Shown: positions 1-64,000 of the stretch, one piece after another
Position numbering within the stretch: position 1 is the stretch's first letter
Layout of the letters: each line of letters starts with the position of its first letter
NCBI GenBank assembly: GCA_025449535.1
Contig: JANWJF010000001.1
Span: 549,136-613,135 of the forward strand
Length of the DNA stretch: 64,000 bases
Direction of reading: 5' to 3'
DNA from: Candidatus Saccharimonadia bacterium
Lineage (GTDB): Bacteria; Patescibacteriota; SICC01
Position numbers and translations under genes: made by a program
Notes under the pieces: generated by a model
What the model saw: only the letters and a program-made list of their open reading frames with translations
The model's database searches: none
What the model was told of the DNA's origin: nothing

Positions 1-213
1 ACCGCGGCCGGGGGAAAGAAGCTCCTCGAGATCGTCCGGGAACCCGGTTCGACGGATCGGCTCGACGTCACCTTGGTCGGACTGGTGGTCTCCGGCGTCG
101 TGGGCTACGCGACCATCAAGTATCTGCTCAAGTTCCTGGCCCATCACAAGCTGGACGTATTCGCCTGGTACCGGTTGGCGCTGGCGGCGGTCATCATCCT
201 GACGCTGCTGTAA
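1..213 (+). CDS. uppP: undecaprenyl-diphosphatase (UppP/BacA), C-terminal fragment; 5' end outside window
   Basis: Frame 1 runs from the window edge to TAA at 211-213. The translation ...VGYATIKYLLKFLAHHKLDVFAWYRLALAAVIILTLL resembles the hydrophobic BacA C-terminus. Confidence 0.5.
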   Translation, partial: TAAGGKKLLEIVREPGSTDRLDVTLVGLVVSGVVGYATIKYLLKFLAHHKLDVFAWYRLALAAVIILTLL

Positions 214-223
214 GCTGGAAGAA

Positions 224-640
224 ATGGACACGAACAAGACCGCCTATGTTGCCAGTCGCGTCCGCGAAGCGGACCGCGCCAAGGCCTTGGCGAAAGGACT
301 TGCGGACATCGGCTACCGGACCATCCTCGACTGGACGAGTTACGAGCCCAAGAAACCGTACCGTGAGAACCGGACCGCCAACCGCGAGTTTTCCATTCAG
401 GCGGTGGAAGCTGCTCGGGATGCCGACGTATTCGTCCTGCTAGATGCGCCGGGCATGGTCGGCGCGTACATCGAGACCGGTGTCGCGATCGCGGAGACGC
501 TCCGTAATCCGAAGAAGCGGGTGTTCGTAGCGGGTGAGCCGATGCGGGACTCGGTCTTCTTCAGCCTGCCATCCGTCGAATACGTCGACTCGACCGAGGA
601 GATCGTCGAGGCCCTGACGCCACAGAAGGCAGCCGTCTGA
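224..640 (+). CDS. nucleoside 2-deoxyribosyltransferase-like / YtoQ-like Rossmann protein (hypothetical)
   Basis: 138-aa ORF. The DADVFVLLDAP...G..ETGVA pattern is typical of the Nuc_deoxyrib_tr-like fold. Assignment is by motif only. Confidence 0.45.
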   Translation: MDTNKTAYVASRVREADRAKALAKGLADIGYRTILDWTSYEPKKPYRENRTANREFSIQAVEAARDADVFVLLDAPGMVGAYIETGVAIAETLRNPKKRVFVAGEPMRDSVFFSLPSVEYVDSTEEIVEALTPQKAAV

Positions 641-641
641 G

Positions 642-1277
642 ATGGTCACCGACTTCATCGAATGGGTCTCGCATCTGGCCGTCGCGCTGATCGAGTCGCT
701 CGGGTACTTCGGGATCTTCCTCGGCATGGCGATCGAGTCGATCAACATCCCCCTGCCGTCCGAGGTGCTGATGACGTTTTCCGGCGCCTTGGTCGCCCAA
801 GGCGAGTTCGACTTCTGGCTGGTGGTGCTGCTCGGCGCGCTCGGCAACGTGGTCGGGTCCGTCGGCAACTATTATCTGGCGGCGTACGGCGGTCGGCCGC
901 TGTTCGAGAAGTACGGGAAGTACGTCCTGGTGCATCACAAGGACCTTGAGCTGGCGGACCGTTGGTTCAAGAAGTACGGCCTGGCGACGGTCTTCTTCAC
1001 CCGGATGTTGCCGGTGGTCCGGACGTTCATCTCGTTCCCGGCCGGCCTCTCCCGCGTACCGATGGTGCCGTTCATCCTGCTGACCTTCGCTGGCTCCTTC
1101 ATCTGGTGCGTGTTCCTGACCTACCTCGGATTCTACTTCGGCGAGAACTACGAGGAACAGATCCGACCGATCTTCAAGCAGTTCGACCTGTTGATCGGAG
1201 CCGCCATCGTCGCGCTGGTGGTCTGGTACGTCCTGCGCCACTTCGATATCAAGATCTTCCGGCGCAAGGACCGGTAG
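642..1277 (+). CDS. DedA/SNARE-associated family membrane protein
   Basis: 211 aa with multiple TM segments. The LGYFGIFLGMAIESINIPLPSEVL motif is typical of DedA. ATG overlaps the previous stop. Confidence 0.8.
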   Translation: MVTDFIEWVSHLAVALIESLGYFGIFLGMAIESINIPLPSEVLMTFSGALVAQGEFDFWLVVLLGALGNVVGSVGNYYLAAYGGRPLFEKYGKYVLVHHKDLELADRWFKKYGLATVFFTRMLPVVRTFISFPAGLSRVPMVPFILLTFAGSFIWCVFLTYLGFYFGENYEEQIRPIFKQFDLLIGAAIVALVVWYVLRHFDIKIFRRKDR

Positions 1278-1439
1278 CCGTTAATTCTTGTTCGAACGAA
1301 GCGAGAACTGCATAGTTTGGAGTTCTCGGCCTTTGGCCTCGAACAATAACCAGTCGAGGTTATAATCCGTCCAGTCAGTCGGGCGGGATAGAGCGTTTAG
1401 AAAGAATAAACGCCCCATCCCGGAGTCCCCACTGCGTAT

Positions 1440-1772
1440 TCACGGTTCCTGGGGTTGCTGCCGTTGGCTTGATCGGGCTTGTCGTTGTCGGCGCCTCCGG
1501 CGGCCGGCGAACGATGCGATGACCCAGAGGATTCCGGCGAGCATCGCAACGATCGCGAAGGTCCGAATCTCCGAGTCGTAGTTGGCGCCGACGAAGGTCG
1601 CCGCGAATGCGACGGCCGCGATGACGAAACAGGTCTCTTTGGCGCCTTTCGGCATGAACAGTCCGATGAACGCGAAGAAGAGCGCGACGGTCCATCCGGT
1701 CTCGATCAACCCGGGGTTGAACGCGACCAAGACCAGGCACACCACTGCCAGCAGGATGACGAAACGGGTCAT
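1440..1772 (-). CDS. small integral membrane protein (hypothetical)
   Basis: 110 aa with three hydrophobic helices and a C-terminal Arg-rich tail. Clean ORF on the minus strand. Confidence 0.6.
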   Translation of the reverse strand: MTRFVILLAVVCLVLVAFNPGLIETGWTVALFFAFIGLFMPKGAKETCFVIAAVAFAATFVGANYDSEIRTFAIVAMLAGILWVIASFAGRRRRRQRQARSSQRQQPQEP

Positions 1773-1865
1773 CGGGATTTCCTTTCCTAGACGGTACGCA
1801 ATAAGGGACTGACTGGACGGATTTTCAAAGGACGGTGGGTAACCGTACCATATGCTTATTTTATT

Positions 1866-1900
1866 GACAACAGAGGCACTTTTTGATATTGTGAGCAGCT
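1866..1900 (+). promoter_or_regulatory. sigma70-like promoter candidate (TTGACA-N17-TATTGT) for the gene at 2010
   Basis: The sequence ttgacaacagaggcactttttgatattgt lies ~110 nt upstream of the ATG. An AAGGAGA RBS sits 6 nt before the ATG. Confidence 0.45.
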
Positions 1901-2009
1901 TCAGGCGACGGCTGGCAGCTTAACAAGGGAGTTCTTCGAGTGTGACACCAGGGCGGCCCGGCCGCTCCGGTCTCGCACTCGAAAGCTACCTACGACAAGC
2001 GAAAAGGAG

Positions 2010-2666
2010 ATGAGAGCGTTGAAGACCAGGCTCTTGCTCGCAGTACCGGCAGTATTCGCAGTGCTCCTCTGGGGCGTGGCTCCGGTCGGGGCGCAGGGAC
2101 CTTTCCATCAGGGAGCGTTCCCCGGGCTCGAGAAGTCTTCAGGCTCGCATCGCGCACAGTGCCCGGCAAACAGCAATCCCCATTCCAAGGGTGATTGCCA
2201 AAGTCGGCATGGACAGCTGAGTTCCGATGGTCTGTCCTACGCATGCGGATTTCCGACTATCCCGCATTCGGACTGTACTCCACCCCCGATCGACTACAGG
2301 CCGCCGGTTGCAACCGGCCACAACGAGCACCCGCCAGGTGACCCCTATTGGAGAGAACGCGAACTCGACAAGAAGGAGAAGCGTCTCGCCAGGGACGAAC
2401 GGTACGTCCTTAACTGGGAAGGCGAATTGCTGCAACGGGAAGACAAGGTGGAAAGGGTCGAAGCCGACTGGCAGGCTCTGCTCGCGGCCTGTCTCTTCGG
2501 ACTCTGGATCGGTGGCTGCATAGCGGCTGCTATCGCCGGATGGGCAATCAAGTACGACCCTGAAAAGAAGACGGCGGAAAAGATCCGGAACTGGTGGTTC
2601 TTCGCCCCGTGGGCAACCCTGTTGACTCTCTGGGCCTGCAACGCCATCGCGGGCTACATCATCTGA
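2010..2666 (+). CDS. secreted/membrane-anchored hypothetical protein (signal peptide, C-terminal TM helices)
   Basis: 218 aa. N-terminal signal MRALKTRLLLAVPAVFAVLLWGVAPVGAQG, then a Cys/Pro-rich region and two C-terminal TM segments. Confidence 0.7.
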   Translation: MRALKTRLLLAVPAVFAVLLWGVAPVGAQGPFHQGAFPGLEKSSGSHRAQCPANSNPHSKGDCQSRHGQLSSDGLSYACGFPTIPHSDCTPPPIDYRPPVATGHNEHPPGDPYWRERELDKKEKRLARDERYVLNWEGELLQREDKVERVEADWQALLAACLFGLWIGGCIAAAIAGWAIKYDPEKKTAEKIRNWWFFAPWATLLTLWACNAIAGYII

Positions 2667-2737
2667 AGCGTCAAATAAACCGATTCTATGAATCGGCCGA
2701 TCATTTATCCCCGAAAGGGTCTTTGGATCGGAGCAGT

Positions 2738-2758
2738 ACCTCTTCGGAGGTCTTTTTT
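2738..2758 (+). terminator. Rho-independent terminator (acctc-TTCG-gaggt followed by CTTTTTTG)
   Basis: A GC hairpin with a UUCG tetraloop is followed by a T6 tract 70 nt after the stop at 2666. A second hairpin ccgattc-tatg-gaatcgg lies at 2680-2697. Confidence 0.7.
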
Positions 2759-2762
2759 GATG

Positions 2763-3218
2763 TCAGTCGTTCCAGTGCCGCGGCACCAGGTCGAACGCGA
2801 ATAGCGAGGCGACGAAGGCGGCGACCAACGTGAGAAAGAGGGCCAGCAGGAGGGCGGTCAGCCGCGGATGCGTTTTCACGAAGCGGACCACCGCTTTGGT
2901 GAAGGAACTGTTCTTGGCGTTGTCCGCATGCTCGAGCGCCTTGGCCAGCAAGCGTTCCGCCCAGTGGAATTCCAGCGCCAGCAAGTAGAGACCGACCGGG
3001 ATCACGGCGAAGGCCGGCCCGGGCAGGGCCAGCAGGGCCAGGCCGGCGAACGTGATGACGCCGCCACCGACGATGGTCAGTCCGCGCACGAACTTGCTGC
3101 GCTGCCGGTGCTTCAGGCGCTTCTCGCGCAGCTTCGCGATCAAGGGGAACCGCTCCAACAATTCGTCGGGATCCAGCCGGTCCAACCGGCGCTTCCGTCG
3201 TGGTCGGGGATTTCCCAT
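2763..3218 (-). CDS. PGPGW-type small transmembrane protein (hypothetical)
   Basis: 151 aa with a basic N-terminus, two TM hairpins and an LALPGPAFAVIP motif. Confidence 0.6.
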   Translation of the reverse strand: MGNPRPRRKRRLDRLDPDELLERFPLIAKLREKRLKHRQRSKFVRGLTIVGGGVITFAGLALLALPGPAFAVIPVGLYLLALEFHWAERLLAKALEHADNAKNSSFTKAVVRFVKTHPRLTALLLALFLTLVAAFVASLFAFDLVPRHWND

Positions 3219-3603
3219 GCGCCCGGATGATACACTAAATCCCGTGGCTTCCCGGAATAAGCTGGCATTCTATTACTTCGCAGGCGCGATCGTCCTGTTC
3301 GCGATCGGATACGGCTTGGCTTGGTTCTCCGAGCAGCCTCTTTTCTCGAAGGAAGTGTTCCCGCAGAACATCCATGAGGAACCGAAGCAGGAACCCAGTC
3401 GGACGCCGCTGCCGGACGAAGGACAGCAAGGCGAAGCGACCGCCTCAGTGAAGCCGGGTCGGCAGTACGAGGTGCAGCCCGGCGACACGATCAGCTCCGT
3501 GGCCGAGGCGAACGACCTCAGCTTCGAGGAGCTGGCCCAGTACAACGACATCCCGTATCCGTACAACCTGGCCGTCGGTCAGGTGATCGTGATCCCGGAA
3601 TGA
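3217..3603 (+). CDS. LysM domain protein (membrane-anchored)
   Basis: The C-terminal YEVQPGDTISSVAEANDLSFEELAQYNDIPYPYNLAVGQVIVIP is a canonical LysM. The N-terminal TM helix is AFYYFAGAIVLFAIGYGLAWF. The start is ambiguous (ATG 3217 or GTG 3245). Confidence 0.65.
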   Translation: MRPDDTLNPVASRNKLAFYYFAGAIVLFAIGYGLAWFSEQPLFSKEVFPQNIHEEPKQEPSRTPLPDEGQQGEATASVKPGRQYEVQPGDTISSVAEANDLSFEELAQYNDIPYPYNLAVGQVIVIPE

Positions 3604-4874
3604 CAAAGCAAGCGTTCTCAACCCGCGTCCTGCCGAACGGCCTGACCATCATGACGGTCCCTCGCGAAGGCACCGAGGCCGCAACGGTCAGCTTCCTGTT
3701 CCGCGGCGGCAGCCGGTACGAGTCGCCGGAGACGAACGGCCTGGCGCACTTCAATGAACATATGGTGTTCAAGGGTGGCGAACGGTACCCGGATTACCGG
3801 GACGTCCGGAAGGCGTTCGACCAGGTCGGGGCCGTCAACAACGCCTACACCGGAGAGGAGATCACCGGGTTCTGGGCGAAGACCCCGGCGGCGCACATCC
3901 TCAACGTCGTCGACGTCTGGAGCGACATCCTGACCGCGGCGAAGTACGACCCGGCGGAACTCGACAAGGAGCGCGGCGTGATCGTCGAAGAGATCAACAT
4001 GTATGAGGACGATCCGGCCTCGGACATCCAGCACGTACTGGAAGTGGTCACTTTCCCGGACCATCCGTTGGGCCGGCCGACACTCGGTCCCAAGGAGAAC
4101 ATCCGCCGGTTCACGCCGGATGACTTCCGGGCGTACGACCGGACGCACCAGACGCCGGATCGCTGCGTCCTCACCATCGCCGGGAAGCTGGACGGCCTCG
4201 ACCAGGCCGTACTGGACGGGAAGCTGGAGGCGTTCACCGGCTCCAGCGACGTCGCTCCGGAACCGGCCCGGTTCAAGGGCGACGGACCGCGGCTCAAGCT
4301 GAAGCACAAGGAGACCGAGCAGACGCATCTTGCCTTCGCGCTCCGGGGACCGTCCCTGCGGGACGAGAAGCGGCGTGCCGTTTTCAGCATGTTGGCGCAT
4401 GTGCTGGGCAGCGCCAGCGGCCGGCTGTTCGACGAGGTGCGCGAGAAGCGCGGTCTGGCGTACTACGTCTACGCCGTACCGGACCAGCTCACGGACGCCG
4501 GCATCCTAGTGGTCGCCGCCGGGGTCCGCAACGACCAGGCCGTCGAGGCGACGAAGGCCATCGTCGGGGAGCTGAAGCGGCTCCGCGACGGCGACCTTCC
4601 TGACGACGAACTCTCGGTGATCCGCGAGTCGCTGCTGGGCCGGTTGGCGCTCCGCTGGGAGGATTCGCAGGCCCTGGCCGAGTTCTACGGACGCCAGCAG
4701 CTGCTACTCGGCAAGGTCCGGGCGACGGACGAACTGCTCAAGGAGCTCAAGGCTGTGACGGCGAAAGAGATCGTCTCGCTCGCCAAGGAGATCGTCCGGG
4801 ACGACGACCTCACGATGGCGGCGATCGGCCCGCAGGACGAAGGCAAGCTCAAGGCCGAGCTGTCGTTCGGGTAG
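3600..4874 (+). CDS. M16 family zinc peptidase (pitrilysin/insulinase-like)
   Basis: 424 aa. The HFNEHMVFKG motif is the inverted HxxEH zinc motif of the M16 family. The start overlaps the LysM gene stop. Confidence 0.85.
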   Translation: MTKQAFSTRVLPNGLTIMTVPREGTEAATVSFLFRGGSRYESPETNGLAHFNEHMVFKGGERYPDYRDVRKAFDQVGAVNNAYTGEEITGFWAKTPAAHILNVVDVWSDILTAAKYDPAELDKERGVIVEEINMYEDDPASDIQHVLEVVTFPDHPLGRPTLGPKENIRRFTPDDFRAYDRTHQTPDRCVLTIAGKLDGLDQAVLDGKLEAFTGSSDVAPEPARFKGDGPRLKLKHKETEQTHLAFALRGPSLRDEKRRAVFSMLAHVLGSASGRLFDEVREKRGLAYYVYAVPDQLTDAGILVVAAGVRNDQAVEATKAIVGELKRLRDGDLPDDELSVIRESLLGRLALRWEDSQALAEFYGRQQLLLGKVRATDELLKELKAVTAKEIVSLAKEIVRDDDLTMAAIGPQDEGKLKAELSFG

Positions 4875-4889
4875 CGCCCCGTCCCCCGG

Positions 4890-5303
4890 TCACTCCTGGT
4901 TCGGAGGGGCGAACTCGCGGAGCCAGGCCTCGGCTTCCGCTTCGGTCTCGAAGATCCTGACCTGGTTCGTCTTGCCGGTGATGTTGAGCATCAGCTGGCC
5001 CACGACGCGCAGCGAGGGAGCGACTCCGAACGCGGCGATCCGGTCGAAGTAACGCGTACTCAGGGTGTGCTTCATCTCGTTCCGGGCCGCCTGAGTCTGC
5101 CCGCCGATCTGCGAGAAATCGGACATGATCAGGACCGGCTCGTGCTTGGCCTGGAGTTCGGCGACGATCTGCTCGGTCTCGGCGGTCGACGTCTGTACCG
5201 TCTCCGCCGTCTGGTCGCCGACGTAGCGATGGCGGATCAGCCCGTTCTCGAGGGAGACGCGGACGGTACCGGAGCTGGCGGGGTCGGCGGTCATCATACG
5301 CAT
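4890..5303 (-). CDS. hypothetical protein (possible STAS-like fold)
   Basis: 137-aa ORF with coding-like composition, convergent with the M16 gene. No recognisable motif. Confidence 0.5.
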   Translation of the reverse strand: MRMMTADPASSGTVRVSLENGLIRHRYVGDQTAETVQTSTAETEQIVAELQAKHEPVLIMSDFSQIGGQTQAARNEMKHTLSTRYFDRIAAFGVAPSLRVVGQLMLNITGKTNQVRIFETEAEAEAWLREFAPPNQE

Positions 5304-5364
5304 TCTACCAAGTCACCGCCGTGGGGATGACGACCGGGGCCGAAAACCGCTAAGCTAGTACGGT

Positions 5365-5961
5365 ATGAAACAGATCAAGGAAGAACGCACCCTCGTGCTC
5401 GTGAAGCCGGACGGTGTCATGCGCGGCCTCACTGGCGAGGTGATCAAGCGGATCGAACGGCGCGGACTCAAGGTCGTTGCGCTGAAGATGGTACAGGTCG
5501 ATCGCAAGCATCTGGAGGATCACTTTCCCAAGGAGGACTCCTGGATGGAACGCCTCGGCGAGAAGGGACTGAAGACCTTTGCCGAGTATAAGATCGACCC
5601 TAAGGAGCACATGGGCACCGACGACAAGAAGCAGATCGGCAAGATCGTGAAGGACAGCCTGTTCGAGTACATGACCTCGGGCCCGATCGTGGCGCTGGTG
5701 ATCGAAGGCATCCACGCGATCGACATGGTCCGGAAGCTGGCAGGGAACACGTTGCCGGTCTTCGCCGAGATGGGGACGGTCCGGGGCGACTTCTCCGTCG
5801 ACTCGCCGGCGGTAGCCAACGTCGAGAAGCGGGCGATCAAGAACATCATGCATGCCTCCGAGACGCCGGAAGAGGCCGCCAACGAGATCGACCTTTGGTT
5901 CGACAAGGACGAGATCCACGACTACCAGCGCGCCGAGCAATCCGTCGCGTTCGATGCCTGA
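5365..5961 (+). CDS. ndk: nucleoside diphosphate kinase with ~40-aa internal insertion
   Basis: The ERTLVLVKPDGV, SGPIVALVIEG and NIMHASET motifs (with catalytic His) are present. It is 198 aa versus the usual ~140. Confidence 0.85.
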   Translation: MKQIKEERTLVLVKPDGVMRGLTGEVIKRIERRGLKVVALKMVQVDRKHLEDHFPKEDSWMERLGEKGLKTFAEYKIDPKEHMGTDDKKQIGKIVKDSLFEYMTSGPIVALVIEGIHAIDMVRKLAGNTLPVFAEMGTVRGDFSVDSPAVANVEKRAIKNIMHASETPEEAANEIDLWFDKDEIHDYQRAEQSVAFDA

Positions 5962-6412
5962 CGGCGGACCGCGACCGGGAATCAACTACGTAGGGATATC
6001 GACGTCTTTCTATTGCCACGACGGGAAGGGTCACTTCCTGCTGGCGCTTCGCGGAAAGAACTGCCGGGACGAGCAAGGGACCTGGGATCCCGGCGGCGGG
6101 CAGCTCGAGTTCGGCATGGCCGTGGATGAGAACGTCCTGACCGAGATCAGGGAGGAGTACGGTTGCGAAGGCACGATCCAGGAAGTCCTGCCGGCGTATT
6201 CTGTGTTCCGGGACCTGGACGGTGTCAGGACCCATTGGCTGGCGATCCCGCACTTCGTGTTGATCGAACGCGGTACGGAGCGCAACAACGAGCCGCACAA
6301 GTTCGATGACCTCGGGTGGTTTCCTTGCGGGGAATGGCCGCAGCCGCTGCATCAAGGGTTCGCCCAGGCCTACGAGCGGTACCGGGACCGGTTCGAGAAG
6401 TACCGAAGATAA
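5954..6412 (+). CDS. NUDIX hydrolase
   Basis: The ATG at 5954 overlaps the ndk end. The NUDIX-box region is GGGQLEFGMAVDENVLTEIREEYG. Confidence 0.7.
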   Translation: MPDGGPRPGINYVGISTSFYCHDGKGHFLLALRGKNCRDEQGTWDPGGGQLEFGMAVDENVLTEIREEYGCEGTIQEVLPAYSVFRDLDGVRTHWLAIPHFVLIERGTERNNEPHKFDDLGWFPCGEWPQPLHQGFAQAYERYRDRFEKYRR

Positions 6413-6470
6413 ACCCACCAGGCCGTCGAAAACATTTGCGTGCCTGCGGGTACTACAATGGTAGGCACCA

Positions 6471-6543
6471 GGCCCTGTAGCTCAGTGGACAGAGCGTCTC
6501 CGTCCTAAGGAGAGCGTCGGGGGTTCGAATCCCTCCAGGGCCT
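6471..6543 (+). tRNA. tRNA-Arg (anticodon CCT)
   Basis: Cloverleaf with acceptor GGCCCTG/CAGGGCC, a D arm, anticodon stem tctcc/ggaga with loop gtCCTaa, and T arm gggggttcgaatccctc. CCA is encoded. Confidence 0.9.
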
Positions 6544-6585
6544 CCAAAGCCGCCACCCCGCCGGTAGGGTATACTGTGTCCGCTA

Positions 6586-7821
6586 ATGACCATCCTGGCA
6601 GAAGCCGAAGGAGGAGGTCTTGCGCTGGAACTCGAGCGCGAGGAGGGGAAGGCCAATCTGGTAGAGACCGTCGAACGCCTCGCAGCGGAGCGGGAGCGGA
6701 TCATCGTATTGATCGCCGGCGGTTCCTGTAGCGGCAAGACGACGGCCGCCCGGGAGCTCGCGGAACGGTTCGGGACTGATGCGCTGCTGGTCCCAACCGA
6801 TTCGTACTATCACGGACGGAGCCGGCTGCCAGACCTGCTGCCGCCGGGACACCACGATAACTTCGATCATCCCGACGCCGTGGAACTCGACCGACTGGCG
6901 GCCGACCTTCGGGCGCTCCGCGAAGGCAGGGTCGTCGAGATGCCGAACTACCAGTTCGATACCGCCGAACGGGCCGAGCCGGTCACGGTAGGGCCGAAGC
7001 CGATCATTATCGTCGAGGGTCTCTACGCGCTAAGCGAGCCGCTCCGGTCGATCGGTCCGGACTACGGCGTCTTCTTCGACGCCAGCCGGCACGGTAAGTT
7101 CATCCGGCGGTTGAAGCGGGAAGCCGGTGGCGCGGAACGGGACACCCGCGAGAGCGTCTACGATATCGTGGCTCGGATCGCGGAAATGGTGGAGCCGATG
7201 TACGAGCGGTATGTCGAGCCGACCCGCGCCCACGCCGACTTGATTGTCCGCAACGATTACACGCCCGAGGAATCCGCCGAACTGCCGCGCGTCGACCAGC
7301 TCAAGCTGCGCTGCCCGGAGGGGTTCGCGCTGCCCGAGCCGTATCGGACCGGCCGCGCCGTCCGCCAGGTGGACCACTATTTCTTCGACCCGGCGATGGC
7401 AGCCGGCGAGACCCTCCGGATGCGCAAGGAAGGCTCCGGGCCGGATCGGACGATGACGCTGTCGTATCGGGTATCGGGCCACGAGCGGCTCCCGCTCTTC
7501 CGGGGCCATCTGTCCGCGGAAGTCTCGGAGGACGTCAGCGGGTTATTGGAGCGGCTATACGGCTCGCGGCTGTTTGTCGAGAAGCGGCGCACGGAATACG
7601 CGCCGCCGTGCCTGGAGGGCGGCACCGTACACGTCGACACGGACGTCGAGGCTCGCTCGAACGGCCGCCGTGCGGAACTAGGCACGTTCGCCGAGTTCAG
7701 CGCGGTAGGCGAGATCACGCCGGTGGAAGCGCTCCGCCTGGAGCGGTCCGTGGGCCGCGCGCCGGAGGACATCGTGAACCGGAGCTACTACCAGCTGGCC
7801 CGCGAGGCGCTCGTCCTCTAA
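6586..7821 (+). CDS. udk: uridine kinase-like P-loop domain fused to a C-terminal CYTH (triphosphate tunnel) domain
   Basis: N-terminal Walker A IAGGSCSGKTT with Udk/PRK-like spacing. The C-terminal ~200 aa (…RCPEGFALPEP…HYFFDP…ETLRMRKEG) resemble a CYTH fold by motif only. Confidence 0.65.
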   Translation: MTILAEAEGGGLALELEREEGKANLVETVERLAAERERIIVLIAGGSCSGKTTAARELAERFGTDALLVPTDSYYHGRSRLPDLLPPGHHDNFDHPDAVELDRLAADLRALREGRVVEMPNYQFDTAERAEPVTVGPKPIIIVEGLYALSEPLRSIGPDYGVFFDASRHGKFIRRLKREAGGAERDTRESVYDIVARIAEMVEPMYERYVEPTRAHADLIVRNDYTPEESAELPRVDQLKLRCPEGFALPEPYRTGRAVRQVDHYFFDPAMAAGETLRMRKEGSGPDRTMTLSYRVSGHERLPLFRGHLSAEVSEDVSGLLERLYGSRLFVEKRRTEYAPPCLEGGTVHVDTDVEARSNGRRAELGTFAEFSAVGEITPVEALRLERSVGRAPEDIVNRSYYQLAREALVL

Positions 7822-7848
7822 GGTCCGATAATCCGGTAGAATGGCCGC

Positions 7849-8013
7849 GTGAAAGAAAAAACACGCAAACGCGTCCATTTGGCGGTCATCTGGACCCTGA
7901 TCCTGATCTTCGCGGCCAGCGGCGTGCTGCTCTATCTGCCCGGTTTGAACGGAACCGGCGACTCGTCGGCCACTCCGGCGCCTCCCCAGCAGCAAGCTTC
8001 GTTCGGATACTAG
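7849..8013 (+). CDS. small membrane protein (GTG start, leaderless candidate)
   Basis: VKEKTRKRVHLAVIWTLILIFAASGVLLYLPGLNG... has one TM helix. The GTG lies 6 nt after a TAGAAT -10 box. The ORF track misses it because of the GTG start. Confidence 0.45.
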   Translation: MKEKTRKRVHLAVIWTLILIFAASGVLLYLPGLNGTGDSSATPAPPQQQASFGY

Positions 8014-8023
8014 CGGGGGCGGC

Positions 8024-8695
8024 ATGCTGAACCCGTTCGACATCACCATCCAGAACCAGGCGGATGACGAGGAGATCGTCCGGGTCTGGCGTCACCATCC
8101 GGTCACGCTGGTGCCGCCGGCGCTCCGGGTGATCGCCTTCGCGCTGATCCCGCTGGCGCTGCTGTTCATCACCGGCTTCGCCTTGTTCGGGAGCGCGCTG
8201 CTGTTCGGGCTGTTCGTCGTGATCCTGGCGCTGGTACTGACCTACGCCGCCTACGAATGGGTCAGCTGGTGGGGCGACGTCTACATCCTCACCAACTATC
8301 GGATCATCGACGTGGAGCAACGGGGGTTCTTCCACCGGAGCTTCTCGGAAGCGACCCTCGGCAAGATCCAGGACATCTCGCACGAGGTGTCAGGGTTCCT
8401 GCCGACGGTCTTCAACTTCGGGAACGTGCTGGTGCAGACCGCCGGCTCGCTTCCGAACATCGACCTTAACGACGTGAAGAAGCCGCAGGACCAGGCCCTG
8501 TATCTGCTGCGTGCCCAGCAGGCGTACTTGGAGAACGAGGACAAGGATATCTCCGCCGGGGAGCTGATCGAACTGCTGACCAAGCATCGCGGCCGGCTGG
8601 ACGAGCTGGCGGAGGAGGACCGCAAGCGGCGCAAGGACGGCATCGGCAAGCAGATGGACAAGAACCAGGGCAAGGGAAAGCCGAAGAAGCGATGA
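8024..8695 (+). CDS. membrane protein with bacterial PH (bPH_2/YdbT-like) domain
   Basis: 223 aa with two TM helices, then YILTNYRIIDVEQRGFFHRS typical of bPH_2, and a basic C-terminal tail. Confidence 0.65.
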   Translation: MLNPFDITIQNQADDEEIVRVWRHHPVTLVPPALRVIAFALIPLALLFITGFALFGSALLFGLFVVILALVLTYAAYEWVSWWGDVYILTNYRIIDVEQRGFFHRSFSEATLGKIQDISHEVSGFLPTVFNFGNVLVQTAGSLPNIDLNDVKKPQDQALYLLRAQQAYLENEDKDISAGELIELLTKHRGRLDELAEEDRKRRKDGIGKQMDKNQGKGKPKKR

Positions 8696-9861
8696 GCGTC
8701 CGGATCGCCGTCAACGGGCTGTTCCTCGGCCGACCGCACACCGGCATGGGACGATACACCCTCGGGTTGCTCAAGGCGCTGCCCGCCGCGATGAAGGATG
8801 CCGAGTTCGTCGTCTTCGTGCCGGACAAGCCGGACCCGTCCCTGAAGCTGCCGCCAGGGGTTCGGGCCGTCGTCGTACCGACCAAACGCTCCCTCCTTGG
8901 CCGTGGCAAGGCGGTCGACGAGTGGGAACGGAACAAGCTCGGCCTGGCAGCCAGCCAACTTAAGGCGCACCTGATCTTCCAACCGTACCCGACCCCGCCG
9001 ACCCGGAACCCGTACCAGGTCCCGGTCGCGATGGCGGTGCACGACATGATCCCCTGGCAGCTGTCGCGCTACCGTCGTTCGCTGCGCAGCCGTCTGAAGC
9101 TCCGCGGGGTACTCGACGGCATCCGCCGGGCGGACCGTATCGTCACCGTCAGCCGGGCATCCGCCGGGGCGGTCACTTGGGCGAGCAAGGTGCCGGCCGA
9201 CCGGATCAGCGTCACGTACGAAGGGTTGGAGCCGGAGTACTCCCGGAGGCCGTCCGCCGCCGCGATCGCCGCGGCCCGGAAGCGCTACGGTCTGCAGCGG
9301 CCGTTCGTGTTCTATATCGGCGGCTACGACTTCCGGAAGAACGTCCGAGGGCTGATCGAAGGATTCGCCGCGTCCGGACTGGCCGGCGGCCACGACCTGG
9401 TCCTGGCCGGTGCCGTGACCGCCCCGGCCTCGGCGCTGTACGAGGACTTCCACAAGCTGCCCCAGCTGATCGCCCAGGCCGGCATCGGCGGGCGGACCAA
9501 GGTGCTCGGGTTCGTCTCGGAGGGCGAGAAGCGGGCCCTGCTGGCGGCGGCGGATTCGTTCGCGTTCCCGTCACTGGCGGAAGGCTTCGGGCTTCCGGTC
9601 CTCGAGGCCCTGGCCGCCAAGACGCCCGTCGCCGCGACGGACATCGCCACCAACCAGGAGCTGTTTCCCGGCGCCTACGAGCCGTTCCGGCCGGACCAGA
9701 CGGAGGAGCTCGCGAAGGCGCTCCGGGACGCGACACTGGAGCCGGACTCTGCCAAGGTCGCGCGGGGCACGGAGGCCGTCTCGCGGTACACGTGGTCCGC
9801 CTGCGCGGAGCGCACCGCCCGGGTGTTTTCGGAAATGGTCGCCAGATACCATAAAAAATGA
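8692..9861 (+). CDS. glycosyltransferase family 4 (GT-B, group 1)
   Basis: The EGFGLPVLEALAAKTPVAATD motif is the GT1/GT4 EX7E region. 389 aa. Confidence 0.85.
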   Translation: MSVRIAVNGLFLGRPHTGMGRYTLGLLKALPAAMKDAEFVVFVPDKPDPSLKLPPGVRAVVVPTKRSLLGRGKAVDEWERNKLGLAASQLKAHLIFQPYPTPPTRNPYQVPVAMAVHDMIPWQLSRYRRSLRSRLKLRGVLDGIRRADRIVTVSRASAGAVTWASKVPADRISVTYEGLEPEYSRRPSAAAIAAARKRYGLQRPFVFYIGGYDFRKNVRGLIEGFAASGLAGGHDLVLAGAVTAPASALYEDFHKLPQLIAQAGIGGRTKVLGFVSEGEKRALLAAADSFAFPSLAEGFGLPVLEALAAKTPVAATDIATNQELFPGAYEPFRPDQTEELAKALRDATLEPDSAKVARGTEAVSRYTWSACAERTARVFSEMVARYHKK

Positions 9862-9915
9862 CGCTTGCGGTATCCAACGTAGCGACCGTATACTTTAAAC
9901 GTTAACGGAATACCC

Positions 9916-11151
9916 GTGCCGAACATCCAAAAGAAAATCAAGGGACTGAAGCCGGACGTCCGCAAGTGGTCGAAGCGGCATAAGGTCGTCGTCGGCATCC
10001 TGGCGGCGCTGGTGCTGCTGTACGTCGTCTACGGCATCATCCTCTATGCCACCGGCGGCAGCGACGGGCTGACCCGGTTCGTCTCCAACTTCGCGTACTA
10101 TCCGGCCGCCAAGGTGTTCGCTCCCGGCTTCTGGCCGTTCTTCCTGGGCAGCATCGTCGCCACCGCCATCCTGATCGGATCGGTCGGCCGACTGGCGTAC
10201 CTGTTGATCGGCAAGGGCAAGACGGCCCGCGACGACCTGCTTATCCCGGGTGCCCTGGTCGTGCTCAGTGCGGTCAGCCTGGCCTGGTTGCCGCCCGTCA
10301 CCTCGGCGACGGTCAGCTACGGCGAGTTCCTCGAGCGCGTCGCCACTTTCGACAAGATCCAGTCCGCCCAGCAACAGGCCCAGGGGCTTCCCGCCCAGCA
10401 GGACGCGACGATTCGGCCGTTCGCCCTCCAGCAACTGATCCAACAACGGCTGGTCCAGCAGGTCGGCACGAAGCTCGGCATCTCGGTCAGCGACCAGAAG
10501 GTCGACGAGGCCTACAAGGAGCAAGCCCAGCGTGTGCAGGGCGAGAAGGAGTTCAAGCGGTTACTCAAGGAACGCTTGGGCTGGTCACCGCGCGAGTACA
10601 AGCAGGAGCTCCGCACCAACGTCCTGCTGCAGGAAGCGCTGAACGAGAAGATTACCACCGATCCGAAGCTCAACAAGGACGCCAAGGATAAGGCGGACAA
10701 GGCGCTGCAGGCGCTCAAGGACGGCCAGAGTTTCGCGGCCGTCGCCAAGAAGTATTCCGAGGACCCGACCGCCAGCAAGGGCGGCGCCCAAGGCAAGGTG
10801 AAGCGCGGCGAGCTGGATCCGGCGATCGAGAAGGAAGCCTTCGCGCTGAAGGTCGGCGGCACCAGTAACGTGATCAACGCCCGCCAAGGCTTCGTGATCA
10901 TCAAGGTGAACTCACGGAACGAGCAGACGGTCGACCTCAGCCAGATCCTGGTCGTCGGCAAGAGCGTCACCACGTACTTCCAGGAGATCCTGCCGAAGAC
11001 CAAGGTCTGGGTGATGGTGGACGGGTTGCGCTGGGACAAGACCCTGTTCGTCGTCCAGTCGACCGAACCGCAGCCGCAACAGCAGTTGCCGCAGGTCCAA
11101 GGATCGGGCGCTCCGGCCCCGGCCCAGTCCGGCGCCCCGGCCGCCCGATAG
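9916..11151 (+). CDS. membrane-anchored PpiC/parvulin-type peptidyl-prolyl isomerase (PrsA/SurA-like)
   Basis: N-terminal TM segment. The parvulin core is FAAVAKKYSEDPTASKGGAQGKVKRGELDPAIEKEAFALKVGGTSNVINARQGFVIIKV. The C-terminus is Gln/Pro-rich. Confidence 0.8.
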   Translation: MPNIQKKIKGLKPDVRKWSKRHKVVVGILAALVLLYVVYGIILYATGGSDGLTRFVSNFAYYPAAKVFAPGFWPFFLGSIVATAILIGSVGRLAYLLIGKGKTARDDLLIPGALVVLSAVSLAWLPPVTSATVSYGEFLERVATFDKIQSAQQQAQGLPAQQDATIRPFALQQLIQQRLVQQVGTKLGISVSDQKVDEAYKEQAQRVQGEKEFKRLLKERLGWSPREYKQELRTNVLLQEALNEKITTDPKLNKDAKDKADKALQALKDGQSFAAVAKKYSEDPTASKGGAQGKVKRGELDPAIEKEAFALKVGGTSNVINARQGFVIIKVNSRNEQTVDLSQILVVGKSVTTYFQEILPKTKVWVMVDGLRWDKTLFVVQSTEPQPQQQLPQVQGSGAPAPAQSGAPAAR

Positions 11152-11224
11152 CCGCTATCGCCACTCGGTGAATAATCCCGATATACTGGTACGGTATGCG
11201 TTTCGCATACGTGCACCTTCGGGG

Positions 11225-11285
11225 CCGTACTTCGTACGTCCCCTCGTCACTCGGAAATGATCAAGCAAGCTTGTCATTTCTCTCG
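11225..11285 (+). promoter_or_regulatory. conserved two-hairpin module upstream of tRNA-Asp (ccgtacTTCgtacg … TCGGAAATG-palindrome-CATTTCTCTCG)
   Basis: The same architecture recurs before three other tRNA genes (see findings). Confidence 0.5.
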
Positions 11286-11291
11286 TTCCTC

Positions 11292-11366
11292 GGGGGCGTA
11301 GCTCAGTCTGGTTAGAGCGCCTGCCTGTCACGCAGGAGGTCGCCGGTTCGAGTCCGGTCGTCCCCG
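11292..11366 (+). tRNA. tRNA-Asp (anticodon GTC)
   Basis: Acceptor GGGGGCG/CGTCCCC and anticodon loop ctGTCac. CCA is not encoded. Confidence 0.9.
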
Positions 11367-11390
11367 CATAAGTGGTCTAATATAAAACCC

Positions 11391-11912
11391 ATGCCATTGA
11401 TTTACGTTATGGGAGTTAACGGCTCCGGCAAGTCGACAGTGAGAAAAGAGCTGAGTGCTCGCGGGTACCAAGCGCACGAATTGGATGAGGCTCCTGGGGT
11501 CGGCTTTTACAACAAGCGAACCGGGAAAAAGACTCCGCTAGGAGCGAGAACAAAGGCATGGTATGACCAGCATGAATGGATTATGCCTCGTGAAAAGGCA
11601 GAAGAATTTGCAGCTCGTGCTAAAAATGAGTTGATTTTCCTCTGTGGTGGCGTACATAACGAAAAAGACCTTTGGGATCTCTTTGACGTTGCTATCTATT
11701 TGGACATCGATGAACCGACTGTTCTTAAGCGTGTCAGGGAGCGGTCCAAAGGGACGGGAAAAGCTCCCGCGGAATTAGCCGAGCTTCTAAGGTGGCACGC
11801 AATCGCCAAGGACATTTACCTGAAACGAGGAGCAAAAATTGTAAACTCCGCGCAGCCAATCAAGAAGGTAGTTGATGACGTTTTGTCATTCGTGCCATTA
11901 GTTAAAGACTGA
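11391..11912 (+). CDS. P-loop NTPase / small nucleotide-kinase-like protein in a lower-GC insert
   Basis: Walker A VMGVNGSGKST and a DxD-like FDVAIYLDID motif. 173 aa. GC is visibly lower than the flanks. Confidence 0.6.
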   Translation: MPLIYVMGVNGSGKSTVRKELSARGYQAHELDEAPGVGFYNKRTGKKTPLGARTKAWYDQHEWIMPREKAEEFAARAKNELIFLCGGVHNEKDLWDLFDVAIYLDIDEPTVLKRVRERSKGTGKAPAELAELLRWHAIAKDIYLKRGAKIVNSAQPIKKVVDDVLSFVPLVKD

Positions 11913-11913
11913 T

Positions 11914-11940
11914 AACGGTTCGAATCCGGTTGTCCCCGCC
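11914..11940 (+). repeat. direct repeat of the tRNA-Asp 3' end (att-like remnant)
   Basis: acggttcgaatccggttgtccccgcca matches tRNA-Asp 11342-11366 (cggttcgagtccggtcgtccccgc) with 2 mismatches. Confidence 0.7.
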
Positions 11941-11952
11941 ACAAAATCTGAA

Positions 11953-12366
11953 TTACATCAGGTCTTCTAGCTGTTCAGGAGTAAGCCGTAGTACAACGAA
12001 GGCACCAGAACCCTTAACCAGGTTCGCAGAATGGATGACGTCGGGCGGAATGACTATGACGGCAGGTGATTCTACTTCGCGCTCTTCTTCTCCCACGCGA
12101 ATTCGATACACTAATTCACCCGGGGCTCCAGCTAGTACATTTACCTCAGGAAAGGGGTGTGTATGAGCAATTCCGTATTTTCGTTCTTCTTGAGGGGCAC
12201 CGTCAACGACATGAACTGCAGTGTAAAGCGGCTCACCAGCAAAGTAGCGGCGAATATCAGCGTTGTCGCCATACCCTGCTCGCTCTCCTGTATGGTCCCG
12301 GATATGCGAAATGGGTGTTTCTTCTAGGGGCACAACCACTGATTCAAAACCTTTAGAATGAGTCAT
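11953..12366 (-). CDS. cupin-domain protein
   Basis: 137 aa with His-rich motifs (HTHPFPEVNVL, VIHSANL) typical of the cupin metal site. GC is lower than the flanks. Confidence 0.55.
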   Translation of the reverse strand: MTHSKGFESVVVPLEETPISHIRDHTGERAGYGDNADIRRYFAGEPLYTAVHVVDGAPQEERKYGIAHTHPFPEVNVLAGAPGELVYRIRVGEEEREVESPAVIVIPPDVIHSANLVKGSGAFVVLRLTPEQLEDLM

Positions 12367-12423
12367 GATGACCGGGGTTAATGACAGCTTAATTTACCAC
12401 TGTTAAGTCAAAAACAAAAGTAA

Positions 12424-13092
12424 TTATTGAGATCTTGGCCTTCTATTCCAGCTCCGCGCCAGGTGGCGCATCTTGGAGTGCCGGGCCAGCAGGGCGAGCG
12501 AGAGAATCGTGACGGCCGCGCCGATCAGCGCCGTCAGCCAGGGGCGGCTGACCAGGAAGTTGCCCGCGTAGACGTCCGCCGCGAGCCGGGGCGCTGCGCC
12601 GGCGACAGTCGCCAGGAGGTAGGTCCTATACCGGATCCGCAGCAGTCCGGCGAAGTAGCTGTACCAATCGAACGTGAATCCGGCGAACAGCCGCAACAGC
12701 ACGATCGACTGCCAGGTGCCGAGCAGTTCGACCTCCTTGAGGTATGCCTGGTACTCTGGCTTGCCACGGAGCCAACGCTCGCCGAGCCAGCGGGCGATCC
12801 AGAAGTTGGCTGACGCGCCTATGGCCTGGGCGGCCAGGACCAGGAGCAACCCCCACAGGGGATCGAACAGCAATCCAGCGGAGATGGTCAGCGGGCGGGT
12901 CGGCAGGGGCGGGACGACCACGCTGACCGCCACGGCCGCCGCGAAGAGCAGTGGACCGAGCAGGCCGCCGTCGAGCGCGGTGCCGTATACTTCGCGCACC
13001 AATGCCGGCACTGGCAGGAGCCAGGCCGTCGCGGACAATGCGAATAAGACGCCGAGCGTCGCGACGAGCCCCAGCCAGTGCTTCCGCGGCAT
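12424..13092 (-). CDS. TVP38/TMEM64 (DedA-related) family membrane protein
   Basis: 222 aa and multi-TM. The …ISAGLLFDPLWG…GASANFWIARWLG motif is typical of the family. Confidence 0.7.
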   Translation of the reverse strand: MPRKHWLGLVATLGVLFALSATAWLLPVPALVREVYGTALDGGLLGPLLFAAAVAVSVVVPPLPTRPLTISAGLLFDPLWGLLLVLAAQAIGASANFWIARWLGERWLRGKPEYQAYLKEVELLGTWQSIVLLRLFAGFTFDWYSYFAGLLRIRYRTYLLATVAGAAPRLAADVYAGNFLVSRPWLTALIGAAVTILSLALLARHSKMRHLARSWNRRPRSQ

Positions 13093-13093
13093 G

Positions 13094-13279
13094 CTACTCT
13101 TTGACGCCCCGGAACCCGATCAGGGCGACCAGGTAGGTCACGATACAGTTGATGATGACCATCTTCAGGATCGGCAGATCGGGGTCGATCCCGATCAGGA
13201 TCGCCGTGCCGATCCAGACCGCGGAGATCACCCCGGCGGTATACGGGTACTTGATGAAGAGGATGAAGTCCTTAAGCAT
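13094..13279 (-). CDS. small two-helix membrane protein
   Basis: 61 aa and hydrophobic. It is tightly packed between the ABC1 kinase and TVP38 genes in the same orientation. Confidence 0.45.
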   Translation of the reverse strand: MLKDFILFIKYPYTAGVISAVWIGTAILIGIDPDLPILKMVIINCIVTYLVALIGFRGVKE

Positions 13280-14727
13280 GGGCGGCTCCCCGGATGTGTC
13301 CCTGCAGCTTGCTGAACAAGGCAGGATCCTTCATTGAGACGCGGTCGAGCCACGCCGCGACGACTCCCATCGCCCGGTCCGCGTCCCGGAAGCGCTTGGC
13401 GCCTTCCAATACCGCGTGGTCGGACTCGACTTGATCGATCACCGCCTTGAAGACGTCCGGCATGACCGTGAACTTGCAGTCCAGGCTGTCGACCAACACC
13501 ATGAACAGCTGTCCGGCCCGGACGAAGTTAGGCGACTCGTGGTGCAGCCGGAGGCCGAACCGGTTGTTCTCATTGATGATCCGGTCGAAGATCGTGGTCA
13601 GCATGCCCCGCTGCAGCAGGCGCTGGATGTCGTTCTGGCTGTCCCGGGAGTGGAATCGGCGACTGGCGGCCCGGCCGAGCTCGTCGAGGATGGCGTTGGC
13701 CTGGTCCCGAGCGACGTAGGAGTCCAGGACGTTGATCGCCGCGACGAGGTCCGCGGCGTAGAACCGGAGCGAGGTCACCGCGAAGGACTCGATGTCGAAG
13801 TCGCCGAGGTAGCACTTCCGGTACTCCCGCAGCATGTCGACCACCACGCCCCGATCGGTCGGCGACGGCGCGGAGATGCCGAAGTCGATCAGGCCGACCT
13901 TGTTGTCGCGCATCAGCCGGACGTTGCCCGGATGCGGGTCGCCCTGGATCGAGTCGTGCTTGAAGACGCCGTGAATCAGCTCGAATCCCAATGTCGCCAT
14001 CTGCGTATCCAGATCCGAACCGAGTTGCGCCTGGACGTATTCGGCCGGACTCTTGCCCTTGCGCTTCAGGTCGAGCAACTCGACCGCGGAGATGCCCTCG
14101 ACGTACTCCTGCACCAGGATCTTCCGGGTGGTGAGTTCGGCGAACGTCTTAGGGATTACCAGGTGCGAGTGATCCTTGTACCGTTCGTGCAGGGTAAGGC
14201 CAAAGCCCGCCTCGCGGACGTAGTTGGTCTCCCCGAGCGTCGTCTGCTTGAACTCCTTGAAGAGCATCTTGAGGTCGATCTTCACGTCAGGCTTCAGCAG
14301 GTTGATTACCCGCACCGCGAAGCCGATCAGCCGGAGGTCGAAGGAAAGGCACCGGACCAGACTCGGCCGAAGCGCCTTGATGATCACCCGGTCGCCGCTC
14401 CTGAGCCGCGCCATGTAGACCTGGCCGAAGGAGCCGCCAGCGAACGGCTGCTCGGACTCCAGCTCCAGCTGGCCGGCCTGGGCGCCCAGCTCCGCCTGGA
14501 GCATCCGGCGGATGTCGAGCGGTTCCGTGTCTACGTCCTCGTAGACGCGGAGATGGTCGACGGTCTGCCAGCGGTCGAAGAGGTCGGCGCGTAGCAGCAT
14601 CACCTGCAGGAACTTGATGTAGATGCCGCCGAGCTTGGAGAAGCCCGTGTACAACGTCTCGCCCAGTCGCAGGTCGTTCTGGGTCAGGTGGTAATATCCG
14701 ATCTTGGCGAGGACGCGGATGACGGCA
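13272..14727 (-). CDS. ABC1/UbiB/ADCK atypical kinase family protein
   Basis: The family is supported by …FGQVYMARL… and HGVFKHDSIQGDPHPGNVRLMRDNKVGLIDFGISA. The first ~88 codons of the 572-aa track ORF look non-coding, so the start is placed at MRMFRLFAVIRVLAKIG (14727). Confidence 0.75.
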
Positions 14728-15019
14728 AACAGGCGGAACATGCGCATGGTCACGCCCGCTGCAGGAACCCTAGCAAGTACAACATGAACGTGAAGGTTAC
14801 GGTGATCGCGTACAGCTCGAAGCGCGCCCCGGTATCCAGGAAGGAGGCGATCACGAGTGACGCGATCCATACAACGACGATACTGATGAGGACGAAGAGG
14901 TACTTCAAGAAAACGCGTATTTATCTTCCCCTGTGCCTCAAGGATATCACCTTTTCTCCAAGCACCTGCCACGCCTAGGTTGCAAGTCATCAGGCATGCT
15001 ATCCTTATCCGTTCGCATT

Positions 15020-17476
15020 ATGAATGAAGAGAATCCAGAGTCGGAATGGTTGACTGCCGAAGCCTCCCGGTGGGCGTTCGATGAGACCGTATGGAATCTG
15101 CTTGTAACAGCCCCACATAACCCGCAGGGCCTTACGGTTGGCAGCATGGCGGAATACGTGGCCAGGCGGTATGTCCATCGTGCACGCGGGCTGCCATCAG
15201 AACATACCGATGTCAGTAATGTGGACTTTTCCGGGTTGACCGAAAACGAGCCTTTACCTGGGCCTGAGCCCACCGAACCGGGCGCCAAGCCTGATGATTC
15301 TGGTACCGTCGACTTGGCGAAAGGCGACATCAGTCCCGAAGATCAGAAGGAAATCATGGATTCGTTGATCTTGGCAATCGCCCGGCATTACGACATCCAG
15401 CCCATCGATCTCATGATGGGTGATCGCAAACGCAAGCTCTACAAGCCCCGTCGCGTAGCCTGCTACGCGCTCCGGAACTACGCTAGGATGCCGTTCGATG
15501 ACGTCGCCAGGATCATCGGCGGAACGAGTGCATCGGCGGCATACCAGTCGGCGCTGAGAGTCCGTAGGGAAGATCTTCCTCGGGATATCGAATTACAACG
15601 TGACCTGGTCAGAATCCGCCAGGCCATCCCTCCAGAGCACCGACGTTACATTGCTGACGACGACCTGTTCGACCCGGTCGTGCTTGAAGCGACCGAAGGG
15701 GAGTTCACGCCTGGAGCAATAGAGCCAACCGAGGTCGAGAAGCCGGAAGGAATCCCGGAGGTTCCCATTGGTGACATCATTTTCGAGGTGTGCCGGCAGT
15801 TGGAGGTGACCCAGGAGCAACTGGTCGCCAAGCGGTCTCGGTACGAGAACCGACCGCTGCAAATCGCCGCTTTGCTGGCTGATGAGCTGACCGACTTTTC
15901 ACACGAGAAGATTGGAGCCGAACTGGGAGACCGGTCCGCTCCCGGTATCAAGTCATTGGTGAACCGGGCCGCCCAGGTGATTCCCGACGATCCCGAGTGG
16001 TCCGGACGTTTCCAGGCGGTCAAGGAAGCGCTGCTGATTAGGCATGGCATTCCGGTCGACGGATTGGATGGTGATTCAAGCCAGAATCCGCTGTTCGACA
16101 TGTTGGACGAACCAGGAGAACGGGATGACATCGGGCCGGTCGAAATCGCCCCCGGGGCACCGGAAGCGGCTGAACTCAGTGTCGAGCCCGATGGCCAGTC
16201 TGATGCCGACGAGGAAAAACCGGAAGTCCTGATAGGCGACGAACCGGGGGAAGAAGATGTGGCTCCGGAGGAAGTCGGCGATCCGGAAGGAACGACTGAT
16301 GGTACGGCGGCGGGTGGAGAAAAATTGGCCGAAGAAGTAACCCCGCTTGTGGACGATGAGGAAACTGATGATGAGGCACTCGGCCAGGAGACGATTGAAC
16401 TTTCTACCGAGGGAAGCCGGGCCCAATATACCGAAGAAGGTATCCAAGAGACCATCAAGGCGGTACAAGAAGGGGAAAAGGGTGCGGAAAATGATTTGCT
16501 GTCCAGCCTCCAGCCGAAGTTCGTGGGAGCTGTCGGGGGAGAACGACTTTCGGGATCCAAACGGAATGCCCGCTTAGCGGAGCTCCGCAGCGATGCATTG
16601 GTAGCTGCTAGGCGGTACGACCTTCGTGCGAAGAAACCTATCCTTGAGGCGATTGCAGAGGTGCGGGCGGAGCGGATTCTCCGGCAGGAAAGAACGCAGG
16701 AAGGACTGCAAAAATTGGTGCCTGAACCCTTGCCTGGAGAAACGGACATTGCAAGGGATATCCAAGCTGATTCCGAAGCAGCAGAGCGGCTCCTCCGACA
16801 TTACGATGGAATGATCGACGGCATCACGACCCTTTGTGTCGGCAAGAAGCTCGATGCGGAGGTGAAACAGCTGCTCCGGACGGCCGCAGAAAGCCAATTT
16901 CTGACTGCGGCGAGATACTTTCATACCAGCGGCAATGAGCATTTCGGACTCTGGTGCGCCAAGAGCATCAGCGTCGCCTTGCACAAAGAGATTGAGAAAC
17001 CCAAAGTGGCGGAGCAGCTTGATGCGGCGGAAGAGGAAGCCATCGTGGAAGAGCCGGACGAAACGACCAGTGCAGTCGAGGAACCACCTAAGACAAAACC
17101 CATCTCCACCAAGGCTCCTGTCGTCCTGCCCAAGGACCGGACCGAGCATTTGTTGCCGGTAGGATCCCTGGCGGTCATCGTAGGCAATCAGGAGGAACGG
17201 GTGACCAGGGTTAGGATCAAGGATCCGGAAAAGGACAACACCATAGTGACGAATCTCGAAATACTGGAACAAAATATCAGGGCCAATCCGCACATCATCT
17301 GTGGCACGAATTCACCTGTCCTCATCCCCCTATCGGTACTGGCACGGATACGAGAGGACGACTCGTTTAGAAAGCAATGGCTTGAGCAATGTCACAATGG
17401 GTATACTCCGGATTCGGTCCGGATGATAGAGCGCAACATCGACGCGGCATTGGCTGATCCATTGTTGGCTGCCTAG
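15020..17476 (+). CDS. large acidic protein with two DnaA domain-IV-like HTH domains and a distinct C-terminal domain (hypothetical regulator)
   Basis: Residues ~125-190 (IQPIDLMMGDRKRKLYKPRRVACYALRNYARMPFDDVARIIGGTSASAAYQ) and ~260-330 (…AKRSRYENRPLQIAALLADELTDFSHEKIGAELGDRSAPGIKSLV) match the DnaA C-terminal pattern. A long Asp/Glu-rich linker follows. GC is lower than the flanks. Confidence 0.7.
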   Translation: MNEENPESEWLTAEASRWAFDETVWNLLVTAPHNPQGLTVGSMAEYVARRYVHRARGLPSEHTDVSNVDFSGLTENEPLPGPEPTEPGAKPDDSGTVDLAKGDISPEDQKEIMDSLILAIARHYDIQPIDLMMGDRKRKLYKPRRVACYALRNYARMPFDDVARIIGGTSASAAYQSALRVRREDLPRDIELQRDLVRIRQAIPPEHRRYIADDDLFDPVVLEATEGEFTPGAIEPTEVEKPEGIPEVPIGDIIFEVCRQLEVTQEQLVAKRSRYENRPLQIAALLADELTDFSHEKIGAELGDRSAPGIKSLVNRAAQVIPDDPEWSGRFQAVKEALLIRHGIPVDGLDGDSSQNPLFDMLDEPGERDDIGPVEIAPGAPEAAELSVEPDGQSDADEEKPEVLIGDEPGEEDVAPEEVGDPEGTTDGTAAGGEKLAEEVTPLVDDEETDDEALGQETIELSTEGSRAQYTEEGIQETIKAVQEGEKGAENDLLSSLQPKFVGAVGGERLSGSKRNARLAELRSDALVAARRYDLRAKKPILEAIAEVRAERILRQERTQEGLQKLVPEPLPGETDIARDIQADSEAAERLLRHYDGMIDGITTLCVGKKLDAEVKQLLRTAAESQFLTAARYFHTSGNEHFGLWCAKSISVALHKEIEKPKVAEQLDAAEEEAIVEEPDETTSAVEEPPKTKPISTKAPVVLPKDRTEHLLPVGSLAVIVGNQEERVTRVRIKDPEKDNTIVTNLEILEQNIRANPHIICGTNSPVLIPLSVLARIREDDSFRKQWLEQCHNGYTPDSVRMIERNIDAALADPLLAA

Positions 17477-17495
17477 TCCCCGACACTTCACCAGC

Positions 17496-18539
17496 ATGTA
17501 TGCTGGCCGTATGGCAGCGACGCAGAAGATCAGGCTGATCCGGAACCTGGAGGGCGGCGACCTTTTCGAGCTTTTCCTGGTGTCGGCGGCCTCGACCATC
17601 CTGGTCGTCCGGGCGTACCTCAAGCTCGCGGACTATCCCCAGATCGGCGGGGACACCTTGCACATCGCGCATATGCTTCCCGGCGGGATGCTGATGGTGC
17701 TCGGCCTGATCCTGGCCCTCGGGTTCCTGAACAAGGAAGCCCGGACGCTGGCCGCCTTCCTGAGCGGCATCGGGTTCGGCCTGTTTATCGACGAGCTGGG
17801 CAAGTTCATCACCCAGGACAACGATTACTTCTTCCAGCCGACGATCGGCCTGATCTATGTGATCTTCGTCATGCTGTTCCTGCTTGCGAAGTACATCGGC
17901 GATCGCCGGGCGACGGAGCGCGAGAACCTGATTAACGCGATAGAAGCCGCCAAGGAAGTCGCGATCGGCGACTTGGACCGGGTCGAGCAACGGCGGGCGC
18001 TGGCGTATCTGAAGCAAGCGGGGGACGGCGCTATCGGCAAGAGAATCGCCGAGTTGCTCCGTGAGGCGAAGACAAACTCCCGGAACGACGAGAACCCGTA
18101 CCAGCGGATTCGCGGCTGGTTGGCCGAACGGTACGTGGGTTTGGTCGAACGACCTTGGTTCAGCCGCGCCGTCATCGCCTTCTTCGTGCTCGGATCGTCC
18201 GCTTCGCTCGTGTTGTCGGCCTACGACATCGTGGCGCGCCCGGCACAGGTATCCTTCGCCGACAAGGGGGAACTGCTCTTCTCCTCGGTCACGGGGATCC
18301 TGGTGCTGCTCGGGACCTTCCGGTTGCTGCGGCGTTCGCGACTGGCCGGATACCAGACGTTCGAGCGGGCGGTGCTCGTCTTCCTGTTCCTGACCCAGTT
18401 CTTCCTCTTCATCCAGGACGAACTGGCGGCGCTTCCCGGCCTGGCGATAGGGTTGCTGGTCCTATCCGCGCTTCACTACGCCATCCGCCAGGAACGGTAC
18501 GGCCGCAAGGTCACTCGGGCAGCCGGCTCACCCGGATGA
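17496..18539 (+). CDS. polytopic membrane protein (hypothetical)
   Basis: 347 aa with ≥6 TM helices. No recognisable catalytic motif. Confidence 0.65.
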   Translation: MYAGRMAATQKIRLIRNLEGGDLFELFLVSAASTILVVRAYLKLADYPQIGGDTLHIAHMLPGGMLMVLGLILALGFLNKEARTLAAFLSGIGFGLFIDELGKFITQDNDYFFQPTIGLIYVIFVMLFLLAKYIGDRRATERENLINAIEAAKEVAIGDLDRVEQRRALAYLKQAGDGAIGKRIAELLREAKTNSRNDENPYQRIRGWLAERYVGLVERPWFSRAVIAFFVLGSSASLVLSAYDIVARPAQVSFADKGELLFSSVTGILVLLGTFRLLRRSRLAGYQTFERAVLVFLFLTQFFLFIQDELAALPGLAIGLLVLSALHYAIRQERYGRKVTRAAGSPG

Positions 18540-19668
18540 TCCGGTCGTCCCCCTTCTGCGGCTCGCCACGGCCGTCACGGTTGGACGTCAGGATGTAGAG
18601 CGCGCCGTCGGGACCGGTCGCCACGGTCCGGATCCGCCCGAACTCGTCTTTGAACAGCTCCCGGTCATCGGACACGCGGTCATCCTCGATCGTGACTTCG
18701 TGCAGGTGCGCGTCCCGCAGCGCGCCGAAGTACAGCCTGCCGTCCTTGATCGTCAGGGAAGCCGGAGCCCAGGCGACGCTGTTGCCGCTGGAAAGGATCG
18801 GCATACCCAACCCGAAACGGCGTTCGGTGCCGGTAATCAGCGGCCAACCGTAGTTGCCGCCGCGCTCAATCCGGTTCAGCTCGTCGCGGCAGCAGAGCCC
18901 GAACTCTCCGGTCGGGCCGTGCTCGGTCGCGTACAGCCGCCCCTCCGAGTCCCAGGCAAGGCCCTGCGGGTTGCGGTGTCCGAACGACCAGACCAGGTTG
19001 TCGAACGGGTTGTCCGCCGGGACGGACCCGTCCGGGTTCATCCGGAGGATCTTTCCGGCCAGGGAGCCCTGCTCCTGGGCCAGGTCCGGATCCTGCGCGT
19101 CCCCGGTGGTGACGTACAACTTCCGGTCGGGGCCGAACCGCAACCGTCCGCCGTTGTGGTTCGCGTTGCCGGGGATGTCGTCGAGCAGGACGCGTTCGTT
19201 CACGAGCTTGTCGGCGTCATCGAGCCGGTAGCGGACCACCTGGTTGGTCAGGTCGTCGCCCGAACTCTCGCTGGCGTACAGGTAGACGAAGCGGTCCCGC
19301 TCGAAGTCCGGACTGATCGCCATGCCCTGCAGCCCGCCCTCGCCCCTGGCGACGGTCGCCAGGGTGAGCGCCGGTTCACCGCGGAGACGGTCGTTTTCCA
19401 GCACCCGCACTCGCCCGGGCCGTTCGGTCACCAGGGCCTTGGTTTTGGACAGGAACGCGATATCCCACGGGACCTCCAGTCCCCCCGCCACGGTCTCGAT
19501 TGCCGACCCGGACTGGGACACGGAAGTCGGTGAGGGCGCGGTCCGGGGGCGGTCGAACGAGCCGCCCACGACGGCGATCCCGACGGCCACTACGGTCAGC
19601 AGGCAGATCACGGCTATGGCCAGGTTTCGCATATTAGCCGGTATCTCACTTCTGGACGTGGATTGCAA
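18511..19668 (-). CDS. PQQ-dependent soluble sugar dehydrogenase family (GSDH/YliI-like beta-propeller), secreted
   Basis: N-terminal signal peptide. The …HNGGRLRFGPDRKLYVTTGD… and PQGLAWDSEGRLYATEHGP…GGNYGWP motifs are characteristic of the family. Confidence 0.75.
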   Translation of the reverse strand: MQSTSRSEIPANMRNLAIAVICLLTVVAVGIAVVGGSFDRPRTAPSPTSVSQSGSAIETVAGGLEVPWDIAFLSKTKALVTERPGRVRVLENDRLRGEPALTLATVARGEGGLQGMAISPDFERDRFVYLYASESSGDDLTNQVVRYRLDDADKLVNERVLLDDIPGNANHNGGRLRFGPDRKLYVTTGDAQDPDLAQEQGSLAGKILRMNPDGSVPADNPFDNLVWSFGHRNPQGLAWDSEGRLYATEHGPTGEFGLCCRDELNRIERGGNYGWPLITGTERRFGLGMPILSSGNSVAWAPASLTIKDGRLYFGALRDAHLHEVTIEDDRVSDDRELFKDEFGRIRTVATGPDGALYILTSNRDGRGEPQKGDDRIIRVSRLPE

Positions 19669-20417
19669 TGGAGCGGGTTCCGAACGTCGCTAGCTATACT
19701 GGCACCATGCGGCTGGGAAAACTCATCGCCACGTCCGGGATGGCTTCGCGACGCCGGGCCGTCGAACTCGTGAAGACGGGTGCGGTCCGGGTGGACGGAC
19801 GGGTCGAACGGGACCCGGCGGTCGACGTGTCTCCGGATGTCACGGTCAGCGTCGAAGGCAAACGTCTGCGTCGCGAACCGCTTCGCCACTACATCCTGCA
19901 CAAGCCGGTCGGCGTCGTCTCCACGGCAGCCGACACCCATGGTCGGCGGACGGTCACCGACCTGGTCCCCGCGGAAACGCGTGTCTATCCGGTCGGTCGA
20001 CTGGATGCCGATTCCTCCGGACTGGTCCTGCTTACGAACGACGGCGACCTGGCGAACCGGCTTACCCATCCGCGGTACGGGATCGCGAAGACCTACCGGG
20101 TGACCTTCGAAGGCATGCTGGACGGGAAGGCCCTGGATCGGCTGCGGCGCGGCATCCGGCTGCGCGAAGGCGATCGTTACGTCGTCACCAAGCCGGCGGA
20201 CGTCCGGGTCGTCCGGTCGGGTCGTGGCAGCACCACCGCCGAATTGACCATCCGGGAAGGACGGAACCGCCAGATCCGGCGGATGGGAGACGCGGTCGGC
20301 CATCCGGTCACGAACCTGGTCCGAATCCGGATGGGGTCGCTGTCCCTGGGTCGCCTGCCGAAAGGCAAGTACCGGACGCTTTCGCCATCCGAACTGAAGG
20401 AGCTACGGAATCTCTGA
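19668..20417 (+). CDS. RsuA/RluB-family pseudouridine synthase (S4 domain + catalytic domain)
   Basis: An S4-like N-terminus (GKLIATSGMASRRRAVELVKTGAVRVDG) precedes the catalytic motif VYPVGRLDADSSGLVLLTNDGDL. The start may be the internal ATG at 19707. Confidence 0.85.
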   Translation: MERVPNVASYTGTMRLGKLIATSGMASRRRAVELVKTGAVRVDGRVERDPAVDVSPDVTVSVEGKRLRREPLRHYILHKPVGVVSTAADTHGRRTVTDLVPAETRVYPVGRLDADSSGLVLLTNDGDLANRLTHPRYGIAKTYRVTFEGMLDGKALDRLRRGIRLREGDRYVVTKPADVRVVRSGRGSTTAELTIREGRNRQIRRMGDAVGHPVTNLVRIRMGSLSLGRLPKGKYRTLSPSELKELRNL

Positions 20418-20426
20418 CGCGTTCGG

Positions 20427-20891
20427 TTACTCGGTGCGGTACCGGAACGCCAGCGCCAGCCCGCCGAACAGGTAGCCGATCAACAGGCCGGTAATGCCGA
20501 GGGCGTCGACCATGCTCGGATCGATCAGCCGTCCGATGACCTGCACGACGACGATGTACGCCACCAGGGCGAACAAGAGCGAGCTCGAGAGCGCGCCGTA
20601 CCGTCGGATCTTCGGCCAGGCCACCGCCCAGATGATCCCGATGAACGCCCAGACCACGAAGTGGATCGCGGAACCGATCAGCCAGTCGAGGCCGAGCTTA
20701 GGTGACTCGATGGCGTCCGGGCCGAGCACCGACGCGGAGAGGAACGAACCAAAGTCCGCCGCCGACCCGTCGCCCAGCGCGCCGACCAACAACATCCAGG
20801 TCCAGACCACCGCCCCGGCGAACAATCCGGCCAGCAGGCCCCGGTCCAGCTTCGGCACATGCTTACGTTCTACGACGTTCACTTGCGGCAT
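20427..20891 (-). CDS. membrane protein (hypothetical, 4 TM)
   Basis: 154-aa hydrophobic ORF. Confidence 0.55.
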   Translation of the reverse strand: MPQVNVVERKHVPKLDRGLLAGLFAGAVVWTWMLLVGALGDGSAADFGSFLSASVLGPDAIESPKLGLDWLIGSAIHFVVWAFIGIIWAVAWPKIRRYGALSSSLLFALVAYIVVVQVIGRLIDPSMVDALGITGLLIGYLFGGLALAFRYRTE

Positions 20892-20945
20892 ACGGCTATC
20901 ATACTCGATATACTAAAAAATGGTCCCGACTTCGTTTCACAACAC

Positions 20946-21019
20946 GCCGCCTTAGCTCAGTTGGCCAGAGCAGTCCCTTCGTAAGGGAAAGGTCCCCGGT
21001 TCGAATCCGGGAGGCGGCT
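20946..21019 (+). tRNA. tRNA-Thr (anticodon CGT)
   Basis: Acceptor GCCGCCT/AGGCGGC, anticodon loop ttCGTaa and T arm ggtccccggttcgaatccggg. One G-A mismatch lies at the base of the anticodon stem. Confidence 0.8.
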
Positions 21020-21056
21020 CAAGGAATTCGCAGGATTCCGGAATCAGGTCGATACC

Positions 21057-21734
21057 GTGTCGGATAAGCTCAAACATATCATCAAGGCCCAGCGGATTAC
21101 CGAACGGGTGTTCGAGGACCTACTGAAGGAAATCCATGCCGGCCGGACGGAAATCGAAATCCGTGACCGGCTGCTCGACCTTGCGAAATACCATGGGGCC
21201 AGCGGCCATGCTTTCGATCCTAAAGTGGGGGCGGGCCGTAATGCTGCGGATCCACATGTCGAGCCGACCGACCGGAAGCTTCGCCCCGGTCAGCTCCTCC
21301 TGATCGACATGGGTGCTACCTACGGGGGGTACTGTTCGGATATGACCCGGATGGTCGCGATCGGGAAGCCGTCCAGTGAGGCGAGGAAGGCCTATGGAAT
21401 CGTCCTGCGGGCCCAACAAGCGGCGATCCGAGCCGCGAAGCCCGGGCTGACCGGGAAAGAACTCGACGCGGTCGCGCGGGATGTCATCAGGCGAGCGGGA
21501 TACGGGAAGCGCTTCATACATGCGCTCGGACACGGCATCGGCCGGAAGCTTCACCAGGACCCGCGGTTGACGCCCCTTCGGAAGACGCGGCTCAAGCCCG
21601 GCGACGTCGTCACCGTCGAACCCGGCATCTACGTGCCCGGCCGGTTCGGAGTACGGGTGGAAGACATGCTACTGATCACGCCGCGCGGGAATCGCAACCT
21701 TACTCGTACGCCCAAGAAGCTATGGATCCTGTGA
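21057..21734 (+). CDS. M24 family metallopeptidase catalytic domain (Xaa-Pro/Met aminopeptidase-like, short form)
   Basis: The pita-bread metal-ligand pattern is seen in …LIDMGATYGGYCSDMTRM…HALGHGIG…VTVEPGIY…VRVEDMLLIT. Confidence 0.75.
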   Translation: MSDKLKHIIKAQRITERVFEDLLKEIHAGRTEIEIRDRLLDLAKYHGASGHAFDPKVGAGRNAADPHVEPTDRKLRPGQLLLIDMGATYGGYCSDMTRMVAIGKPSSEARKAYGIVLRAQQAAIRAAKPGLTGKELDAVARDVIRRAGYGKRFIHALGHGIGRKLHQDPRLTPLRKTRLKPGDVVTVEPGIYVPGRFGVRVEDMLLITPRGNRNLTRTPKKLWIL

Positions 21735-21749
21735 TACCATTGCACGTTC

Positions 21750-22261
21750 ATGAGATTCGAACGCGGTAACTTCGGCGTCGATACGGTGGATGGACGGGTA
21801 CTGTCCGTCCTGGTCTACACGCAGCCTCAGATGGCGACGAGACTCCTCTGCGAACATATGCGCCGGCCCGGATTCGACCACGCCCTCGCGGAGCAGGTGA
21901 TGCCGTATCTCGACCGGATCAAAAACGACTACATGGTCCGCGAGGTGGTGGAAACAGGAAGGCTTCCGAGGATCCCTGCGTACGCTTGGCGTTCGCTGAT
22001 CAGATCGGCATGGTGGCGCGACGGGACCGGAACGACGCCTACGCCTTGCTCAGTGCGGCGTGCTTGGAAGACCGGTCCGCGATGCCTGACCTGGTCCGGG
22101 CCGGATTGCAGGCGGTCCAGCGGGACGCTCCCGAGGAATACCACTTCCTGGTCAAGAAGGGGCTCCACGAGATGCAGAAGGAGCTCAGGCCGGGCGCGCT
22201 CGCCCGGCGCCAGCGAATCAATCGCCGGTTCCGCCGGGCGCTCGAAGCGATAGGGCAGTAA
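21750..22261 (+). pseudogene. hypothetical gene split over two frames (possible frameshift or two short ORFs)
   Basis: Frame 0 reads MRFERGNF…RLPRIPAYAW and degrades into low-complexity sequence. Frame 2 from ~21965 reads …LAFADQIGMVARRDRNDAYALLSAACLEDRSAMPDLVRAGLQAV… to 22261 and looks protein-like. Confidence 0.4.
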
Positions 22262-22278
22262 GCTAAACTGGACGGTGC

Positions 22279-22349
22279 GCGGGTATCGTATAGTGGCATT
22301 ACGCGTGCTTCCCAAGCACGAAAGAGGAGTTCGATTCTCCTTACCCGCT
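22279..22349 (+). tRNA. tRNA-Gly (anticodon CCC)
   Basis: Acceptor GCGGGTA/TACCCGC, anticodon stem cgtgc/gcacg with loop ttCCCaa, and a short variable loop. Confidence 0.85.
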
Positions 22350-22358
22350 CAACGAACA

Positions 22359-22550
22359 GTGAAAGGTTCCACTGAGAAACTGTTGTCCGCAATGCTTGCC
22401 ATCATCAGGCACAAGCCTGGCATCCGTCCGTCCGAACTGAACCGGCGCTTGGGTCGCGAGCACTCAAACCACTATCGACGGACGCTGATCAAACGAGGAC
22501 TGGTCAGGAAAGAGAAAGACGGTCCAGTCGTGCGGTATTATCCTGAGTGA
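22359..22550 (+). CDS. small winged-helix DNA-binding protein (putative transcriptional regulator)
   Basis: A GTG start directly after the tRNA gives VKGSTEKLLSAMLAIIRHKPGIRPSELNRRLGREHSNHYRRTLIKRGLVRKEKDGPVVRYYPE, which has an HTH and a wing-like pattern. GC is low. Confidence 0.5.
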   Translation: MKGSTEKLLSAMLAIIRHKPGIRPSELNRRLGREHSNHYRRTLIKRGLVRKEKDGPVVRYYPE

Positions 22551-22554
22551 ACGC

Positions 22555-23058
22555 ATGAAAACCGCTCTCATTGTCATAGACGTTCAAAATTACTTCGTGA
22601 ACGATCGCACCGCCAGGGTTCCTGGAAAGATTGCTGACCATATCCGTTTACGAAAACCCGAACTGGCTTTCTTTACCAGGTTCATCAATAAGGAAAGTTC
22701 CCAGTTCGTAAAGATGCTCAACTGGCGCGAGTGCATGAGCAGTCCTGATGTTGACCTCAGTCCAGAAATCAAAGCGTTCGCGGGCGAGCCGAATACTTTT
22801 GACAAGACTGGCTTCTCGATCTTTCGGTCGAAAAGTCTCACGTCTCGTCTAAAAGAAGAGAACGTGACTCATGTACAACTATGCGGCATCGACATTGATG
22901 CTTGCGTGCTGGCATCGGCCTATGAGGCATTCGACCGAGGATATCGCGTAGAGGTGCTAGACGGTATCTCTGGAAGCCACCATGGCGAAGACTTAGGCAG
23001 AGCCGCGGTTGATATCATTAATAGGAACCTGCGATCCAAGAGTGAACCCAGGCAATGA
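22555..23058 (+). CDS. isochorismatase-family cysteine hydrolase
   Basis: LIVIDVQNYF…; the conserved Cys lies in QLCGIDIDACVL. 167 aa in a lower-GC segment. Confidence 0.75.
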   Translation: MKTALIVIDVQNYFVNDRTARVPGKIADHIRLRKPELAFFTRFINKESSQFVKMLNWRECMSSPDVDLSPEIKAFAGEPNTFDKTGFSIFRSKSLTSRLKEENVTHVQLCGIDIDACVLASAYEAFDRGYRVEVLDGISGSHHGEDLGRAAVDIINRNLRSKSEPRQ

Positions 23059-23188
23059 TTCCAACCCGGCAGTCTCTACTATGGGACGCAACGTGTTAAT
23101 TCCTCGGTCTTTTCGATAGTATGCTCAGTTATGACTCACCAAATACGGAGGCCGGGAGAACCGGCCGACGGACGATAATGGAAACAAT

Positions 23189-23836
23189 ATGGCATCCGAA
23201 GTAGCACGCGTAGAAGGCGTCGAACCAGGCGGCAAGAAAGGCGTTCGCGCCTGGCTACGGGAACGTTTTCCTCTGCGCTCGGATCACGAGATGGCTACCG
23301 AGCGAGCGGTCGCGGAAGCGGTGAAGGACTCGGAGTTCGTCGGCCCGTACCCGCGCTCCGTATCCGACGCGGTAATCACCGGCCTTGAGCAGGGCCTTCC
23401 ATTGCCGGACGAAGCCCATCTCAAAGGAAAGCAGGCCACGGGGTTTGCGTGTGAAAGACGTCCGACCATGATCCTGGTCGGAGACCCGCTGGCTCCTAAC
23501 TTGGTGGTCTACCGGATTGAGATCCAAGAGACGGTGGATCGCTGCAAAGAGGTTGAACTGACGATCGCGGGTGAGGGTGACCAACGGCAAGTTGTCGAGG
23601 CGACCGCTTGGTTCGAGCAACACCTTCTCGGTCAGCAACAAGCCGTTCCTCTGGGACTGCCGCTTCCAATGGAGTCCATGGATTTGCTTAAGCTTGCCGC
23701 GGATCTCGAGGGCCGCGTCCGGGATGGGACCTCCATTCCTGTTCAGGGGACGGCTGAACAGAGAGTTAACATCCACCATGTCGCCCCGCGTTTGTCTGCC
23801 GACGGGCCGGAGACGGATGCCAGGTTGGATCCATGA
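23189..23836 (+). CDS. hypothetical protein
   Basis: 215-aa ORF with coding-like composition and no recognisable motif. Confidence 0.5.
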   Translation: MASEVARVEGVEPGGKKGVRAWLRERFPLRSDHEMATERAVAEAVKDSEFVGPYPRSVSDAVITGLEQGLPLPDEAHLKGKQATGFACERRPTMILVGDPLAPNLVVYRIEIQETVDRCKEVELTIAGEGDQRQVVEATAWFEQHLLGQQQAVPLGLPLPMESMDLLKLAADLEGRVRDGTSIPVQGTAEQRVNIHHVAPRLSADGPETDARLDP

Positions 23837-23858
23837 GTCCGGTGATACAGTAAAGTCG

Positions 23859-24440
23859 ATGTCGCAGTCGACGTTCAATCCCGAGACTACTGCCCAGGCC
23901 GAGAAACGGTTCTGGCGAGCCCACAACGACAAGGATATGCCACGCATCCGTGCCTCGCTGGAACAATGGACCAGCGAACTGTATGGCGTGGACAAGCAGT
24001 CATCCCAGGAAGCGGTAGGTCACTTGTTTGCGGCGGTCGCGTCACACGACAGCCGCGACTGGGGCGCCGCGGTCGAACATGCGGCCGGATACTATCGCGT
24101 CATCCGTGACTCCTCGGCGTTGGACTTTGATCCGCAGACTGCCGGCGAACTCGAGGTCGCCTGGTGGCGCATACATGACGAACTGGAACACGAACCGGAC
24201 AAGACCCGTCTGGTCGAAGCGTTCAGCCGTTTGTACGCGGAACTCTTCGGCATCTCGCCCGTCGCGGCCCGGGAAGCCGGTGTGCTGAAGGCGCAGGCGA
24301 CGGTCGAGCATGACCTGGCAGAGGACCCCGATACCGACCCGGGCACGGTAGACGGGCATTGGGACGCTGCAGCGGGCGCGCTCAAGCAAAGTTACCAAGC
24401 GCTGCGGCGCGTGAGGGCTGAGCCAGGCCGTCCAGCATGA
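23859..24440 (+). CDS. hypothetical protein
   Basis: Internal ATG of track ORF 23571, in-frame as MSQSTFNPETTAQAEKRFW…. The upstream part of that ORF overlaps the previous gene and looks non-coding. Confidence 0.5.
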   Translation: MSQSTFNPETTAQAEKRFWRAHNDKDMPRIRASLEQWTSELYGVDKQSSQEAVGHLFAAVASHDSRDWGAAVEHAAGYYRVIRDSSALDFDPQTAGELEVAWWRIHDELEHEPDKTRLVEAFSRLYAELFGISPVAAREAGVLKAQATVEHDLAEDPDTDPGTVDGHWDAAAGALKQSYQALRRVRAEPGRPA

Positions 24441-25042
24441 CGGACCTCGCTCCGCGGCCTCCGCTCCGCAACCGCTACTATGGGTTCCGGCACGGCCAGA
24501 GCGAGGCGAACGTCCAGGGCATCATCCTGAGCGACCCCGCGATCGGCACCAAGCGGTACGGTTTGACCGACGTCGGCCGGCAGCAGGTGGCGGAGTCGGC
24601 GCGCGCCCATCGTGACGTGCTTGAACGCGCGGTGCTCTACTCGTCCGACTTCCTGCGGACGAAGCAGACGGCGGAAGAGATCGTCTCGGTCGCCGGACTG
24701 TCGACCCCGGTGCGGTACGATATCCGCCTGCGCGAACGCTTCTTCGGGGACTTCGACGGCGGTTCCAACGAGGCGTATCACCTGGCCTGGCAAGGGGACC
24801 GACAGTCGGCGAAACGGACGGAGCACGGCGTGGAATCCGTCACGCACGTCGCCGAACGGATGTCCGCCTTCATCCGGGAGCTCGAAGGGCAGTCGGCGGA
24901 CCGTGACGTCGTGCTCGTCGGGCACGGGGATCCGTTCCAGATCGCGGAAGCCTGGCTGCGGGGCGATGACCTGCGGAACCATACGTCCCATTCCTTCGAG
25001 ACCGGGGAGATGCGGTTGCTGAACCCTGCTGCGTTACACTAA
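24437..25042 (+). CDS. histidine phosphatase family protein (phosphoglycerate-mutase-like)
   Basis: The RHG motif in YGFRHGQSEANVQGI and the downstream …LVGHGDPF place it in the family. Confidence 0.8.
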   Translation: MTDLAPRPPLRNRYYGFRHGQSEANVQGIILSDPAIGTKRYGLTDVGRQQVAESARAHRDVLERAVLYSSDFLRTKQTAEEIVSVAGLSTPVRYDIRLRERFFGDFDGGSNEAYHLAWQGDRQSAKRTEHGVESVTHVAERMSAFIRELEGQSADRDVVLVGHGDPFQIAEAWLRGDDLRNHTSHSFETGEMRLLNPAALH

Positions 25043-25046
25043 AACC

Positions 25047-26297
25047 ATGCTTCGCAACCATCTCATCTACACCACCTATTGCGACTGGCGTTTGAACATC
25101 AAGAAAGCCGAAGGGAGCCACCTTTGGACCGACGACGGGAAGCAACTCATTGACTTCGCGACGGGGTGGAATGTGGCGAACCTCGGCTGGAATCATCCCG
25201 AGGTGATGGAGGCAGTACTGGGGGTTACGAAGGAAAAGACCTATGGATCGCTCTGGATGGGTAACGCCACACGCGACCAGTATGCCAAGGCACTTACCGA
25301 CGCCCTGCCCGGAGAACTTTCCGCGGTCGGCCCCGCTACCGGCGGCACGGAAGCCAATGAAGAGGCGCTCAAGTCAGCCCGTGCCTTCACCAGGCGCAAG
25401 AAGCTGATCGGCTTAGCGCCCGCGTACCATGGCCAATCGTTCGGCAGCATGGCGATTGGCACACCACCCGAGTACGTTAGTGACATCGGTCCGCTGGTTC
25501 CGGACTTCGTCCAGCTCGATTATCCGGACACGTACCGTTCCAAGCAGTCACCGGAGGAGTTGCTGGAGTCTTTCGTGGAGAAGCTCGAGGAAGTTCTCAA
25601 GAAGGAAGACGTCGCGGCCATGATAACGGAGACAGGCGTCGTTACCGGCGAAGGCAATATGGCGCTCGCGCCACCGGGATACCTTACTCGTGTGCGGGAG
25701 CTTACGAAGAAATACGGAACACTACTTATCGTCGACGAGGTAGGTACCGGCTTCTCCCGGACGGGGAAACTGTTCGGTGTCGAACATGAGAACGTCGAGC
25801 CGGACATCATGACGTTCGCCAAAGGACAGTCCAACGGTGCGGCGCCACTCGGTGCGATGGTGGCCCGGACCGATATCGCGGAACGGATCTACGACAAGGC
25901 GAACATCACCTCGACCTACGGTTGGCTACCGGGGCCCTGCGCTGCCGGACTGAAGACGCTGGAGGTTCACCAGCGCGACAAAGTATGGGAACAGGCGGCG
26001 GAGAACGGGGAGTACCTGGTGAAGTCCTTGCGTGAGCAGTTGGCTGACCATCCGCTGGTAGACGATGTGCGCGGTGTCGGCATGCTGGTCGGCATCGATA
26101 TCGTCAAGGACAAGCAGGACAAGGAGACGCATGCTGAAGCTGGAGCATCCGTCCGGGAGGAGGCGCTAAAGCGAGGGCTGCACGTCCCGCCAGGTATGAC
26201 CGGGACGATCCAACTGATGCCGCCGCTGACGATCGAACGGGACGTGCTCGATGAAGGCATCGAGATTCTCGTCGACGTGATCAAAGAAGCGAAGTAA
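25047..26297 (+). CDS. class-III pyridoxal-phosphate aminotransferase
   Basis: LIVDEVGTGFSRTGKLFGVEHENVEPDIMTFAKG contains the PLP-lysine motif. 416 aa. Confidence 0.85.
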   Translation: MLRNHLIYTTYCDWRLNIKKAEGSHLWTDDGKQLIDFATGWNVANLGWNHPEVMEAVLGVTKEKTYGSLWMGNATRDQYAKALTDALPGELSAVGPATGGTEANEEALKSARAFTRRKKLIGLAPAYHGQSFGSMAIGTPPEYVSDIGPLVPDFVQLDYPDTYRSKQSPEELLESFVEKLEEVLKKEDVAAMITETGVVTGEGNMALAPPGYLTRVRELTKKYGTLLIVDEVGTGFSRTGKLFGVEHENVEPDIMTFAKGQSNGAAPLGAMVARTDIAERIYDKANITSTYGWLPGPCAAGLKTLEVHQRDKVWEQAAENGEYLVKSLREQLADHPLVDDVRGVGMLVGIDIVKDKQDKETHAEAGASVREEALKRGLHVPPGMTGTIQLMPPLTIERDVLDEGIEILVDVIKEAK

Positions 26298-26583
26298 TCA
26301 GACTACCCCTGGAAAACTGACGTGACCGGGATTGTCTGTTTAGGTAGTAATCGCTTCGTAAAGCCAAGATATTTTGACTTTGTAGCGCAGTAAGGTAGAT
26401 TGAAGCTTGCTGTTTACTGATGCCAGCAGCTCAAACCGTACAGAGCGAGCTGTTTTTGATTGGCTAGCGGACCTTACCAGCCAGGCCATTTCCAAAATCA
26501 AACTATTTTTCATCTGCCGACCAGCGGATGGATCATTCGGGGTCAGTTCTGGAACTCAAGCAAAGACAGAAGGAGACAGAGGC

Positions 26584-27429
26584 ATGACTAAAAGGATGAA
26601 AGCGAGGGCGACGAGATGCGTCCTAGCGGCTCTCGCAATGGCCACCGCATTGGCCATCATGGCCGGGTCGGCGAGCGCGGCGGTGACCTACACCCCGATC
26701 TATGACAACGTCCCGAGCCCGTTGCCCGGCAACGTGCCGTCGCAGCCGTTCCAGGCGCAACAGGTCTCGGAGTTCGGCGGCCAAGTCGAATTCTCAGGCC
26801 CCAGTGCCAACAACACGAAGGTCACGGTCGCGATGAGCAGCTGGGCCTGTCAGAGCGGGACCTGGCATGAAGGCACGTGTGCAACCACCCTCGGAGCAAA
26901 GTTCTCCTGGCCGGTCACGCTCAAGATCTACCACGCGGAACCGGACAACTCAGTCGGCGCGCAGACCGGAGAACTGACGCAGGCGTTCAACATGCCCTAC
27001 CGACCGTCAGCCAACGTTCCGAAATGCGGGGACGGCAGGTGGTACTACGGCGGGAAATGCTTCAACGGCAAGCTGTTCAAGATCGTCTTCCCACTGAAGG
27101 GCGTCTACTTGCCGAAAAAAGCGATCATCAGCGTCGAGTACAACACGAGTGGCTACGGTCCTGAACCGCAGGGCTATAGCAATCCGTGCAACGAAGCGGT
27201 CAGTGGCTGCTTCTACGACTCGTTGAACGTGGGGCTCACCGGCACGCCGACGGTAGGTGCTGCTCCGCTGCCGAAAGACGCCTACATCAACTCAGCCACG
27301 CCCGGCGTCTACTGTGACGGCGGAACCGGAGGCACAAACGTATTCCGGTTCGACCCGGGTTGCTGGTTCAGTGAAGCAGAAGAAAAAGTGGAAACGTACC
27401 AGCCGAAGTTCGAAGTCACGACCGGCTAA
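26584..27429 (+). CDS. secreted Cys-containing hypothetical protein
   Basis: Start chosen at MTKRMKARATRCVLAALAMATALAIMAGSASA (signal peptide) with an AGGAGA RBS 8 nt upstream. The upstream part of the track ORF lies in an AT-rich intergenic region. Confidence 0.6.
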   Translation: MTKRMKARATRCVLAALAMATALAIMAGSASAAVTYTPIYDNVPSPLPGNVPSQPFQAQQVSEFGGQVEFSGPSANNTKVTVAMSSWACQSGTWHEGTCATTLGAKFSWPVTLKIYHAEPDNSVGAQTGELTQAFNMPYRPSANVPKCGDGRWYYGGKCFNGKLFKIVFPLKGVYLPKKAIISVEYNTSGYGPEPQGYSNPCNEAVSGCFYDSLNVGLTGTPTVGAAPLPKDAYINSATPGVYCDGGTGGTNVFRFDPGCWFSEAEEKVETYQPKFEVTTG

Positions 27430-27459
27430 CCCCACCACACCAAACGACCGACGCAGTAC

Positions 27460-27491
27460 GGGCCACCCCAGCCATTCCGCTGGGGTGGCCC
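27460..27491 (+). terminator. strong GC hairpin (12-bp stem gggccaccccag / ctggggtggccc, 8-nt loop) after the secreted-protein gene; no U-tract
   Basis: Perfect inverted repeat 30 nt after the stop at 27429. Confidence 0.5.
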
Positions 27492-27646
27492 AGACACCGC
27501 CCATCGGGATCTCTCGACCTTCTCCCAGGAGAAGAAATCGTAGAGGTTCCGGGCGGTGTTGTCGTATAGTTTGGTATACGGACCGTGCTTGCTGACGTAA
27601 CCCGACCTTAATAGAACGTCCCCTCGACTCTCCAAGGAGGTGAGCC

Positions 27647-28213
27647 ATGGAACAGGCTATCCTGCGCATCAACCCGAACGTCGTCAGTCTCACCGGCGTC
27701 GCACTCTGTGCCGTCGCCGGGGTCATCGCCCTGCTGACCGAAGCCTGGCTGATGGTAGCCGTGGTGTTCGCCGCCGGCGTACTGTGCGACCTGCTGGACG
27801 GCAAATTGGCTCGCCGGAATCCGGACGTGACTCGGCGGAAAGTCGGTGCCGTAGTCGACGCGCTGTGCGACAAGCTCGGCGAAGCCGCCTTCGTCTTCCC
27901 GCTGATCCTTGCGACGCCCCCTGACTTCTATCTGCTGGGCATCGCGTACGGCCTCGGCCTTTGGTCCTCGGAGGTAAAGATGGAATACAGCGGTGGCAAC
28001 CTGCCATCGGGATTCGACATCCCGTGGCGGGAGGTGAAGGTATTCGGCCGTGGCAGCCGGACAGTCACGCTGGTGGCTACCTTGCTGGTCGCCGGGCTCT
28101 ACGGTGAGCATTGGTTCGTCGTAGGATTCTGGGTCCTGCTCGTCACGAATGGAATCAGCGTGGTCTGGAGGAACAGCAAGGTTTGGAGGCACCTCCGGAA
28201 AGCAGACATCTAA
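27647..28213 (+). CDS. CDP-alcohol phosphatidyltransferase family protein
   Basis: DLLDGKLAR…GAVVDALCD fits the D-G-x2-AR…G-x3-D-x3-D motif. 188 aa, multi-TM. A strong SD AAGGAGGTGA precedes the ATG. Confidence 0.75.
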   Translation: MEQAILRINPNVVSLTGVALCAVAGVIALLTEAWLMVAVVFAAGVLCDLLDGKLARRNPDVTRRKVGAVVDALCDKLGEAAFVFPLILATPPDFYLLGIAYGLGLWSSEVKMEYSGGNLPSGFDIPWREVKVFGRGSRTVTLVATLLVAGLYGEHWFVVGFWVLLVTNGISVVWRNSKVWRHLRKADI

Positions 28214-28367
28214 CGGACTGGCAGCCGGCGTCAATCGACGCGTCCGTGTGAATCCCCCGCTCAGGATCGGATTCATGTAACAGGCTTCTTCCAAGCACAT
28301 CGGACGGTGTCTTTGGAAGAGTGAACGATCGATCGTTCATATGGCGGAAGCTGCGTATAGTGAAATC

Positions 28368-28928
28368 ATGAAGAAAATCGTCGTCGGCTCCACCAATCCC
28401 GTGAAGGTCGACGCCACACGACAGGCGTTCGAAGCCGTCTGGCCGAAGGAACGGTTTACGGTCGAAGGCGTCAAGGTCGATTCCGGCGTCTCGGACCAGC
28501 CGATGAGCTTCGAGGAGACGATCCGTGGCGCGAAGAACCGGGCCCGAGCGGCGATGCTCCTGAAGCAAACCGACTTTGCGGTCGGACTGGAGGCCGGCGC
28601 GGACAAGATGCCGGCGGGTTGGTTCGAGACCGGCTGGTGCGCGGTGCTGGATGCGGACGGGACCTTCGGCGTGGGGTCTTCCCCGGTCATCGCGATGGGT
28701 GGCCCGGTCATGGATCGGATCCTCGAAGGCAAGGAGCTTGGTGACGTCATCGACGACATGACGGCGCGGTCCGGCGTGAAGCATCAAGAGGGTTTCTTCG
28801 GCATCATGACCAACGGGGCGGTCACCCGGACCGACGCGTTCCGAATCGGCATCATCTTCGCCTTGGCCCGATTCGCGCAACCGGAGTTCTTCGCGGAACC
28901 CTCCGCCCATACGGAAGCCAGTAACTGA
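28368..28928 (+). CDS. inosine/xanthosine triphosphatase (YjjX/Maf-Ham1 superfamily)
   Basis: MKKIVVGSTNPVKV…SGVSDQP… is typical of YjjX-type non-canonical NTPases. Confidence 0.65.
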   Translation: MKKIVVGSTNPVKVDATRQAFEAVWPKERFTVEGVKVDSGVSDQPMSFEETIRGAKNRARAAMLLKQTDFAVGLEAGADKMPAGWFETGWCAVLDADGTFGVGSSPVIAMGGPVMDRILEGKELGDVIDDMTARSGVKHQEGFFGIMTNGAVTRTDAFRIGIIFALARFAQPEFFAEPSAHTEASN

Positions 28929-28978
28929 AAGACCCCGGCCGAAGCCGGGGTCCCTCGCTTGAGTCGACGTAATCGAGA

Positions 28979-29227
28979 TTACTGTCGAGGCGTAGCTTCG
29001 CGGACGGTAAGCTCTCGTCCGTCGAGCTCCTTACCGTTGAGCTCGGCGACGGCCTTGTCGGCCTGCGCGTCGTCGTCGAACTTCACGAATCCGAATCCGC
29101 GACTGCGGCCGGAATCGCGATCGCTGACCACGTTCGCTTGCGTCGGGCTGTAGGCAGCAAAGTGCTGCTTCAGTCCGTCGCTGTCGACGCTCCAAGGAAG
29201 ATTGCCAATAAACAATTCCTTAGCCAT
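28979..29227 (-). CDS. RRM-domain RNA-binding protein
   Basis: RNP-2 LFIGNL and RNP-1 RGFGFVKF motifs. 82 aa. Confidence 0.85.
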   Translation of the reverse strand: MAKELFIGNLPWSVDSDGLKQHFAAYSPTQANVVSDRDSGRSRGFGFVKFDDDAQADKAVAELNGKELDGRELTVREATPRQ

Positions 29228-29396
29228 GAACGGCTCCTTTCGTTACCAGAGGAGCCTCGGACAAACCTAACACTCAATCTCTGCATTGATACAACGCGGT
29301 AAGCGTAGAGGAATACCGTGGTTTTGGCAAATTTAATGGCAAGCTACGCGTAAATTCGATACACTGCAGGGTCTTTATGGAAACGCGGGTAATCAG

Positions 29397-30065
29397 ATGA
29401 GCGGCGATCCAGGCGGACCTCCCGAAGGGCCGGACCGTCCGGAAGTGCTGTACGAAGGTCCGTACAGCATCGAGCAGTGTGCCGCCGCGGCGTGCTGGGT
29501 CTATGACCTGTCACTAAGCGAGCTGAGAAGCGCCTCTCGGATGAACAGCGCGTTGAGCGCTCGCAGCCTGGCGGTCTGCCTGGCCCGGGCCCAAGAGGAG
29601 CCGCCGTCGTATCCGCAGATCGGAAGATACCTCTACCGGCATCATTCGACGATTATGAACAGCGAAGCCCGCGGCAGGGCGATGCTCGAAGATAACCGGG
29701 AATTCAGGATGCGGTACGAGAAGGCGCGGCGAGGAATCCAGGAAGGCACCGTCGAGAGGGGGCCGACCAAACCCAGTGAGGATCGCCTCCAAGACCTGAT
29801 CAAGGACGCCATTTGGCGCGGAGAGCTTACTCCGATCGACGTGCTGGACCATGAGATTGCCCGGGGAATGAAGATCCACGAATTACTGGTTGCGCTGCCC
29901 GCTTCGGATGGCGAAGCGACGATGAGTGCCGAGGAACGGGCCAGCCTGATCCTCCTGACCGCGGGGATACTGGAAAGGCGACGTGTGCAGGACATGTCTC
30001 AAGTCGAGAAGGACGCCCTCTACCACGTTCTTGATGAGCTAGGGTTCATGCCGAAGTCAGCCTAG
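29397..30065 (+). CDS. DnaA domain-IV-like HTH protein (not DnaA; hypothetical regulator)
   Basis: SIEQCAAAACWVYDLSLSELRSASRMNSALSARSLAVCLARAQEEPPSYPQIGRYLYRHHSTIMNSEAR matches the DnaA C-terminal DNA-binding pattern. No AAA+ domain is present. Confidence 0.6.
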   Translation: MSGDPGGPPEGPDRPEVLYEGPYSIEQCAAAACWVYDLSLSELRSASRMNSALSARSLAVCLARAQEEPPSYPQIGRYLYRHHSTIMNSEARGRAMLEDNREFRMRYEKARRGIQEGTVERGPTKPSEDRLQDLIKDAIWRGELTPIDVLDHEIARGMKIHELLVALPASDGEATMSAEERASLILLTAGILERRRVQDMSQVEKDALYHVLDELGFMPKSA

Positions 30066-30080
30066 CTGTACACTGGAGCC

Positions 30081-30590
30081 ATGCCGGCCTCCAAAATCAG
30101 TCTCGACCAGGCCAAGCCCAACAAATTGTTCTACGTGGTGGCAACGGCCATGCCATACCGTAAGTCCGACGGCCGGTGCTTGATCCTCAAGCGCGACGAA
30201 CGGGAGACCGCACACCCCGGCAAATGGGGCGTAACCGGCGGGAAGCTCGAGCACGAGGACTTCGACCTTGCCAAGCCGACCCGGATGAACGGCGATGTTT
30301 ACGATTTCCAGGGCGCGTTCGAAAAACTGTTACGGAAAGAGGCGAAAGAGGAAGCGGCGATCAAGCTCGGCGATGACTTCCGTTACTTGGGCAGCTTGGT
30401 ATTCGTGCGCCCGGACGAGACGCCGGTCGCGTTGTTCCAATTCGCCGCCGAATACGCCGGCGGAGACGTGAAGCCCGAAGTTGGCGGATTCACGGACTTT
30501 GCCTGGGTAAACGCCGAAGAAGTGAAGCAATACGATTGCATCGACGGCATCCATGATGAGGTCAGCCGGACGATCGCGGCGTTCGGGTAG
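30081..30590 (+). CDS. NUDIX hydrolase
   Basis: NUDIX box GAFEKLLRKEAKEEAAI (GX5EX7REUXEEXGU-like). Confidence 0.75.
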   Translation: MPASKISLDQAKPNKLFYVVATAMPYRKSDGRCLILKRDERETAHPGKWGVTGGKLEHEDFDLAKPTRMNGDVYDFQGAFEKLLRKEAKEEAAIKLGDDFRYLGSLVFVRPDETPVALFQFAAEYAGGDVKPEVGGFTDFAWVNAEEVKQYDCIDGIHDEVSRTIAAFG

Positions 30591-30612
30591 GTCGAGCGGT
30601 ATACTGAAGGCC

Positions 30613-32400
30613 GTGCTGAATCAGAAGCAGATCGCCGCGTACCGGAAGCACCCCGCGTTCACCGATCCGCGGGTATCCTCCTCCGCGACCCGCCGCACCG
30701 TGCCGCCGGACCTCTGGCGGTTGCTGGAAGCGACGCCGGGACTGATTACCTGGGGCATCCTGCTCGGCAGCGCCGCGCTGTCGATCTTCATGCCGCGCTG
30801 GGTCGCCTACGCGATCCTCATGTTCGACGTCTATTGGCTGGTGAAGTCGGTGACGCTGTCCGGCAACCTGATTCGGGCGTACCAGCATCTCCGCCGGGAT
30901 ACCCGCATCGACTGGAGCAACCGCCTCAAGGCCCTGGAGCGTAGCATCGATTCGCACGCCGCGACCCTCAGCAGGGTGATCCGTCGGATTGACGGCGGAC
31001 GTACGGGAATTCGCAAATGGCTCTGGCTCCGCCGCGTCGACCTGACGAACCGGCGGTTAGCCCGGGATTACCGGGACCTGGGGATCGAGCTCGCCCAAGT
31101 CCGGACCGCGATAGAGTCGGACACGCCGTCACCACGGGCATCCCGCATCCATCATCTGGTCGTCGTCGCGACGTATACCGAGGAGCTCGAGACGCTCCGC
31201 CCGAGCTTCCAGGCGCTCGTGGAGTCGACTTACGACCCCAAGCGGATGATCATCGTGCTGGCCACGGAAGAGCGCGACAAGCGCCGGGCGCAGGCGAACG
31301 CCCGCGTCCTCAAACGCGAGTTCGGGAGCCGGTTCAAGAAGTTCATCGTCACCGAACACCCGTCGAACATCACCGGCGAGGTGAAGGGCAAGGGTAGCAA
31401 CATCAACTGGGCCGGCCGGAAGGCGATCGCGGAGATCGACAAGCTCGGCATCCCGCACGAAGAGGTGATCGTGACCACGCTGGACGCCGACCACCGGCCG
31501 CACCCGCAGTACTTCGCGGCCGTGACCTACCAGTACCTGCTCGAGCCGGACCGGCGCCACCGCAGCTTCCAGCCGACGCCGCTGTTCCATAACAACCTCT
31601 GGTACACGACCGCGATCAACCGCGTGCTGTCCACCGGTTCGTCCTTCTGGCACATGATCGAGTCCACGCGGCCCTGGCGGCTCCGGAACTTCGCGGCGCA
31701 TTCACAGGGGCTCCAGACCGTGGTCGATACCGACTTCTGGTCGATCGACACCATCGTCGAGGACGGCCAGCAATATTGGCGGACGTACTTCCGCTACGAT
31801 GGCCGGCACTTCGTGCAGCCGGTATACGTGCCGGTGTACCAAGACGCGGTCCTCGGCGACACCTATCCCGGGACGCTCAAGGAGCAGTACCTCCAACTCC
31901 GGCGCTGGGCCTACGGCGCTTCCGACTTCCCGTACGCCGTCGTGAACGCCTGGCGGAACCCGCGCATCTCACTCGGCAACAAGCTGCTCCAAATCGGCCG
32001 CTTCCTGGAGGGTCACGTCACCTGGGCGGTCGCGCCGATCCTGATCACGTTCGTCGGCTGGTTCCCGATCTACCTATCCCCGGCGTTCCGGGAGACGTTG
32101 TTCGGCCAGACCCTGGCTCCTACCGCGAGTTTCATCCTGACCCTGGCCTTGGTCGGGATCATCGTGACGATCCTGATCTCCCTGCTGCTGCTGCCGCCGA
32201 AGCCGCCCGGATACAAGGAGCGCCACCGGTTGCTGCACGTCGCGCAATGGGTGTTGATGCCGGTGACGACGATCATCTTCTCCAGCCTGCCGGCGATCGA
32301 GTCGCAGACCCGGCTGATCTTCGGGCGCTACCTGGAGTTCCGGGTCACACGGAAACGGACCAAGGCGCTGCGGACGCTGGAGCGCCGGGCCAAGGCCTAG
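30613..32400 (+). CDS. processive family-2 membrane glycosyltransferase (cellulose/chitin-synthase-like, QxxRW)
   Basis: DxD-like TLDADHRP and QLRRWAYG (QxxRW), with N- and C-terminal TM clusters. The start is GTG 30613, or alternatively ATG 30553 overlapping the NUDIX gene. Confidence 0.75.
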   Translation: MLNQKQIAAYRKHPAFTDPRVSSSATRRTVPPDLWRLLEATPGLITWGILLGSAALSIFMPRWVAYAILMFDVYWLVKSVTLSGNLIRAYQHLRRDTRIDWSNRLKALERSIDSHAATLSRVIRRIDGGRTGIRKWLWLRRVDLTNRRLARDYRDLGIELAQVRTAIESDTPSPRASRIHHLVVVATYTEELETLRPSFQALVESTYDPKRMIIVLATEERDKRRAQANARVLKREFGSRFKKFIVTEHPSNITGEVKGKGSNINWAGRKAIAEIDKLGIPHEEVIVTTLDADHRPHPQYFAAVTYQYLLEPDRRHRSFQPTPLFHNNLWYTTAINRVLSTGSSFWHMIESTRPWRLRNFAAHSQGLQTVVDTDFWSIDTIVEDGQQYWRTYFRYDGRHFVQPVYVPVYQDAVLGDTYPGTLKEQYLQLRRWAYGASDFPYAVVNAWRNPRISLGNKLLQIGRFLEGHVTWAVAPILITFVGWFPIYLSPAFRETLFGQTLAPTASFILTLALVGIIVTILISLLLLPPKPPGYKERHRLLHVAQWVLMPVTTIIFSSLPAIESQTRLIFGRYLEFRVTRKRTKALRTLERRAKA

Positions 32401-32401
32401 G

Positions 32402-34699
32402 CTACGGGGCGACGACCTTCAGCAGCATGTTGTACCCCGGGTCGGGGAACCAGGCCGCGCCATCTTGCACCAAGGAGAAGTACTCCCGGTAGGTGCCGGG
32501 CGCAGGAGCCGCGGTCAGGGGTACGCTGAACAGGGCGATCTGTCCCGGCTCGATCATGGTGTCGGCGCCGTTCACGGTCATGTTGCCGCTGAGGTCGGTG
32601 ACCGTGCCGTCTATCGTCGAAGCCCGGTTGGCGTTCAGCCACGGGTCACCGCCGGTGAGGGTCCGGAAGGCGGAGCTGCGGTTCTGCGGGTGGGTCGTCG
32701 CCAACCGGACGGGGTTGGTCCCGCTCGCGGACCAGGTGAGGCGGCCGGTATTCTTGATCGCGACCCGGGCGGTCATCGTGCTGTTCCGGGCGAAGGATTG
32801 CTGGTTCCCGGAGTAGACGGTCTTCATGAACTGGAGGTTCCGGGCGACCGCTACCGGTACGGGGAAGTTGATTCCGTAATCCTCGGGCAGCCAACCCACC
32901 CCGTCCATCACCGGTCGGACGTAGAGCCGGTAGTTGCCGGCGCCCAGGCTGTCCGGGATCGTGATCGTGAAGTCGAACTCGGCGACCTGACCGGGATCCA
33001 CCGTCGTATCCCCGGGCGCGCCCACCACGGAATCCACGGCCGACGGCCGGTTCCGGGCGATCCAGGGGTCGGGTCCCGTGGTAGTGATGAAGGCGGACTT
33101 GTGGTCCCGGGCCCGGTCGGTGCCGAGCCTGAGGTTGCCGTCCACCGGCCAGGCTTCCCGTCCGGTGTTCTTCAGGCGCACCGTGACGTCCTGCTCGGTC
33201 ACGCCTGGGGTGATCGTCGCGGGGTCGGCCGACTTGGACACGTACGAGTAGTGGTAGCCGCGGTCCAGGATGTTGAAGAGCACGGAACTGCCGGTATCGG
33301 ACATGTGCTTCTTGCCCTCGACCACCGGGGAGAAGTACTCCCGGATGTTGCCGACCTTGTCCGGCGTGGTGGTCACGAACGAGAAGACGGCGATCTCGCC
33401 GGTCGTGATCGTCGCGTCCGCCACCACGGAATCAGTTCCCGGATCGTACCGTCCGTCGATGGCGGAAGCCCGGTTCTTGTCCGGCCAGTTCTCCGAAGCG
33501 TCGATATCTCCCGCCCCGATCGTCCGGAAGGCGCTGGTGCGGTCCGTCGGCCGCCGGGTCGCCAGACGCACGGGGTTGGCCCCGCCGGCGTTCCATTGCA
33601 ACTCCCCGACGTTCCTGACCAGGATCTTCACGCTTCGCCGGTCACCGGGCAAGAGGCCGGAGGGCGAGGCCGTCGAATCGAGGTCCGTCGGCCCGGAGTC
33701 GGGTTCGGTGACGTAGGTCCCGTAGTGTTGGCCGCGCCAGTCCGGCGGCTTGATCGTCATGGTGGCGCAAAGGCCCAGGTCGCGCATCCAGCCCAGGTTC
33801 TCGACGACCGGCGCGAAGCACTCCGGGTAAGTGCCCGGGTTACCGCTCGACTTGAACGTCGCCCGGAACTGCGCCAGCTGGCCCGACGGCGTGTCGTCCA
33901 ATAGTTCGATCCGGTTGCGGGTCAGCCATCCCTCCGCGGTCCCGCCGTCCGAGAACCCGCTGCCGCGGTCCTGCGGCCGGTTGCCGCCGAGACGCACGGG
34001 CGTCGATCCGCCCTTCAGCCACGTCTGCCGTCCGGTGTTCCAAAGCTTGAAGGTCATCACGGACTCGCCGTTGCTGTTCATGGACCGGTTTCCGGAAATC
34101 GCGGCACCGACGTAGTCGTAGTTGGAACGTCGGTCGTTCACGTACTTGCCCGATGCGACCCAGCCGGCGCAGCAACTCGGCTCGTACCCGTGGATGGTGT
34201 GGTCGTAGGAACCGGTCCCGGCCTTGTAGGTGGCCTGTCGGATCCCGAAGTGGGTGTGCGGATCCCAGTTGCCGTTTACCGATCCGCGCGGTCCGACCGT
34301 CCCGATGCGCTGGCCTTTCTTGACCGTCGCCCCGGCCCCGACGCGCCGGTCGTTGTTGAGGTGCCCGTAGAGGCTCAGGATCGAGCTGCTCTTCCAGCTA
34401 TGCTGGATGATGATCAGATTGCCCCAACGGTACGAGTCGGGCGTCCGGGCCGAGTACTTCACGACGCCGTCGGCTGCGGCGAACACCGGGATGCCGTCGT
34501 TATGACAGACGTCCTCCGCGACGTGATATCCCCACCCCCCGATGTACTGGCCGTACGCGTAATTCGGCGTCCCGTACGGGAAGCAGGGAATCTGGAACGA
34601 GGACGCGGCCTTGGCGTCCGCGGGCCCGACCGTCAGCACGAAGGCGGCCGCGGTGATCGCGGCGGCCGTGCCGAGCAAGAATGTCAGTATTGATTTCAA
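32402..34699 (-). CDS. secreted M23 (LytM-type) metallopeptidase followed by four ~120-aa repeats of an unrecognised domain
   Basis: Signal peptide. M23 motifs HVAEDV…GHLNNDRRVGAGATVKKGQRIGTVG…HTHFGI. The repeat consensus is NTG..xW..GG.NPVRLGT.RP.DRSSAF…NRAS.IDG…PGQ.A.F.F…PG.YREYF.PV.EG..W. The start is TTG. Confidence 0.8.
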   Translation of the reverse strand: MKSILTFLLGTAAAITAAAFVLTVGPADAKAASSFQIPCFPYGTPNYAYGQYIGGWGYHVAEDVCHNDGIPVFAAADGVVKYSARTPDSYRWGNLIIIQHSWKSSSILSLYGHLNNDRRVGAGATVKKGQRIGTVGPRGSVNGNWDPHTHFGIRQATYKAGTGSYDHTIHGYEPSCCAGWVASGKYVNDRRSNYDYVGAAISGNRSMNSNGESVMTFKLWNTGRQTWLKGGSTPVRLGGNRPQDRGSGFSDGGTAEGWLTRNRIELLDDTPSGQLAQFRATFKSSGNPGTYPECFAPVVENLGWMRDLGLCATMTIKPPDWRGQHYGTYVTEPDSGPTDLDSTASPSGLLPGDRRSVKILVRNVGELQWNAGGANPVRLATRRPTDRTSAFRTIGAGDIDASENWPDKNRASAIDGRYDPGTDSVVADATITTGEIAVFSFVTTTPDKVGNIREYFSPVVEGKKHMSDTGSSVLFNILDRGYHYSYVSKSADPATITPGVTEQDVTVRLKNTGREAWPVDGNLRLGTDRARDHKSAFITTTGPDPWIARNRPSAVDSVVGAPGDTTVDPGQVAEFDFTITIPDSLGAGNYRLYVRPVMDGVGWLPEDYGINFPVPVAVARNLQFMKTVYSGNQQSFARNSTMTARVAIKNTGRLTWSASGTNPVRLATTHPQNRSSAFRTLTGGDPWLNANRASTIDGTVTDLSGNMTVNGADTMIEPGQIALFSVPLTAAPAPGTYREYFSLVQDGAAWFPDPGYNMLLKVVAP

Positions 34700-34761
34700 G
34701 ATAGTAGGAGCGTTACTCCAGTCCTACCAAATATGAGGTATGGCTACAATCGAGCAACCGC

Positions 34762-37488
34762 TCAATCGCTGGCCTGGGGCGATCCGACGACGCTGCCTGA
34801 CACCACCAGGCTGTGGTCCGGGAACCAGGCCCGATTCTCCTGGACCAACCGGAAGTATTCGTTGAAGTGGCCGACGGTGCTGGCGGTGACGGTGAAGTTG
34901 AACAGGGCCGTCTCGCCGGGCAGGATCTCCGTGGCCGGGGTCGAATCGAAGGTCGTGACGTTGAGCACGCGGCCGTCGATCCCGGACGCTCGATTTGCCG
35001 AGAGCCAGGGGTCTTCGCCGGCCAGTGTCGCGAACGAGGAAGACCGGTCCGTCGGGCGGGCGGTGCCCAACCGGACGCGATTGACGCCGCTGACGGGCCA
35101 AGCGTACCGTCCCGTGTTCTTCACCGCGAGCTGGACCACGGCGGTGTCGCCCGTGCGCAGGTCACTCAGGTTCCGGGAGGCGGATTGTCCTACCACCCGG
35201 TAGTCGTAGGTCTGGGCGGTGACGTTCAGTGGCACGGAGATGCCGCGGTCGGGGAACCAGGCCTCGCCCTCGCGGACCAAGTTGAACCGCTCCGTGCGCG
35301 CGCCGCCCTCGACCTCGGAGCTCACCTGCATCGGCACGTTGAACTGCGCGATTTCTCCCTGCTTGATCTCGGCCGCGCCTGTATCCAGGGAATCGCCGTC
35401 AACGCGCCCGTCGATCCCGGAGGCCCGGGTCGGCGAGAACCAAGCGTCGGCGCCGGTCAGCGCGGCGAAGGCCGAGGAGCGATCCTGGGGTCCGCTGGTC
35501 CCGAGCCGGACCGGACTCGGGCCGTCCACCGGCCACGGCACGTGGCCGTGATTCCGAATCCGGACGGTGGCGGTGACCGTGTCACCGTAGCCGAGGTCCG
35601 CCGGGTTCTGTGAGTAACGTTGGCTGACCACCCCGTAGTCGTAGTCCCCGGAGCGCACGGTGACCGGGACATACTTGTCCGATTCCCGCAGCCACTCCTT
35701 GCCGTCGATCACCGGTCGGAAGTACTCGCGATATGACCCGTCCGGCTTGGAGGCCGACTTCACCTGGAAGTCGAACCGGGCGATCTGGCCGGGGTCGACC
35801 ACGTCCTCGGCCGGCGCGTCGGCCACGGCGTCGATGGTGCTGGCCCGGCTGGCGGAGATCCAGTCCGGGCCCCGGAACGCGGATGACCGGTCGCGTTTCC
35901 GATCGGTGCCGAGCCGGAGCGGACCGCCGACCTTCCATGAGGACTGGCCGCTGTTCCGGATGTAGACCCGAGCCGTCTCGGTGTCGCCGCCGAGGGATAT
36001 CGGATCAGGGTCGTCCTGCTTCACCCATGCGTAATGGTTGCCCTTGGGCAGCACGCGCAAGCCGAAGTGAAGGTTGGCATCCAGCCAACGATCGCCCTCG
36101 ATTACCGGCCGGAAATGCTCGCGGTACTCGCCCGACTTGCTGGGAGACTTGACAGTGAACGAGAAGACGCCGATCTGTCCCGGCTTCACGGCGGACGCGG
36201 GGGTGATCCGGCTCTCCGACGGGATGTAGATGCCGTCCAGTTTGGACGCGCGGTTCCCGGCAAGCCATCCTTCGCTGCCGGGTACCCGGCCGCCGGACTT
36301 CACGGCGAACCCGCTGCGCCGGTCGCGGCGATGCTCGGTCCCGAGCCGTACGGGATGCTTGCCGCCCGCGTTCCAGGCGAAGTCGCCGGTGTTCTTAATG
36401 TAGGCTTTCAGGTTCACGAGGGTGCCGCCGGCCAAATACCGGTGCGTGTCCGTCCGGGTCAGGGAGACCGGGGAGAGGTCGTCATGGGCCGTGACGCGGT
36501 AGCCTTGGGCTCCGTACCGCGGCAAGCGGACCGTCACCTTAGCGTGCATACCGGTGTCCCGCATCCAGCCGACGCCTTCCACGACTGGCCGGAAGTACTT
36601 ATGGTACGTCCCCGGCTTCACTCCCTTGTTGTTGAACCGCGCCCGGAAGACGGCGGTCTGGCCGGGGGCGGTGTCGGACTGCATCTCGATCCGGCTGGGA
36701 TTCAGCCAGCCGTGTCCGCCCATGCCGGCCGAGAAGGCGGTGCGGTGGTCTCGCGGACGGTCGGTCCCGAGCCGTACGGGGTTGGCGCCGCCCTTGCTCC
36801 AGGTTGCGGTGCCGGTGTTCCGCAGGCGGAACTCGACCCAGTATTCCGAGGACTTGCCCTGAACGGTGGCCCCGGTCTGCGAGATATGGCTGTAGTTATA
36901 CGTCGGCTGCCGCACCTGACGGTTCTGGATATAGCGGGTCGGGTGGGTGTAGCGGTTGATCTCTCCACCGCGCTCGTACCCGTTGATCAGGGACCAGTAG
37001 CTTCCGGTCGCCGTGCCGTAAGACCCGGGCGTGATCGAGAAGTGGAGGTGCGCTCCCCAGCGGCCGTTCTCCCGGGTGTGTCCTGGGCCGATGGTACCGA
37101 TCCGTTGGCCCTTGCCGACCCGCTGTCCGGCGCTGACCCGGCGGTCGTTGCCAAGGTGTCCGTACAGCCCGACCGCCCGCGACCCGTCGTCATGTTCGAT
37201 CATGATCAGGTTGCCCCAGCGCCAGGAGTCCGGCGTGAGCGCAGAGTACTTCACCGTGCCATCGGCGATCGCGTAGACCGGTGTCCCGGCCCGGCACCCG
37301 ATGTCCTGCCCGGAGTGATACCCCCAACCGGAGACGAACTGGCGGAAGTCGTAGCCGGACAAGCGCCAGGGGGAGCAGCCGTACTGGTACCCGGAAGCCG
37401 CGTGGCTGGGTCCGGCACCGACGAACGCCGCGGCGGCGATCAGGACCGCTGCCGTCATTCCCAGGATGAGTGTCTTCCGCCTATGCAT
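34762..37488 (-). CDS. secreted M23 metallopeptidase paralogue followed by ≥5 copies of the same ~120-aa repeat
   Basis: Signal peptide MHRRKTLILGMTAAVLIAAAAFVGAGPSHA. M23 core YHSGQDIG…GHLGNDRRVSAGQRVGKGQRIGTIG…HLHF. The repeats resemble those of the adjacent paralogue. Confidence 0.8.
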   Translation of the reverse strand: MHRRKTLILGMTAAVLIAAAAFVGAGPSHAASGYQYGCSPWRLSGYDFRQFVSGWGYHSGQDIGCRAGTPVYAIADGTVKYSALTPDSWRWGNLIMIEHDDGSRAVGLYGHLGNDRRVSAGQRVGKGQRIGTIGPGHTRENGRWGAHLHFSITPGSYGTATGSYWSLINGYERGGEINRYTHPTRYIQNRQVRQPTYNYSHISQTGATVQGKSSEYWVEFRLRNTGTATWSKGGANPVRLGTDRPRDHRTAFSAGMGGHGWLNPSRIEMQSDTAPGQTAVFRARFNNKGVKPGTYHKYFRPVVEGVGWMRDTGMHAKVTVRLPRYGAQGYRVTAHDDLSPVSLTRTDTHRYLAGGTLVNLKAYIKNTGDFAWNAGGKHPVRLGTEHRRDRRSGFAVKSGGRVPGSEGWLAGNRASKLDGIYIPSESRITPASAVKPGQIGVFSFTVKSPSKSGEYREHFRPVIEGDRWLDANLHFGLRVLPKGNHYAWVKQDDPDPISLGGDTETARVYIRNSGQSSWKVGGPLRLGTDRKRDRSSAFRGPDWISASRASTIDAVADAPAEDVVDPGQIARFDFQVKSASKPDGSYREYFRPVIDGKEWLRESDKYVPVTVRSGDYDYGVVSQRYSQNPADLGYGDTVTATVRIRNHGHVPWPVDGPSPVRLGTSGPQDRSSAFAALTGADAWFSPTRASGIDGRVDGDSLDTGAAEIKQGEIAQFNVPMQVSSEVEGGARTERFNLVREGEAWFPDRGISVPLNVTAQTYDYRVVGQSASRNLSDLRTGDTAVVQLAVKNTGRYAWPVSGVNRVRLGTARPTDRSSSFATLAGEDPWLSANRASGIDGRVLNVTTFDSTPATEILPGETALFNFTVTASTVGHFNEYFRLVQENRAWFPDHSLVVSGSVVGSPQASD

Positions 37489-37530
37489 ATGTTCGTTTCG
37501 TGCTCAGTATCCTTTCCGAAAAATTAGCTT

Positions 37531-37559
37531 AATATAGCAAAAAAATAGCACCTTGTCAA
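37531..37559 (-). promoter_or_regulatory. sigma70 consensus-like promoter TTGACA-N17-TATATT driving the 908-aa M23 gene
   Basis: Minus strand reads cTTGACAaggtgctatttttttgcTATATTaag, about 40 nt upstream of the ATG at 37488. Confidence 0.6.
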
Positions 37560-37940
37560 GTCCTTTAAGCTTGGTTGAGCTATTTTTTGATCACAACAAA
37601 CAGAGCCCCAGCGATTCGCTGGAGCCCTGTATCCCTCTCGGGGTTTTTGTTGACGGTACCCGGGTACCGATGAATTCTCACGGACGGCTTTTTGCCGCCA
37701 GCGATTTTTGTTTTCACTTCCTAGTGTACCTTGCCGGATTCAGGCAAAGGGCTTTTCGGGAAAAGTAAAATTGTCTTGGTTAAGGTAAAAAAGCATTTAC
37801 CGAACAAGGCTATTCCGGGTCCGACTGGGGAAAATCCCCTTCCTTCGGAAATAAAAAGCCATGTCAAGCGGTGTCCGGTGGCGGTCAGGAATATCTAGTG
37901 CACGCTTGCTTAGACCCTATTCCGAACGCGTACACTGGAA

Positions 37941-39011
37941 GTGATGGCAATCCTGACGTACGCCTTCCTGCTTACCTTCGCCGCCGCCGCGGCGCTCACG
38001 CCGTGGGTCGGACGGTTCGCGCTCAAATCCGGGATCGTCGACCATCCGGGCGGCCGGCGGATTCACCGGAAGGTGACGCCGCGCCTCGGCGGGGCGGCGG
38101 TGATGGCGGCGTTCTTCATCGGGTTCCTGGTCTTCCTGCCGCAGTTGTCCCCGAACTTCCGCCCCGGGCAGCTACTGATCTTCTCACTGACCGCCCTCTT
38201 CCTGTTGGCGGTCGGGTTCGTCGACGACAAGCGCGGCTTGCCGCCCGCGGTGCAGCTGCTGAGCCACGCCGTGGCCGGCGTCTCGTTGGCCGCCGCCGGG
38301 ATGGCGATCGAGGAGGTGACCAACCCGTTTGGCGGGAAGGTCGCGTTGGACCAGCTCCAAGTCGCGATGCCGTTCGACGCCGGAGGGCGGATGCTGAACC
38401 TGCCGGCGGACCTGATCACCGTGGTCTGGGTGGTACTGGTGATCAACGCCGTGAACTGGCTGGACGGCTTGGACGGCCTGGCGGCCGGAGTCGGCGGAAT
38501 CGCGGCGGTCACCGTCGCGTTGCTCTCGCTATCGGCCGTCGTGGGCCAGCCGCACGTCGCACTGCTGGCATTGCTCCTGGCGGGGAGCATCGGCGGGTTC
38601 CTGGTCTATAACTTCCATCCGGCGAAGATATTCCTGGGGACGGTCGGTTCGACGTTCATCGGCTACGTTCTGGCGACGCTGGCGGTGATCTCCGGTGGCA
38701 AGATCGCGACGGCGTTCCTGGTGCTCGGCTTTCCGATCCTGGACGCGACCACGATCATCCTGCGCCGGATCGCCACCGGCGCCCCGCCATGGAAGCCGGA
38801 CACGCGGCACCTCCACCACCTGTTGCTGAAGCGCGGCTTCTCCGTCCGCAAGACGGTCCTGTTCCTGTACGGCGTCTCGGCCGTCTTTGGCCTGACGGCG
38901 CTGATCGCCGGGACTACCGGCCGCAAGGTATTGATGGCGGCGGTACTCGCCGTGATGCTGGCCGCTTTGCTGGTCTGGCTGGCCCGGCCGGTCGCCAAGT
39001 CTGCAAAGTAA
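37941..39011 (+). CDS. glycosyltransferase family 4 polyprenyl-phosphate N-acetylhexosamine-1-phosphate transferase (WecA/TagO/MraY family)
   Basis: Multi-TM. The family motifs are …VDDKRGL… and INAVNWLDGLDGLAAG. Confidence 0.8.
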   Translation: MMAILTYAFLLTFAAAAALTPWVGRFALKSGIVDHPGGRRIHRKVTPRLGGAAVMAAFFIGFLVFLPQLSPNFRPGQLLIFSLTALFLLAVGFVDDKRGLPPAVQLLSHAVAGVSLAAAGMAIEEVTNPFGGKVALDQLQVAMPFDAGGRMLNLPADLITVVWVVLVINAVNWLDGLDGLAAGVGGIAAVTVALLSLSAVVGQPHVALLALLLAGSIGGFLVYNFHPAKIFLGTVGSTFIGYVLATLAVISGGKIATAFLVLGFPILDATTIILRRIATGAPPWKPDTRHLHHLLLKRGFSVRKTVLFLYGVSAVFGLTALIAGTTGRKVLMAAVLAVMLAALLVWLARPVAKSAK

Positions 39012-39083
39012 ATCAGACCATATATGAATAGGGCCCGCTCCGTGCGCTATGCGCGTTGGGGCGGGCCCTAGCCCTGACGGATG

Positions 39084-39395
39084 TCAGAAGATGCTGCTCA
39101 GCAGGTAGTAGCCGACGAGAAAGCATCCGGTTCCGGCGACAACGACGGCGAAGAAAATCGCGAACACCTTCGTCGACTCTTCTTCCAGCTGGAGGCCGCG
39201 GTCGACTCTCCATAGGAATACCGAGACCAGGGCGATTCCCAGCAGTAGGCTGACGAAGCCGAGCATTTCCAGTCCGGCGCCGTACAGGAGGCCGCAGAGG
39301 AGCATCAGTACCAGCGCCGCGGGCGCGGCCACGGCACCGAGTGCCCCTAGGGCTGTGGACGGCCTCGCCGAAGCGGGTTCCGCGTTCGCGGGCAT
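39084..39395 (-). CDS. small membrane protein (hypothetical)
   Basis: 103 aa with three hydrophobic segments. Confidence 0.5.
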   Translation of the reverse strand: MPANAEPASARPSTALGALGAVAAPAALVLMLLCGLLYGAGLEMLGFVSLLLGIALVSVFLWRVDRGLQLEEESTKVFAIFFAVVVAGTGCFLVGYYLLSSIF

Positions 39396-39527
39396 GACAT
39401 ACCTCCAGGTTCGAAAGGGCGATTGGTAAATCCCATAGTAGAGACAAAAAGATGTACCAGCAAGCGTTTTGCTATCGATGGACGGCCGTGGCGCCAGGGC
39501 CGGGTCTCACGGTAAGCTAAGGACCGT

Positions 39528-39752
39528 ATGGCCAAGAAGGACAGCAAGGACATCAGCGCCGGCAAAGGCCTCTGGATGGGACTCCTCATCCTCGGGCAGG
39601 TGACGGCGATCCTGGTGATCACCGCGATCGCCGGGTACGTGCTCGACCTGACGTTCGACACGGCGCCGTTCGCGCTGGCCGGCAGCGTGATCGTCGGCGG
39701 CATCGGCGCGACCCTTATCGTCCTGAAGGAAGTAGCGAGGATCAGCAAGTAA
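39528..39752 (+). CDS. AtpZ/AtpI-like small membrane protein preceding the atp operon
   Basis: 74 aa and two TM helices, immediately upstream of atpB. Its stop overlaps atpB (taATGg). Confidence 0.55.
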   Translation: MAKKDSKDISAGKGLWMGLLILGQVTAILVITAIAGYVLDLTFDTAPFALAGSVIVGGIGATLIVLKEVARISK

Positions 39753-40546
39753 TGGCTGCCGAGCTCCACACGCCGCCGCTCGGTCCGGAGCATCTCTTCG
39801 AGGTCGCGGGCATCCCGATCACCAACGGGATCCTCGGTACCTGGGTGGCGATGGCGCTGCTGATCCTGTTCCTGCTGGTCGCGACCCGAAAACTCCGGGC
39901 AGTACCGAAGGGCAGCCAGAACATGCTCGAGATGATCGTCGAGCAGCTGACCGGCATTGTGAACACGGTGATGGAAGACGAAGACAAGACCCGAAAATAC
40001 CTGCCGTTGATCCTGACGATCTTCCTCTTCGTGCTGTTCCTGAACTGGGCGGCGCTGCTGCCGGGCTTCGGCACGATCCTGTTCGACACGGGACACGGCC
40101 ACGAGGCCTCGCTCTTGCGGGCGGGCTCGACCGACCTCAACCTCACCTTCGCGATGGCCGGCGTGGCGTTCCTGGTCGTCCAGGCCACCGGCCTGGTGGT
40201 GGTCGGCATCTTCAAGTACCTCAGCAAGTTCGTGCACGTGCACAGCGCGTTCCACCGTCCGTTCAAGATCAGGAACGTCCTGATGACCATCCCGAACTTC
40301 CTGCTCGGCCTCACTGAGCTGATCTCCGAGGTCGCGAAGTTCATCGCGCTGAGCTTCCGGCTCTACGGCAACATCTACGCCGGCGAGGTCCTGCTGGTCG
40401 TGTTCGGGACGCTGTTGCCCGTCTTCGTGCCGTTGTCCGGCCCGTTCTACCTGCTGGAGGTCTTCGTCGGCCTGATTCAGGCGTTCGTGTTTGCTATGCT
40501 GACTATTGTGTTCATCAAGATCGCGTCGCTGAATACGGAACACTGA
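39752..40546 (+). CDS. atpB: F0F1 ATP synthase subunit a
   Basis: …LSFRLYGNIYAGEVLL… contains the conserved Arg of subunit a. Confidence 0.9.
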   Translation: MAAELHTPPLGPEHLFEVAGIPITNGILGTWVAMALLILFLLVATRKLRAVPKGSQNMLEMIVEQLTGIVNTVMEDEDKTRKYLPLILTIFLFVLFLNWAALLPGFGTILFDTGHGHEASLLRAGSTDLNLTFAMAGVAFLVVQATGLVVVGIFKYLSKFVHVHSAFHRPFKIRNVLMTIPNFLLGLTELISEVAKFIALSFRLYGNIYAGEVLLVVFGTLLPVFVPLSGPFYLLEVFVGLIQAFVFAMLTIVFIKIASLNTEH

Positions 40547-40566
40547 CCCGCGACGCGCATATATAA

Positions 40567-40809
<243 letters not shown>

Positions 40810-40818
40810 GAGATTCGT

Positions 40819-41331
40819 ATGGAGATCCTCGAACGATTCGGCATCGAGGGTAAGCTGTTGCTTGTCCAACTGATCAACTTCGCGATCCTGCTCGTGATCG
40901 TTTGGAAGTTCATCCTGCCCCGGCTGACCAAACTGATGCGCGACCGGGAACAGAAGGTCGCCGACTCACTGAAGCAGGCGGAGCAGGCTCGTAAGGAAGC
41001 AGAGGAGCTTCAGGCGCAGCAGGCCAAGGACCGCGAGGCCGCCCGAGCCGAGGCCGAGCGGATCCTCGCTGAGGCCAAGGAAGCGGCCCACGAGTCCAAG
41101 GAGCAGGTCATGGCGGAGGCCCGGAAGGAAGCGTCCGCGCTCCGTGAGCGGACCGAGGAAGCGCTGGCCCAGGAGCGCGAGTCGCTACGGACGGAACTCC
41201 GCGCGGAACTGGCCGGCCTGACCGTCGAGACCACCCGGAAGATCCTGACCGATGTCGTGAAGCCGGCGGACCGCAAGCGCCTGGTCCAGGCCGCGGAGAA
41301 GCACCTCGCCAAGGAGAAGAAGCGTGGCTGA
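40819..41331 (+). CDS. atpF: F0F1 ATP synthase subunit b
   Basis: N-terminal TM helix, then a charged coiled-coil (KEAEELQAQQAKDREAARAEAERIL). Confidence 0.85.
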   Translation: MEILERFGIEGKLLLVQLINFAILLVIVWKFILPRLTKLMRDREQKVADSLKQAEQARKEAEELQAQQAKDREAARAEAERILAEAKEAAHESKEQVMAEARKEASALRERTEEALAQERESLRTELRAELAGLTVETTRKILTDVVKPADRKRLVQAAEKHLAKEKKRG

Positions 41332-41845
41332 CCTCGGACCGTACGCGGACGCGCTGGCGACCGTCGCCACGGACCAGGCCGCGGCGTGGCGGGAACTGGC
41401 GGCGTTGTCCGAGGCCGTCTCCCGTGAGCCCGAGCTCAAGCGGGGCCTGATCGACGCGGCCGCCCGGCGGGAGCCGGCCCGCGGCAAACGCCTGGCGAAA
41501 CTGCTGAAGCCGGTGAGCGCGCCGGTCGCCAAGCTGGTGGCACTGCTCCTGGCGGAGGGCGCGATCGACCGCCTGTCCGAGCTCGTCGACGTCCTGGCCC
41601 GGAGGCTGTCCAAACGGGGCTACGTCCGGGTGCACCTGGAATCGGCGGACCCGCTGCCCGATACTGAAGTACGTACCGTACTCCGTGCGCTGAAGGTCGC
41701 GCCGGCGAAAGCGCTGGTGACCTCCGAGACGGATCCCTCGTTGATCGCCGGCATCCGGGCCGCCGTGGACGGACAGGTACGTGACGCGACGCTGGGCGGC
41801 CGGCTCGACCGGGTCGCCGAAGCGCTGACGGGAGCGAACGCATAA
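41324..41845 (+). CDS. atpH: F0F1 ATP synthase subunit delta (OSCP)
   Basis: Assigned by position between atpF and atpA, and by its 173-aa helical OSCP-like sequence. Confidence 0.8.
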
Positions 41846-41850
41846 CCATC

Positions 41851-43350
41851 ATGGCCAAGACAACCGAACAGATCGTCGAATCGCTGAAGACCGCCGTCGG
41901 ACGGGCCAAGGTCGGCTCGGAGCTGGCAGACACCGGCCGGATCATCACCGTCGGCGACGGCATCGCCATCGTCTCCGGGCTGTCCGGCGTCCAAGCCGCC
42001 GAGAAGCTGGCGTTCCCGGGCGGACGGTCCGGCATGGCCCTGAACCTCGAGGAAGGTACCGTCGGCGTGGTCCTGCTGGACGGCGCGGCCGGCCTCTCCG
42101 AAGGCGACGAGGTCCGGCGCACCGGCGAGGTCATGAACGTGCCGGTCGGCGAGGAACTCGTCGGTCGCGTGGTCAACGCACTCGGCGAGCCGATCGACGG
42201 CAAAGGGCCGGTCAAGACGAAGCAACGCGAGCCGGTCGAGAAGATCGCGCCGGGCGTGATCAGCCGGAAGTCCGTCGGCGAACCGCTGCACACCGGCATC
42301 AAGGCCATCGACGCGATGGTGCCGATCGGCCGCGGCCAACGGGAGCTGATCATCGGCGACCGCCAATCCGGCAAGACGACCATCGCCGTCGACACCATCC
42401 TGAACCAGGAGGACGTGATCTCGATCTACGTCGCCGTGGGTCAGAAGGAGTCGAAGGTCCGGCGTCTAGTGGCGACCCTGGAGAAGGGCGGCGCGATGAA
42501 GCGCTCGATCATCGTCGTGGCTTCCGCGACGGACCCGGCGGCCCAGCAGTACCTGGCGCCGTACGCCGGCGCGACCATGGGCGAATACTTCCGTGACAAC
42601 GGCAAGGACGCCTTGATCGTCTTCGACGACCTCTCCAAGCACGCCTCGGCCTACCGCGAGCTCTCGCTCCTGCTCCGCCGCCCGTCCGGTCGCGAGGCCT
42701 ACCCGGGCGACGTCTTCTACCTGCACTCGCGGTTACTGGAACGCGCGGCCAGGCTTGAAGACAAGCACGGGGGCGGCTCGCTGACCGCCCTGCCGGTGAT
42801 CGAGACCCAGGCCGGCGGTCTCGACGCGTACATCCCGACCAACGTGATCTCGATTACGGACGGCCAGATCTACCTGGAGACGGATCTCTTCTATCAGGGC
42901 ATCCGTCCGGCGATCAACGTCGGCAACTCGGTCTCCCGGGTCGGCGGCAGCGCCCAGAACAAGGGCATGAAGTCGGTGGCCGGCACGCTCCGCCTGGAGC
43001 TGGCGCAGTACCGCGAACTGGCGGCCTTCGCCCAGTTCGGTTCCGACCTGGACGAGGCGACCCAGAAGAAGCTGGAGCGCGGCAAGCGGCTCACCGAGAT
43101 GCTGAAGCAGCCGCAGAACCAGCCGCTGTCGGAATGGGCCGAGGTCGCGGCGATCTACGCCGTCACCAGCGGCGGGTTGGACGACGTCGCGCCGGAGCAG
43201 GTCGGCGCGTTCGAGGCGGCGCTGCGGAAGCAGCTCGAGACCAAGGAGAAGAAGTTGGTCGAAGAGATGCGCAAGGACCCGAAGCTGCCGGACGCGCAGA
43301 AGAAACGGTTGGATTCGATCATCGCCTCGGTCAAGAAGAAGCTGAAATGA
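41851..43350 (+). CDS. atpA: F0F1 ATP synthase subunit alpha
   Basis: Walker A GDRQSGKT and the alpha-subunit signature …[42 protein letters not shown]. Confidence 0.95.
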
Positions 43351-43859
43351 CCCCGAAGACGACCCTGTACCTGGCGATTACCGTCAACGGGATGATCGCC
43401 AAGCAGAACGGCCACGTCGACCATGTGTCCAAGCAGTCGTTTGCCGGCTACCGCCGGATGATCAAACGGGCCGGTAATGTTGTCGTCGGCCGGCGAACCT
43501 ATGAAGACATGCTCGAAGGCGGTGATCTCAAAGGTTTGCATGTAGAGGCCTGTGTAGTCAGTCGGAAACGGTTCACGGCCAAAGAGCCGTTCCACGCCGT
43601 GACCTCTCCGCACCGCGCCCTGGCTTGGTTGGCCAAGCAAGGACAGACGAACGTGTTGGTGACCGGCGGTGCGCATATCGCGGCTTCGTTCATGAAAGCC
43701 GGGTTGGTCGATGAACTATACGTCGATGTGGAACCGACCGCGCTCGGCAGCGGCGTGAACCTGTTTGAAGGCAAGGACTTTGAGGTCAAGCTCAAGTTGC
43801 TCGGCACCAAGAAGCTCTCGCGGGACGAGGTGCAACTGCGTTATAAAGTGGTGAAGTAA
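43347..43859 (+). CDS. dihydrofolate-reductase-like (RibD C-terminal domain) protein inserted between atpA and atpG
   Basis: [18 protein letters not shown]…VVGRRTYE…[25 protein letters not shown] is the RibD_C/DHFR-like pattern. The ATG overlaps the atpA stop and the stop overlaps the atpG ATG. Confidence 0.7.
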
Positions 43860-44710
43860 TGGCTTCCACGCGCGACATCAAACGGCGGCTGTCCTCGATC
43901 GACAACACCCGGCAGATCACCCGGGCGATGGAGATGGTGGCGGCCACCAAGATGCGCAAGGCCCAGGCGGCCGTCCGAGCCGGCCGGGAGTACGGCGAGC
44001 GGGCGCAGGAACTCCTGAACGCAGTGTCCGCCGAAGCCGACGGGCGGGAACAGCCGCTGCTGGCCCGCCGACCGATCAAGCGGACGGGCGTGGTGCTGGT
44101 CACCTCCGACCGGGGCCTCGCCGGAGCGATGAACACGAACGTCCTGAAGGCCGGTTTGGGAGCGGCGAAAGGCGGTCAAAGCACGTTCGTCCCGGTAGGA
44201 CGCAAGGCCGAGCAGGCGCTCTCTGCACGCAAGCTGCCGATGACCGCCGCCTTCAGCGGATTGCTGGACACCCCGGAGTACCAGGAGGTCCTGCCGATCG
44301 CGGAGATCCTGATCAACGACTTCACCGAGGGAAAGCTGGACGCGATCGACCTGGTCTATCCACGGTTCGTTTCCACACTGAGGAACGAACCGGTCGTCGA
44401 ACGGCTCCTGCCGGCGACGCTGCCGGAGAAGAAGGAAGGCGGACAATCGGCCCGCGCCTTGCTCAACTTCGAGCCGAGCCCGGAGGAAGTGCTCACCGCG
44501 CTGCTGCCGCGGTTGATCGAGATCCGGCTGTTCACGGCGCTGCTCGAGACCAAGGCCTCCGAGCATTCCGCGCGGATGATCGCGATGCGGAACGCCACCG
44601 GGAACGCCGAGGACCTGCTGGACGCGCTCAAGCTCAGCTATAACCAGGCCCGGCAGCAGGCGATCACCACCGAGATCGCCGAGATTTCGGCTGCGAGCGC
44701 CACGAAGTAG
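43859..44710 (+). CDS. atpG: F0F1 ATP synthase subunit gamma
   Basis: [36 protein letters not shown] is the gamma N-terminus. The C-terminus is …ITTEIAEISAASATK. Confidence 0.9.
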   Translation: MASTRDIKRRLSSIDNTRQITRAMEMVAATKMRKAQAAVRAGREYGERAQELLNAVSAEADGREQPLLARRPIKRTGVVLVTSDRGLAGAMNTNVLKAGLGAAKGGQSTFVPVGRKAEQALSARKLPMTAAFSGLLDTPEYQEVLPIAEILINDFTEGKLDAIDLVYPRFVSTLRNEPVVERLLPATLPEKKEGGQSARALLNFEPSPEEVLTALLPRLIEIRLFTALLETKASEHSARMIAMRNATGNAEDLLDALKLSYNQARQQAITTEIAEISAASATK

Positions 44711-45232
44711 CTACTTGGGAACCCGAAAGTCTTCAAGGTCGATGATTTCGAATTGGTTTTCTTTCGAATCCCAAATACCAAAACTGGGCTGGCCACTTCC
44801 GGTCCCGGCAATCTCTCCTGGGTTTGCCAGTAGCGTCCCGTTTTCGAGCGTTTCCGTATGTTTGGCATGATCATGTCCATAAAAACTGGCACGGTACTTT
44901 CCGGAAGCTGCCGCGTTCCTGGCCAGTAACGGGAAATGGGTTAGGAAAATCAGACCATCCGGTGTTTCTAGCTCCCGAAATTGGTCAGCAACAATGGAAA
45001 AGTTCTTTGCTGAGCCGAATCTGAGCAGCATTCCCGCTTGCATACCGTCGACGTTGCCCCAGACACATATCCAGTTGATATCCTTGTGCTTGATCATTGC
45101 TTCGACAATGCCACCTGCACAGAAGTCGCCGAGATGAAAGCAGGTTGTAATGCCCTTTTCTCTCATTCCCCGGATAGCCTCTTCTAGGTTGTAGAAATTG
45201 TCGTGGGAATCGGAAATGACACCGTATTGCAT
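44711..45232 (-). CDS. YfcE-like metallophosphoesterase (calcineurin-like)
   Basis: Metallophosphoesterase motifs DSHDN and GDFC…GNVD…GHDH. GC is lower than the flanks. Confidence 0.75.
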   Translation of the reverse strand: MQYGVISDSHDNFYNLEEAIRGMREKGITTCFHLGDFCAGGIVEAMIKHKDINWICVWGNVDGMQAGMLLRFGSAKNFSIVADQFRELETPDGLIFLTHFPLLARNAAASGKYRASFYGHDHAKHTETLENGTLLANPGEIAGTGSGQPSFGIWDSKENQFEIIDLEDFRVPK

Positions 45233-45333
45233 ATCATCCTAACTATAGTGCAAGCCTTCTTGACGCACCTTATCTGCGGGGTACGATAGGCACGTGAGGG
45301 AGCAAATCGCTTGCTCATTCAGACAAAAAAGCA

Positions 45334-45720
45334 TTGACGGAAAGTCCTTTCTACGCTACAATGCCTCAACCTGAAGAACCCATGAACAGCTTTCAACTCC
45401 AGGAACTGATCAAGAACGTGCAGACGATGATGCGCTGTCCGAGCTGTGGCGCGAATTATTCCGAGGGTCATATCCACTTCCTGGGCCAGCTCGACATGGC
45501 CGCGCTGATCCAGCTCGATTGCGAGAGCTGCGGGTTGCCGGTGATGGCCACGATCGTGGTCTCCGGCAAGGAACAGACGCCGAAGCTGCTTTCCGACGTG
45601 AGCAAGGAAGACCTCAAGGGCAGGCACGCCAAGGAACCCGTCACTTCCGACCACGTAGTCGATGCCCACCAATTCCTGAAGGAATTCGACGGGAACTTCG
45701 AGAAAATCTTCAAGGCGTAA
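45334..45720 (+). CDS. Zn-ribbon (CxxC…CxxC) hypothetical protein
   Basis: CPSCG…H.H…CESCG pattern. The start is uncertain (ATG 45334 or MNSF at 45382). Confidence 0.5.
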   Translation: MTESPFYATMPQPEEPMNSFQLQELIKNVQTMMRCPSCGANYSEGHIHFLGQLDMAALIQLDCESCGLPVMATIVVSGKEQTPKLLSDVSKEDLKGRHAKEPVTSDHVVDAHQFLKEFDGNFEKIFKA

Positions 45721-45789
45721 AATCTACAGCAGGAACGGTCCCTAAGCCTTGACTAAAAGGCAAAATTCTGCTATGTTACGCCATTAATC

Positions 45790-46110
45790 ATGGGTGATTC
45801 GGAAAAAGCAGAACCTGCGGGGCTAGCCCCTCACGTAGCCGGCGAGACCGGCGAGGATCCGGTCGAAGCCGTGCTCCGGGGAGAGGAGCGCGACTTGGCG
45901 CTCGAAACGGTGCTGCGTATGCACGAGGAAGGCGCCCTGGATGACCGCCAACTGGCAGTACTTGAAGCCCGGTTCAGGGACGAAAAAGGGTACGAGGAAA
46001 TCGGCAGCAAACTCGGTCTGACCGGACCGACGGTTAGTCAGATAGAGCAGGGCGCGCTGAGCAAAGTCGGCGCCGTGCTTCGGCATACCGGCTACTTTGA
46101 TTCACATTAA
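45790..46110 (+). CDS. sigma-70 region-4-only HTH protein
   Basis: YEEIGSKLGLTGPTVSQIEQGALSKV matches the sigma-70 region 4 / LuxR-type HTH. The protein is only 106 aa and has no region 2. Confidence 0.55.
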   Translation: MGDSEKAEPAGLAPHVAGETGEDPVEAVLRGEERDLALETVLRMHEEGALDDRQLAVLEARFRDEKGYEEIGSKLGLTGPTVSQIEQGALSKVGAVLRHTGYFDSH

Positions 46111-46164
46111 GTCCGTAGGCACGATTCGCTGACCGTGGTGCCGCTTTTACGGTACCGTAAAGGT

Positions 46165-47250
46165 ATGTCCGAATCGGCACAATCCGAAGAGAAACGGATC
46201 GCGGTCTTTGGCGCTGGATTTACCAGCGCAGTAGCGGCGCGGATTATCAATCATCATCCAGAGCTTAGGCTTGCCGTGGTAACCAGCCGTAGCCATGCGG
46301 GTGGTCGGTTTGATTGGATGTCCCAAGATTGGGCTGTTCCGCTGCGTGGGGTGCCGGTCAACTTGGAGCATCCGTCGAATGTACTCGAGGATCCGGAAAG
46401 CTGGCGTCTGGATGGCGCGCTCGTGACCTACGCGGGCGCCGAGAGCATCGAAGCAGTGGCAAGTCTACGGGAAGTAGACGTGCCGGTAGTCCACCTGGGC
46501 GGCGATTTTCGGCTACGTGATCCGGAAGTGCGCCGCGAGCAGTACGGGAGCAATCCGGAAGTGGACGAACTGCTCGCTAATGGAAGCGTTGCCTACGGGC
46601 TCACAGAACTATATCGGGCTGAGATCGATCAGGCGGAGATAGTTGCGAATCCCGGCTGCTACCCGGACGCGTCCGTTCTTGGTCTCGCTCCGCTGGCGCG
46701 CGAGGGACTAATTGAGTCCGTGCACATCGAGGCATACTCCGGAACCTCGGGCGGTGGGATCGAGAAAGCCGCGGAGTACCGGTCCGCGAGCGAAGACATC
46801 ATCAAGTATGGAGAAAACGGCCATCGGCACGTGCCGGAGATCGAACAAGAACTGGCTGCGCTTGGTTCTGCCTGTACGGTCGAGTTCCGACCGCATGCCA
46901 TCAAGGATGTCTTCCAGGGAATGAGCGTCAGTTGCACCGTGACCTTGAATCGTGACGCATTTCCGGACGAGATCGAAGCGCTTTACCGGGATGCATATCG
47001 GGATGAGCCATTCGTCGAAGTGGTTAGTGGCCCGAGTCCGGTCACCATGGATAACGTTCGGGAAACGAATCTCTGTCGCATGTACGTGGCTCCGCTGCAA
47101 GCCGGGGAAGGTACCAAGTTCTCGGTCAAGGTCGTGATCGACAACCTCTGGAAAGGCGCTTCCGGCCAGGCGGTCCAGAACCTCAACCGTATGCTCGGCT
47201 TGCCGGAAGAAACCGGTTTAGAATTCTCGCTCATGTCATCCCGAACGTAG
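46165..47250 (+). CDS. argC: N-acetyl-gamma-glutamyl-phosphate reductase family (ArgC/LysY-type semialdehyde dehydrogenase)
   Basis: Rossmann N-terminus IAVFGAGFTSAVAARII and the catalytic-Cys motif VANPGCYP. ArgC versus LysY cannot be resolved from the sequence. Confidence 0.7.
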   Translation: MSESAQSEEKRIAVFGAGFTSAVAARIINHHPELRLAVVTSRSHAGGRFDWMSQDWAVPLRGVPVNLEHPSNVLEDPESWRLDGALVTYAGAESIEAVASLREVDVPVVHLGGDFRLRDPEVRREQYGSNPEVDELLANGSVAYGLTELYRAEIDQAEIVANPGCYPDASVLGLAPLAREGLIESVHIEAYSGTSGGGIEKAAEYRSASEDIIKYGENGHRHVPEIEQELAALGSACTVEFRPHAIKDVFQGMSVSCTVTLNRDAFPDEIEALYRDAYRDEPFVEVVSGPSPVTMDNVRETNLCRMYVAPLQAGEGTKFSVKVVIDNLWKGASGQAVQNLNRMLGLPEETGLEFSLMSSRT

Positions 47251-47352
47251 TAAGGGATCTGTAAGGTCAGTGATTTCTCAGATTCCTCGCGTTGCTCGGA
47301 ATGACAAGGTGACTGGAGCGAATCGTCAGATAACGCTATCATTGACTGACGT

Positions 47353-48087
47353 ATGGCTGATTACACGCTCAAAGCGGAACCGCGCGAAGAAACCGGCAAG
47401 CAGGTCGGTCGGCTGCGCCGTGACGGCAAGGTGCCGGCGGTGCTCTACGGCCACGGCGTGAAGCCGCGGAACCTGACGTTGGTGCGCGGCGAGCTGGAGC
47501 GCGTCTACCACAAGGCGGGCGGCTCGACCGTGGTCGGGATCAAGTTGGACAAGGGCGAGGAGAATGCGCTGATCCAGGAGGTCCAGCACGACCCGCGGAC
47601 CGGCCGGTATCTGCATGCGGATCTCTACCGCGTCCGGATGGACGAGAAGATCAAGGCGACCGTGCCGCTGGCGTTCGAGGGCACCGCTCTGGCTGTCCGC
47701 GAGCTCGACGGTACGCTGCTGACCAACCTCAACGAGGTCGAGGTCGAGTGTCTGCCGGGCGACCTGCCGTCCGAGATCGTAGTGGACGTCGGGACGCTGA
47801 AGACGTTCGAGGACTCGATTACCGTAGGAGACCTGAAGGTCGCATCCGGCGTGGAGATCCACGCCGAGGAAGACGCCAGCGTCGCGACGGTGACGCCGCC
47901 GCGTACTCAGGAGGAACTCGAGGCGCTCGACGAGGAAGATACCGAGGGCAAGGTCGAGGATACCGAGGTCGAGGGTGCGGACGAGGAAGGTGCCGAAGGC
48001 GAGGGCGAAGGCGAAGACGCCGGTGGCGACGATCAATCAGACGATCAAAAATCGGACGAAAAGTCCGACGACAAGAAGAAGGAGTAG
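47353..48087 (+). CDS. rplY: 50S ribosomal protein L25/general stress protein Ctc with acidic C-terminal tail
   Basis: …PAVLYGHG…L..D…RVRMDEKI… is the L25/Ctc pattern. The C-terminal ~60 aa are Asp/Glu/Gly-rich. Confidence 0.85.
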   Translation: MADYTLKAEPREETGKQVGRLRRDGKVPAVLYGHGVKPRNLTLVRGELERVYHKAGGSTVVGIKLDKGEENALIQEVQHDPRTGRYLHADLYRVRMDEKIKATVPLAFEGTALAVRELDGTLLTNLNEVEVECLPGDLPSEIVVDVGTLKTFEDSITVGDLKVASGVEIHAEEDASVATVTPPRTQEELEALDEEDTEGKVEDTEVEGADEEGAEGEGEGEDAGGDDQSDDQKSDEKSDDKKKE

Positions 48088-48088
48088 C

Positions 48089-48391
48089 TTAGCTGCCGAT
48101 GCGATACGCCGGCTTCACGCCGAGCAGATCGCCGAGCATGTAGGCGACGACCAGGTAGGCAAGGAAGATCAGGATCAGGCCGAGCACGGCGTAGAGCACG
48201 GTGTTCCGGGCCTTCTCGACGCCTTCCGCGTTGCCCATCGAGACGATGAACCGGAAGCCGCCGATGATGATGAACAGCAGCGCCACGGCCCCCGCCCAGA
48301 GCAGGAGGGCATTGATGACCTGCGCGAAGACCTCGCTCATATCCGTGGCGGTCAGGGGGTTGGGGACGATTGGTGCGGTAAGTAGTTCCAT
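48089..48391 (-). CDS. VirB2/TrbC-like pilin candidate (small secreted two-TM protein)
   Basis: 100 aa. N-terminal leader-like MELLTAPIVPNPLTATDMSEVF, then two hydrophobic helices separated by a GNAEG loop, and a C-terminus …YRIGS. TAGAAT sits 9 nt upstream of the ATG (leaderless). Confidence 0.4.
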   Translation of the reverse strand: MELLTAPIVPNPLTATDMSEVFAQVINALLLWAGAVALLFIIIGGFRFIVSMGNAEGVEKARNTVLYAVLGLILIFLAYLVVAYMLGDLLGVKPAYRIGS

Positions 48392-48489
48392 CGAGTTTGG
48401 ATTCTACCGGATTGGCGCCGAATAGGCGAGCGTTATCTCGCTGGTTCAGCGTTTTTCACGGCTTCTGAACATATCGCAGATTCGCCGCG

Positions 48490-48519
48490 TTGACAAGCGG
48501 GTAAGCGAGCGACTATAGT
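48490..48519 (+). promoter_or_regulatory. sigma70-like promoter TTGACA-N18-TATAGT with 10-bp direct repeats GTAAGCGAGC flanking the -10
   Basis: ttgacaagcggGTAAGCGAGCgacTATAGTaGTAAGCGAGCt lies ~70 nt upstream of the LTD gene ATG. Confidence 0.5.
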
Positions 48520-48591
48520 AGTAAGCGAGCTACCATAAGGTGGCCGGAGGGCGGGGGGCAATCGGGACATGGGTTTCCTTTAGACATACGC

Positions 48592-49278
48592 ATGAAGAAG
48601 CTACTTTTAATCCTGGCCTTGGTCGTACTGCCGCTGCCGGTCGCCGCGGCCGACCCTTCTCCTTCGCCGAACGCCACGCCGGTTCCCAAGCCCGTGGGCG
48701 GCGAGGTACGGATCAATGAGTTCCTGCCGAATCCCGAAGGAGCCGATTCCGGCAATGAATGGGTGGAACTGAAGAACGTCAGCAGCAAGACGCTCGACGT
48801 CGGCGGTCTGAAGCTGAAGCGCCAATCGGGGACCACCTTGGTGACGGTCCCTGCCGGGACCGTGCTGGAGCCGGGAGGGATCCTCTCCCAGAGCGCATCC
48901 AGCAGCATGACGAACGGCGGCGACACGATCGAATTGTGGGCGGACACGGTCCTGATCGACCAGGTGACGTATGACGTCGCGGAGGACGGGATGGCCTGGA
49001 CCCGTCTTGGCACCGGCGAAGGGGCCTGGACGGATGTACCTACCCCGGGCGAGGAGAATCCGGCCGAGGTGCCGGCAGGGACGCCGGATACCGGCACGGC
49101 CGCCGACCCGACCAGCGCTACCACCCGGGCACCGGTCGTCGGCAGCAGCAGCGTAGCCCGGCGCACCGCCACGGCGCCCGCCAAGCGAGGACCGCTGCCC
49201 AAATCCGGACCCGACGCCTGGCCGTACGTCCTGCCCGTGTTGCTCGCCACCCTCTATGCTTATAAGGCAGGCATATGA
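48592..49278 (+). CDS. lamin-tail-domain (LTD) secreted protein with C-terminal LPKSG + hydrophobic + KAGI sorting-like signal
   Basis: Signal peptide. The LTD core is INEFLPNPEGADSGNEWVELKNVSSKTLDVGGLKL…GGDTIELW. The C-terminus is KRGPLPKSGPDAWPYVLPVLLATLYAYKAGI. Confidence 0.7.
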   Translation: MKKLLLILALVVLPLPVAAADPSPSPNATPVPKPVGGEVRINEFLPNPEGADSGNEWVELKNVSSKTLDVGGLKLKRQSGTTLVTVPAGTVLEPGGILSQSASSSMTNGGDTIELWADTVLIDQVTYDVAEDGMAWTRLGTGEGAWTDVPTPGEENPAEVPAGTPDTGTAADPTSATTRAPVVGSSSVARRTATAPAKRGPLPKSGPDAWPYVLPVLLATLYAYKAGI

Positions 49279-49724
49279 TTTCCATGGTCACGAACTCGCC
49301 GGAAGAGACGAAGGAACTGGGGCGCCGCTTGGCGGAATCGCTCGATGGCGGTGAGAACCTGCTGCTGGTCGGCGACCTCGGTGCGGGAAAGACAGCGTTC
49401 GCGCAAGGGCTGGCCCAGGGGCTCGGTGTCACCGAGCCGGTGAAGTCGCCGACCTACACGTACCTGCGGGAATACGACCTGCCGAACCGGTCCACGCGGT
49501 TGGCCCACTTCGACCTCTACCGCCTGCCGGACCGGCCGACGGAAGCGGAACTGCGTTCGATAGAACTTCCGGAACGGCTGGCCGACCGGAACGTGATCAC
49601 GGTCATCGAATGGGCGGACAAGCTGCGCGAACAAGGCGGCACCTGCTGGACCCTCGAGTTCTCCGTTGCCGAGGATGGCAAGCGCGACATCCGGATCCCG
49701 AAGGCATTGAAGCGGGCGATTTGA
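49275..49724 (+). CDS. tsaE: tRNA threonylcarbamoyladenosine biosynthesis protein TsaE
   Basis: Walker A LVGDLGAGKTAF, then …KSPTYTYLREY. 149 aa. Confidence 0.85.
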   Translation: MISMVTNSPEETKELGRRLAESLDGGENLLLVGDLGAGKTAFAQGLAQGLGVTEPVKSPTYTYLREYDLPNRSTRLAHFDLYRLPDRPTEAELRSIELPERLADRNVITVIEWADKLREQGGTCWTLEFSVAEDGKRDIRIPKALKRAI

Positions 49725-50140
49725 TGAGGCGCTTCCTGTTGATCGACACCGCCGCGGAACCGTCTGCCATCGCGCTGGCGACCGCCCGGAAGGTCCTGGC
49801 CGAGTCGACGGTAACGAACCGCAAGCGTCTATCGGAGGAACTGCTGGCCCGGATCGACACGCTCTGCGGCGAATCAAGCACGCCACTCAAGGAGCTTTCC
49901 GCGATCGGCATCGTCAGCGGGCCGGGACCGTTCACGGCGCTCCGGATCGGCACGGCGGTCGCCAACGCCTTGGGGTACGCCCACAAGCTTCCGCTGGTCC
50001 CGGTCGGAGGCGACGAGGTACCGTCCCTGCCGGCGTTCGCCAAGCTGGTGGCGGAGAAGCTGGACAAGCGCGAGACGGTCGGCGCGGTCCTGCCGAACTA
50101 CGGCCGCGAACCGTCGATCACGCCGCCGAAGAAAAAGTAA
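49724..50140 (+). CDS. tsaB: TsaB/YeaZ-like (inactive Kae1 homologue, short form)
   Basis: ATG 49724 overlaps the tsaE stop. MRRFLLIDTAAEPSAIALA… and …GIVSGPGPFTALRIGTAVANALG are typical of the YeaZ N-terminal domain. Confidence 0.7.
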   Translation: MRRFLLIDTAAEPSAIALATARKVLAESTVTNRKRLSEELLARIDTLCGESSTPLKELSAIGIVSGPGPFTALRIGTAVANALGYAHKLPLVPVGGDEVPSLPAFAKLVAEKLDKRETVGAVLPNYGREPSITPPKKK

Positions 50141-50151
50141 ACTGCCAGCGC

Positions 50152-52110
50152 CTACTTCGCGTTACCCGAGACCCGGTACACATCGATCGGGCCGGTCGGG
50201 GAATCGAACCGTTCCCAGCGCGGATACCGTTCCGCGAAGTACGCCTCGTCCACCTCATACCCTTCGTCGGCCCGCTCGGACGGGCCGATCATGACGTAGT
50301 CGGTCCCGTACTGCTTCAGCAACGCGGGGGTCTCGGGGTCGCCCTCGTAGATCCTGGTGACGTCGAGCTCGCGACCTTTGTAGTCCAGGCCGTAACTCCA
50401 GAGCCAGCCGGTATAGCCCAACACCAGGCTTCGTCCGGCCAGCGCCCCGACCGGGTTGTTGATCACCTGCGAGGTCAGCCAGACGGAGTCCGGCGCCGAA
50501 CGTTCCCGGACGGTCTCGGCGATCCGTCCGCCCACCGGGTCGAACATCAACGCCCGGTAATGGTTGGGCGGGACCGTCTTGGCGACGTCCCCGATGCCGG
50601 CCAGGATCAGGAAGGGGAACAGGACGGCGACGCCGGCCCGGGCCCAGCCGCCCCGCTCGAACAACCAGACCAACAGCGCGGCCACCGCGGGGATGCTCAT
50701 CAGCAGCCAGTAGACGAGCAGCTTGGTGTTGTCCCAGTCCCAGGGCTGGAAGACGTAGAGGTTCGCGACCAGCCAGACGATCGCTCCGGCCCCGGTGAAC
50801 TGCAGCAAAAGCGGGTTGCGCTTCCGCAGCCACCAGAACGAGACCAGGAGCAGCGGCAGGAACAGACCTGCGTTCTTCAGCCAAAACCAAGGCAGGAACT
50901 CGCCATGGGCCGTCCAGCCGAGCTGGTACCGGAAGAAGAGGTACGATCGTACGCCGGAGGAAACCCAAAGTACCTGTGGCAGCGCCAGGAGCAGGATCGG
51001 GACGATGAAGTAGAGCCATGGCCCCAGCTGGGCCAACCGCCGCTTCCGCCGCCCGGCCAGCCGGCTCCAGGTGAAGACCACGAGTCCCGGCGTCAGCAGG
51101 CCGAGGAAGACCAGCGAATGGGTGTGGACCAACGGCAACAGCGCGCCGAGCAGTCCGGCGGCCAGGAACGGCTTGCGGGGGTCCCGGCCCTTCAGGCCGG
51201 CGTAGAGGAGCGAGAGGATCGCCAGGGTCAACGGCAGGCCGAACAGGAAGGCGCGCTGCGGGACCAGGTACGCGAAGATCGGGTTGATGAAGTTGATGTT
51301 CGAGAACGGCTCGCCGCTGCCGGTGGACGTGTAGGAATTGGGTATCTTCGCCAGGAAGGTCCCAAGCGATTGGTGCGCGTCGACGAAGTCGACGATCAGG
51401 TTCACGAAGCCGAGCCCGCCGAAGAGATAGAAGAGGACGGCGCCGGCGACCATCGCCTTGGGGCCGACGGTCAGCCGCAGGAAGGCCATGAGCAACCCCA
51501 GGCCGCAGACGATCAGCAGGACGCCGGGGACCTTCATGGCGGCGGTCAGGCCGATACCGCCGACGGCCAGCATCGCCGAGACGAAGTTCGTGAGCAGCGG
51601 ATAGGTGATCTTCTGACCGGCCAGCGCCGTCTGCTCCGGCGGGAAGTTGTCACCGTGGATGAAGCTGGTCGTCTGGGCGAGGTGCTGGTTCCAGTCGCCC
51701 CAGACGTTGCCGAACCCCGCATAGATCGAACCTCCGTCCTCGAACAGCGCCCGCCACATGATCGTCGAAAGCAGTGCCGCCAGCGCCAGGAACGCGAGCG
51801 CCCCCAACCTGAACCACCGGCCCCGCCAGCGCTTCCGGAAGTCCTTCGCCTCGGATGCGACCTGGTCGGGGATACCGGACCGCCAGCCGATCGCCAGGGC
51901 CCCGGCTGACAGCAGGGCGCTCGGGACGGCCACGGCCGCCGCGGACATCCCGAACAGCAGCGCCCAGACGAACCCGAGCAGGCCGCCGACGGCCAGCCCG
52001 ACCGGGATCCCGGCGAACACCCGTTCCTCGATCCGGAACTTGATCGGCAACAGGCAGGCGACGCAGGTCCCGAACGCGGCCGCGCTGATCAGGAATAGGA
52101 CGGAAAGCAT
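50152..52110 (-). CDS. large polytopic membrane protein, GT-C-like (putative glycosyl/arabinosyl-transferase, ArnT/PMT/YfhO-like)
   Basis: 652 aa with ≥12 TM helices and a ~150-aa C-terminal extracytoplasmic domain. Family assignment is by architecture only. Confidence 0.5.
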   Translation of the reverse strand: MLSVLFLISAAAFGTCVACLLPIKFRIEERVFAGIPVGLAVGGLLGFVWALLFGMSAAAVAVPSALLSAGALAIGWRSGIPDQVASEAKDFRKRWRGRWFRLGALAFLALAALLSTIMWRALFEDGGSIYAGFGNVWGDWNQHLAQTTSFIHGDNFPPEQTALAGQKITYPLLTNFVSAMLAVGGIGLTAAMKVPGVLLIVCGLGLLMAFLRLTVGPKAMVAGAVLFYLFGGLGFVNLIVDFVDAHQSLGTFLAKIPNSYTSTGSGEPFSNINFINPIFAYLVPQRAFLFGLPLTLAILSLLYAGLKGRDPRKPFLAAGLLGALLPLVHTHSLVFLGLLTPGLVVFTWSRLAGRRKRRLAQLGPWLYFIVPILLLALPQVLWVSSGVRSYLFFRYQLGWTAHGEFLPWFWLKNAGLFLPLLLVSFWWLRKRNPLLLQFTGAGAIVWLVANLYVFQPWDWDNTKLLVYWLLMSIPAVAALLVWLFERGGWARAGVAVLFPFLILAGIGDVAKTVPPNHYRALMFDPVGGRIAETVRERSAPDSVWLTSQVINNPVGALAGRSLVLGYTGWLWSYGLDYKGRELDVTRIYEGDPETPALLKQYGTDYVMIGPSERADEGYEVDEAYFAERYPRWERFDSPTGPIDVYRVSGNAK

Positions 52111-52197
52111 ACTTGTTCAGGGTACCGCGCCCGCTGACCCCCGGCGAGCCTCCGCCAGGGTGGTATAGTGGAACGGAAATGATAACGGTACACAGGT

Positions 52198-53715
52198 ATG
52201 GACATTCCGTTGCTGCTAGTAGCCGCCGGGGTCGGAATCGGCGTCGGTTATGCGATTTTTGCGAATCGCGGCAAGGGCGAGCACGAGCGGGCCAAGGTCA
52301 AGGCTGACAAGGAGCTCGCCGAAGCCCAGGCCAAGGCCAAGGAACTGACGCTCAAGGCGCAGGAAGACGTCCTGCGTGCCAAGGAATCCGCCAAGCAAGA
52401 GGAAGCCGACCTGCGCAAGCGCCTGGAGGCATCCGAGTCGCGCGTGGCCGCGCGTGAGCAGACGCTCGACCAGAAGGAGAAGCAGCTCGACGGGAAGCGC
52501 GAGCAGCTTGATGCCGACCGCGAACAGGTCCGGAAGCTCAAGGACGAAGTCGAGGAAGTGAAGCAGCGCCAGGTGGCTAACCTGGAGAAGGTCTCCAAGC
52601 TGACCCAGGCGAAGGCCAAGGACGTTCTCCTGAAGATGGTCGAGAAGGACTTCTCCTCCGAGCTGGCCCGCCGGGCGAAGGAGATCGAGGACAAGGCGAA
52701 CGAGGAGGCCGAGGTGCGGGCCAAGAAGATCATCGCCCAGTCGATCCAACGGTACGCCGCCGACCAGTCCGCCGAGCTCACCGTGACCACGGTGAAGATC
52801 CCGAACGACGACGTGAAGGGGCGGATCATCGGCAAGGAAGGCCGGAACATCCAGTCCTTCGAGAAGGCCACCGGCATCGACATCATCGTCGACGACACGC
52901 CGGACACCGTGGTGATCTCCGGCTACAACCCGGTGCGCCGCCAGATCGCCCGGATCGCGATGGAGAAGCTGGTCGCGGACGGCCGGATCAACCCGTCGCG
53001 GATCGAGGAAGTCGTAAAGAAGGCCGAGACGGAAGTGAACCAGATCACCAAGAAGGCCGGCGAGGATGCGCTGTACGAGCTGAAGCTGTCCGGCATCAAC
53101 CCGGACCTTACCAAGTTGCTCGGCACGATGAAGTTCCGGACCTCGTACGGCCAGAACATCCTCAAGCACTCCGTCGAGGTCAGCTTCATCGCCCAGATGC
53201 TGGCCGGCGAGCTGAAGGTCGACGCCACCAAGGCCAAGCTGGCCGGACTCTTCCATGACATCGGCAAGGCCGTCACCCACGAGGTCGAAGGACCGCACGC
53301 GTTGATCGGCCGCGACATCTGCAAGAAGTACGGTCTGCCCGAGGACGTCTGCCACGCCGTCGGCGCCCACCACGAGGACCTGCCGATCGAGTCGACGCTC
53401 GACATCATCACCCAGGTGGCGGACGCGATCTCCGGCGCCCGCCCGGGTTCACGACGCGAGAGCTTCGAGCAGTACGTCAAACGGCTAACCGAACTGGAGA
53501 ACGTCGCCAACGGATTCGACGGCGTCGAGAAGGCGTACGCGATCCAGGCCGGCCGCGAGGTACGGGTCATCGTGAAGCCCGAGGAAGTCGACGACCTCTC
53601 GACGCTAAAGCTGGCCAAGGACGTCGCCCGGAAGATCGAGAAGGAAATGACCTTCCCGGGCCAGATCACCGTTAACGTACTCCGCGAGACCAAGGCGACC
53701 GAGATCGCGAAGTAG
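52198..53715 (+). CDS. rny: ribonuclease Y
   Basis: N-terminal TM helix, a coiled-coil, KH domain VKIPNDDVKGRIIGKEGRNIQSFE and HD domain …LAGLFHDIGKA…. Confidence 0.9.
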   Translation: MDIPLLLVAAGVGIGVGYAIFANRGKGEHERAKVKADKELAEAQAKAKELTLKAQEDVLRAKESAKQEEADLRKRLEASESRVAAREQTLDQKEKQLDGKREQLDADREQVRKLKDEVEEVKQRQVANLEKVSKLTQAKAKDVLLKMVEKDFSSELARRAKEIEDKANEEAEVRAKKIIAQSIQRYAADQSAELTVTTVKIPNDDVKGRIIGKEGRNIQSFEKATGIDIIVDDTPDTVVISGYNPVRRQIARIAMEKLVADGRINPSRIEEVVKKAETEVNQITKKAGEDALYELKLSGINPDLTKLLGTMKFRTSYGQNILKHSVEVSFIAQMLAGELKVDATKAKLAGLFHDIGKAVTHEVEGPHALIGRDICKKYGLPEDVCHAVGAHHEDLPIESTLDIITQVADAISGARPGSRRESFEQYVKRLTELENVANGFDGVEKAYAIQAGREVRVIVKPEEVDDLSTLKLAKDVARKIEKEMTFPGQITVNVLRETKATEIAK

Positions 53716-53716
53716 A

Positions 53717-54145
53717 ATGTCCGGCCATAACCAACTCGTGCTCTTCGAAGGAAAGCACTGGCGGGTGCAGCTGCATCACAACCAGAGCTACCTCGGACGC
53801 TCCAAAGCGATACTAAAACGCGAGCTCCTGGACCCACTCGAATGTACCGCCGAGGAACGCGACGAGCTTTGGGAAGAGATACTCCCCAAGTATCGGCAGG
53901 CAGTAAACGCTGCGTTCAAGCCCATCAGAATCAACTACGCCCACCTGGCGAACGCGGACCTGCAAGTGCATTGGCACCTCGTCCCGCGTTATGAGGATCC
54001 GAACGACCGGACATTCGAAGGAATCACGTTCGTAGATACAAATGTTGGACACAACTTCGCGCCACATCCGGACGTTCCTGATGGCGCGACGGACGAGCTG
54101 GTCCAGGCAATCCGTGTGGCGTTGAAAAACCATCTACCGGCGTGA
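53717..54145 (+). CDS. HIT-family protein
   Basis: Histidine-triad QVHWHLVPRY (HxHxHxx). 142 aa. Confidence 0.7.
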   Translation: MSGHNQLVLFEGKHWRVQLHHNQSYLGRSKAILKRELLDPLECTAEERDELWEEILPKYRQAVNAAFKPIRINYAHLANADLQVHWHLVPRYEDPNDRTFEGITFVDTNVGHNFAPHPDVPDGATDELVQAIRVALKNHLPA

Positions 54146-54933
54146 AAATCCTCTTCCTGGCGGATGTCTATGGGCCAGCCGGAGTGAAGGCTGTCCAAGA
54201 AACGCTTCCGGGCTGGAAAAAGAAATACAGTCCTGACTTCACCATCGTAAATGCTGAGAACTCCGCATCCGACGGCGTGAACGCGACGCCGGAAACTTTG
54301 ACGGCTTTACGGGAGGCCGGCGCGGAGGCGTTTACGCTCGGTGACCACTTCCTCTACCGGAAGTTCAAGCCGCTAGCCTCGTTCCCGATCGTCCGGCCGT
54401 CGAACCTGGAGACGGAAGACGGAGTCGGTTCGAACGTCTTCGAAACCGTTACGGGCAAGAAAGTCCTCGTTGCTGTCTTGATGGGAAAGTTTGCAATGAA
54501 GCCCGGTGCGACGAATTATTTTCAGGCGGCAGATGACTTACTTCGAAAACACGGGTCGGAAAAACCCGACGCGGTTTTCATAGAGTTCCATGCCGGAGCG
54601 ACCAGCGAGGAACAGGCCATGGGCTTTTACCTGGATGGAAAAGTCAGCGTAGTCGTCGGCACGCATACTCATGTCCCGACCGCGGACACACGCATCCTGC
54701 CGAAGGGTACGGCTTTCCAAAGCGACGTCGGCATGTGCGGGGCGCTCAACTCAGTAATCGGAGCTACCGTTGAGTCCTCATTAAACTTCCTGCGAAAGGA
54801 ACTTGGCGAAGATGTCGGCAAGGCCCGACCCGAGGCGCCAAACCAGGGGCCTTACGTCTGCGATGCGGTCCTGATTGAGACCGATGGACCGACGAAAGCA
54901 AAGTCGATCAAGCGTCTGACATCCCGGCCTTAA
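54142..54933 (+). CDS. ymdB: YmdB-family metallophosphoesterase (2',3'-cyclic-nucleotide 2'-phosphodiesterase-like)
   Basis: MKILFLADVYGPAG…NAENSASDG…FHAGATSE…GTHTHVPTAD is the TIGR00282-like pattern. It lies directly downstream of rny, as in Firmicutes. Confidence 0.75.
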   Translation: MKILFLADVYGPAGVKAVQETLPGWKKKYSPDFTIVNAENSASDGVNATPETLTALREAGAEAFTLGDHFLYRKFKPLASFPIVRPSNLETEDGVGSNVFETVTGKKVLVAVLMGKFAMKPGATNYFQAADDLLRKHGSEKPDAVFIEFHAGATSEEQAMGFYLDGKVSVVVGTHTHVPTADTRILPKGTAFQSDVGMCGALNSVIGATVESSLNFLRKELGEDVGKARPEAPNQGPYVCDAVLIETDGPTKAKSIKRLTSRP

Positions 54934-55526
54934 TCCGTCGCGGCCGATTCGATCGGGTTTTCGGCATACGCCCGAAATCCAGTCGGGACTTCCACCACAC
55001 CGTCCGGTGTATCAATGTGTTCCGCGTCCGGAGGCAGGGTGACTTCCAGTCCTTCCCAATTCGGCGGCGGCTCGTAATATCCTGAGACGACCAAGGACTC
55101 GCTTTGTTCAGTCAGTGCGACGATCGTGTAAAAAGATTCCGGCGGCAACGGTACTTCCCAGCCAGGTGCCAGGATAGTCTGGTCTACCAGGACGTTCCCA
55201 GGCTTCATAGTGACCAGTAGTCCATACCCCCGGTGGACGGTCAGACTTTTCTCCGGAGCCGCCTGGGTCCAGTAGGCTAGCTCCGTACGGTTGCCTGGCA
55301 GGATCACGGCCGCGTTTCGGCTGGCCCGGGCCTCATCACCGTCAGAATAGGTGATTTCTAAGTAGGTGTATGCGGCGCCATCCGATTCTTCCTGGCTTTC
55401 GCTGATCGCTACCCGTCGATCCGGGTGATCGGCGAGGTCGGCCGCAACGTCGATACCGTACGCAGCGGCGATTTCCTCAGGTGAATGCTCGGCTCCAGGC
55501 GCAATCATGGCTGACAATTGTAGCAA
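54930..55526 (-). CDS. hypothetical protein (cupin-like beta-rich?)
   Basis: 198-aa ORF convergent with ymdB, with coding-like composition. Confidence 0.45.
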   Translation of the reverse strand: MLQLSAMIAPGAEHSPEEIAAAYGIDVAADLADHPDRRVAISESQEESDGAAYTYLEITYSDGDEARASRNAAVILPGNRTELAYWTQAAPEKSLTVHRGYGLLVTMKPGNVLVDQTILAPGWEVPLPPESFYTIVALTEQSESLVVSGYYEPPPNWEGLEVTLPPDAEHIDTPDGVVEVPTGFRAYAENPIESAATD

Positions 55527-55669
55527 AGGAAAAATCCCTTGTCTAGAGGCTTTTTCATCAATCAGCTATCCACACGTACTCGGTTGACAGATTTTTTCCC
55601 ATGGCCATACTGGGGTTACCAAGCAAAAGGCTTTGGTTAACCTATTCCCTACGAGAGGAGGTGACGCAC

Positions 55670-55963
55670 ATGGCAGGTGCAACGATGAACAAGCAAGACC
55701 TCATCGAGACGATGGCGAACCGTGCCAAGATCTCGAAGAAGTCCGCTACGGTGGCGCTTGAGGCGCTGACCGATTCGATCACGAAGACGCTCCAGAACCG
55801 GGGCAAGGTATCGATCAGCGGCTTTGGCGCGTGGTACGCGAACACGCGGGCGCCGCGCATGGGCGTGAACCCGCAGAACACCAGCGAACGGATCAACATT
55901 CCGGAGACGACGGTGGCGAAGTTCACTCCCGGCAAGAACCTGAAGGAAGCCGTCCGCAAGTAA
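55670..55963 (+). CDS. hup: HU-family DNA-binding protein
   Basis: MNKQDLIETMANRAKISKKSATVALEALTDSITKTLQNRGKVSISGFG…RAPRMGVNPQ…KFTPGKNLKEAV is a canonical HU. A GGAGG RBS lies upstream of ATG 55670; an alternative start is at 55685. Confidence 0.85.
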   Translation: MAGATMNKQDLIETMANRAKISKKSATVALEALTDSITKTLQNRGKVSISGFGAWYANTRAPRMGVNPQNTSERINIPETTVAKFTPGKNLKEAVRK

Positions 55964-56037
55964 TATGGCGGACGTACGGTAGCTCTCTCGGCGGGAACGT
56001 CGAGGGGGCTTTTGTATATCGGCTAAGATTGGTACAT

Positions 56038-56111
56038 CGGGGCGTAGCGCAGCCTGGTAGCGCGCCTGCTTTGGGAGCAGGAGGTCGTCAGTTCGAATCT
56101 GACCGCCCCGA
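56038..56111 (+). tRNA. tRNA-Pro (anticodon TGG)
   Basis: Acceptor CGGGGCG/CGCCCCG, anticodon stem cctgc/gcagg with loop ttTGGga, and T arm gtcagttcgaatctgac. Confidence 0.85.
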
Positions 56112-56112
56112 C

Positions 56113-57219
56113 ATGGTGACCCGTCGGAAAATCGTATCAACATTCTTTCTGCTCGCCGTCATCGGCGGCGGGCTGCTCTACGCCGACTACCAGTCGAAGG
56201 CGATGGAGCGGCGCGACGCAGAGCGCCGCGCCGCGGTCACCGCACTCAAGCGGACGCTGGATTCCCGGAGCACGCTTCCGGCCAGGGACGGTACGCTCAA
56301 GGCGAGGGCCACCGGAGGGCTCGCCGAGCTCGGTACGGCGCCGAAGCGGCCGGAGGATACGACGATCAACTACGCTGTCTCGTTGGACGCACGGACGTAC
56401 TTCGTCTGCACGGCGCTGGAGCGCGGCGGCGCGCTCTACGCCACCCGGCAGGGTACGTTCGACGGTCCGACGGAGAGCTGCCGCCCGGACGCCGATCCCG
56501 TCGCCGTGGGCTACGTTCTGGACGCGAAGCTGACCTCCGCGGGCGCCCGGGCGTTCCTGCGCGCGGACCCGGCGTTCGTCAGCAAGGGATTCATCCAGGA
56601 GAAATGCGCGGCTACCGCTGATGACGGGCAGCTGCAGGGCTGCTTCACCGGCGACCGGATCTACCTGATCGACCTGCCGGACGAAACGATCCGTCCGGAG
56701 GTCTCGGTCACCGCGGCGCACGAGACGCTGCATGCGGCCTGGGAAGGGTTGGCGTCGGAAGAACGCGAGCACCTGACCCGATTGCTCGAGAATCTTGCCC
56801 GGAAGCGCCCCGACCTGCAACGCGAGGCGGATTCGTACGATGAGGAAAGCCGGATCAACGAGCTGCATTCGATCGCAGGGACCGAGATCAAGGACGTCGG
56901 CAAGGAACTCGAGCGGCATTACGCGGAGTTCTTAAGCGACCGCGGGCTGATCGTGAAGCGGCACCTGGACTATGAGAAGGTCATTGACGGCCTGGAGGCG
57001 GAGATCGAGCGGCTCAAGGATGAGCTCACGGCGCTCGAGGCGCGCGGCCAGGCGCTCCTGGATAGCGGCGACATCGACGCGTACAACGCGTTCGTGGCGG
57101 AGTACAACTCCCGCGCGCCGGGAATGGTCGCGGAGATCAACGCCAAGGTCGACCGTTTCAACCGGCTCACGGAACACACCCGCCCGGACGGCCGGGTGGC
57201 CCCCGCCTCCGCGCGGTGA
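56113..57219 (+). CDS. membrane-anchored hypothetical protein with HExxH motif and C-terminal coiled-coil
   Basis: The ATG lies 2 nt after the tRNA-Pro 3' end. N-terminal TM helix, AHETLH motif, and a C-terminal coiled-coil (IERLKDELTALEARGQALL). Confidence 0.55.
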   Translation: MVTRRKIVSTFFLLAVIGGGLLYADYQSKAMERRDAERRAAVTALKRTLDSRSTLPARDGTLKARATGGLAELGTAPKRPEDTTINYAVSLDARTYFVCTALERGGALYATRQGTFDGPTESCRPDADPVAVGYVLDAKLTSAGARAFLRADPAFVSKGFIQEKCAATADDGQLQGCFTGDRIYLIDLPDETIRPEVSVTAAHETLHAAWEGLASEEREHLTRLLENLARKRPDLQREADSYDEESRINELHSIAGTEIKDVGKELERHYAEFLSDRGLIVKRHLDYEKVIDGLEAEIERLKDELTALEARGQALLDSGDIDAYNAFVAEYNSRAPGMVAEINAKVDRFNRLTEHTRPDGRVAPASAR

Positions 57220-57246
57220 GTTAGAATAGGGACCGTTATACGCGGG

Positions 57247-57310
57247 TGTACTCTGTACATCCGCGGCGTCGTTCGGAAATGCTAGAGTAAACTCTGCGTT
57301 TCCTCACTCC
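57247..57310 (+). promoter_or_regulatory. conserved two-hairpin module upstream of tRNA-Gly(TCC)
   Basis: tgtacTCTgtaca … TCGGAAATGctagagtAAactctgCGTTTCCTCAC, as in the other three loci. Confidence 0.5.
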
Positions 57311-57312
57311 TT

Positions 57313-57384
57313 GCGGGTGTCGTATAACGGCTATTACACCAGCCTTCCAAGCTGGGAATGCGGGTTCGATTCCCGCCACCCGCT
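57313..57384 (+). tRNA. tRNA-Gly (anticodon TCC)
   Basis: Acceptor GCGGGTG/CACCCGC and anticodon stem ccagc/gctgg with loop ctTCCaa. CCA is encoded. Confidence 0.85.
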
Positions 57385-57503
57385 CCACGCATCCGACCAC
57401 GGTCCATCCCTCGTAGCCTTGACTCAGGCACGGATTCGTGCTACTATTGGTCAATTTTCCGCTCCGAAGGCACGCGGCGCGCGAAGATAAAAAACCAATA
57501 CGC

Positions 57504-57830
57504 ATGCTTGCCACCGTCTTTCAAGGAGTCTTCGACACCACCTATGACATCACGTTCCGGGACCGCCTGCCGACCTTCGGCACGGGCCGCGACAAGATCA
57601 CCAAGGGATACATCGACCCGTTGAACGATCGCATCGTGATCCGGCGGGGACTTTCCGCGGACGACCGGGCGCTCACCTTGCTCCATGAGGTCGTCCACGA
57701 CTGCTATCCGGACTGGAGCGAACGGGACGTGGAGGAATGCGCGCGATTCGTCTACGACAACCTCTCGAACTCCGACCAGGGCATCGTCCAGTTCCTGGCC
57801 ACCGATCCCCAAGAGACCAGATCACGATAA
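57504..57830 (+). CDS. small HExxH zinc-metallopeptidase-like protein (SprT/ImmA-like)
   Basis: LLHEVVHDCYPDW carries the HExxH motif. Start chosen at the internal ATG (MLATVFQG…). 109 aa. Confidence 0.45.
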   Translation: MLATVFQGVFDTTYDITFRDRLPTFGTGRDKITKGYIDPLNDRIVIRRGLSADDRALTLLHEVVHDCYPDWSERDVEECARFVYDNLSNSDQGIVQFLATDPQETRSR

Positions 57831-57836
57831 CCGTCC

Positions 57837-57858
57837 AACCGACCGCAGGCGGTTTTTT
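57837..57858 (+). terminator. Rho-independent terminator (aaccg…cggtt hairpin + TTTTTTG)
   Basis: ccgtccaaccgaccgcaggcggttttttgc lies immediately after the stop at 57830. Confidence 0.65.
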
Positions 57859-57885
57859 GCTGCACGGATATACTACGGTTGCGCC

Positions 57886-57948
57886 CCGGTACTACGTACC
57901 GGAGCTCGGCACTCGGAAATGCTAGAGTGAACTCTGCATTTCTCTCGC
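57886..57948 (+). promoter_or_regulatory. conserved two-hairpin module upstream of the tRNA at 57954
   Basis: ccggtacTACgtaccgg … TCGGAAATGctagagtGAactctgCATTTCTCTCGC. Confidence 0.5.
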
Positions 57949-57953
57949 TTCTC

Positions 57954-58025
57954 GCCCCGGTAGCTCAGCGGAAGAGCAGGAGACTTCTAAGCTCAAGGCC
58001 GTAGGTTCGAATCCTACCCGGGGCA
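57954..58025 (+). tRNA. tRNA-Arg-like (anticodon TCT) with atypical anticodon stem
   Basis: Perfect acceptor (GCCCCGG/CCGGGGC), D and T arms. The anticodon loop CTTCTAA is identical to E. coli tRNA-Arg(UCU), but the anticodon stem GGAGA/GCTCA pairs only 3 of 5. Confidence 0.6.
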
Positions 58026-58042
58026 CATGGCCCAGGACGACG

Positions 58043-58077
58043 CCGGGAACCGGACGCGGTTCCCGGTCTTCGTTTTG
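58043..58077 (+). terminator. Rho-independent terminator (ccgggaaccg-GACG-cggttcccgg + TCTTCGTTTTG)
   Basis: A 10-bp GC-rich stem is followed by a T-rich tract 18 nt after the tRNA. Confidence 0.75.
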
Positions 58078-58129
58078 TCCGGGCGATGAGCGAGGGCATA
58101 ATGGTTGTGGGCATGGCATGGTGGCTATA

Positions 58130-58194
58130 GCTCAACAGGTTAGAGCGCCGGTTTGTGGTACCGGAGGTTGTGGGTTCGAGCCCCATTAGCCACC
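58130..58194 (+). tRNA. tRNA-His (anticodon GTG) with encoded G-1
   Basis: The extra 5' G pairs with discriminator C. Anticodon stem ccggt/accgg with loop ttGTGgt. Upstream promoter TTGTCC-N17-ATAATG. Confidence 0.85.
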
Positions 58195-58212
58195 CAATCA
58201 AGCAAGTATATT

Positions 58213-58713
58213 ATGTCTACAATACTCGAAACACCAGACTTCATTGTCAAAGCCCCCGATCAGCCGCATCACTCAAGGGAGAATGGGGGTCATGTGGTTA
58301 TTACTCCAAAGCAGCGCTTTGGGCATCGCACTGAAATGTCTACCGACCTCGCCACGAAACTAATGTATCTGACCATGATTGCGGGTGAGGCCGTGACTAA
58401 AGTTATGAAAGAGGCTGGACTCAAAGTAGTGAGGATCAACTATCAGGACAATGGCAACTGGGCGTACAAAGAACCCAAGAAAGAGCCACATCTGCATGTC
58501 CACCTTTACGTTCGCACGACTGGGGAACAGCACCCCGACAATGACTCACGCTTTCAAGCGTTTCCTGATGCCCTAGTTTTTCCAGATCGAGGTACTGGAT
58601 ATTACGAGAAGTTTCAGCCCCTCACTGATGAAGATTGCCAAGCAATCAATTCGGAGATGGTATCGCTGGCAAGGAGGGAAAAGTACCGGGACTTGGAGTT
58701 AGGGATCGCGTAA
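58213..58713 (+). CDS. HIT-like nucleotide hydrolase/transferase family protein (lower-GC island)
   Basis: The histidine triad HLHVHLY sits in a ~165-aa protein directly 3' of tRNA-His. GC is markedly lower than the flanks. Confidence 0.55.
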   Translation: MSTILETPDFIVKAPDQPHHSRENGGHVVITPKQRFGHRTEMSTDLATKLMYLTMIAGEAVTKVMKEAGLKVVRINYQDNGNWAYKEPKKEPHLHVHLYVRTTGEQHPDNDSRFQAFPDALVFPDRGTGYYEKFQPLTDEDCQAINSEMVSLARREKYRDLELGIA

Positions 58714-58765
58714 TTGCAGTTCTAACGTCGTCTGTGCAGACGCCTAAAACACGTAACTGCACGCG

Positions 58766-60025
58766 ATGACACATAATATGTCCGATTCAGTAAATATTGT
58801 CGGTTCAGGAATAGTCGGGCTTATTTCAGCGTATAAAGTTCATCAAAAGTTACGCATACCGGTCAGGGTATATGATGCTGGGCCCGATCCGAGGGCCCAG
58901 AGGAACCACTTCCATTCTTTTGGTGCCAGCTACAGCGGTCTAGATGCTCGTCATATTTCGATAACGGAAACCGGCCCGTGGACGGATGCTAGTCGCGAGG
59001 AATTGATTGAGCGAAGTCCCGCCGAGGGTGGTTGGAACTGTCTGGCTTCCGTTACTAAGAATCAATACGAGGCAGCGTGGCAACAAGAATTTAAATCGAT
59101 TGCCCGAGATGCCGATCGGCACGCTACGAATTCCCAGCAAGTCTTTGCAGCCAACAAGGAAGGCTTAATGGCGTGGGCAGAACTCCATCGCCGCAAGCCA
59201 AAGTTATTTGCGCCGATTTTCGATACTAATTACTTGACGATTATTTGCACGAATGAAGCCGACTTAGTCGACGAGTACGAAGGGGAAAAGCGGTTGGACG
59301 AGGGTCGCGTCAAGAATCTTCAACACACTATGCCCGTCGGGTACGAACCTCTCGACCAAAAGTTCCGGGACGGTATCCTGCACGGCTCATTCACGGTGGC
59401 CGGTAATGCGTATAACATTCGGAAACTGTGCGTCAACGTAATCGACTATTTGGAAGAGCATGGTGTTGAGTTTCACTGGCGAAATCCTATCAGCTTAGTT
59501 GACGGCGGTGACCGTGTTACGGAGTTGCCACCCGGCGATATTGTTTGGGCAAGCGGTGTCTCGGGAGGGATGTCATCCTTCCTTGCTGACAAGAAAATAC
59601 TGCTCCAAGGTGTTCTGGGCTGCTGGGTTGATATACCAAACCAGGGATTTAGCCACCCATTCAAAATTTACGGCAAAGAACCGACGAATTTCATTAATGC
59701 CACTCCCATCGGAAACAGGTTGCTACTTTCGGGAGGATATGGATGGGTTGGTACGCGCGCCCATGCCGAGGTCACCAAACTAGCCAAACCAACGATGCAG
59801 GCTTTTCTACATGAAGTCTCAAAGTTCTTCTTTGATGGCCGGGCTCTATCGGACAAGTATCCTCTAGCGACATGCATTCGCCCTTCGTTGCCGTCTGGGG
59901 TGACCCAAATAGAGGAGATTACTTACCAGGATCGGAGAGTCGTTACATGCATCGGCCACTCCGCCGGAGGGTTCACCCAATCTGCCCATGTAGCTGACGT
60001 GGTAGTGGAAAAGTTATCAAGCTAG
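58766..60025 (+). CDS. FAD-dependent oxidoreductase (DAO/glycine-oxidase-like)
   Basis: N-terminal dinucleotide-binding VNIVGSGIVGLISAY. 419 aa. GC is low. Confidence 0.65.
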   Translation: MTHNMSDSVNIVGSGIVGLISAYKVHQKLRIPVRVYDAGPDPRAQRNHFHSFGASYSGLDARHISITETGPWTDASREELIERSPAEGGWNCLASVTKNQYEAAWQQEFKSIARDADRHATNSQQVFAANKEGLMAWAELHRRKPKLFAPIFDTNYLTIICTNEADLVDEYEGEKRLDEGRVKNLQHTMPVGYEPLDQKFRDGILHGSFTVAGNAYNIRKLCVNVIDYLEEHGVEFHWRNPISLVDGGDRVTELPPGDIVWASGVSGGMSSFLADKKILLQGVLGCWVDIPNQGFSHPFKIYGKEPTNFINATPIGNRLLLSGGYGWVGTRAHAEVTKLAKPTMQAFLHEVSKFFFDGRALSDKYPLATCIRPSLPSGVTQIEEITYQDRRVVTCIGHSAGGFTQSAHVADVVVEKLSS

Positions 60026-60110
60026 AGTGCTAGGGATAAGCATCAGGCATCAGGTTTCATGGTGAGAACTGGAGCTGCGCGAACTTTCTTCCAGAAGCCT
60101 AAAGGAAATC

Positions 60111-60659
60111 ATGAACGAGCAAGACATCCTTAATCTCATCCGCGGCAACCGTTGGATGATGGATGTGCTGCAAGCCGCGCAGCGCGCCGACCTGCCGGAT
60201 TGGGTCATCGGTGCCGGCTTCGTGCGCAACCCGGTGTGGGACCATTTGCATGGCCGCGAACCAGTGCTTGATACGGATGTAGACCTTGTCTACTTCGACC
60301 GAGGTGCCGCGGACAAGGAAGCGGAGAAAAGGCATGAAGCCAAGCTGAAGGGCGATTTTCAAGCGGATTGGTCCGTCAAGAACCAAGCCCGGATGCATCT
60401 TAAGCACGGCGACGATCCGTACGAGAACACCGAGGACGCGTTGGCGCATTGGGTAGAGACGGCAACGTGCATCGGAGTCCGCCTGGACCGGAGCGGAGAC
60501 CTCATTCTGGTCGCGCCCCACGGTATCGACGACTTGGTCAATCTGGTGGTTCGTCCCGGCCCGCTGCACTCGAAGCCGGAGCAGGTGGTCGAACGGATTC
60601 GGGAGAAGCATTGGTTGGAGCGGTGGCCGAAGCTGCGGCTGACAGGTCTGCCGGAATGA
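60111..60659 (+). CDS. Pol-beta-superfamily nucleotidyltransferase family protein
   Basis: IGAGFVRNPVWDHLHGREPVLDTDVDLVYFD fits the G[GS]…DxD nucleotidyltransferase signature. Confidence 0.6.
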   Translation: MNEQDILNLIRGNRWMMDVLQAAQRADLPDWVIGAGFVRNPVWDHLHGREPVLDTDVDLVYFDRGAADKEAEKRHEAKLKGDFQADWSVKNQARMHLKHGDDPYENTEDALAHWVETATCIGVRLDRSGDLILVAPHGIDDLVNLVVRPGPLHSKPEQVVERIREKHWLERWPKLRLTGLPE

Positions 60660-61147
60660 ACAAGTACCTCGTCGTCCACTTCCTAGACTCGCTTTCCGAA
60701 GGCGAGCGGTTCGAGTCATCCGCATGGCCACTGCATCTGACGCTTATCCCTCCATTTTCTACCAATGCGGAACGGTCTGACTTGGAACAGTTCCTGCGAA
60801 CCGTCAGTCAGAGGAGGCCGATTGATTTGAAAGTCTCTGGCAAATCCTTATTCGGCGTTCGTCAGGACATTCCGGTCATGGAAGTGGTCCTGCTTCCTGA
60901 GCTGCGAGATTTGCACGAAGCGGTGGTCAACGCCTTGGAAGAGCAGGATGTCAGGCACGGAAGCCCGGCCCATATCAGGGAAGGATTCCGGCCGCACGTC
61001 ACGATACAAAAGAGCGGGACGGCCGAGCCGGGGCAGACGGTCCGCATGGATGCCATTACCTTGGTCGGCTACCCGACCGACAGGACCCGGGAGGTCCTTA
61101 CACATTTTCCGCTCGGCTCCGGCGTAGTACCATCGAATGATGGCTGA
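60656..61147 (+). CDS. 2H phosphoesterase superfamily protein (LigT / 2'-5' RNA ligase / cyclic phosphodiesterase-like)
   Basis: Two HxT/Sx motifs (WPLHLTLIPPF and RPHVTIQK) at the expected spacing. The ATG overlaps the stop of the nucleotidyltransferase gene. Confidence 0.6.
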   Translation: MNKYLVVHFLDSLSEGERFESSAWPLHLTLIPPFSTNAERSDLEQFLRTVSQRRPIDLKVSGKSLFGVRQDIPVMEVVLLPELRDLHEAVVNALEEQDVRHGSPAHIREGFRPHVTIQKSGTAEPGQTVRMDAITLVGYPTDRTREVLTHFPLGSGVVPSNDG

Positions 61148-61231
61148 AGACCTACCCCGCAGTATGCGCTGCCGTTTTGACTGGCTGTTCAAGCGGCAGA
61201 AGAACCGCTAGTTCTGCGGTACGATTGACCC

Positions 61232-62149
61232 GTGAGCAAACAAAAACGACCGGCCATCAAGACGCAGGGCCTGACCAAGTTCTATGGCAAGACCCGTGGC
61301 ATCGAGGACCTCAGCCTGACCGTCGAGCAGGGGGAGACATTCGGGTTCCTGGGGCCGAACGGCGCCGGCAAGAGCACGACGATCAACCTCCTGATGGGCT
61401 TCCGCAAGCCGACCGACGGCAAGGCGTTGGTGCTCGGGAAGCCGGTCGGGCCGGATGCGATCGAGACGCGGCGCCGGATCGGGTTCATGCCCGGCGAGCT
61501 GTCGTTGTACGGCCAGATGAAGGCGCACGCGTTGCTGGATTACTTCGCCCGGCTGCGTGGGAACGTCGAGGATGGATACATCCACGAGCTCGCGGAACGG
61601 TTCGACCTCGACCTGAGCAAGAAGGTGAAGGACCTCTCGAAGGGCAACAAGCAGAAGGTCGCGTTGGTGTCCGCTTGGATGCACAAGCCGGACCTGCTGA
61701 TCCTCGACGAACCTACCAGCGGCTTGGACCCGATCGTCCAAGAAGAGTTCCGCGATCTGGTCAGCGAAGCGAAGCGCCGGGGCGTTACCGTGTTTCTCTC
61801 GTCCCACGTACTGTCCGAGGCCGAGCACCTCTGCGACCGGGTCGGCGTCGTCAAGGAAGGACGCCTGATCGCGGTCGAGCGGATCGCGACGCTTCACGAG
61901 CGGGGTATCCGGCACGTCGAGGTGCAGTTCGCGACCAAGCCGTGGCCGGACATGCTGAAGCGGATCGATGGGATCCATGACGTTCGCGTCGAAGGCAGGA
62001 CCATGCGGTTCACCGTCCACGGTTCGATTGACAAGGTGATCAAGCTGCTCGCGAGGCATCGGATCATCAACCTGAGCAGCGACCCGGCCAGCCTGGAGGA
62101 ATTCTTCTTCGACGAGTACGAAGAGACGGTCAAGGAGGCCGGGACATGA
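61232..62149 (+). CDS. ABC transporter ATP-binding protein
   Basis: Walker A GPNGAGKST, signature LSKGNKQKV and Walker B LLILDEPTSGLD. Confidence 0.9.
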   Translation: MSKQKRPAIKTQGLTKFYGKTRGIEDLSLTVEQGETFGFLGPNGAGKSTTINLLMGFRKPTDGKALVLGKPVGPDAIETRRRIGFMPGELSLYGQMKAHALLDYFARLRGNVEDGYIHELAERFDLDLSKKVKDLSKGNKQKVALVSAWMHKPDLLILDEPTSGLDPIVQEEFRDLVSEAKRRGVTVFLSSHVLSEAEHLCDRVGVVKEGRLIAVERIATLHERGIRHVEVQFATKPWPDMLKRIDGIHDVRVEGRTMRFTVHGSIDKVIKLLARHRIINLSSDPASLEEFFFDEYEETVKEAGT

Positions 62150-62949
62150 ACGACCTCGGCGCTATCTTCCTGCGGACGCTCAGTGACTCACGCCGGAGCA
62201 TGTTCTGGTGGTCACTCGGCATGTTCGCGTTGATTTTCTTCGTGATGGCCCTGTATCCGACGTTCAAGGAGAATGCCGGGCAACTCAATGAGCTGTACCA
62301 GTCGTCCAAGGAAATCGTCGCGCTGGTCGGCACGCAGGACATGTCCACGGGGGTCGGCTTCCTGACCCAGGAAGTATTCTCGATCATGGCGCCGTTATTC
62401 TTGATCATCTACGGTATCCAACTGGGCGCGTCGGCGATCGGACGCGAGGAGGGCCGGGGGACGCTGCCGCTGCTCCTGGCCAACCCGATCTCCCGCAGCC
62501 GGGTCGTCTACGAGAAGTACGCCGCGATGAAGGCCGCGTTGCTGGTGGTGGCGGCTGTCGTGTTCGTGACCATCGCTCCGTTGGCACCGGTATTCGAGAT
62601 GAAGGACGTCGAGCTCGCCAAGCTGGCCACTGCGTCGCTGATGACGTTCCTGATCGGGCTGGCGTTCGGGTCGATCGCGTTCCTGGTCGGCGCCGCGACG
62701 GGTAACCGGGGACTGGCCGTCGGGGCTACTAGCGCGTTGGGTCTCGGCATGTATCTGCTGTACGTAATGGAACAGCTGGTGGATTCGTTGGAACCGTATC
62801 GCTGGCTGAGTCTATTCCACTATTACGTCCCGGACAACGTCCTGACCGACTTTCCCACGTTCGGAAACGTCCTTGTGCTGATCGGCGTCAGCGTGGCCGG
62901 ATTCGGCCTTTCCTTGCTGGTATTCCCCCGGCGCGATGTCCGGGCCTGA
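62146..62949 (+). CDS. ABC-2 family transporter permease
   Basis: 267 aa with 6 TM helices, translationally coupled to the ATPase gene. Confidence 0.75.
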   Translation: MNDLGAIFLRTLSDSRRSMFWWSLGMFALIFFVMALYPTFKENAGQLNELYQSSKEIVALVGTQDMSTGVGFLTQEVFSIMAPLFLIIYGIQLGASAIGREEGRGTLPLLLANPISRSRVVYEKYAAMKAALLVVAAVVFVTIAPLAPVFEMKDVELAKLATASLMTFLIGLAFGSIAFLVGAATGNRGLAVGATSALGLGMYLLYVMEQLVDSLEPYRWLSLFHYYVPDNVLTDFPTFGNVLVLIGVSVAGFGLSLLVFPRRDVRA

Positions 62950-62971
62950 GGCTATACTGTAAGCACTCGCG

Positions 62972-63040
62972 CCCGTATGCTCGCATACGGGTCGCTCCTC
63001 GTTCGGAAATGCTAAAGTGAACTTTGCATTTCACTCACTC
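62972..63040 (+). promoter_or_regulatory. conserved two-hairpin module upstream of tRNA-Arg(TCG)
   Basis: cccgtatgCTCGcatacggg … TCGGAAATGctaaagtGAactttgCATTTCACTCAC. Confidence 0.5.
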
Positions 63041-63043
63041 GTT

Positions 63044-63117
63044 GCGCCCGTAGCTCAGCGGATTAGAGCACCTGGCTTCGGACCAGGGGGTCGGAGGTTC
63101 GAATCCTTCCGGGCGCG
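63044..63117 (+). tRNA. tRNA-Arg (anticodon TCG)
   Basis: Acceptor GCGCCCG/CGGGCGC and anticodon stem cctgg/ccagg with loop ctTCGga. The T arm is ggaggttcgaatccttc. Confidence 0.75.
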
Positions 63118-63155
63118 CAGGACATGGTCCGCGGAGAGGTACGTATACTGGGCAC

Positions 63156-64000
63156 ATGAAGGTAGCCGTCATCGGAGGGGGCCGTTCCGGCGAACACGAG
63201 GTGTCGTTGGAATCCGCGAAGTCAATCCGCCAAGGGCTACGGGAGGCCGGGCATGAAGTGCATTACGTGGAGATCGCCAAGGACGGGACCTGGCGCCACG
63301 GTGACGAGGTCTTGGCCATCGAGCCCGGCAAGGGCCTGTTGGGCGCGGACGTCGTGTTCCCGGCGTTGCACGGTCCGTACGGTGAGGACGGGACGCTCCA
63401 GGGACTGCTGGAGCTGGTCGACGTGCCGTACGTCGGGAGCGGCCTGCACGCTTCCGCCACCTGTATGGACAAGGCGGTGTTCAAGGAGTTGATGGCTCAC
63501 GAGGGGCTTCCCCAAGTAGAGTTCGTCACCTTGCGGCACCCGATGAGCGAGGAGGACCGGCGGCGCATCGAAGGACTCGGCTGGCCGGTCTTCGTGAAGC
63601 CGTCCCGATTGGGTTCGTCGGTCGGCATCAGCAAGGCCGGGAACGCTGCCGAACTGGAAGCGGCACTGACGGAGGCGTTCCGCCGCGACTCGGTAGTACT
63701 GGTCGAACGGGCGTCGTCCGGCCGGGAGATAGAGGTCGGCATCCTGGGCGTCCAGGACCTGACGGTCTCGGAACCGGGCGAGATCATCGTGCCGGGCGAC
63801 GGTTGGTACGACTATGAGGCGAAGTACACGCCGGGGTCCGCGGAAGTCGTGATTCCGGCGAACCTACCGAAGGTCGCGGCTGACAAGGCCAAGGAGTTTG
63901 CCGAACGGGCGTTCCGGGCGACCGGGTGTTCCGGGATGGCCCGTATCGACTTCTTCTTGGAAGGTGAACAGGCGTTGGTCAGCGAGATCAACACGATCCC
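63156..64000 (+). CDS. ddl: D-alanine--D-alanine ligase, 3' end beyond window
   Basis: MKVAVIGGGRSGEHEVSLESAKSI…VVFPALHGPYGEDGTLQGLLELVDVPYVGSG…VFVKPSRLGSSVGIS… The frame is open to the window end. TATACT lies 6 nt before the ATG. Confidence 0.85.
   Translation, partial: MKVAVIGGGRSGEHEVSLESAKSIRQGLREAGHEVHYVEIAKDGTWRHGDEVLAIEPGKGLLGADVVFPALHGPYGEDGTLQGLLELVDVPYVGSGLHASATCMDKAVFKELMAHEGLPQVEFVTLRHPMSEEDRRRIEGLGWPVFVKPSRLGSSVGISKAGNAAELEAALTEAFRRDSVVLVERASSGREIEVGILGVQDLTVSEPGEIIVPGDGWYDYEAKYTPGSAEVVIPANLPKVAADKAKEFAERAFRATGCSGMARIDFFLEGEQALVSEINTI

Follow-up and report, generated by a model that had tools for sequence, protein, structure and literature searches.

How a single low-GC gene comes to lie between an intact tRNA gene and a second copy of that tRNA's 3' end is the question raised by a locus of Candidatus Saccharimonadia bacterium (Patescibacteriota; SICC01). 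The DNA is from assembly GCA_025449535.1, contig JANWJF010000001.1, positions 549,136-613,135 of the forward strand, and this whole stretch of 64,000 nt is called the window below. Positions are those of the window.

The tRNA-Asp(GTC) gene is intact and occupies positions 11292-11367 of the plus strand (ARAGORN; 70 bits with the Rfam tRNA model). It encodes no CCA; the discriminator is G11366, with CAT next. Its sequence is identical or near-identical in the window and in all five relatives compared. A promoter scan placed a promoter-like site at 11158-11187 of the same strand (TCGCCA, an 18-nt spacer, and TATACT), and the motif ATCGCCA...CCCGATATACT upstream of tRNA-Asp is conserved in the relatives L003, L166, L167, and L168. 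No further consensus promoter was recognized by the scan between this site and the kinase gene.

A preliminary description, made from the sequence alone, reported a duplication of the tRNA-Asp 3' end with two mismatches, and this observation holds. The direct repeat is 24 nt long, corresponds to the last 24 nt of tRNA-Asp, and is identical at 22 of 24 positions, both mismatches being G:C to A:T transitions. Copy 1 (11344-11367, plus strand; CGGTTCGAGTCCGGTCGTCCCCGC) extends from the T-stem's 5' strand as far as the tRNA 3' end, and the tRNA, as the integration target, holds this attL-side repeat. Copy 2 is an attR-like fragment (11916-11941, plus strand) which reads CGGTTCGAATCCGGTTGTCCCCGC at 11916-11939 and includes the T-arm, the 3' strand of the acceptor, the discriminator, and an encoded CCA at 11939-11941. 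The repeat search gave this one pair, and a search with a degenerate pattern found just the two sites, 11344-11367 and 11916-11939, in 64 kb, with 0.03 expected from shuffles. None of the other eight tRNAs in the 64-kb window has a comparable duplicate. The fragment 11916-11941 was not reported by the Rfam tRNA model, nor was a second tRNA at E-values up to 10. A tRNA pseudogene formed by local duplication was rejected: the similarity starts abruptly at the T-stem, the kinase gene is coding up to 3 nt before it, and no Rfam tRNA is found. The same arrangement recurs in several samples, on 6-7 independent contigs in all, and an assembly artefact is therefore ruled out. All of these contigs of the population are filled, and neither excision nor empty-site polymorphism was seen among them; an empty-site junction would read tRNA-Asp ...GTCCCCGC joined to CACAAAATCTGAATTAC, and a circle junction would read the kinase 3' end, one repeat, and then ATAAGTGGTCTAATATAAAACCC. 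The repeat pair is a genuine attL/attR-type scar. A candidate third tRNA-end remnant at 18533-18553 is a 13-nt exact match (TCCGGTCGTCCCC) within the C-terminal motif GDDRIIRV of a conserved GSDH, and was taken as chance.

The sole gene between the repeat copies encodes a 173-aa P-loop kinase (11391-11912, plus strand), as the preliminary description read it, and its stop codon lies 3 nt upstream of copy 2. The protein matches AAA_18 in Pfam (E = 1.1e-8; 36.1 bits, cut-off 29.4), and its only other Pfam matches are Thymidylate_kin, AAA_33, dNK, and SKI. Without exception, 17 homologues share GxxGSGKS, D32, D99, R114, and R118. The best PDB folds for the structure model (pLDDT 92.8) are sugar, shikimate, and adenylate kinases and Fap7/AK6 with TM 0.6-0.67, and Foldseek assigns a probability of 1.0 to the similarity with sugar, shikimate, and adenylate kinases. 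With the Walker A motif and the LID arginines present, the kinase is, as modelled, a protein of the generic P-loop NMP/small-molecule kinase fold (AAA_18), the fold of NMP, shikimate, and gluconate kinases. The suggested affinity to Zeta toxin and UNAG kinase fell away, as there is no Pfam match to the Zeta_toxin profile and no adjacent small partner gene. A defence origin was rejected, since PADLOC matches are weak (E 1e-4 or weaker, <21 bits) and mostly cover short stretches. A phage origin was likewise rejected, with no phage matches and one weak viral-contig match covering the P-loop only. No parent ICE/IME of the kinase unit was found among these searches, in which the plasmid matches are distant chromosomal-type homologues only. 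The gene is preceded by an AT-rich 23-nt leader (11368-11390, plus strand), where the low-GC DNA starts. The leader contains TAATAT 7 nt upstream of the ATG, a putative -10-like element, and the kinase is probably transcribed from its own leader or via read-through from the tRNA promoter. Relative to the copy in L083, dN is 0.15 and dS is saturated, which indicates that the kinase is under purifying selection.

The low GC that the preliminary description ascribed to the kinase gene and to a minus-strand cupin gene beside it is also seen in their codons. GC3 is 0.49 for the kinase and 0.38 for the cupin-like gene, against 0.74-0.92 for compositionally native neighbour genes, and the cupin-like gene is as foreign as the kinase. 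GC drops from 0.70 to 0.33 across 11350-11410, and the composition switches sharply at 11368 and about 12447. The low-GC foreign patch thus covers 11368-12447 (1.08 kb) and includes the kinase, the cupin-like ORF, and the last seven codons of a VTT/DedA-like gene. The insert of about 0.55 kb that had been proposed to be bracketed by the repeat is correct as far as the kinase lies between the copies, but the foreign patch runs past the repeat and measures 1.08 kb. Because the patch continues to the right of copy 2, the repeat is located inside the foreign DNA and not at its right edge.

The second cargo gene (11953-12366, minus strand) encodes a 137-aa cupin-like protein. It converges on the kinase gene, and its stop codon lies 11 nt past the CCA of the fragment. 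The protein has no match in Pfam, NCBIfam, or PHROG. It has 130 remote homologues, a few of which show sub-threshold matches to Cupin_2, ARD, or AraC_binding, and the motifs HxHxxxE and PxxxxHxxN were recognized by eye. A single-sequence structure model was unusable for assignment of the cupin-like fold (pLDDT 43). In an exhaustive search, the nearest homologue besides the protein itself was a 55% relative. Upstream of this gene is an AT-rich intergenic stretch (12367-12423; 23-30% GC), also part of the foreign patch, and then the right junction in the 3' end of the VTT/DedA-like gene (12424-12447, minus strand). Here the stop codon and the last seven sense codons have foreign composition (AAT AGA AGG CCA AGA TCT CAA TAA). 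GC3 is 1/7 in these seven codons versus 29/30 in the preceding 30; for the last eight codons, which include a native TGG, it is 0.25. No tRNA-end match within 6 edits is present at the right junction. Judged from codon composition, the C-terminal tail of the VTT/DedA-like protein is chimeric, and the right border is an illegitimate, repeat-less junction inside the VTT 3' end.

Identities of the flanks give the topology ((window, L003, L166), (L167, L168)), L083 for the relatives. The contig of L166 stops inside tRNA-Asp, and L166 was left out of the comparison of occupied and empty sites. The empty-site comparison envisaged in the preliminary description gave a clear result: L003, L167, and L168 carry tRNA-Asp with neither kinase nor fragment, that is, an unoccupied site, and in L167 and L168 a terminator follows directly 3' of the tRNA. 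A metagenome scan for closer relatives that could serve in such an alignment gave none above 35% PpiC identity. The occurrence of the identical arrangement in relatives with no empty site had been named as an observation that would speak against integration; the arrangement does occur in the most distant relative, L083, but the sites of L003, L167, and L168 are empty. In L083, tRNA-Asp is followed by 8 nt, the kinase gene, 6 nt, and the fragment GCGGTTCGAATAACGTCCGACCGTCCCCGCCAC, whose start corresponds to the same position of the tRNA (CGGTTCGA...) and whose last letters are CCAC. A 5-nt insertion destroys its T-arm. The window fragment differs from the resident tRNA-Asp by GAAT, TTG, and the encoded CCA, and GAAT and CCACA are common to the fragments of the window and L083. 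Downstream of the L083 cassette, near-native DNA is found, without the cupin-like gene.

The L083 kinase is 81% identical to the window kinase at the amino acid level, and has a GC3 of 0.38 in a genome of 61% GC. Synonymous sites are saturated between the two kinases (pS 0.79), which rules out a recent transfer between these lineages. The dN of 0.15 is comparable to that of the vertically inherited NDK (dN 0.18, 78% identical), so the protein identity alone is no proof of transfer. Parsimony on presence and absence is tied, with two gains versus two losses, and does not decide by itself. Both kinases retain low GC3 despite synonymous saturation, in hosts with GC3 of about 0.87, and this contradicts long residence, during which amelioration would be expected. 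The composition thus argues that the L083 arrangement may represent a second acquisition rather than shared ancestry. Among the five genomes readable 3' of tRNA-Asp, the gene content is different in each. By this comparison, the DNA immediately 3' of tRNA-Asp is a hot spot of gene exchange in one clade of high-GC CPR.

No integrase was noticed in the preliminary description, and the Pfam search bears this out for the window: within the 64 kb, neither the called genes nor the ORFs in the gaps matched an integrase or recombinase family, and no integrase-bearing neighbour for mobilization in cis is encoded within 64 kb. In common with tRNA-targeting integrative elements, the locus has an intact target tRNA, a 3' direct repeat, atypical composition, and an unoccupied site in relatives, with the qualification that the repeat bounds the kinase only and not the whole 1.08-kb patch; a tyrosine or serine recombinase of its own is absent within the 64-kb window. 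CIMEs have been defined previously (PMC5704250). The window islet resembles them in being bounded by the target gene's end and a direct repeat of that end, in retaining attL and attR without any recombinase, integration, or transfer genes, and in having a second foreign unit in tandem, as in accretion. It differs in holding one gene (about 0.55 kb) and in having no integrase-bearing neighbour in 64 kb, and its descent from an ICE/IME is hypothetical.

Integrase-less, repeat-bounded islands are known at ssrA of Dehalococcoides, where 15 islands have no integration module (PMC3146451). As in the window, low-GC DNA lies directly 3' of a single-copy structured-RNA gene in a small streamlined genome, with a direct repeat of roughly 20 bp of the 3' end, from the T-loop region; some of these islands have no integrase and were proposed to be CIMEs or fixed. 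In contrast, they form tandem multi-gene arrays and a serine recombinase, DsiB, is present in sister islands, whereas the window has a single repeat and no known cognate recombinase (PMC3146451). In Prochlorococcus, partial tRNAs have been taken as traces of old integrations (10.1101/2020.12.28.424599). These tRNA-linked islands and tycheposon remnants are similar to the window locus in that variable islands lie beside tRNAs in streamlined genomes and newer elements push older ones inward, but tycheposons carry tyrosine recombinases and replication modules, which are absent from the window locus with its cargo of one or two genes (10.1101/2020.12.28.424599). The unit also recalls an integron cassette: it consists of one ORF whose flanks are very short, has on its 3' side one short sequence resembling a recombination site, and is found in unrelated chromosomal backgrounds. 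It is not one: its 3' site is the end of a tRNA and has no attC-type symmetry (R''/L''-L'/R' inverted repeats, GTTRRRY core), and neither IntI, attI, nor Pc is found, with no integrase in the window.

Taken as a whole, we consider it somewhat better than an even bet (a probability of roughly 55%) that the locus is a non-autonomous, CIME-like remnant of tRNA-targeted integration, composed of an in-situ scar and an accreted second unit. DNA carrying the 3' part of tRNA-Asp, from the T-stem to the 3' end, would have recombined with the chromosomal tRNA-Asp, so that an intact tRNA now lies on the left, one kinase gene next to it, and on the right 24-26 nt copied from the tRNA end. The junctions would be the work of a site-specific recombinase that acted in trans or has since disappeared. 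As no recombinase is present in the unit, the islet is now non-autonomous and CIME-like. Since the fragment lies amid foreign DNA and no second repeat is present at the right border, a one-step attL/attR model needs a further step of accretion plus deletion. The second foreign unit, with the cupin-like gene, abuts the fragment, for which accretion at the same att site, presumably in that order of insertion, is the simplest explanation. Its far end may have been lost when a deletion joined foreign DNA to the native VTT 3' end. The footprint of tRNA integration seen in the preliminary description is thus kept in part: the repeat behaves as an att-type scar, but it has no role as the right border, and insertion by an integrase is only inferred. 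Against this history stand the absence of an integrase from the 64-kb window, which leaves the recombination step hypothetical, and the filled site on all contigs of the population.

Import of a ready-made block is an alternative that we regard as unlikely. A pre-formed low-GC donor block of 1.08 kb, scar included, would have entered by homology-facilitated illegitimate recombination, with tRNA-Asp as the left anchor and an illegitimate join in the VTT 3' end, and no integrase would have acted here. Recombination of this kind is documented in naturally transformable bacteria (e.g., PMC3410848). Such an import would account for the uniformly low composition on either side of the fragment and for a repeat-less right junction inside an ORF, and the near-identity of tRNA-Asp across six lineages would provide a good homology anchor. 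The fragment is unlike the resident tRNA and shares GAAT and CCACA with L083, as if travelling with the cassette, and the 64-kb window has no recombinase. However, no donor block was found, the cupin-like protein having no close homologue (best, the 55% relative). The GC3 values of the two genes are unequal (0.49 versus 0.38), the L083 cassette is followed by near-native DNA instead of the cupin-like gene, and a scar in the donor still requires site-specific integration.

Scars of this type are not restricted to this locus. Of the 62 tRNAs in the loci retrieved, 4 have their last 24 nt repeated downstream on the same strand, with about 0.05 expected; three other tRNAs in Saccharibacteria-like loci show similar scars, and these data suggest that the scar-forming process is general in the Saccharibacteria-like group. 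Inserts of 120-155 nt in L088 and L090 were examined as a common tiny mobile element, but are mutually unrelated and have no Rfam match. A more distant kinase homologue in L173 lies between two repeats, one of 54 nt (81%) and one of 27 nt (85%), both homologous to the end of a tRNA-Lys together with its terminator, and another in L084 lies directly 3' of an intact tRNA-Lys. Linkage to a tRNA is not a universal trait of the kinase family, as no tRNA is near the L085, Streptomyces plasmid, and Rhizobium plasmid loci; the L174 kinase locus is mostly N. A bolder interpretation would be that the AAA_18 kinase and its own 3' mimic of a tRNA 3' end constitute a long-lived single-gene cassette, moved in trans by an unlinked recombinase into tRNA 3' ends, with Asp as the target in two deeply diverged Patescibacteria and Lys in two other uncultured bacteria. 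The kinase-only unit in three independent contexts, the same fragment start in the window and L083, the shared GAAT and CCACA, and the ancient divergence with saturated dS all fit such a cassette, but this interpretation, targets included, is quite improbable at present.

About as doubtful, or slightly more so, is an ancient resident arrangement, already present in the ancestor that the window lineage shares with L083 and cleanly lost in L003 and in L167/L168, with the repeat as an old scar or a tRNA pseudogene remnant without recent mobility. L083 does carry the same gene at the same site with a fragment from the same tRNA position, synonymous divergence is saturated while dN is comparable to that of NDK, and parsimony favours two gains no more than two losses. 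Against such residence, GC3 of 0.49 and 0.38 persists in hosts at about 0.87 although synonymous sites have turned over completely. The clean, fragment-free sites of L167 and L168 (tRNA plus terminator) and L003 would require a precise loss in each case, and a non-functional 24-nt repeat is unlikely to stay at 92% identity where PpiC is 39% identical.

It is very unlikely that a mobile unit with its own complete tRNA-Asp and the kinase was inserted into the resident tRNA-Asp, leaving the 5' part upstream and the 3' part downstream, while the tRNA of the element took the place of the disrupted gene. In favour of it, the tRNA-Asp 5' end is copied in L083 over 21 nt (20/21; 0/2000 shuffles reach the score) at the native position just after the conserved promoter motif, and is followed by the anticodon-stem-like CGCCTGCC...GCAGG; a total of 74 nt precedes the intact tRNA, which is followed by the kinase and the 3' fragment. 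In L046, too, there is a tRNA whose 5' end is copied upstream. In the window, however, alignments of the leader to either the tRNA or the L083 leader score at the level of shuffles, with no significant 5' remnant, and a 5' tRNA remnant or mini-helix (GGGGCCGTAC...GTACGTCCCC) was rejected on the same scores. The window leader is also common to L166, the promoter motif is found in kinase-less relatives as well, and the tRNA is too conserved to separate a resident from an imported copy. Chance similarity, or a functional tRNA-like RNA element unconnected with mobility, by which the kinase mRNA would be terminated or processed at its 3' end, can be given next to no weight: the fragment does lie between two convergent stop codons, the expected place of a terminator, and contains the T-arm hairpin, but the chance expectation is 0.03, folding energies are at the level of shuffles (z = 0.3 to -1.0 for the window and L083), no T-run follows, no terminator was called at the fragment, and the T-arm of the L083 copy is destroyed by the 5-nt insertion.

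The mechanism class to which the preferred integration history belongs is well known in other bacteria; the locus extends the known pattern as an ordinary genomic islet, and no new mechanism is involved. Patescibacteria (CPR) have tiny genomes, and little has been documented on how they gain genes; a literature search on their genomic islands at tRNAs and their integrases found no description of such elements. The locus presents small foreign genes behind tRNA-end repeats with no resident integrase in the 64-kb window. A small-molecule or nucleotide-type kinase would, in our view, be a plausible adaptive cargo for salvage-dependent organisms. If the kinase and its tRNA-end mimic did prove to be a long-lived cassette, ultra-small genomes would have an integron-like cassette economy with tRNA ends as recombination sites.

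The tRNA-Asp (GTC) gene was located at 11292-11367 with ARAGORN and the Rfam tRNA model. A repeat search revealed that its last 24 nt (CGGTTCGAGTCCGGTCGTCCCCGC, 11344-11367) recur at 11916-11939 (CGGTTCGAATCCGGTTGTCCCCGC) with 22 of 24 positions identical, and a degenerate pattern of the repeat finds only these two sites in the window, with 0.03 expected by chance. The tRNA 3'-end duplication with two mismatches, noticed in the preliminary description, is thus confirmed. Each mismatch is a G:C to A:T transition. The second copy spans from the 5' strand of the T-stem to the discriminator base and is followed by an encoded CCA; CAT stands at the same point in the resident gene. The folding test gave no sign that this fragment is a functional RNA, and no comparable duplicate was found for the 8 other tRNAs of the window. 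The 173-codon ORF of a P-loop kinase (11391-11912) fills the interval, starting 23 nt beyond the tRNA and stopping 3 nt ahead of the second copy. It is the only gene there and is low in GC (GC3 0.49), as originally proposed. Several samples yielded 6-7 independent contigs with this arrangement, which is therefore not an assembly artefact.

The host genome is a Patescibacteria MAG of high GC (contig 681-813 kb); the GC content of the window is 62%, and GC3 of compositionally native neighbour genes is 0.74-0.92. GC falls from 0.70 to 0.33 immediately past tRNA-Asp and recovers only beyond ~12447. The ORF convergent with the kinase, encoding a cupin-like protein (11953-12366), shows GC3 of 0.38; its lower GC was correctly recognized, and it is part of the foreign patch. 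Two VTT/DedA-family genes are present in the window, at 642-1277 and 12424-13092. The second has a chimeric 7-codon C-terminal tail of foreign composition: its final seven codons and stop are AAT AGA AGG CCA AGA TCT CAA TAA, with GC3 of 1/7, and of 29/30 in the 30 codons before these. The GC profile and the composition of this tail delimit the foreign patch as 11368-12447 (1.08 kb), and the tRNA fragment lies in the middle of it. The insert, first described as ~0.55 kb and bracketed by the repeats, is indeed low in GC, but its size has to be revised. The right border is an illegitimate junction within the VTT/DedA ORF, where no repeat was found.

The kinase exceeds the Pfam threshold for AAA_18, with weaker matches to thymidylate, deoxynucleoside, and shikimate kinases; Zeta_toxin, one of the profiles proposed earlier for comparison, is absent among its Pfam matches. 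GxxGSGKS, D32, D99, R114, and R118 are common to 17 kinase homologues. The AlphaFold model (pLDDT 92.8) resembles sugar, shikimate, and adenylate kinases and Fap7/AK6 in PDB (TM 0.6-0.67), and a profile search of PDB sequences agrees. No phage relatives were found, and matches to defence models are weak and mostly partial. For the cupin-like protein, profile searches gave no match and a word-indexed search only the protein itself; an exhaustive search revealed 130 remote relatives, a few of which show sub-threshold matches to Cupin_2, ARD, or AraC_binding.

Anchoring the search on PpiC, a neighbouring gene, gave five related loci. The topology based on identity matrices of GT4, PpiC, and NDK is ((window, L003, L166), (L167, L168)) with L083 as the outgroup. 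The tRNA-Asp is near-identical across all five, and is preceded by a promoter-like motif (ATCGCCA...CCCGATATACTGGTACGG, 11158-11187 in the window) conserved at homologous positions in L003, L166, L167, and L168 and divergent in L083. An additional leader of ~75 nt upstream of the tRNA is common to the window and L166; it includes a 10-bp hairpin (GGGGCCGTAC/GTACGTCCCC) whose stem resembles the acceptor stem of the tRNA. The DNA 3' of tRNA-Asp is different in every relative, except for the kinase shared by L083 and the window: a 240-aa ORF in L003, a terminator and a 211-aa ORF in L167, and a terminator and two small ORFs in L168. The L166 contig stops inside tRNA-Asp (9432-9478), and that of L084, a locus with a more distant kinase homologue, independently starts inside a tRNA (1-51); such breaks are expected where strains differ directly 3' of the tRNA. 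The block from tRNA-Asp to the conserved gene GSDH consists of VTT, ABC1, DnaA_C, and a 342-aa protein in the window, and a block of a membrane protein and PRPP synthase is seen there in L167 and L168. For an 818-847-aa protein with the DnaA C-terminal HTH domain as its sole Pfam match (14933-17476; GC3 0.62, intermediate), the related loci fetched contain no counterpart; a second DnaA_C protein (222 aa, ~29400-30070) is encoded ~13 kb beyond it.

L083 is the most distant relative (39% identity for PpiC and 51% for GT4), and its order is tRNA-Asp, 8 nt, kinase, 6 nt, and GCGGTTCGAATAACGTCCGACCGTCCCCGCCAC. The last corresponds to the fragment of the window, with the identical tRNA start position and a 5-nt insertion. 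The L083 kinase is 81% identical to that of the window at the amino acid level, with GC3 of 0.38 in a 61% GC contig. An identical arrangement in relatives with no empty site had been considered as an argument against insertion; L083 does share the arrangement, but L003, L167, and L168 are unoccupied, with neither the kinase nor the tRNA-end fragment found. In the stretch 4979-5073 of L083, just past the promoter motif and 74 nt upstream of the intact tRNA-Asp, the 5' end of the tRNA also recurs as a 21-nt copy (20/21), followed by CGCCTGCC...GCAGG, which resembles a decayed anticodon arm. In the locus L046, tRNA-Thr has a comparable 5' copy upstream (1491-1514).

Presence/absence parsimony is tied between 2 gains and 2 losses. 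The dN between the kinase copies (0.15) is near that of NDK (0.18), and their protein identity is not decisive on transfer. Synonymous sites between the window and L083 kinases are saturated (pS 0.79), so the copies did not pass recently between these lineages; together with the low GC3, the saturation also argues against long residence. After full synonymous turnover a resident gene should be host-like (GC3 ~0.87), not 0.49 and 0.38 as in the two copies, and a 24-nt non-functional repeat would not be expected to retain 92% identity over such a time span. From these sequence comparisons, the two lineages seem more likely to have each acquired the unit separately from a low-GC pool, at an identical tRNA position, than to have inherited it from a common ancestor.

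Two kinase homologues (~40% identity), from L084 and L173, are linked to a tRNA end. In L084 (1-104), the contig begins inside a tRNA, read by eye as probable Lys-CTT from its anticodon loop CTCTTAA; a terminator follows, and the kinase comes directly after it. The L173 kinase (42% identical) lies between 54-nt (81%) and 27-nt (85%) direct repeats (463-536 and 1083-1255, the downstream copy interrupted by 92 nt), which are homologous to the tRNA end and terminator of L084 (score reached by 0 of 1000 shuffles). No tRNA was found near the homologues in L085 and in a Streptomyces and a Rhizobium plasmid locus. A same-strand downstream copy of the last 24 nt was seen for 4 of 62 tRNAs in the fetched loci (~0.05 with shuffled patterns). 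The other three are all from Saccharibacteria-like metagenome loci: tRNA-Arg (CCT; 4526-4752, minus strand) and tRNA-Thr (CGT; 7367-7582, plus strand) in L088, and tRNA-Asp (GTC; 8309-8563, minus strand) in L090. Each bounds a 120-155-nt non-coding insert 3' of the tRNA, terminated by 18-23 nt that repeat the T-loop-to-CCA end. These inserts are mutually unrelated and match no Rfam family; that of L090 contains a 12-nt inverted T-arm copy.

Among the called genes and gap ORFs of the 64-kb window, none matched a recombinase family, consistent with the integrase absence reported initially. The best-supported interpretation is a non-autonomous remnant left by site-specific integration into tRNA-Asp at its T-loop-to-3'-end sublocation, similar to cis-mobilizable elements (CIMEs), which keep att sites and are devoid of integration and transfer genes. 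Integration at this sublocation would have been accompanied by accretion of a second foreign unit onto the first, and a deletion would have cut off the distal end of the second unit. The chief competing explanation is that the whole block was imported from a donor, through recombination anchored on the conserved tRNA and an illegitimate right junction. A split-and-replace process, with a tRNA carried by the element itself, is suggested by a single locus, L083.

The tRNA-Asp islet, interpreted as such a CIME-like remnant, belongs to an already known class of feature. Close precedents are CIMEs (PMC5704250), integrase-less ssrA islands of Dehalococcoides (PMC3146451), and Prochlorococcus islands with partial tRNAs (10.1101/2020.12.28.424599). 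It differs from all three in its minimal size and host phylum, and in that deeply diverged hosts carry the same single-gene unit at one and the same tRNA.

Follow-up and report, generated by a model that had tools for sequence, protein, structure and literature searches.

A DnaA domain IV-type head and an sIHF/mIHF-like tail combined in a hypervariable Patescibacteria gene cassette

The locus and the two domains of P0001

The stretch of DNA analyzed here (the window, 64 kb in full) contains an ORF on the + strand at positions 29397 to 30065, stop codon included, which opens with ATG and encodes a protein of 222 aa, P0001. The coordinates, the strand, and the sequence quoted for this ORF in the first-pass annotation were all correct. 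NCBI holds the protein as HEY8108945.1, a “helix-turn-helix domain-containing protein” from a Patescibacteria group bacterium, and the codon-position GC content of the ORF is gene-like, with GC3 at 0.73 versus GC2 at 0.46. The N-terminal ~22 aa (29397 to 29462, + strand) are Pro/Gly-rich and predicted to be disordered (pLDDT <50), and the real start codon could lie slightly further downstream. Behind them, on the same strand, come a helix-turn-helix (HTH) domain of the DnaA domain IV type (aa 23 to 116; 29463 to 29744), identified by Pfam, TIGR00362, a PDB sequence search, and Foldseek; an inter-domain linker of lower confidence (aa 117 to 127; 29745 to 29777; block pLDDT ~61); and an sIHF/mIHF-like helix-two-turns-helix (H2TH) domain (aa 128 to 215; 29778 to 30041), identified by NCBIfam, hhalign, and Foldseek. 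The AlphaFold2 model of P0001 was built on the family alignment and reached a mean pLDDT of 81.2, the structure models presented here resting on alignments of just three to four sequences.

The gene order at the locus begins with a divergent RRM protein and continues with the P0001-type gene, a NUDIX gene, a family-2 glycosyltransferase, two large M23 peptidases, a GT4 enzyme, and ATP synthase. P0001, P0002, and P0004/P0101 are syntenic orthologues and occupy one shared chromosomal position among related Patescibacteria MAGs. The divergent neighbor, an 82-aa RRM RNA-binding protein (28979 to 29227, − strand), is 93% to 100% identical across the clade and anchors the locus. A promoter-like element, ATGGCA-18 nt-TACACT, was read by eye at 29336 to 29365 (+ strand); it is conserved at the three occupied loci and missing at the empty site described below. 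A scan with the sigma-70 consensus called no promoter at the P0001 locus. The NUDIX hydrolase gene (30081 to 30590, + strand), present at the locus both with and without the cassette, lies 15 nt downstream of P0001 with no terminator called in between, and the two genes are probably co-transcribed. Rfam models detected tRNAs only over the window.

Residues ~24 to 95 had been read from the sequence as following the DnaA domain IV pattern without an accompanying AAA+ domain, and both claims held, with the domain now placed at residues ~23 to 116. Pfam Bac_DnaA_C (PF08299) matched aa 30 to 89 of P0001 (E = 1.4e-9, 38.3 bits) above its gathering score of 31.5, a cut-off that the orthologues also exceeded at 47.8 and 54.9 bits. 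The TIGR00362 DnaA model aligned aa 24 to 112 with model positions 347 to 435 of 437, at the very C-terminal end of DnaA. The top PDB sequence match of P0001 was domain IV of Mycobacterium tuberculosis DnaA (3pvp, E = 3.8e-4), and in Foldseek the first domain of the AlphaFold2 model superimposed on 3pvp with a TM score of 0.90 and an rmsd of 1.7 Å over 96 columns, and on Escherichia coli DnaA (1j1v) with a TM score of 0.88. A similarity limited to a generic HTH is ruled out by the curated Pfam threshold together with TM scores of ~0.9 on solved DnaA DNA-binding domains. Neither Pfam nor NCBIfam returned an AAA+ or DnaA N-terminal domain within the 222 aa, and as a full-length DnaA the protein scored 37.4 bits against the TIGR00362 curated cut-off of 343.9, with the match confined to positions 347 to 435. 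The head of P0001 is a true homologue of DnaA domain IV, its fold being that of the predicted model. The name that IMG gives to such proteins, “chromosomal replication initiation ATPase DnaA,” is wrong where the ATPase is missing and calls for caution in annotation.

The rest of the protein had been described as a short helical C-terminal region. It is indeed helical, but rather than a short region it is modeled as an independent domain of ~90 aa with the fold of the actinobacterial-type integration host factors, sIHF of Streptomyces and mIHF of mycobacteria. NCBIfam actino_IHF (NF041260) matched P0001 at E = 0.0057 (17.1 bits) and P0004 and P0101 at E = 1.9e-6 and 1.7e-6 (28.3 and 28.5 bits), all below the curated cut-off of 60 bits, and listed no match for P0002. 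The first PDB match of a three-sequence C-domain profile was mIHF (6tob, E = 0.026), and hhalign paired the C-domain with an alignment of mIHF and sIHF over 75 columns (mIHF residues 21 to 99) at E = 5.2e-5. Foldseek placed sIHF-DNA complexes (6bek and 4itq) at the top for both the whole model and the C-domain alone (TM 0.69 to 0.77, rmsd 2.0 Å, 87 columns); the independent model of the P0001 C-domain alone had a pLDDT of 86.5 and a pTM of 0.76. After sIHF came mIHF and then, following a clear gap, endonuclease VIII, topoisomerase VI-B, uS13, and KsgA/TFB1M, the same H2TH structural neighbors that were reported for sIHF itself (PMC3627587). Pfam PF22525 (H2TH_5, S13-like H2TH), which scores sIHF at 127 bits, gave no match for the P0004 C-domain or the full-length alleles at E ≤ 1, or for P0001 at E ≤ 10. 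As no allele reaches the H2TH_5 or the NCBIfam cut-off, the link to IHF is one of remote homology and fold, and four partly independent lines point to an sIHF/mIHF-type fold for the modeled C-domain of P0001 on that remote level.

Residues K136, I139, R141-G142-E143, V149-L150, G157, K159, G190-I191, R195, and S201 of the C-domain are invariant in the family. sIHF contacts DNA non-specifically, using its second H2TH turn together with an Arg-rich lid that lies between helices 4 and 5; its fold is unrelated to that of E. coli IHF, and the protein does not bend DNA sharply (PMC3627587). The lid equivalent in P0001 is GILERRRVQDMS (aa 190 to 201), in which R195 is the family-invariant arginine, and where sIHF has its second H2TH turn (LPGVGK), P0001 has a longer, acidic loop. 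The C-domain of P0001 (aa 128 to 222) carries a net charge of −8 (pI 4.7) and that of P0002 a net charge of −10 (pI 4.6), versus +7 for P0004 (pI 10.8) and +7 for sIHF and mIHF (pI 10.1 to 10.4). The strongly basic surface of actino_IHF is absent in P0001 and P0002 and present in P0004, where the linker, too, is rich in lysine and arginine. The acidic C-domain and the replaced H2TH turn make DNA binding by this module of P0001 doubtful, and a protein-contact or modulatory module is as likely as a DNA clamp.

A hypervariable cassette and its empty site

HMMER, run exhaustively over 1.84 billion cluster representatives, yielded 100 proteins at E ≤ 1e-3, nearly all of them 95 to 285 aa long and with the DnaA_C part only, some in 2 to 5 tandem copies. 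Besides P0001, both domains were present only in P0002 (230 aa, 37% identical, E = 2.7e-30) and P0004/P0101 (273/297 aa). Since the start of P0101 falls inside the conserved promoter-like segment, the 273-aa gene model of P0004 is preferable. The combination of a DnaA_C head with an IHF-like tail was confined to three clusters among the 1.84 billion, all from one locus in one narrow Patescibacteria clade. A word-indexed homologue search returned only P0001 itself for the whole protein and nothing for the C-domain profile, and a peptide pattern found no relatives in GTDB species representatives. The invariant flank TTACCAGAGGAGCCTCGGAC, used as a bait, hit the L008 genome only in GTDB species representatives and gave zero hits in the JGI metagenome collection. 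Early genes of Mu-like phages (P0005, L025) rank among the closest DnaA_C-only relatives, and BFVD holds dozens of phage “DnaA C-terminal” proteins (90 to 190 aa) as well as phage “Integration host factor MIHF” proteins (~95 aa), each matching one P0001 domain only. In the literature, we found no description of a DnaA_C/IHF fusion and no paper joining IHF, DnaA, and Saccharibacteria. Stand-alone DnaA_C proteins are already known, as uncharacterized proteins; the fusion and its population behavior appear to be a new form of that kind.

Sequence identity drops sharply at the P0001-type gene. Neighboring proteins of the window are 64% to 93% identical to those of genome L006 and 62% to 93% identical to those of L008, versus 36% and 25%, respectively, for the P0001-type protein. 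L006 and L008 are the closest genomes, with neighboring proteins 84% to 100% identical (RRM 100%, glycosyltransferase 98%) and alleles 28% identical, so that distances between alleles do not mirror those between genomes. The DNA of these two genomes is 97.8% identical until ~30 nt before the start codon and 91% to 96% identical again from the stop codon, with no detectable nucleotide similarity in between. In the window, the match is lost at 29376 and regained at 30079, which delimits a hypervariable segment (29377 to 30078, + strand) whose flanks are 76% to 98% identical between genomes and whose interior has no nucleotide similarity. Divergence of the alleles is similar in both domains, with identities of 28% to 37% in the N-domain and 33% to 43% in the C-domain. 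The three alleles keep intact ORFs and both folds and have 38 invariant residues in common, concentrated in the cores and the putative DNA contacts. A mechanism of the DGR type was ruled out, as the divergence is even over the whole ORF and both domains, with no short templated variable region.

The site is empty in one close relative, L022, whose RRM protein belongs to the same 90% cluster; there, NUDIX directly follows the RRM upstream region. L022 is homologous to the window up to 29334 and again from 30081, and the segment present in one and absent from the other (29335 to 30080, + strand) comprises the promoter-like piece, the ORF, and the 15-nt spacer. Another relative, L021, carries a PurN-like gene at the locus instead, and in genomes with RRM orthologues 70% to 81% identical, the arrangement is absent and not syntenic. 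In the window’s own species, five contigs match at 100% identity over as much as ~14 kb; the species is thus clonal in the available samples, with no signal of within-species polymorphism. Allele GC ranges from 0.56 to 0.62 versus 0.62 to 0.64 for the host, and allele GC3 is somewhat lower than that of the neighbors, especially in L008. Flanks that are 96% to 98% identical, alleles too divergent to be reached neutrally, and allele distances that do not track the genomes together indicate that old alleles were replaced by recombination through the flanks, and not that the gene evolved in situ by acceleration or drift. With three alleles and one empty site, this population-genetic reading is qualitative.

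DnaA-box contacts and the other DnaA_C domains of the window

The base-specific contacts reported for E. coli DnaA on the DnaA box are R399, P423, D433, H434, T435, and H439 (PMC2533591, PMC7561715). The equivalents in P0001, with the E. coli residue in parentheses, are R48 (R399), R56 (R407), P73 (P423), R81 (R432), H82 (D433), H83 (H434), S84 (T435), T85 (T436), N88 (H439), and R92 (K443). Over the six reported contacts, E. coli DnaA reads R P D H T H and P0001 reads R P H H S N, with three of the six identical (R, P, and H) and a conservative T-to-S replacement; conservation does not extend to all six. P0002 reads R P G H S R, and P0004 reads Q T D H T Y with the DHTT signature present. The three alleles differ from one another exactly at these positions, which are those reported to read the DnaA box. 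The canonical DnaA box is TTATCCACA. Boxes of the form TTWTNCACA numbered zero in the 64-kb window, weak evidence given that 1.2 are expected by chance. P0001-type proteins, and allele P0004 above all, may still bind some DnaA-box-like site.

The first-pass annotation had also counted three DnaA_C domains within the 64 kb and had taken them to indicate an expanded family of DnaA-box-binding paralogues. The domain count stands, but the other two domains share one 847-aa protein (14933 to 17476, + strand; PF08299 68.3 bits in two stretches, found with a local domain IV profile and Pfam), so the window holds two such proteins and not three. When run over the window, the small home-made domain IV profile returned the 847-aa protein only. 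At the six reported contacts, its first domain reads R D S A S Q and its second R E S A P S, so that each keeps one of six and the signature is lost. A weak third candidate, the ORF at 45757 to 46107, was ruled out as a DnaA_C copy and is Sigma70_r4. A phmmer search of the domain against six-frame ORFs revealed no P0001 paralogues in the window, and in BLASTP of the 222-aa against the 847-aa protein the DnaA_C domains themselves did not align. The lack of a detectable pairwise relation between the two proteins argues against a recent lineage-specific expansion. Shared motifs upstream of the two genes, which had been suggested as a check, did not exceed chance.

A family of DnaA-box-binding paralogues in this organism is, in sum, not supported: the two proteins of the window show no detectable pairwise relation, contacts are lost, no boxes occur in the window, and the P0001 gene is dispensable and hypervariable, which is not expected of a factor that works with so highly conserved a system as DnaA and its boxes. 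As phages and metagenomes commonly contain stand-alone DnaA_C proteins, their presence is also not specific to this organism.

Interpretation and known systems

We lean, with moderate confidence, towards an accessory role for P0001, as a regulator or architectural protein that binds DNA in an allele-specific way. From its domains, we infer a two-module DNA-binding protein and not a replication initiator. Module 1 (aa ~23 to 116) would read a short site via the recognition helix YRHHSTIMNSEAR, with R48 from its basic loop sitting in the minor groove. Module 2 (aa ~128 to 215) follows a flexible linker; given its overall acidity in P0001 and P0002, it may serve there in protein contacts or modulation and not as a non-specific DNA clamp, while in P0004 it is as basic as sIHF. 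The gene would open a NUDIX-glycosyltransferase transcription unit and has a conserved promoter-like element of its own upstream. It behaves as an optional cassette in one narrow Patescibacteria clade, with at least three very old alleles (25% to 36% identical) that would have been swapped by recombination between otherwise near-identical chromosomes. Each allele would have its own DNA targets, acting as a transcription regulator or an architectural factor. That the alleles differ at DnaA-box-reading positions makes such an allele-specific factor the most likely reading, and a regulatory role is further suggested by analogy with GafA-type regulators.

It is unlikely that P0001 instead competes with or helps DnaA at its boxes, binding those at oriC, the dnaA promoter, or titration sites and so modulating replication initiation, while its IHF-like domain would shape the DNA of the origin. 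Cooperation of IHF with DnaA at oriC, datA, and DARS2 is described as established in E. coli (PMC5742627, PMC4245941), but sIHF has a fold unrelated to that of E. coli IHF and does not bend DNA sharply (PMC3627587). The modeled head is nearly superimposable on complexes of the DnaA DNA-binding domain with DNA, and of the reported contacts it keeps R399, P423, and H434, with T435 changed to S; however, D433 is changed to H and H439 to N in P0001, and the alleles disagree at these positions. Allele P0004, with its DHTT signature, basic IHF-like domain, and basic linker, would suit such a role, whereas the C-domain of P0001 is acidic. A gene that is missing in a close relative and hypervariable would be unexpected for a DnaA-box partner, and the lack of boxes in the 64 kb, weak evidence by itself, also speaks against one.

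An origin in a phage or another mobile element strikes us as improbable as well. The gene would then be a captured fusion that acts for or against phages in a moron- or superinfection-exclusion-like manner, for example by binding a phage origin or att site, and an arms race would lie behind its diversification and patchy presence. Both modules do circulate as small stand-alone phage genes in BFVD, and Mu-like phage early genes are among the closest DnaA_C-only relatives, yet no viral protein was found to match both domains, PHROG and PADLOC profiles gave no match to P0001 at E ≤ 0.01, and tblastn gave zero hits in 50,697 phage and 72,556 plasmid records. Presence and absence of the gene, replacement of its alleles, and an allele GC3 below that of the neighbors, especially in L008, would fit a mobile past; against this, no integrase, transposase, or other phage gene lies at the locus in any genome compared, and three species share the occupied locus together with its conserved promoter-like element. 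mIHF owes its name to a host role in the integration of mycobacteriophages, and this naming, too, would favor a phage connection. A phage origin concerns where the gene came from and the selective pressure on it, and is compatible with the DNA-binding mechanism proposed for the allele-specific regulator.

We give little credence to a more elaborate scenario in which the locus is an idiomorph-like “specificity slot.” Ancient divergent alleles would be held there by balancing or frequency-dependent selection and swapped via homologous recombination through the flanks, each with its own DNA site, serving for example in exclusion of, or incompatibility with, phages or replicons that use DnaA-like initiators; the IHF-type module would have come from the genes of Actinobacteria or of actinophages. 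That the ORF is functionless or decaying, eroding neutrally under relaxed constraint, is highly implausible: although the gene is dispensable (empty site L022) and its sequence conservation very low, flanks 96% to 98% identical leave no time for in situ neutral decay to undetectable similarity, the three alleles are still intact ORFs with both folds and 38 invariant residues, conservation extends to the promoter-like element, and codon bias is gene-like.

Under the preferred reading of an allele-specific regulator or architectural factor, P0001 is of interest as one use of a portable DNA-reading head, AAA+-less DnaA_C proteins being abundant in metagenomes and phages and almost wholly uncharacterized. 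The nucleoid-protein fold of sIHF and mIHF has been treated as restricted to Actinobacteria (PMC3627587), and the P0001 fusion widens the known range and domain combinations of both modules. A hypervariable cassette at a fixed site, either present or absent, is a clear natural experiment, and its three alleles, which differ both at specificity positions and in how their second domain is charged, could teach how DnaA-type heads change specificity.

Among known systems, DnaA domain IV (E. coli 1J1V and M. tuberculosis 3PVP) has the fold and the layout of HTH and basic loop in common with P0001, and the equivalents of R399, R407, P423, R432, H434, and T436 are kept. P0001 differs from DnaA in having no domains I to III or AAA+, in the changes of D433 to H, T435 to S, and H439 to N, and in the fusion of its head to a second domain; it is also accessory and hypervariable, whereas DnaA is universal and conserved. 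With sIHF (SCO1480) and mIHF (Rv1388), the modeled C-domain shares the helical core with H2TH and the Arg-bearing lid. In contrast to these proteins, its long N-terminal helix is only partly represented, its second H2TH turn is a longer loop, its charge is acidic and not strongly basic, it is part of a fusion, and its host belongs to Patescibacteria and not Actinobacteria. Stand-alone DnaA_C proteins of phages and metagenomes resemble P0001 in being small, AAA+-less, mostly uncharacterized, and built on a DnaA_C head, but their C-terminal parts are unrelated to the P0001 tail, and none of those found has an sIHF-like domain.

The closest parallels in design are proteins that use a DnaA-type head away from replication. 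Y1/HuH proteins of the TnpA-REP/TIRYT-like kind carry a C-terminal Bac_DnaA_C domain (PMC6006769) and, like P0001, reuse DnaA_C as a generic DNA-binding module outside replication, although P0001 has no HuH/Y1 part. The gene transfer agent (GTA) activator GafA carries a DnaA-like head, and small DnaA-like proteins are encoded beside gafA in Hyphomicrobiales (PMC9638019). Activators of the GafA/GafY type in Rhodobacter and Caulobacter pair this N-terminal head with a second DNA-binding or protein-contact module, as P0001 would. P0001 differs from them in lacking a sigma-region-4-like or DUF6456 part (Pfam finds PF08299 only), in having no GTA context, and in belonging to a different phylum, and the likeness is one of analogous design and not of whole-protein homology.

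Sequences flanking the variable ORF

The variable ORF (window 29397-30065, plus strand; 222 aa) is bracketed by a 7-nt direct repeat, TACACTG, at 29360-29366 and 30069-30075, and the pair is also present in L006, a related Patescibacteria genome in which the locus is occupied by a divergent allele. The upstream copy is a -10-like element and the downstream copy directly precedes the start of the NUDIX gene; in L008, a second genome with a divergent allele, the downstream repeat position reads TAAACTA. The repeat could be coincidental, could stem from duplication of a promoter element, or could be the scar of a recombination event. The NUDIX gene itself encodes 169-170 aa in the window (30081-30590), L008, and the close relative L022, which has an empty site, whereas the call in L006 (10667-10885) spans only 72 aa and may be truncated or frameshifted.

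The divergent neighbor of the variable ORF is the RRM gene (annotated "cold-inducible RNA-binding protein"), and its leader of ~107 nt (29228-29334, minus strand) is 91-94% identical among genomes whose proteins are 20-30% different. Within this leader, a 9-bp hairpin, GGCUCCUCU...AAAGGAGCC (29232-29256, minus strand), is invariant across the compared genomes and is predicted to sequester the Shine-Dalgarno of the RRM gene. As the sequence does not vary, the hairpin shows no covariation, and the leader returned no match in Rfam. By masking the Shine-Dalgarno, the hairpin could act as a thermosensor or take part in autoregulation.

Variable segments and other ORFs

A tRNA-Gly(CCC) at 22279-22350 and the corresponding tRNA of L006 are 100% identical, and the ~1.5 kb that follows it (22355-23858) is missing from L006. 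This segment, which carries an isochorismatase-family ORF with a low GC3 of 0.54 (22555-23058), may be a small insertion adjoining the tRNA. One further ORF from the crude gene map, 22275-22550, was rejected as spurious because it overlaps the tRNA. Near the locus, the empty-site genome L022 has a RelB/YafQ-type toxin-antitoxin pair (6125-6661) that is found in neither the window nor L006 or L008, providing further evidence that the neighborhood is a variable region.

Elsewhere, a 117-aa ORF (45757-46107, plus strand) consists essentially of one sigma-70 region 4 domain (PF04545, 38.1 bits), with no regions 2 and 3; it is overlapped by an opposite-strand ORF, 45823-46086, favored by the GC3-based gene map. 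Two giant paralogous proteins of 765 and 908 aa are encoded in tandem (32402-34699 and 34762-37488, both minus strand). They are ~40% identical, and each combines an M23 peptidase domain with several internal repeats; matches to N_BRCA1_IG are faint. Both proteins are kept across the clade.

DnaA_C proteins in the window and beyond

An 847-aa protein (14933-17476, plus strand; PF08299, 68.3 bits) contains two DnaA_C domains, at aa ~143-204 and ~281-366; both are degenerate, each keeping only one of the six DnaA-box contacts. The protein also has long Asp/Glu/Pro-rich linkers and a C-terminal ~350 aa with no family match, and searches against PHROG and PADLOC gave zero matches. Its gene has a GC3 of 0.62, well below the 0.83-0.88 of its neighbors. 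With the GTG start given in the annotation, it overlaps the divergent ABC1-kinase gene, and the real start may therefore be 14996 or 15020.

Tandem DnaA_C proteins also occur among the relatives, with two domains in P0003, three in P0013, and five in P0012 (1680 aa). In IMG, relatives encoded on chromosomes, for example P0003 and P0007, carry the label "chromosomal replication initiation ATPase DnaA" despite being without the ATPase. In Mu-like transposable phages, a DnaA_C-only protein of ~205 aa is a conserved early gene, seen at 4974-5588 of L025, an IMG/VR viral contig, and at 6001-6624 of L024, an unclassified contig with Mu-like genes. The L025 gene has a MuB-like ATPase on one side and DUF3164 on the other; the L024 gene is immediately followed by DUF3164, with a MuB/TniB-like ATPase encoded two genes upstream.

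Follow-up and report, generated by a model that had tools for sequence, protein, structure and literature searches.

What role do two adjacent genes, each coupling a predicted secreted peptidoglycan peptidase to a long array of repeats, play in the envelope of a Patescibacteria (CPR) MAG with a chromosome of ~0.8 Mb, and is the repeat a new one? In the 64-kb window (the whole stretch of DNA analysed), both reading frames of the preliminary description, two tandem minus-strand paralogues of 765 and 908 amino acids (aa), were recovered. So was their common layout, with an N-terminal hydrophobic segment and AxA-type cleavage site, an M23 (LytM-type) domain and a C-terminal unit array in both.

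34762..37488, minus strand: gene B, 908-aa predicted secreted M23 peptidase with five FW-like units (ORF, ATG start; PF01551 and PF16158)
32402..34699, minus strand: gene A, 765-aa predicted secreted M23 peptidase with four FW-like units (ORF, TTG start; PF01551 and PF16158)

Over an end-to-end alignment, the two products are 42% identical. B has an identical NCBI entry, HEY8108941.1, named 'peptidoglycan DD-metalloendopeptidase family protein [Patescibacteria group bacterium]', and its start ATG is kept in five loci. The JGI gene call for A is a 758-aa version (P0042). The genes are separated by 62 nt in which a terminator-like site is absent.

To establish whether the products could be exported, active enzymes, we considered their N-terminal regions.

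37399..37488, minus strand: putative signal peptide of B, aa 1-30, with HRRK n-region and SHA|AS site (sole hydrophobic 17-mer plus AxA-type site)
34613..34699, minus strand: putative signal peptide of A, aa 1-29, with ADA|KA site (single N-terminal hydrophobic segment plus AxA-type site)
37030..37320, minus strand: M23 domain of B, aa 57-153 (PF01551, 73.1 bits, HxxxD and HxH)
34232..34525, minus strand: M23 domain of A, aa 59-156 (PF01551, 61.9 bits, HxxxD and HxH)

Neither protein contained another hydrophobic or transmembrane segment or a C-terminal sorting signal, the mature proteins of the pair have pI values of 8.1 and 9.6, and the N-terminal helix of A, corresponding to its signal peptide, had low pLDDT in the full-length structural model. 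Both catalytic domains exceeded the PF01551 gathering score of 28.7 bits (E values of 7e-17 for A and 2e-20 for B) and retained all of the motifs originally described (HVAED59-63, GHL112 and HTH148-150 in A; HSGQD58-62, GHL110 and HLH147-149 in B), including the zinc and catalytic residues H59, D63, H148 and H150 of A and H58, D62, H147 and H149 of B. The nearest solved relative of the A domain was 6JMX (E = 6.6e-10), and matches extended to the solved active M23 enzymes zoocin A and ShyA. These features support the view that A and B are paralogues with intact M23 domains that would be secreted, probably with signal-peptide cleavage.

Weak NCBIfam similarity to the ActS, NlpD and EnvC models, all far under the cut-offs, could instead suggest catalytically dead LytM-type amidase activators like those three proteins. 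However, degenerate LytM factors such as EnvC and NlpD are without zinc ligands and catalytic histidines, all of which are present here, with H59, D63, H113, H148 and H150 (A numbering) invariant across 45 homologues, and we rejected this explanation as very improbable. We likewise considered descent from a phage or mobile element, as a lysin or tail-associated hydrolase, because M23 domains occur in some phage tail proteins and one such protein, Gp16 (9M7N), was among the PDB sequence matches; but no phage genes were found around the pair, its GC content differs little from that of the surrounding genome, and seven related genomes share its chromosomal location, with the ATP synthase operon on one side and a GT2 gene on the other, such that this origin, a prophage included, was set aside as exceedingly improbable.

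The C-terminal arrays were delimited with a unit-profile HMM, by hmmsearch on the six-frame translation.

34768..36900, minus strand: whole array of five FW-like units of B
36508-36900, minus strand: FW-like unit of B
36031-36480, minus strand: FW-like unit of B
35635-36036, minus strand: FW-like unit of B
35200-35640, minus strand: FW-like unit of B
34768-35205, minus strand: FW-like unit of B
32405..34123, minus strand: whole array of four FW-like units of A
33731-34123, minus strand: FW-like unit of A
33248-33691, minus strand: FW-like unit of A
32834-33253, minus strand: FW-like unit of A
32405-32839, minus strand: FW-like unit of A

The profile found exactly four units in A and exactly five in B (per-unit E values from 1e-41 to 1e-47) and no other match in the six-frame translation of the window, so that the original count holds for A and is sharpened for B, for which at least five copies had been reported. 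The tandem repeats are real, although their units (131-150 aa, with pairwise identities of 26-46%) are somewhat longer than the ~115-130 aa first described, and the consensus given at that time is reproduced by the invariant positions N, G, W, G, R, L, F, W, R, G, F, G and V. Units correspond one by one between the paralogues (A1 to B1, A2 to B2, A3 to B3, and A4 to B4 and B5), indicating that the array is old and fixed rather than recently expanding.

As for its identity, the repeat had been presented as unrecognised, and this did not survive comparison with PF16158 (N_BRCA1_IG, the NBR1/ILRUN FW domain). As whole proteins, A scored 53.1 bits and B 55.0 bits for this family, whose gathering score is 28 bits; single units reached 13-25 bits, below the Pfam cut-off, with PF16158 the top family for eight of the nine and one unit without a match. 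Among 34 diverse units, 18 singly matched PF16158 (E ≤ 0.01), compared with at most two for any other family. The unit profile retrieved 8,385 protein clusters, and nearly all of those sampled (57 of 58) matched PF16158 (E ≤ 1e-5; best, 7.8e-71). A transitive link was provided by a single protein (P0129): the unit profile matches its residues 269-391, and PF16158 scores 92.9 bits over residues 276-376. PF16158 was also precomputed for nearly all homologues (the JGI precomputed matches being flagged 'faint'), and profile searches of the PDB returned NBR1 4OLE first (E = 0.0033), with ILRUN also found. Only one or two of the four signature FW tryptophans are kept: in HMM alignments to 4OLE, the W after 'NTG' is retained (invariant W34), the strand-2 W is replaced by an aliphatic residue and the strand-6 W by F, Y or V ('EYF'), and a separate invariant W65 sits in an inserted loop. 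As initially stated, LysM, SH3b, PG_binding_1, SLH and CW_binding gave no Pfam match at E ≤ 1 in either protein or any unit. On these profile matches, from whole proteins, single units and family representatives, we rejected the idea of a novel repeat: it belongs to an already catalogued domain family, even though its single units fall under the Pfam cut-off.

Structural predictions agree with an Ig-like fold, a possibility raised at the outset. AlphaFold modelled unit 4 of A as a seven-strand beta-sandwich (pLDDT 94.9) and full-length A as four sandwiches after the M23 domain (pLDDT 90.4). In Foldseek comparisons of one unit, the FW structures ILRUN 6VHI (highest TM-scores on both normalisations; TMq 0.52, TMt 0.66) and NBR1 4OLE (next-highest TMt, 0.56-0.58) led by TMt, although structural E values were weak (≥2e-3) and the unrelated Ig-like folds NPC2 and YcnI reached similar TMq, so that this comparison favours FW only in part. 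The unit model also contains two inserts: a variable loop between strands 4 and 5, and a conserved ~22-residue loop between strands 3 and 4 (P.DR.S.F...W...NR).

These models bear on whether the array is simply a passive Ig-like rod that spans the envelope or S-layer without a specific ligand, a reading that partly overlaps with the one that we favour below. The full-length model is indeed a string of beta-sandwiches, structurally closest to multi-Ig stalks, among them integrin legs, PrgB Ig domains, S-layer proteins and HYDIN; however, the most conserved positions are not confined to the core but include the strand 3-4 loop, and the conservation of this loop in thousands of clusters points to a functional site and not simply to spacing. 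We regard a purely passive rod as unlikely. The converse proposal is that the array is a true wall- or surface-binding module, with the strand 3-4 loop as its putative ligand site, and the main route by which Patescibacteria target M23, amidase, SpoIID and subtilase enzymes; we advance it tentatively, at somewhat less than an even chance.

Expression of the pair was assessed from its upstream region.

37531..37559, minus strand: promoter of gene B, probably of a B-A operon, TTGACA-N17-TG-n-TATATT (consensus scan, 11/12 matches)

The near-consensus promoter noted previously for the longer gene thus carries, in addition, a TG extension. One promoter-like match was seen in 6.2 kb, where 0.8 would be expected by chance; however, CTTGACA and TGCTAnAnT (the -35 and extended -10 elements) are invariant and identically placed across seven homologous loci, which puts the promoter beyond chance. 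B and A are probably co-transcribed as one operon.

Separately, a conserved candidate small RNA lies just upstream of the gene pair. No riboswitch or other known RNA was matched in the 450-nt leader region (Rfam gathering score or E ≤ 1), and searches of metagenomes for further copies of the upstream element returned no loci with a first pattern and eight with a second, none matching the covariance model. A small ORF within the element was rejected, given indels that are not multiples of three and an in-frame stop in one relative, as was a long-range pairing proposed by RNAalifold between a TACACT box and a GGTACC palindrome, which was without compensatory support; TAsACT is read here as a -10 box instead of a pairing partner.

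The genomic setting of the pair was examined in relatives (a scan of genome contigs yielded one true relative, a MAG, so the taxonomy was taken from the names that NCBI gives to identical or related proteins). The order ATP-synthase operon, GT4 (MraY/WecA-type), M23-FW(5), M23-FW(4), GT2 recurs in six further loci, with gene-B homologues down to 45% identity; a second M23-FW gene adjoins the gene-B homologue in five of the six, a third is present in one (L009), and another (L010) has a single M23-FW gene followed directly by the GT2-position gene. Paralogue numbers rise to 2-3 per genome, and some paralogues have gained PA14 or other binding domains. The check proposed at the outset, for the repeat alongside other catalytic domains, was positive: in Patescibacteria, M23, Amidase_2, SpoIID and Peptidase_S8 (subtilase) domains all occur fused to arrays of 2-5 FW units, which mostly lie at the C-terminus.

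Whose wall would such enzymes cut? The preliminary description had offered cell-wall-remodelling or offensive peptidoglycan hydrolases with a putative targeting module, which, judged from sequence, is plausible. In the offensive version, the FW array would bind a host or prey surface and the M23 domain would open the wall for nutrients or attachment. Because most Patescibacteria live as episymbionts, the wall of a host would be just as accessible as a substrate. Consistent with this version are the ~0.8-Mb Patescibacteria MAG itself, the multiple paralogues with added binding domains, and a predicted secreted catalytic domain without an anchor; moreover, degradation of host walls has been put forward as a role for the secreted peptidoglycan hydrolases and M23 peptidases found in CPR bacteria (PMC8080830; PMC9530719). 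On the other hand, the locus sits within conserved housekeeping and envelope-biosynthesis synteny behind an invariant, strong sigma-70-type promoter, no immunity gene is evident adjoining the pair, and the unit architecture is rigidly kept down to 45% identity. Host-recognition modules usually diversify, and we consider host-directed hydrolases somewhat unlikely.

We consider it reasonably probable, instead, that A and B are secreted, active peptidoglycan endopeptidases with FW arrays as a wall-targeting or spacing module, the organism's own wall being the likeliest substrate. Under this model, B and A would form a constitutively expressed two-gene unit, each product would be exported via Sec with a cleavable signal peptide, and the N-terminal LytM-type M23 zinc endopeptidase domain would cut peptidoglycan peptide cross-links, presumably in the cell's own wall during growth and division. 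The 4-5 divergent C-terminal FW Ig-fold domains would be the non-catalytic part, positioning or retaining the enzyme in the cell envelope by wall binding and spacing, as a module that this phylum also attaches to amidases, SpoIID-type lytic enzymes and subtilases.

Both domains are catalogued and the proteins already bear NCBI names of the M23 and peptidoglycan DD-metalloendopeptidase families, so the pair does not constitute a new class of system. To our knowledge, bacterial FW or NBR1-like domains have no known function. The locus documents FW domains of Patescibacteria as fixed tandem arrays on predicted secreted peptidoglycan hydrolases, and ~5 kb of a ~0.8-Mb genome, in a conserved housekeeping position and behind an invariant strong promoter, is spent on this pair. 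Together, A and B offer a tractable entry, as candidates, to the machinery with which an uncultivated phylum turns over its cell wall or interacts with its host, and wall binding is a concrete hypothesis for a domain that elsewhere is known only in eukaryotic autophagy receptors. If the array does bind the wall or surface, this would be the first function for bacterial FW domains and would point to a prokaryotic envelope-binding domain as the ancestor of the FW domain with which NBR1 binds its cargo.

Among known systems, LytM/lysostaphin-type M23 endopeptidases (lysostaphin, with M23 and SH3b; zoocin A; ShyA; Campylobacter jejuni Pgp3, 6JMX) are likewise secreted, carry M23 domains with HxxxD and HxH, and combine catalytic with non-catalytic domains. 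In A and B, however, the accessory part is 4-5 PF16158 Ig-like units rather than SH3b, LysM or LytM-N, and the catalytic domain is N-terminal with the accessory array C-terminal. The eukaryotic NBR1/ILRUN FW domains (PF16158, CDD cd14947; PDB 4OLE, 6VHI, 7VQO) belong to the same Pfam family, with 4OLE and 6VHI aligning to the units at 'NTG..W' after strand 2 and at 'PG...F.F...G.Y..F' in strands 5-6. They are nevertheless shorter (~105-120 aa against 131-150), without the extra strand 3-4 and 4-5 loops and with four signature tryptophans against the one or two kept in the units. They are also cytosolic, single-copy and bind protein cargo (PMC9233695, PMC9582228), whereas those of A and B are tandem, predicted to be extracellular and carried on wall hydrolases; the defined FW ligands are proteins only (MAP1B, TAX1BP1 and Ams1; PMC9582228, PMC9233695). 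The bacterial FW proteins described by Marchbank et al. in 2012, comprising XRE-FW regulators and miscellaneous architectures, share with A and B the PF16158 domain and its tendency to be C-terminal, but mostly have a single FW on cytoplasmic helix-turn-helix regulators of Proteobacteria, Actinobacteria and Chloroflexi (PMC3357945), compared with the predicted secreted arrays of 4-5 units on Patescibacteria peptidoglycan hydrolases reported here. Our literature search found no paper on secreted FW arrays on peptidoglycan hydrolases of Patescibacteria. The Amidase_2-FW, SpoIID-FW-Peptidase_S8 and similar proteins of this phylum, present as database entries only, share the repeat subtype of A and B in 2-5 units (up to 15), and differ in their catalytic domain while likewise being predicted secreted, wall-active enzymes.

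Genes A and B, the adjacent minus-strand paralogues of the preliminary description, correspond exactly to open reading frames, and their products are 42% identical in an alignment that spans their full length. These genes and the features associated with them are located in the window as follows.

32402..34699, minus strand: gene A, 765 aa, TTG start
34762..37488, minus strand: gene B, 908 aa, ATG start
37559..37531, minus strand: gene B promoter, TTGACA-N17-TATATT with a TG extension, 43 nt upstream of the ATG
~34505-34585: two cysteines of A (aa 39 and 65)
~37294-37377: two cysteines of B (aa 38 and 65)

Both products match Peptidase_M23 (PF01551; 61.9 bits for A and 73.1 bits for B, with a cut-off of 28.7) and, as had been described, contain the HxxxD, GHL and HxH motifs (H59/D63, H113 and H148/H150 in A; H58/D62, H111 and H147/H149 in B). 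This catalytic centre is intact and invariant in 45 homologues, and the domain resembles active enzymes of known structure (6JMX, zoocin A and ShyA); a degenerate LytM activator or a phage lysin is excluded by the catalytic residues and context. At its N-terminus each protein has a single hydrophobic stretch and then an AxA-type site (ADA↓KA in A and SHA↓AS in B), consistent with the signal peptides proposed earlier. No further hydrophobic stretch and no C-terminal sorting signal is present in either, and both mature forms are basic (pI 8.1 and 9.6). The first cysteine belongs to a 'PC.PY' motif just ahead of the M23 domain, and nearly all of the 45 homologues keep it; the second is common to A and B, and the pair may form a disulfide in the predicted-secreted catalytic domain. 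Long antisense open reading frames (266-497 aa) lie opposite A and B, including 32465..33904 and 36034..37527 on the plus strand; such frames are expected at 62-67% GC, and Pfam matches, homologues and synteny back the minus-strand frames.

The tandem repeats are real in both proteins, although the units measure 131-150 aa rather than the ~115-130 aa first estimated. A unit profile found four units in A, as described, and exactly five in B, previously counted as at least five (per-unit E-values of 1e-41 to 1e-47), with no further matches in a six-frame translation of the window. Units share 26-46% pairwise identity and 13 invariant columns. The first three are orthologous by position (A1 with B1, A2 with B2, A3 with B3), so the array is older than the A/B gene duplication; A4 clusters with the pair B4/B5, whose members resemble each other most (46% identity), and these groupings indicate that one terminal unit was gained by B or lost by A.

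The repeat had been regarded as unrecognized and novel, but it is a divergent bacterial subfamily of a known Pfam family, PF16158 (N_BRCA1_IG), which represents the Ig-like FW domain found in NBR1; this essentially refutes the original view of the repeat. The whole proteins score 53.1 and 55.0 bits (cut-off 28); single units are weak (13-25 bits), yet PF16158 is still the best family for eight of the nine. PF16158 is hit by 18 of 34 mutually diverse homologue units at E ≤ 0.01 (2e-7 for the best), and any other family by at most two. A profile of these units, run against 1.84 billion cluster representatives, retrieved 8,385 proteins at E ≤ 1e-3, of which 1,023 reached E ≤ 1e-30; their arrays number up to 15 units. 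Of 58 sampled representatives, 57 hit PF16158 with E-values of 1e-5 or lower (7.8e-71 for the best). In one linking database protein (P0129), the unit profile (residues 269-391) and PF16158 (residues 276-376; 92.9 bits) cover one stretch. A sequence profile search of the PDB ranked the human NBR1 FW domain (4OLE) first (E = 0.023; 0.0033 with a deeper profile) and ILRUN (6VHI) second in the first search, in alignments passing through the 'NTG..W' and 'PG..a.F.v...p..G.Y' motifs. In line with the original remark on the repeat, neither the proteins nor any unit matched LysM, SH3b, PG_binding_1, SLH or CW_binding.

The AlphaFold2 model of unit A4 is a seven-strand beta-sandwich (pLDDT 94.9, pTM 0.88). 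Foldseek against the PDB returned many generic Ig-like folds and no match under E = 2e-3; the highest TM-scores were those of the ILRUN FW domain (TMq 0.52, TMt 0.66) and then NBR1 FW (0.50, 0.58), with C. thermophilum Nbr1 FW also matched (TMq 0.48), although a few unrelated Ig-like folds reached a similar TMq. The units exceed the eukaryotic domain in length and retain only one or two of its four signature tryptophans. They add two loops: one, conserved and unstructured (P.DR.S.F...W...NR; ~22 residues), joins strands 3 and 4, and the other, before strand 5, is variable. A full-length model (pLDDT 90.4) places four beta-sandwiches after the M23 domain and resembles multi-Ig stalks. The array is possibly a purely passive stalk, a reading that the strong conservation of the ~22-residue loop speaks against.

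The gene B protein is identical to the NCBI entry HEY8108941.1 ('peptidoglycan DD-metalloendopeptidase family protein [Patescibacteria group bacterium]'), the gene is carried on contigs of 681-813 kb, and homologues, where named, are from Patescibacteria, Saccharibacteria or Parcubacteria, with two to three paralogues in several genomes. On one side of the pair lie the genes for ATP synthase, in an operon, and for a GT4 glycosyltransferase (MraY/WecA-type); genes on the other side encode a GT2 glycosyltransferase, a NUDIX protein and a DnaA_C-domain protein. Six other loci, with gene-B homologues down to 45% identity, keep the order ATP synthase, GT4, spacer, M23 peptidase with five FW units, M23 peptidase with four, GT2 (one locus has three such peptidase genes and one has a single gene). 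A prophage or island was rejected on this conserved order, the housekeeping neighbours and the GC content of A and B (0.62-0.67), which differs little from the remainder of the window. In a homologous locus on a farmland contig (ENA ERZ1823575, 2550..9276), the products of three tandem M23-FW genes measure 908, 987 and 812 aa, and a PA14 domain is inserted in the second of them, showing that the family grows by tandem duplication and gains extra binding domains. The repeat also co-occurs with other catalytic domains in databases, the same FW arrays, usually C-terminal, being fused to Amidase_2, SpoIID and Peptidase_S8 domains.

The near-consensus promoter attributed to the longer gene is present; on its own it would not stand out, with 0.8 such matches expected by chance in the region, but none of the seven aligned spacers departs from CTTGACA and TGCTAnAnT. 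The B-A gap is 62 nt (38-136 nt in related loci) with no terminator-like site, and the two genes are likely co-transcribed. Gene A and the convergent GT2 gene (30553..32400, plus strand) end one base apart, which leaves no room for a terminator, and none was detected on either strand (32400..32402).

Conservation is higher in the spacer upstream of B than in the genes themselves (82% identity to a relative whose gene-B protein is ~70% identical, and near identity over ~125 nt). Between the promoter and the divergent GT4 gene lies a tentative candidate for a clade-specific small RNA, unannotated and ~120 nt long (~37597..37730, minus strand, with the RNA itself at roughly 37597..37722). Its layout, common to seven loci, comprises an invariant -10-like box (TAsACT), the A-rich GAAAACAAAAA, three short hairpins, among them CCC-GAGA-GGG and the palindrome GGTACC-CG-GGTACC, and a 14-bp terminator hairpin that leads into a U-run. 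In the alignment, 86% of cells are paired (28-47% with partners slid), conserved G.U pairs fit the minus strand only, and covariation is modest, with double changes in six pairs across seven sequences, a number reached by 29 of 500 shuffles. A coding role was rejected (indels are not multiples of three, and one relative has an in-frame stop). No Rfam family matched at E ≤ 1, and a covariance model found one copy per related locus. A further block (~37740..37900, minus strand), conserved in the four closest loci and absent from more distant ones with shorter spacers, contains a second CTTGACA and hairpin-like motifs ('GGGGATTTTCCCC' and 'CGGAATAGC.TTGTTCGG'); it could be the plus-strand promoter/leader of the GT4 gene or an extension of the candidate RNA.

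Together, the intact M23 centre, likeness to solved enzymes, signal-like N-terminus, stalk model and same-array fusions suggest that A and B would be secreted, active peptidoglycan endopeptidases, and that the FW array would be the module by which this phylum generally targets wall-active enzymes to the envelope or spaces them. Their target would be the cell's own wall, which is favoured by the housekeeping synteny, invariant strong promoter and rigid unit architecture; the main rival, attack on a host wall, is less probable but compatible with the sequence data, and agrees with an episymbiotic way of life and with roles proposed in the literature for CPR hydrolases (PMC8080830, PMC9530719). 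Overall, we consider endopeptidases with a targeting or spacing array, acting on the cell's own wall, the moderately probable reading.

FW domains in bacteria have been on record since 2011-2012, without a known function, in diverse and often C-terminal architectures, chiefly XRE-FW regulators (PMC3357945, PMC9582228, PMC9233695). Full-text literature searches on PF16158, N_BRCA1_IG or the NBR1-like domain yielded eukaryotic work only, and those on M23 or peptidoglycan hydrolases in Patescibacteria or Saccharibacteria yielded nothing on the M23-FW array architecture. The A and B proteins are members of two known families, PF01551 and, as a divergent subfamily, PF16158, and would work like modular LytM/lysostaphin-type hydrolases.
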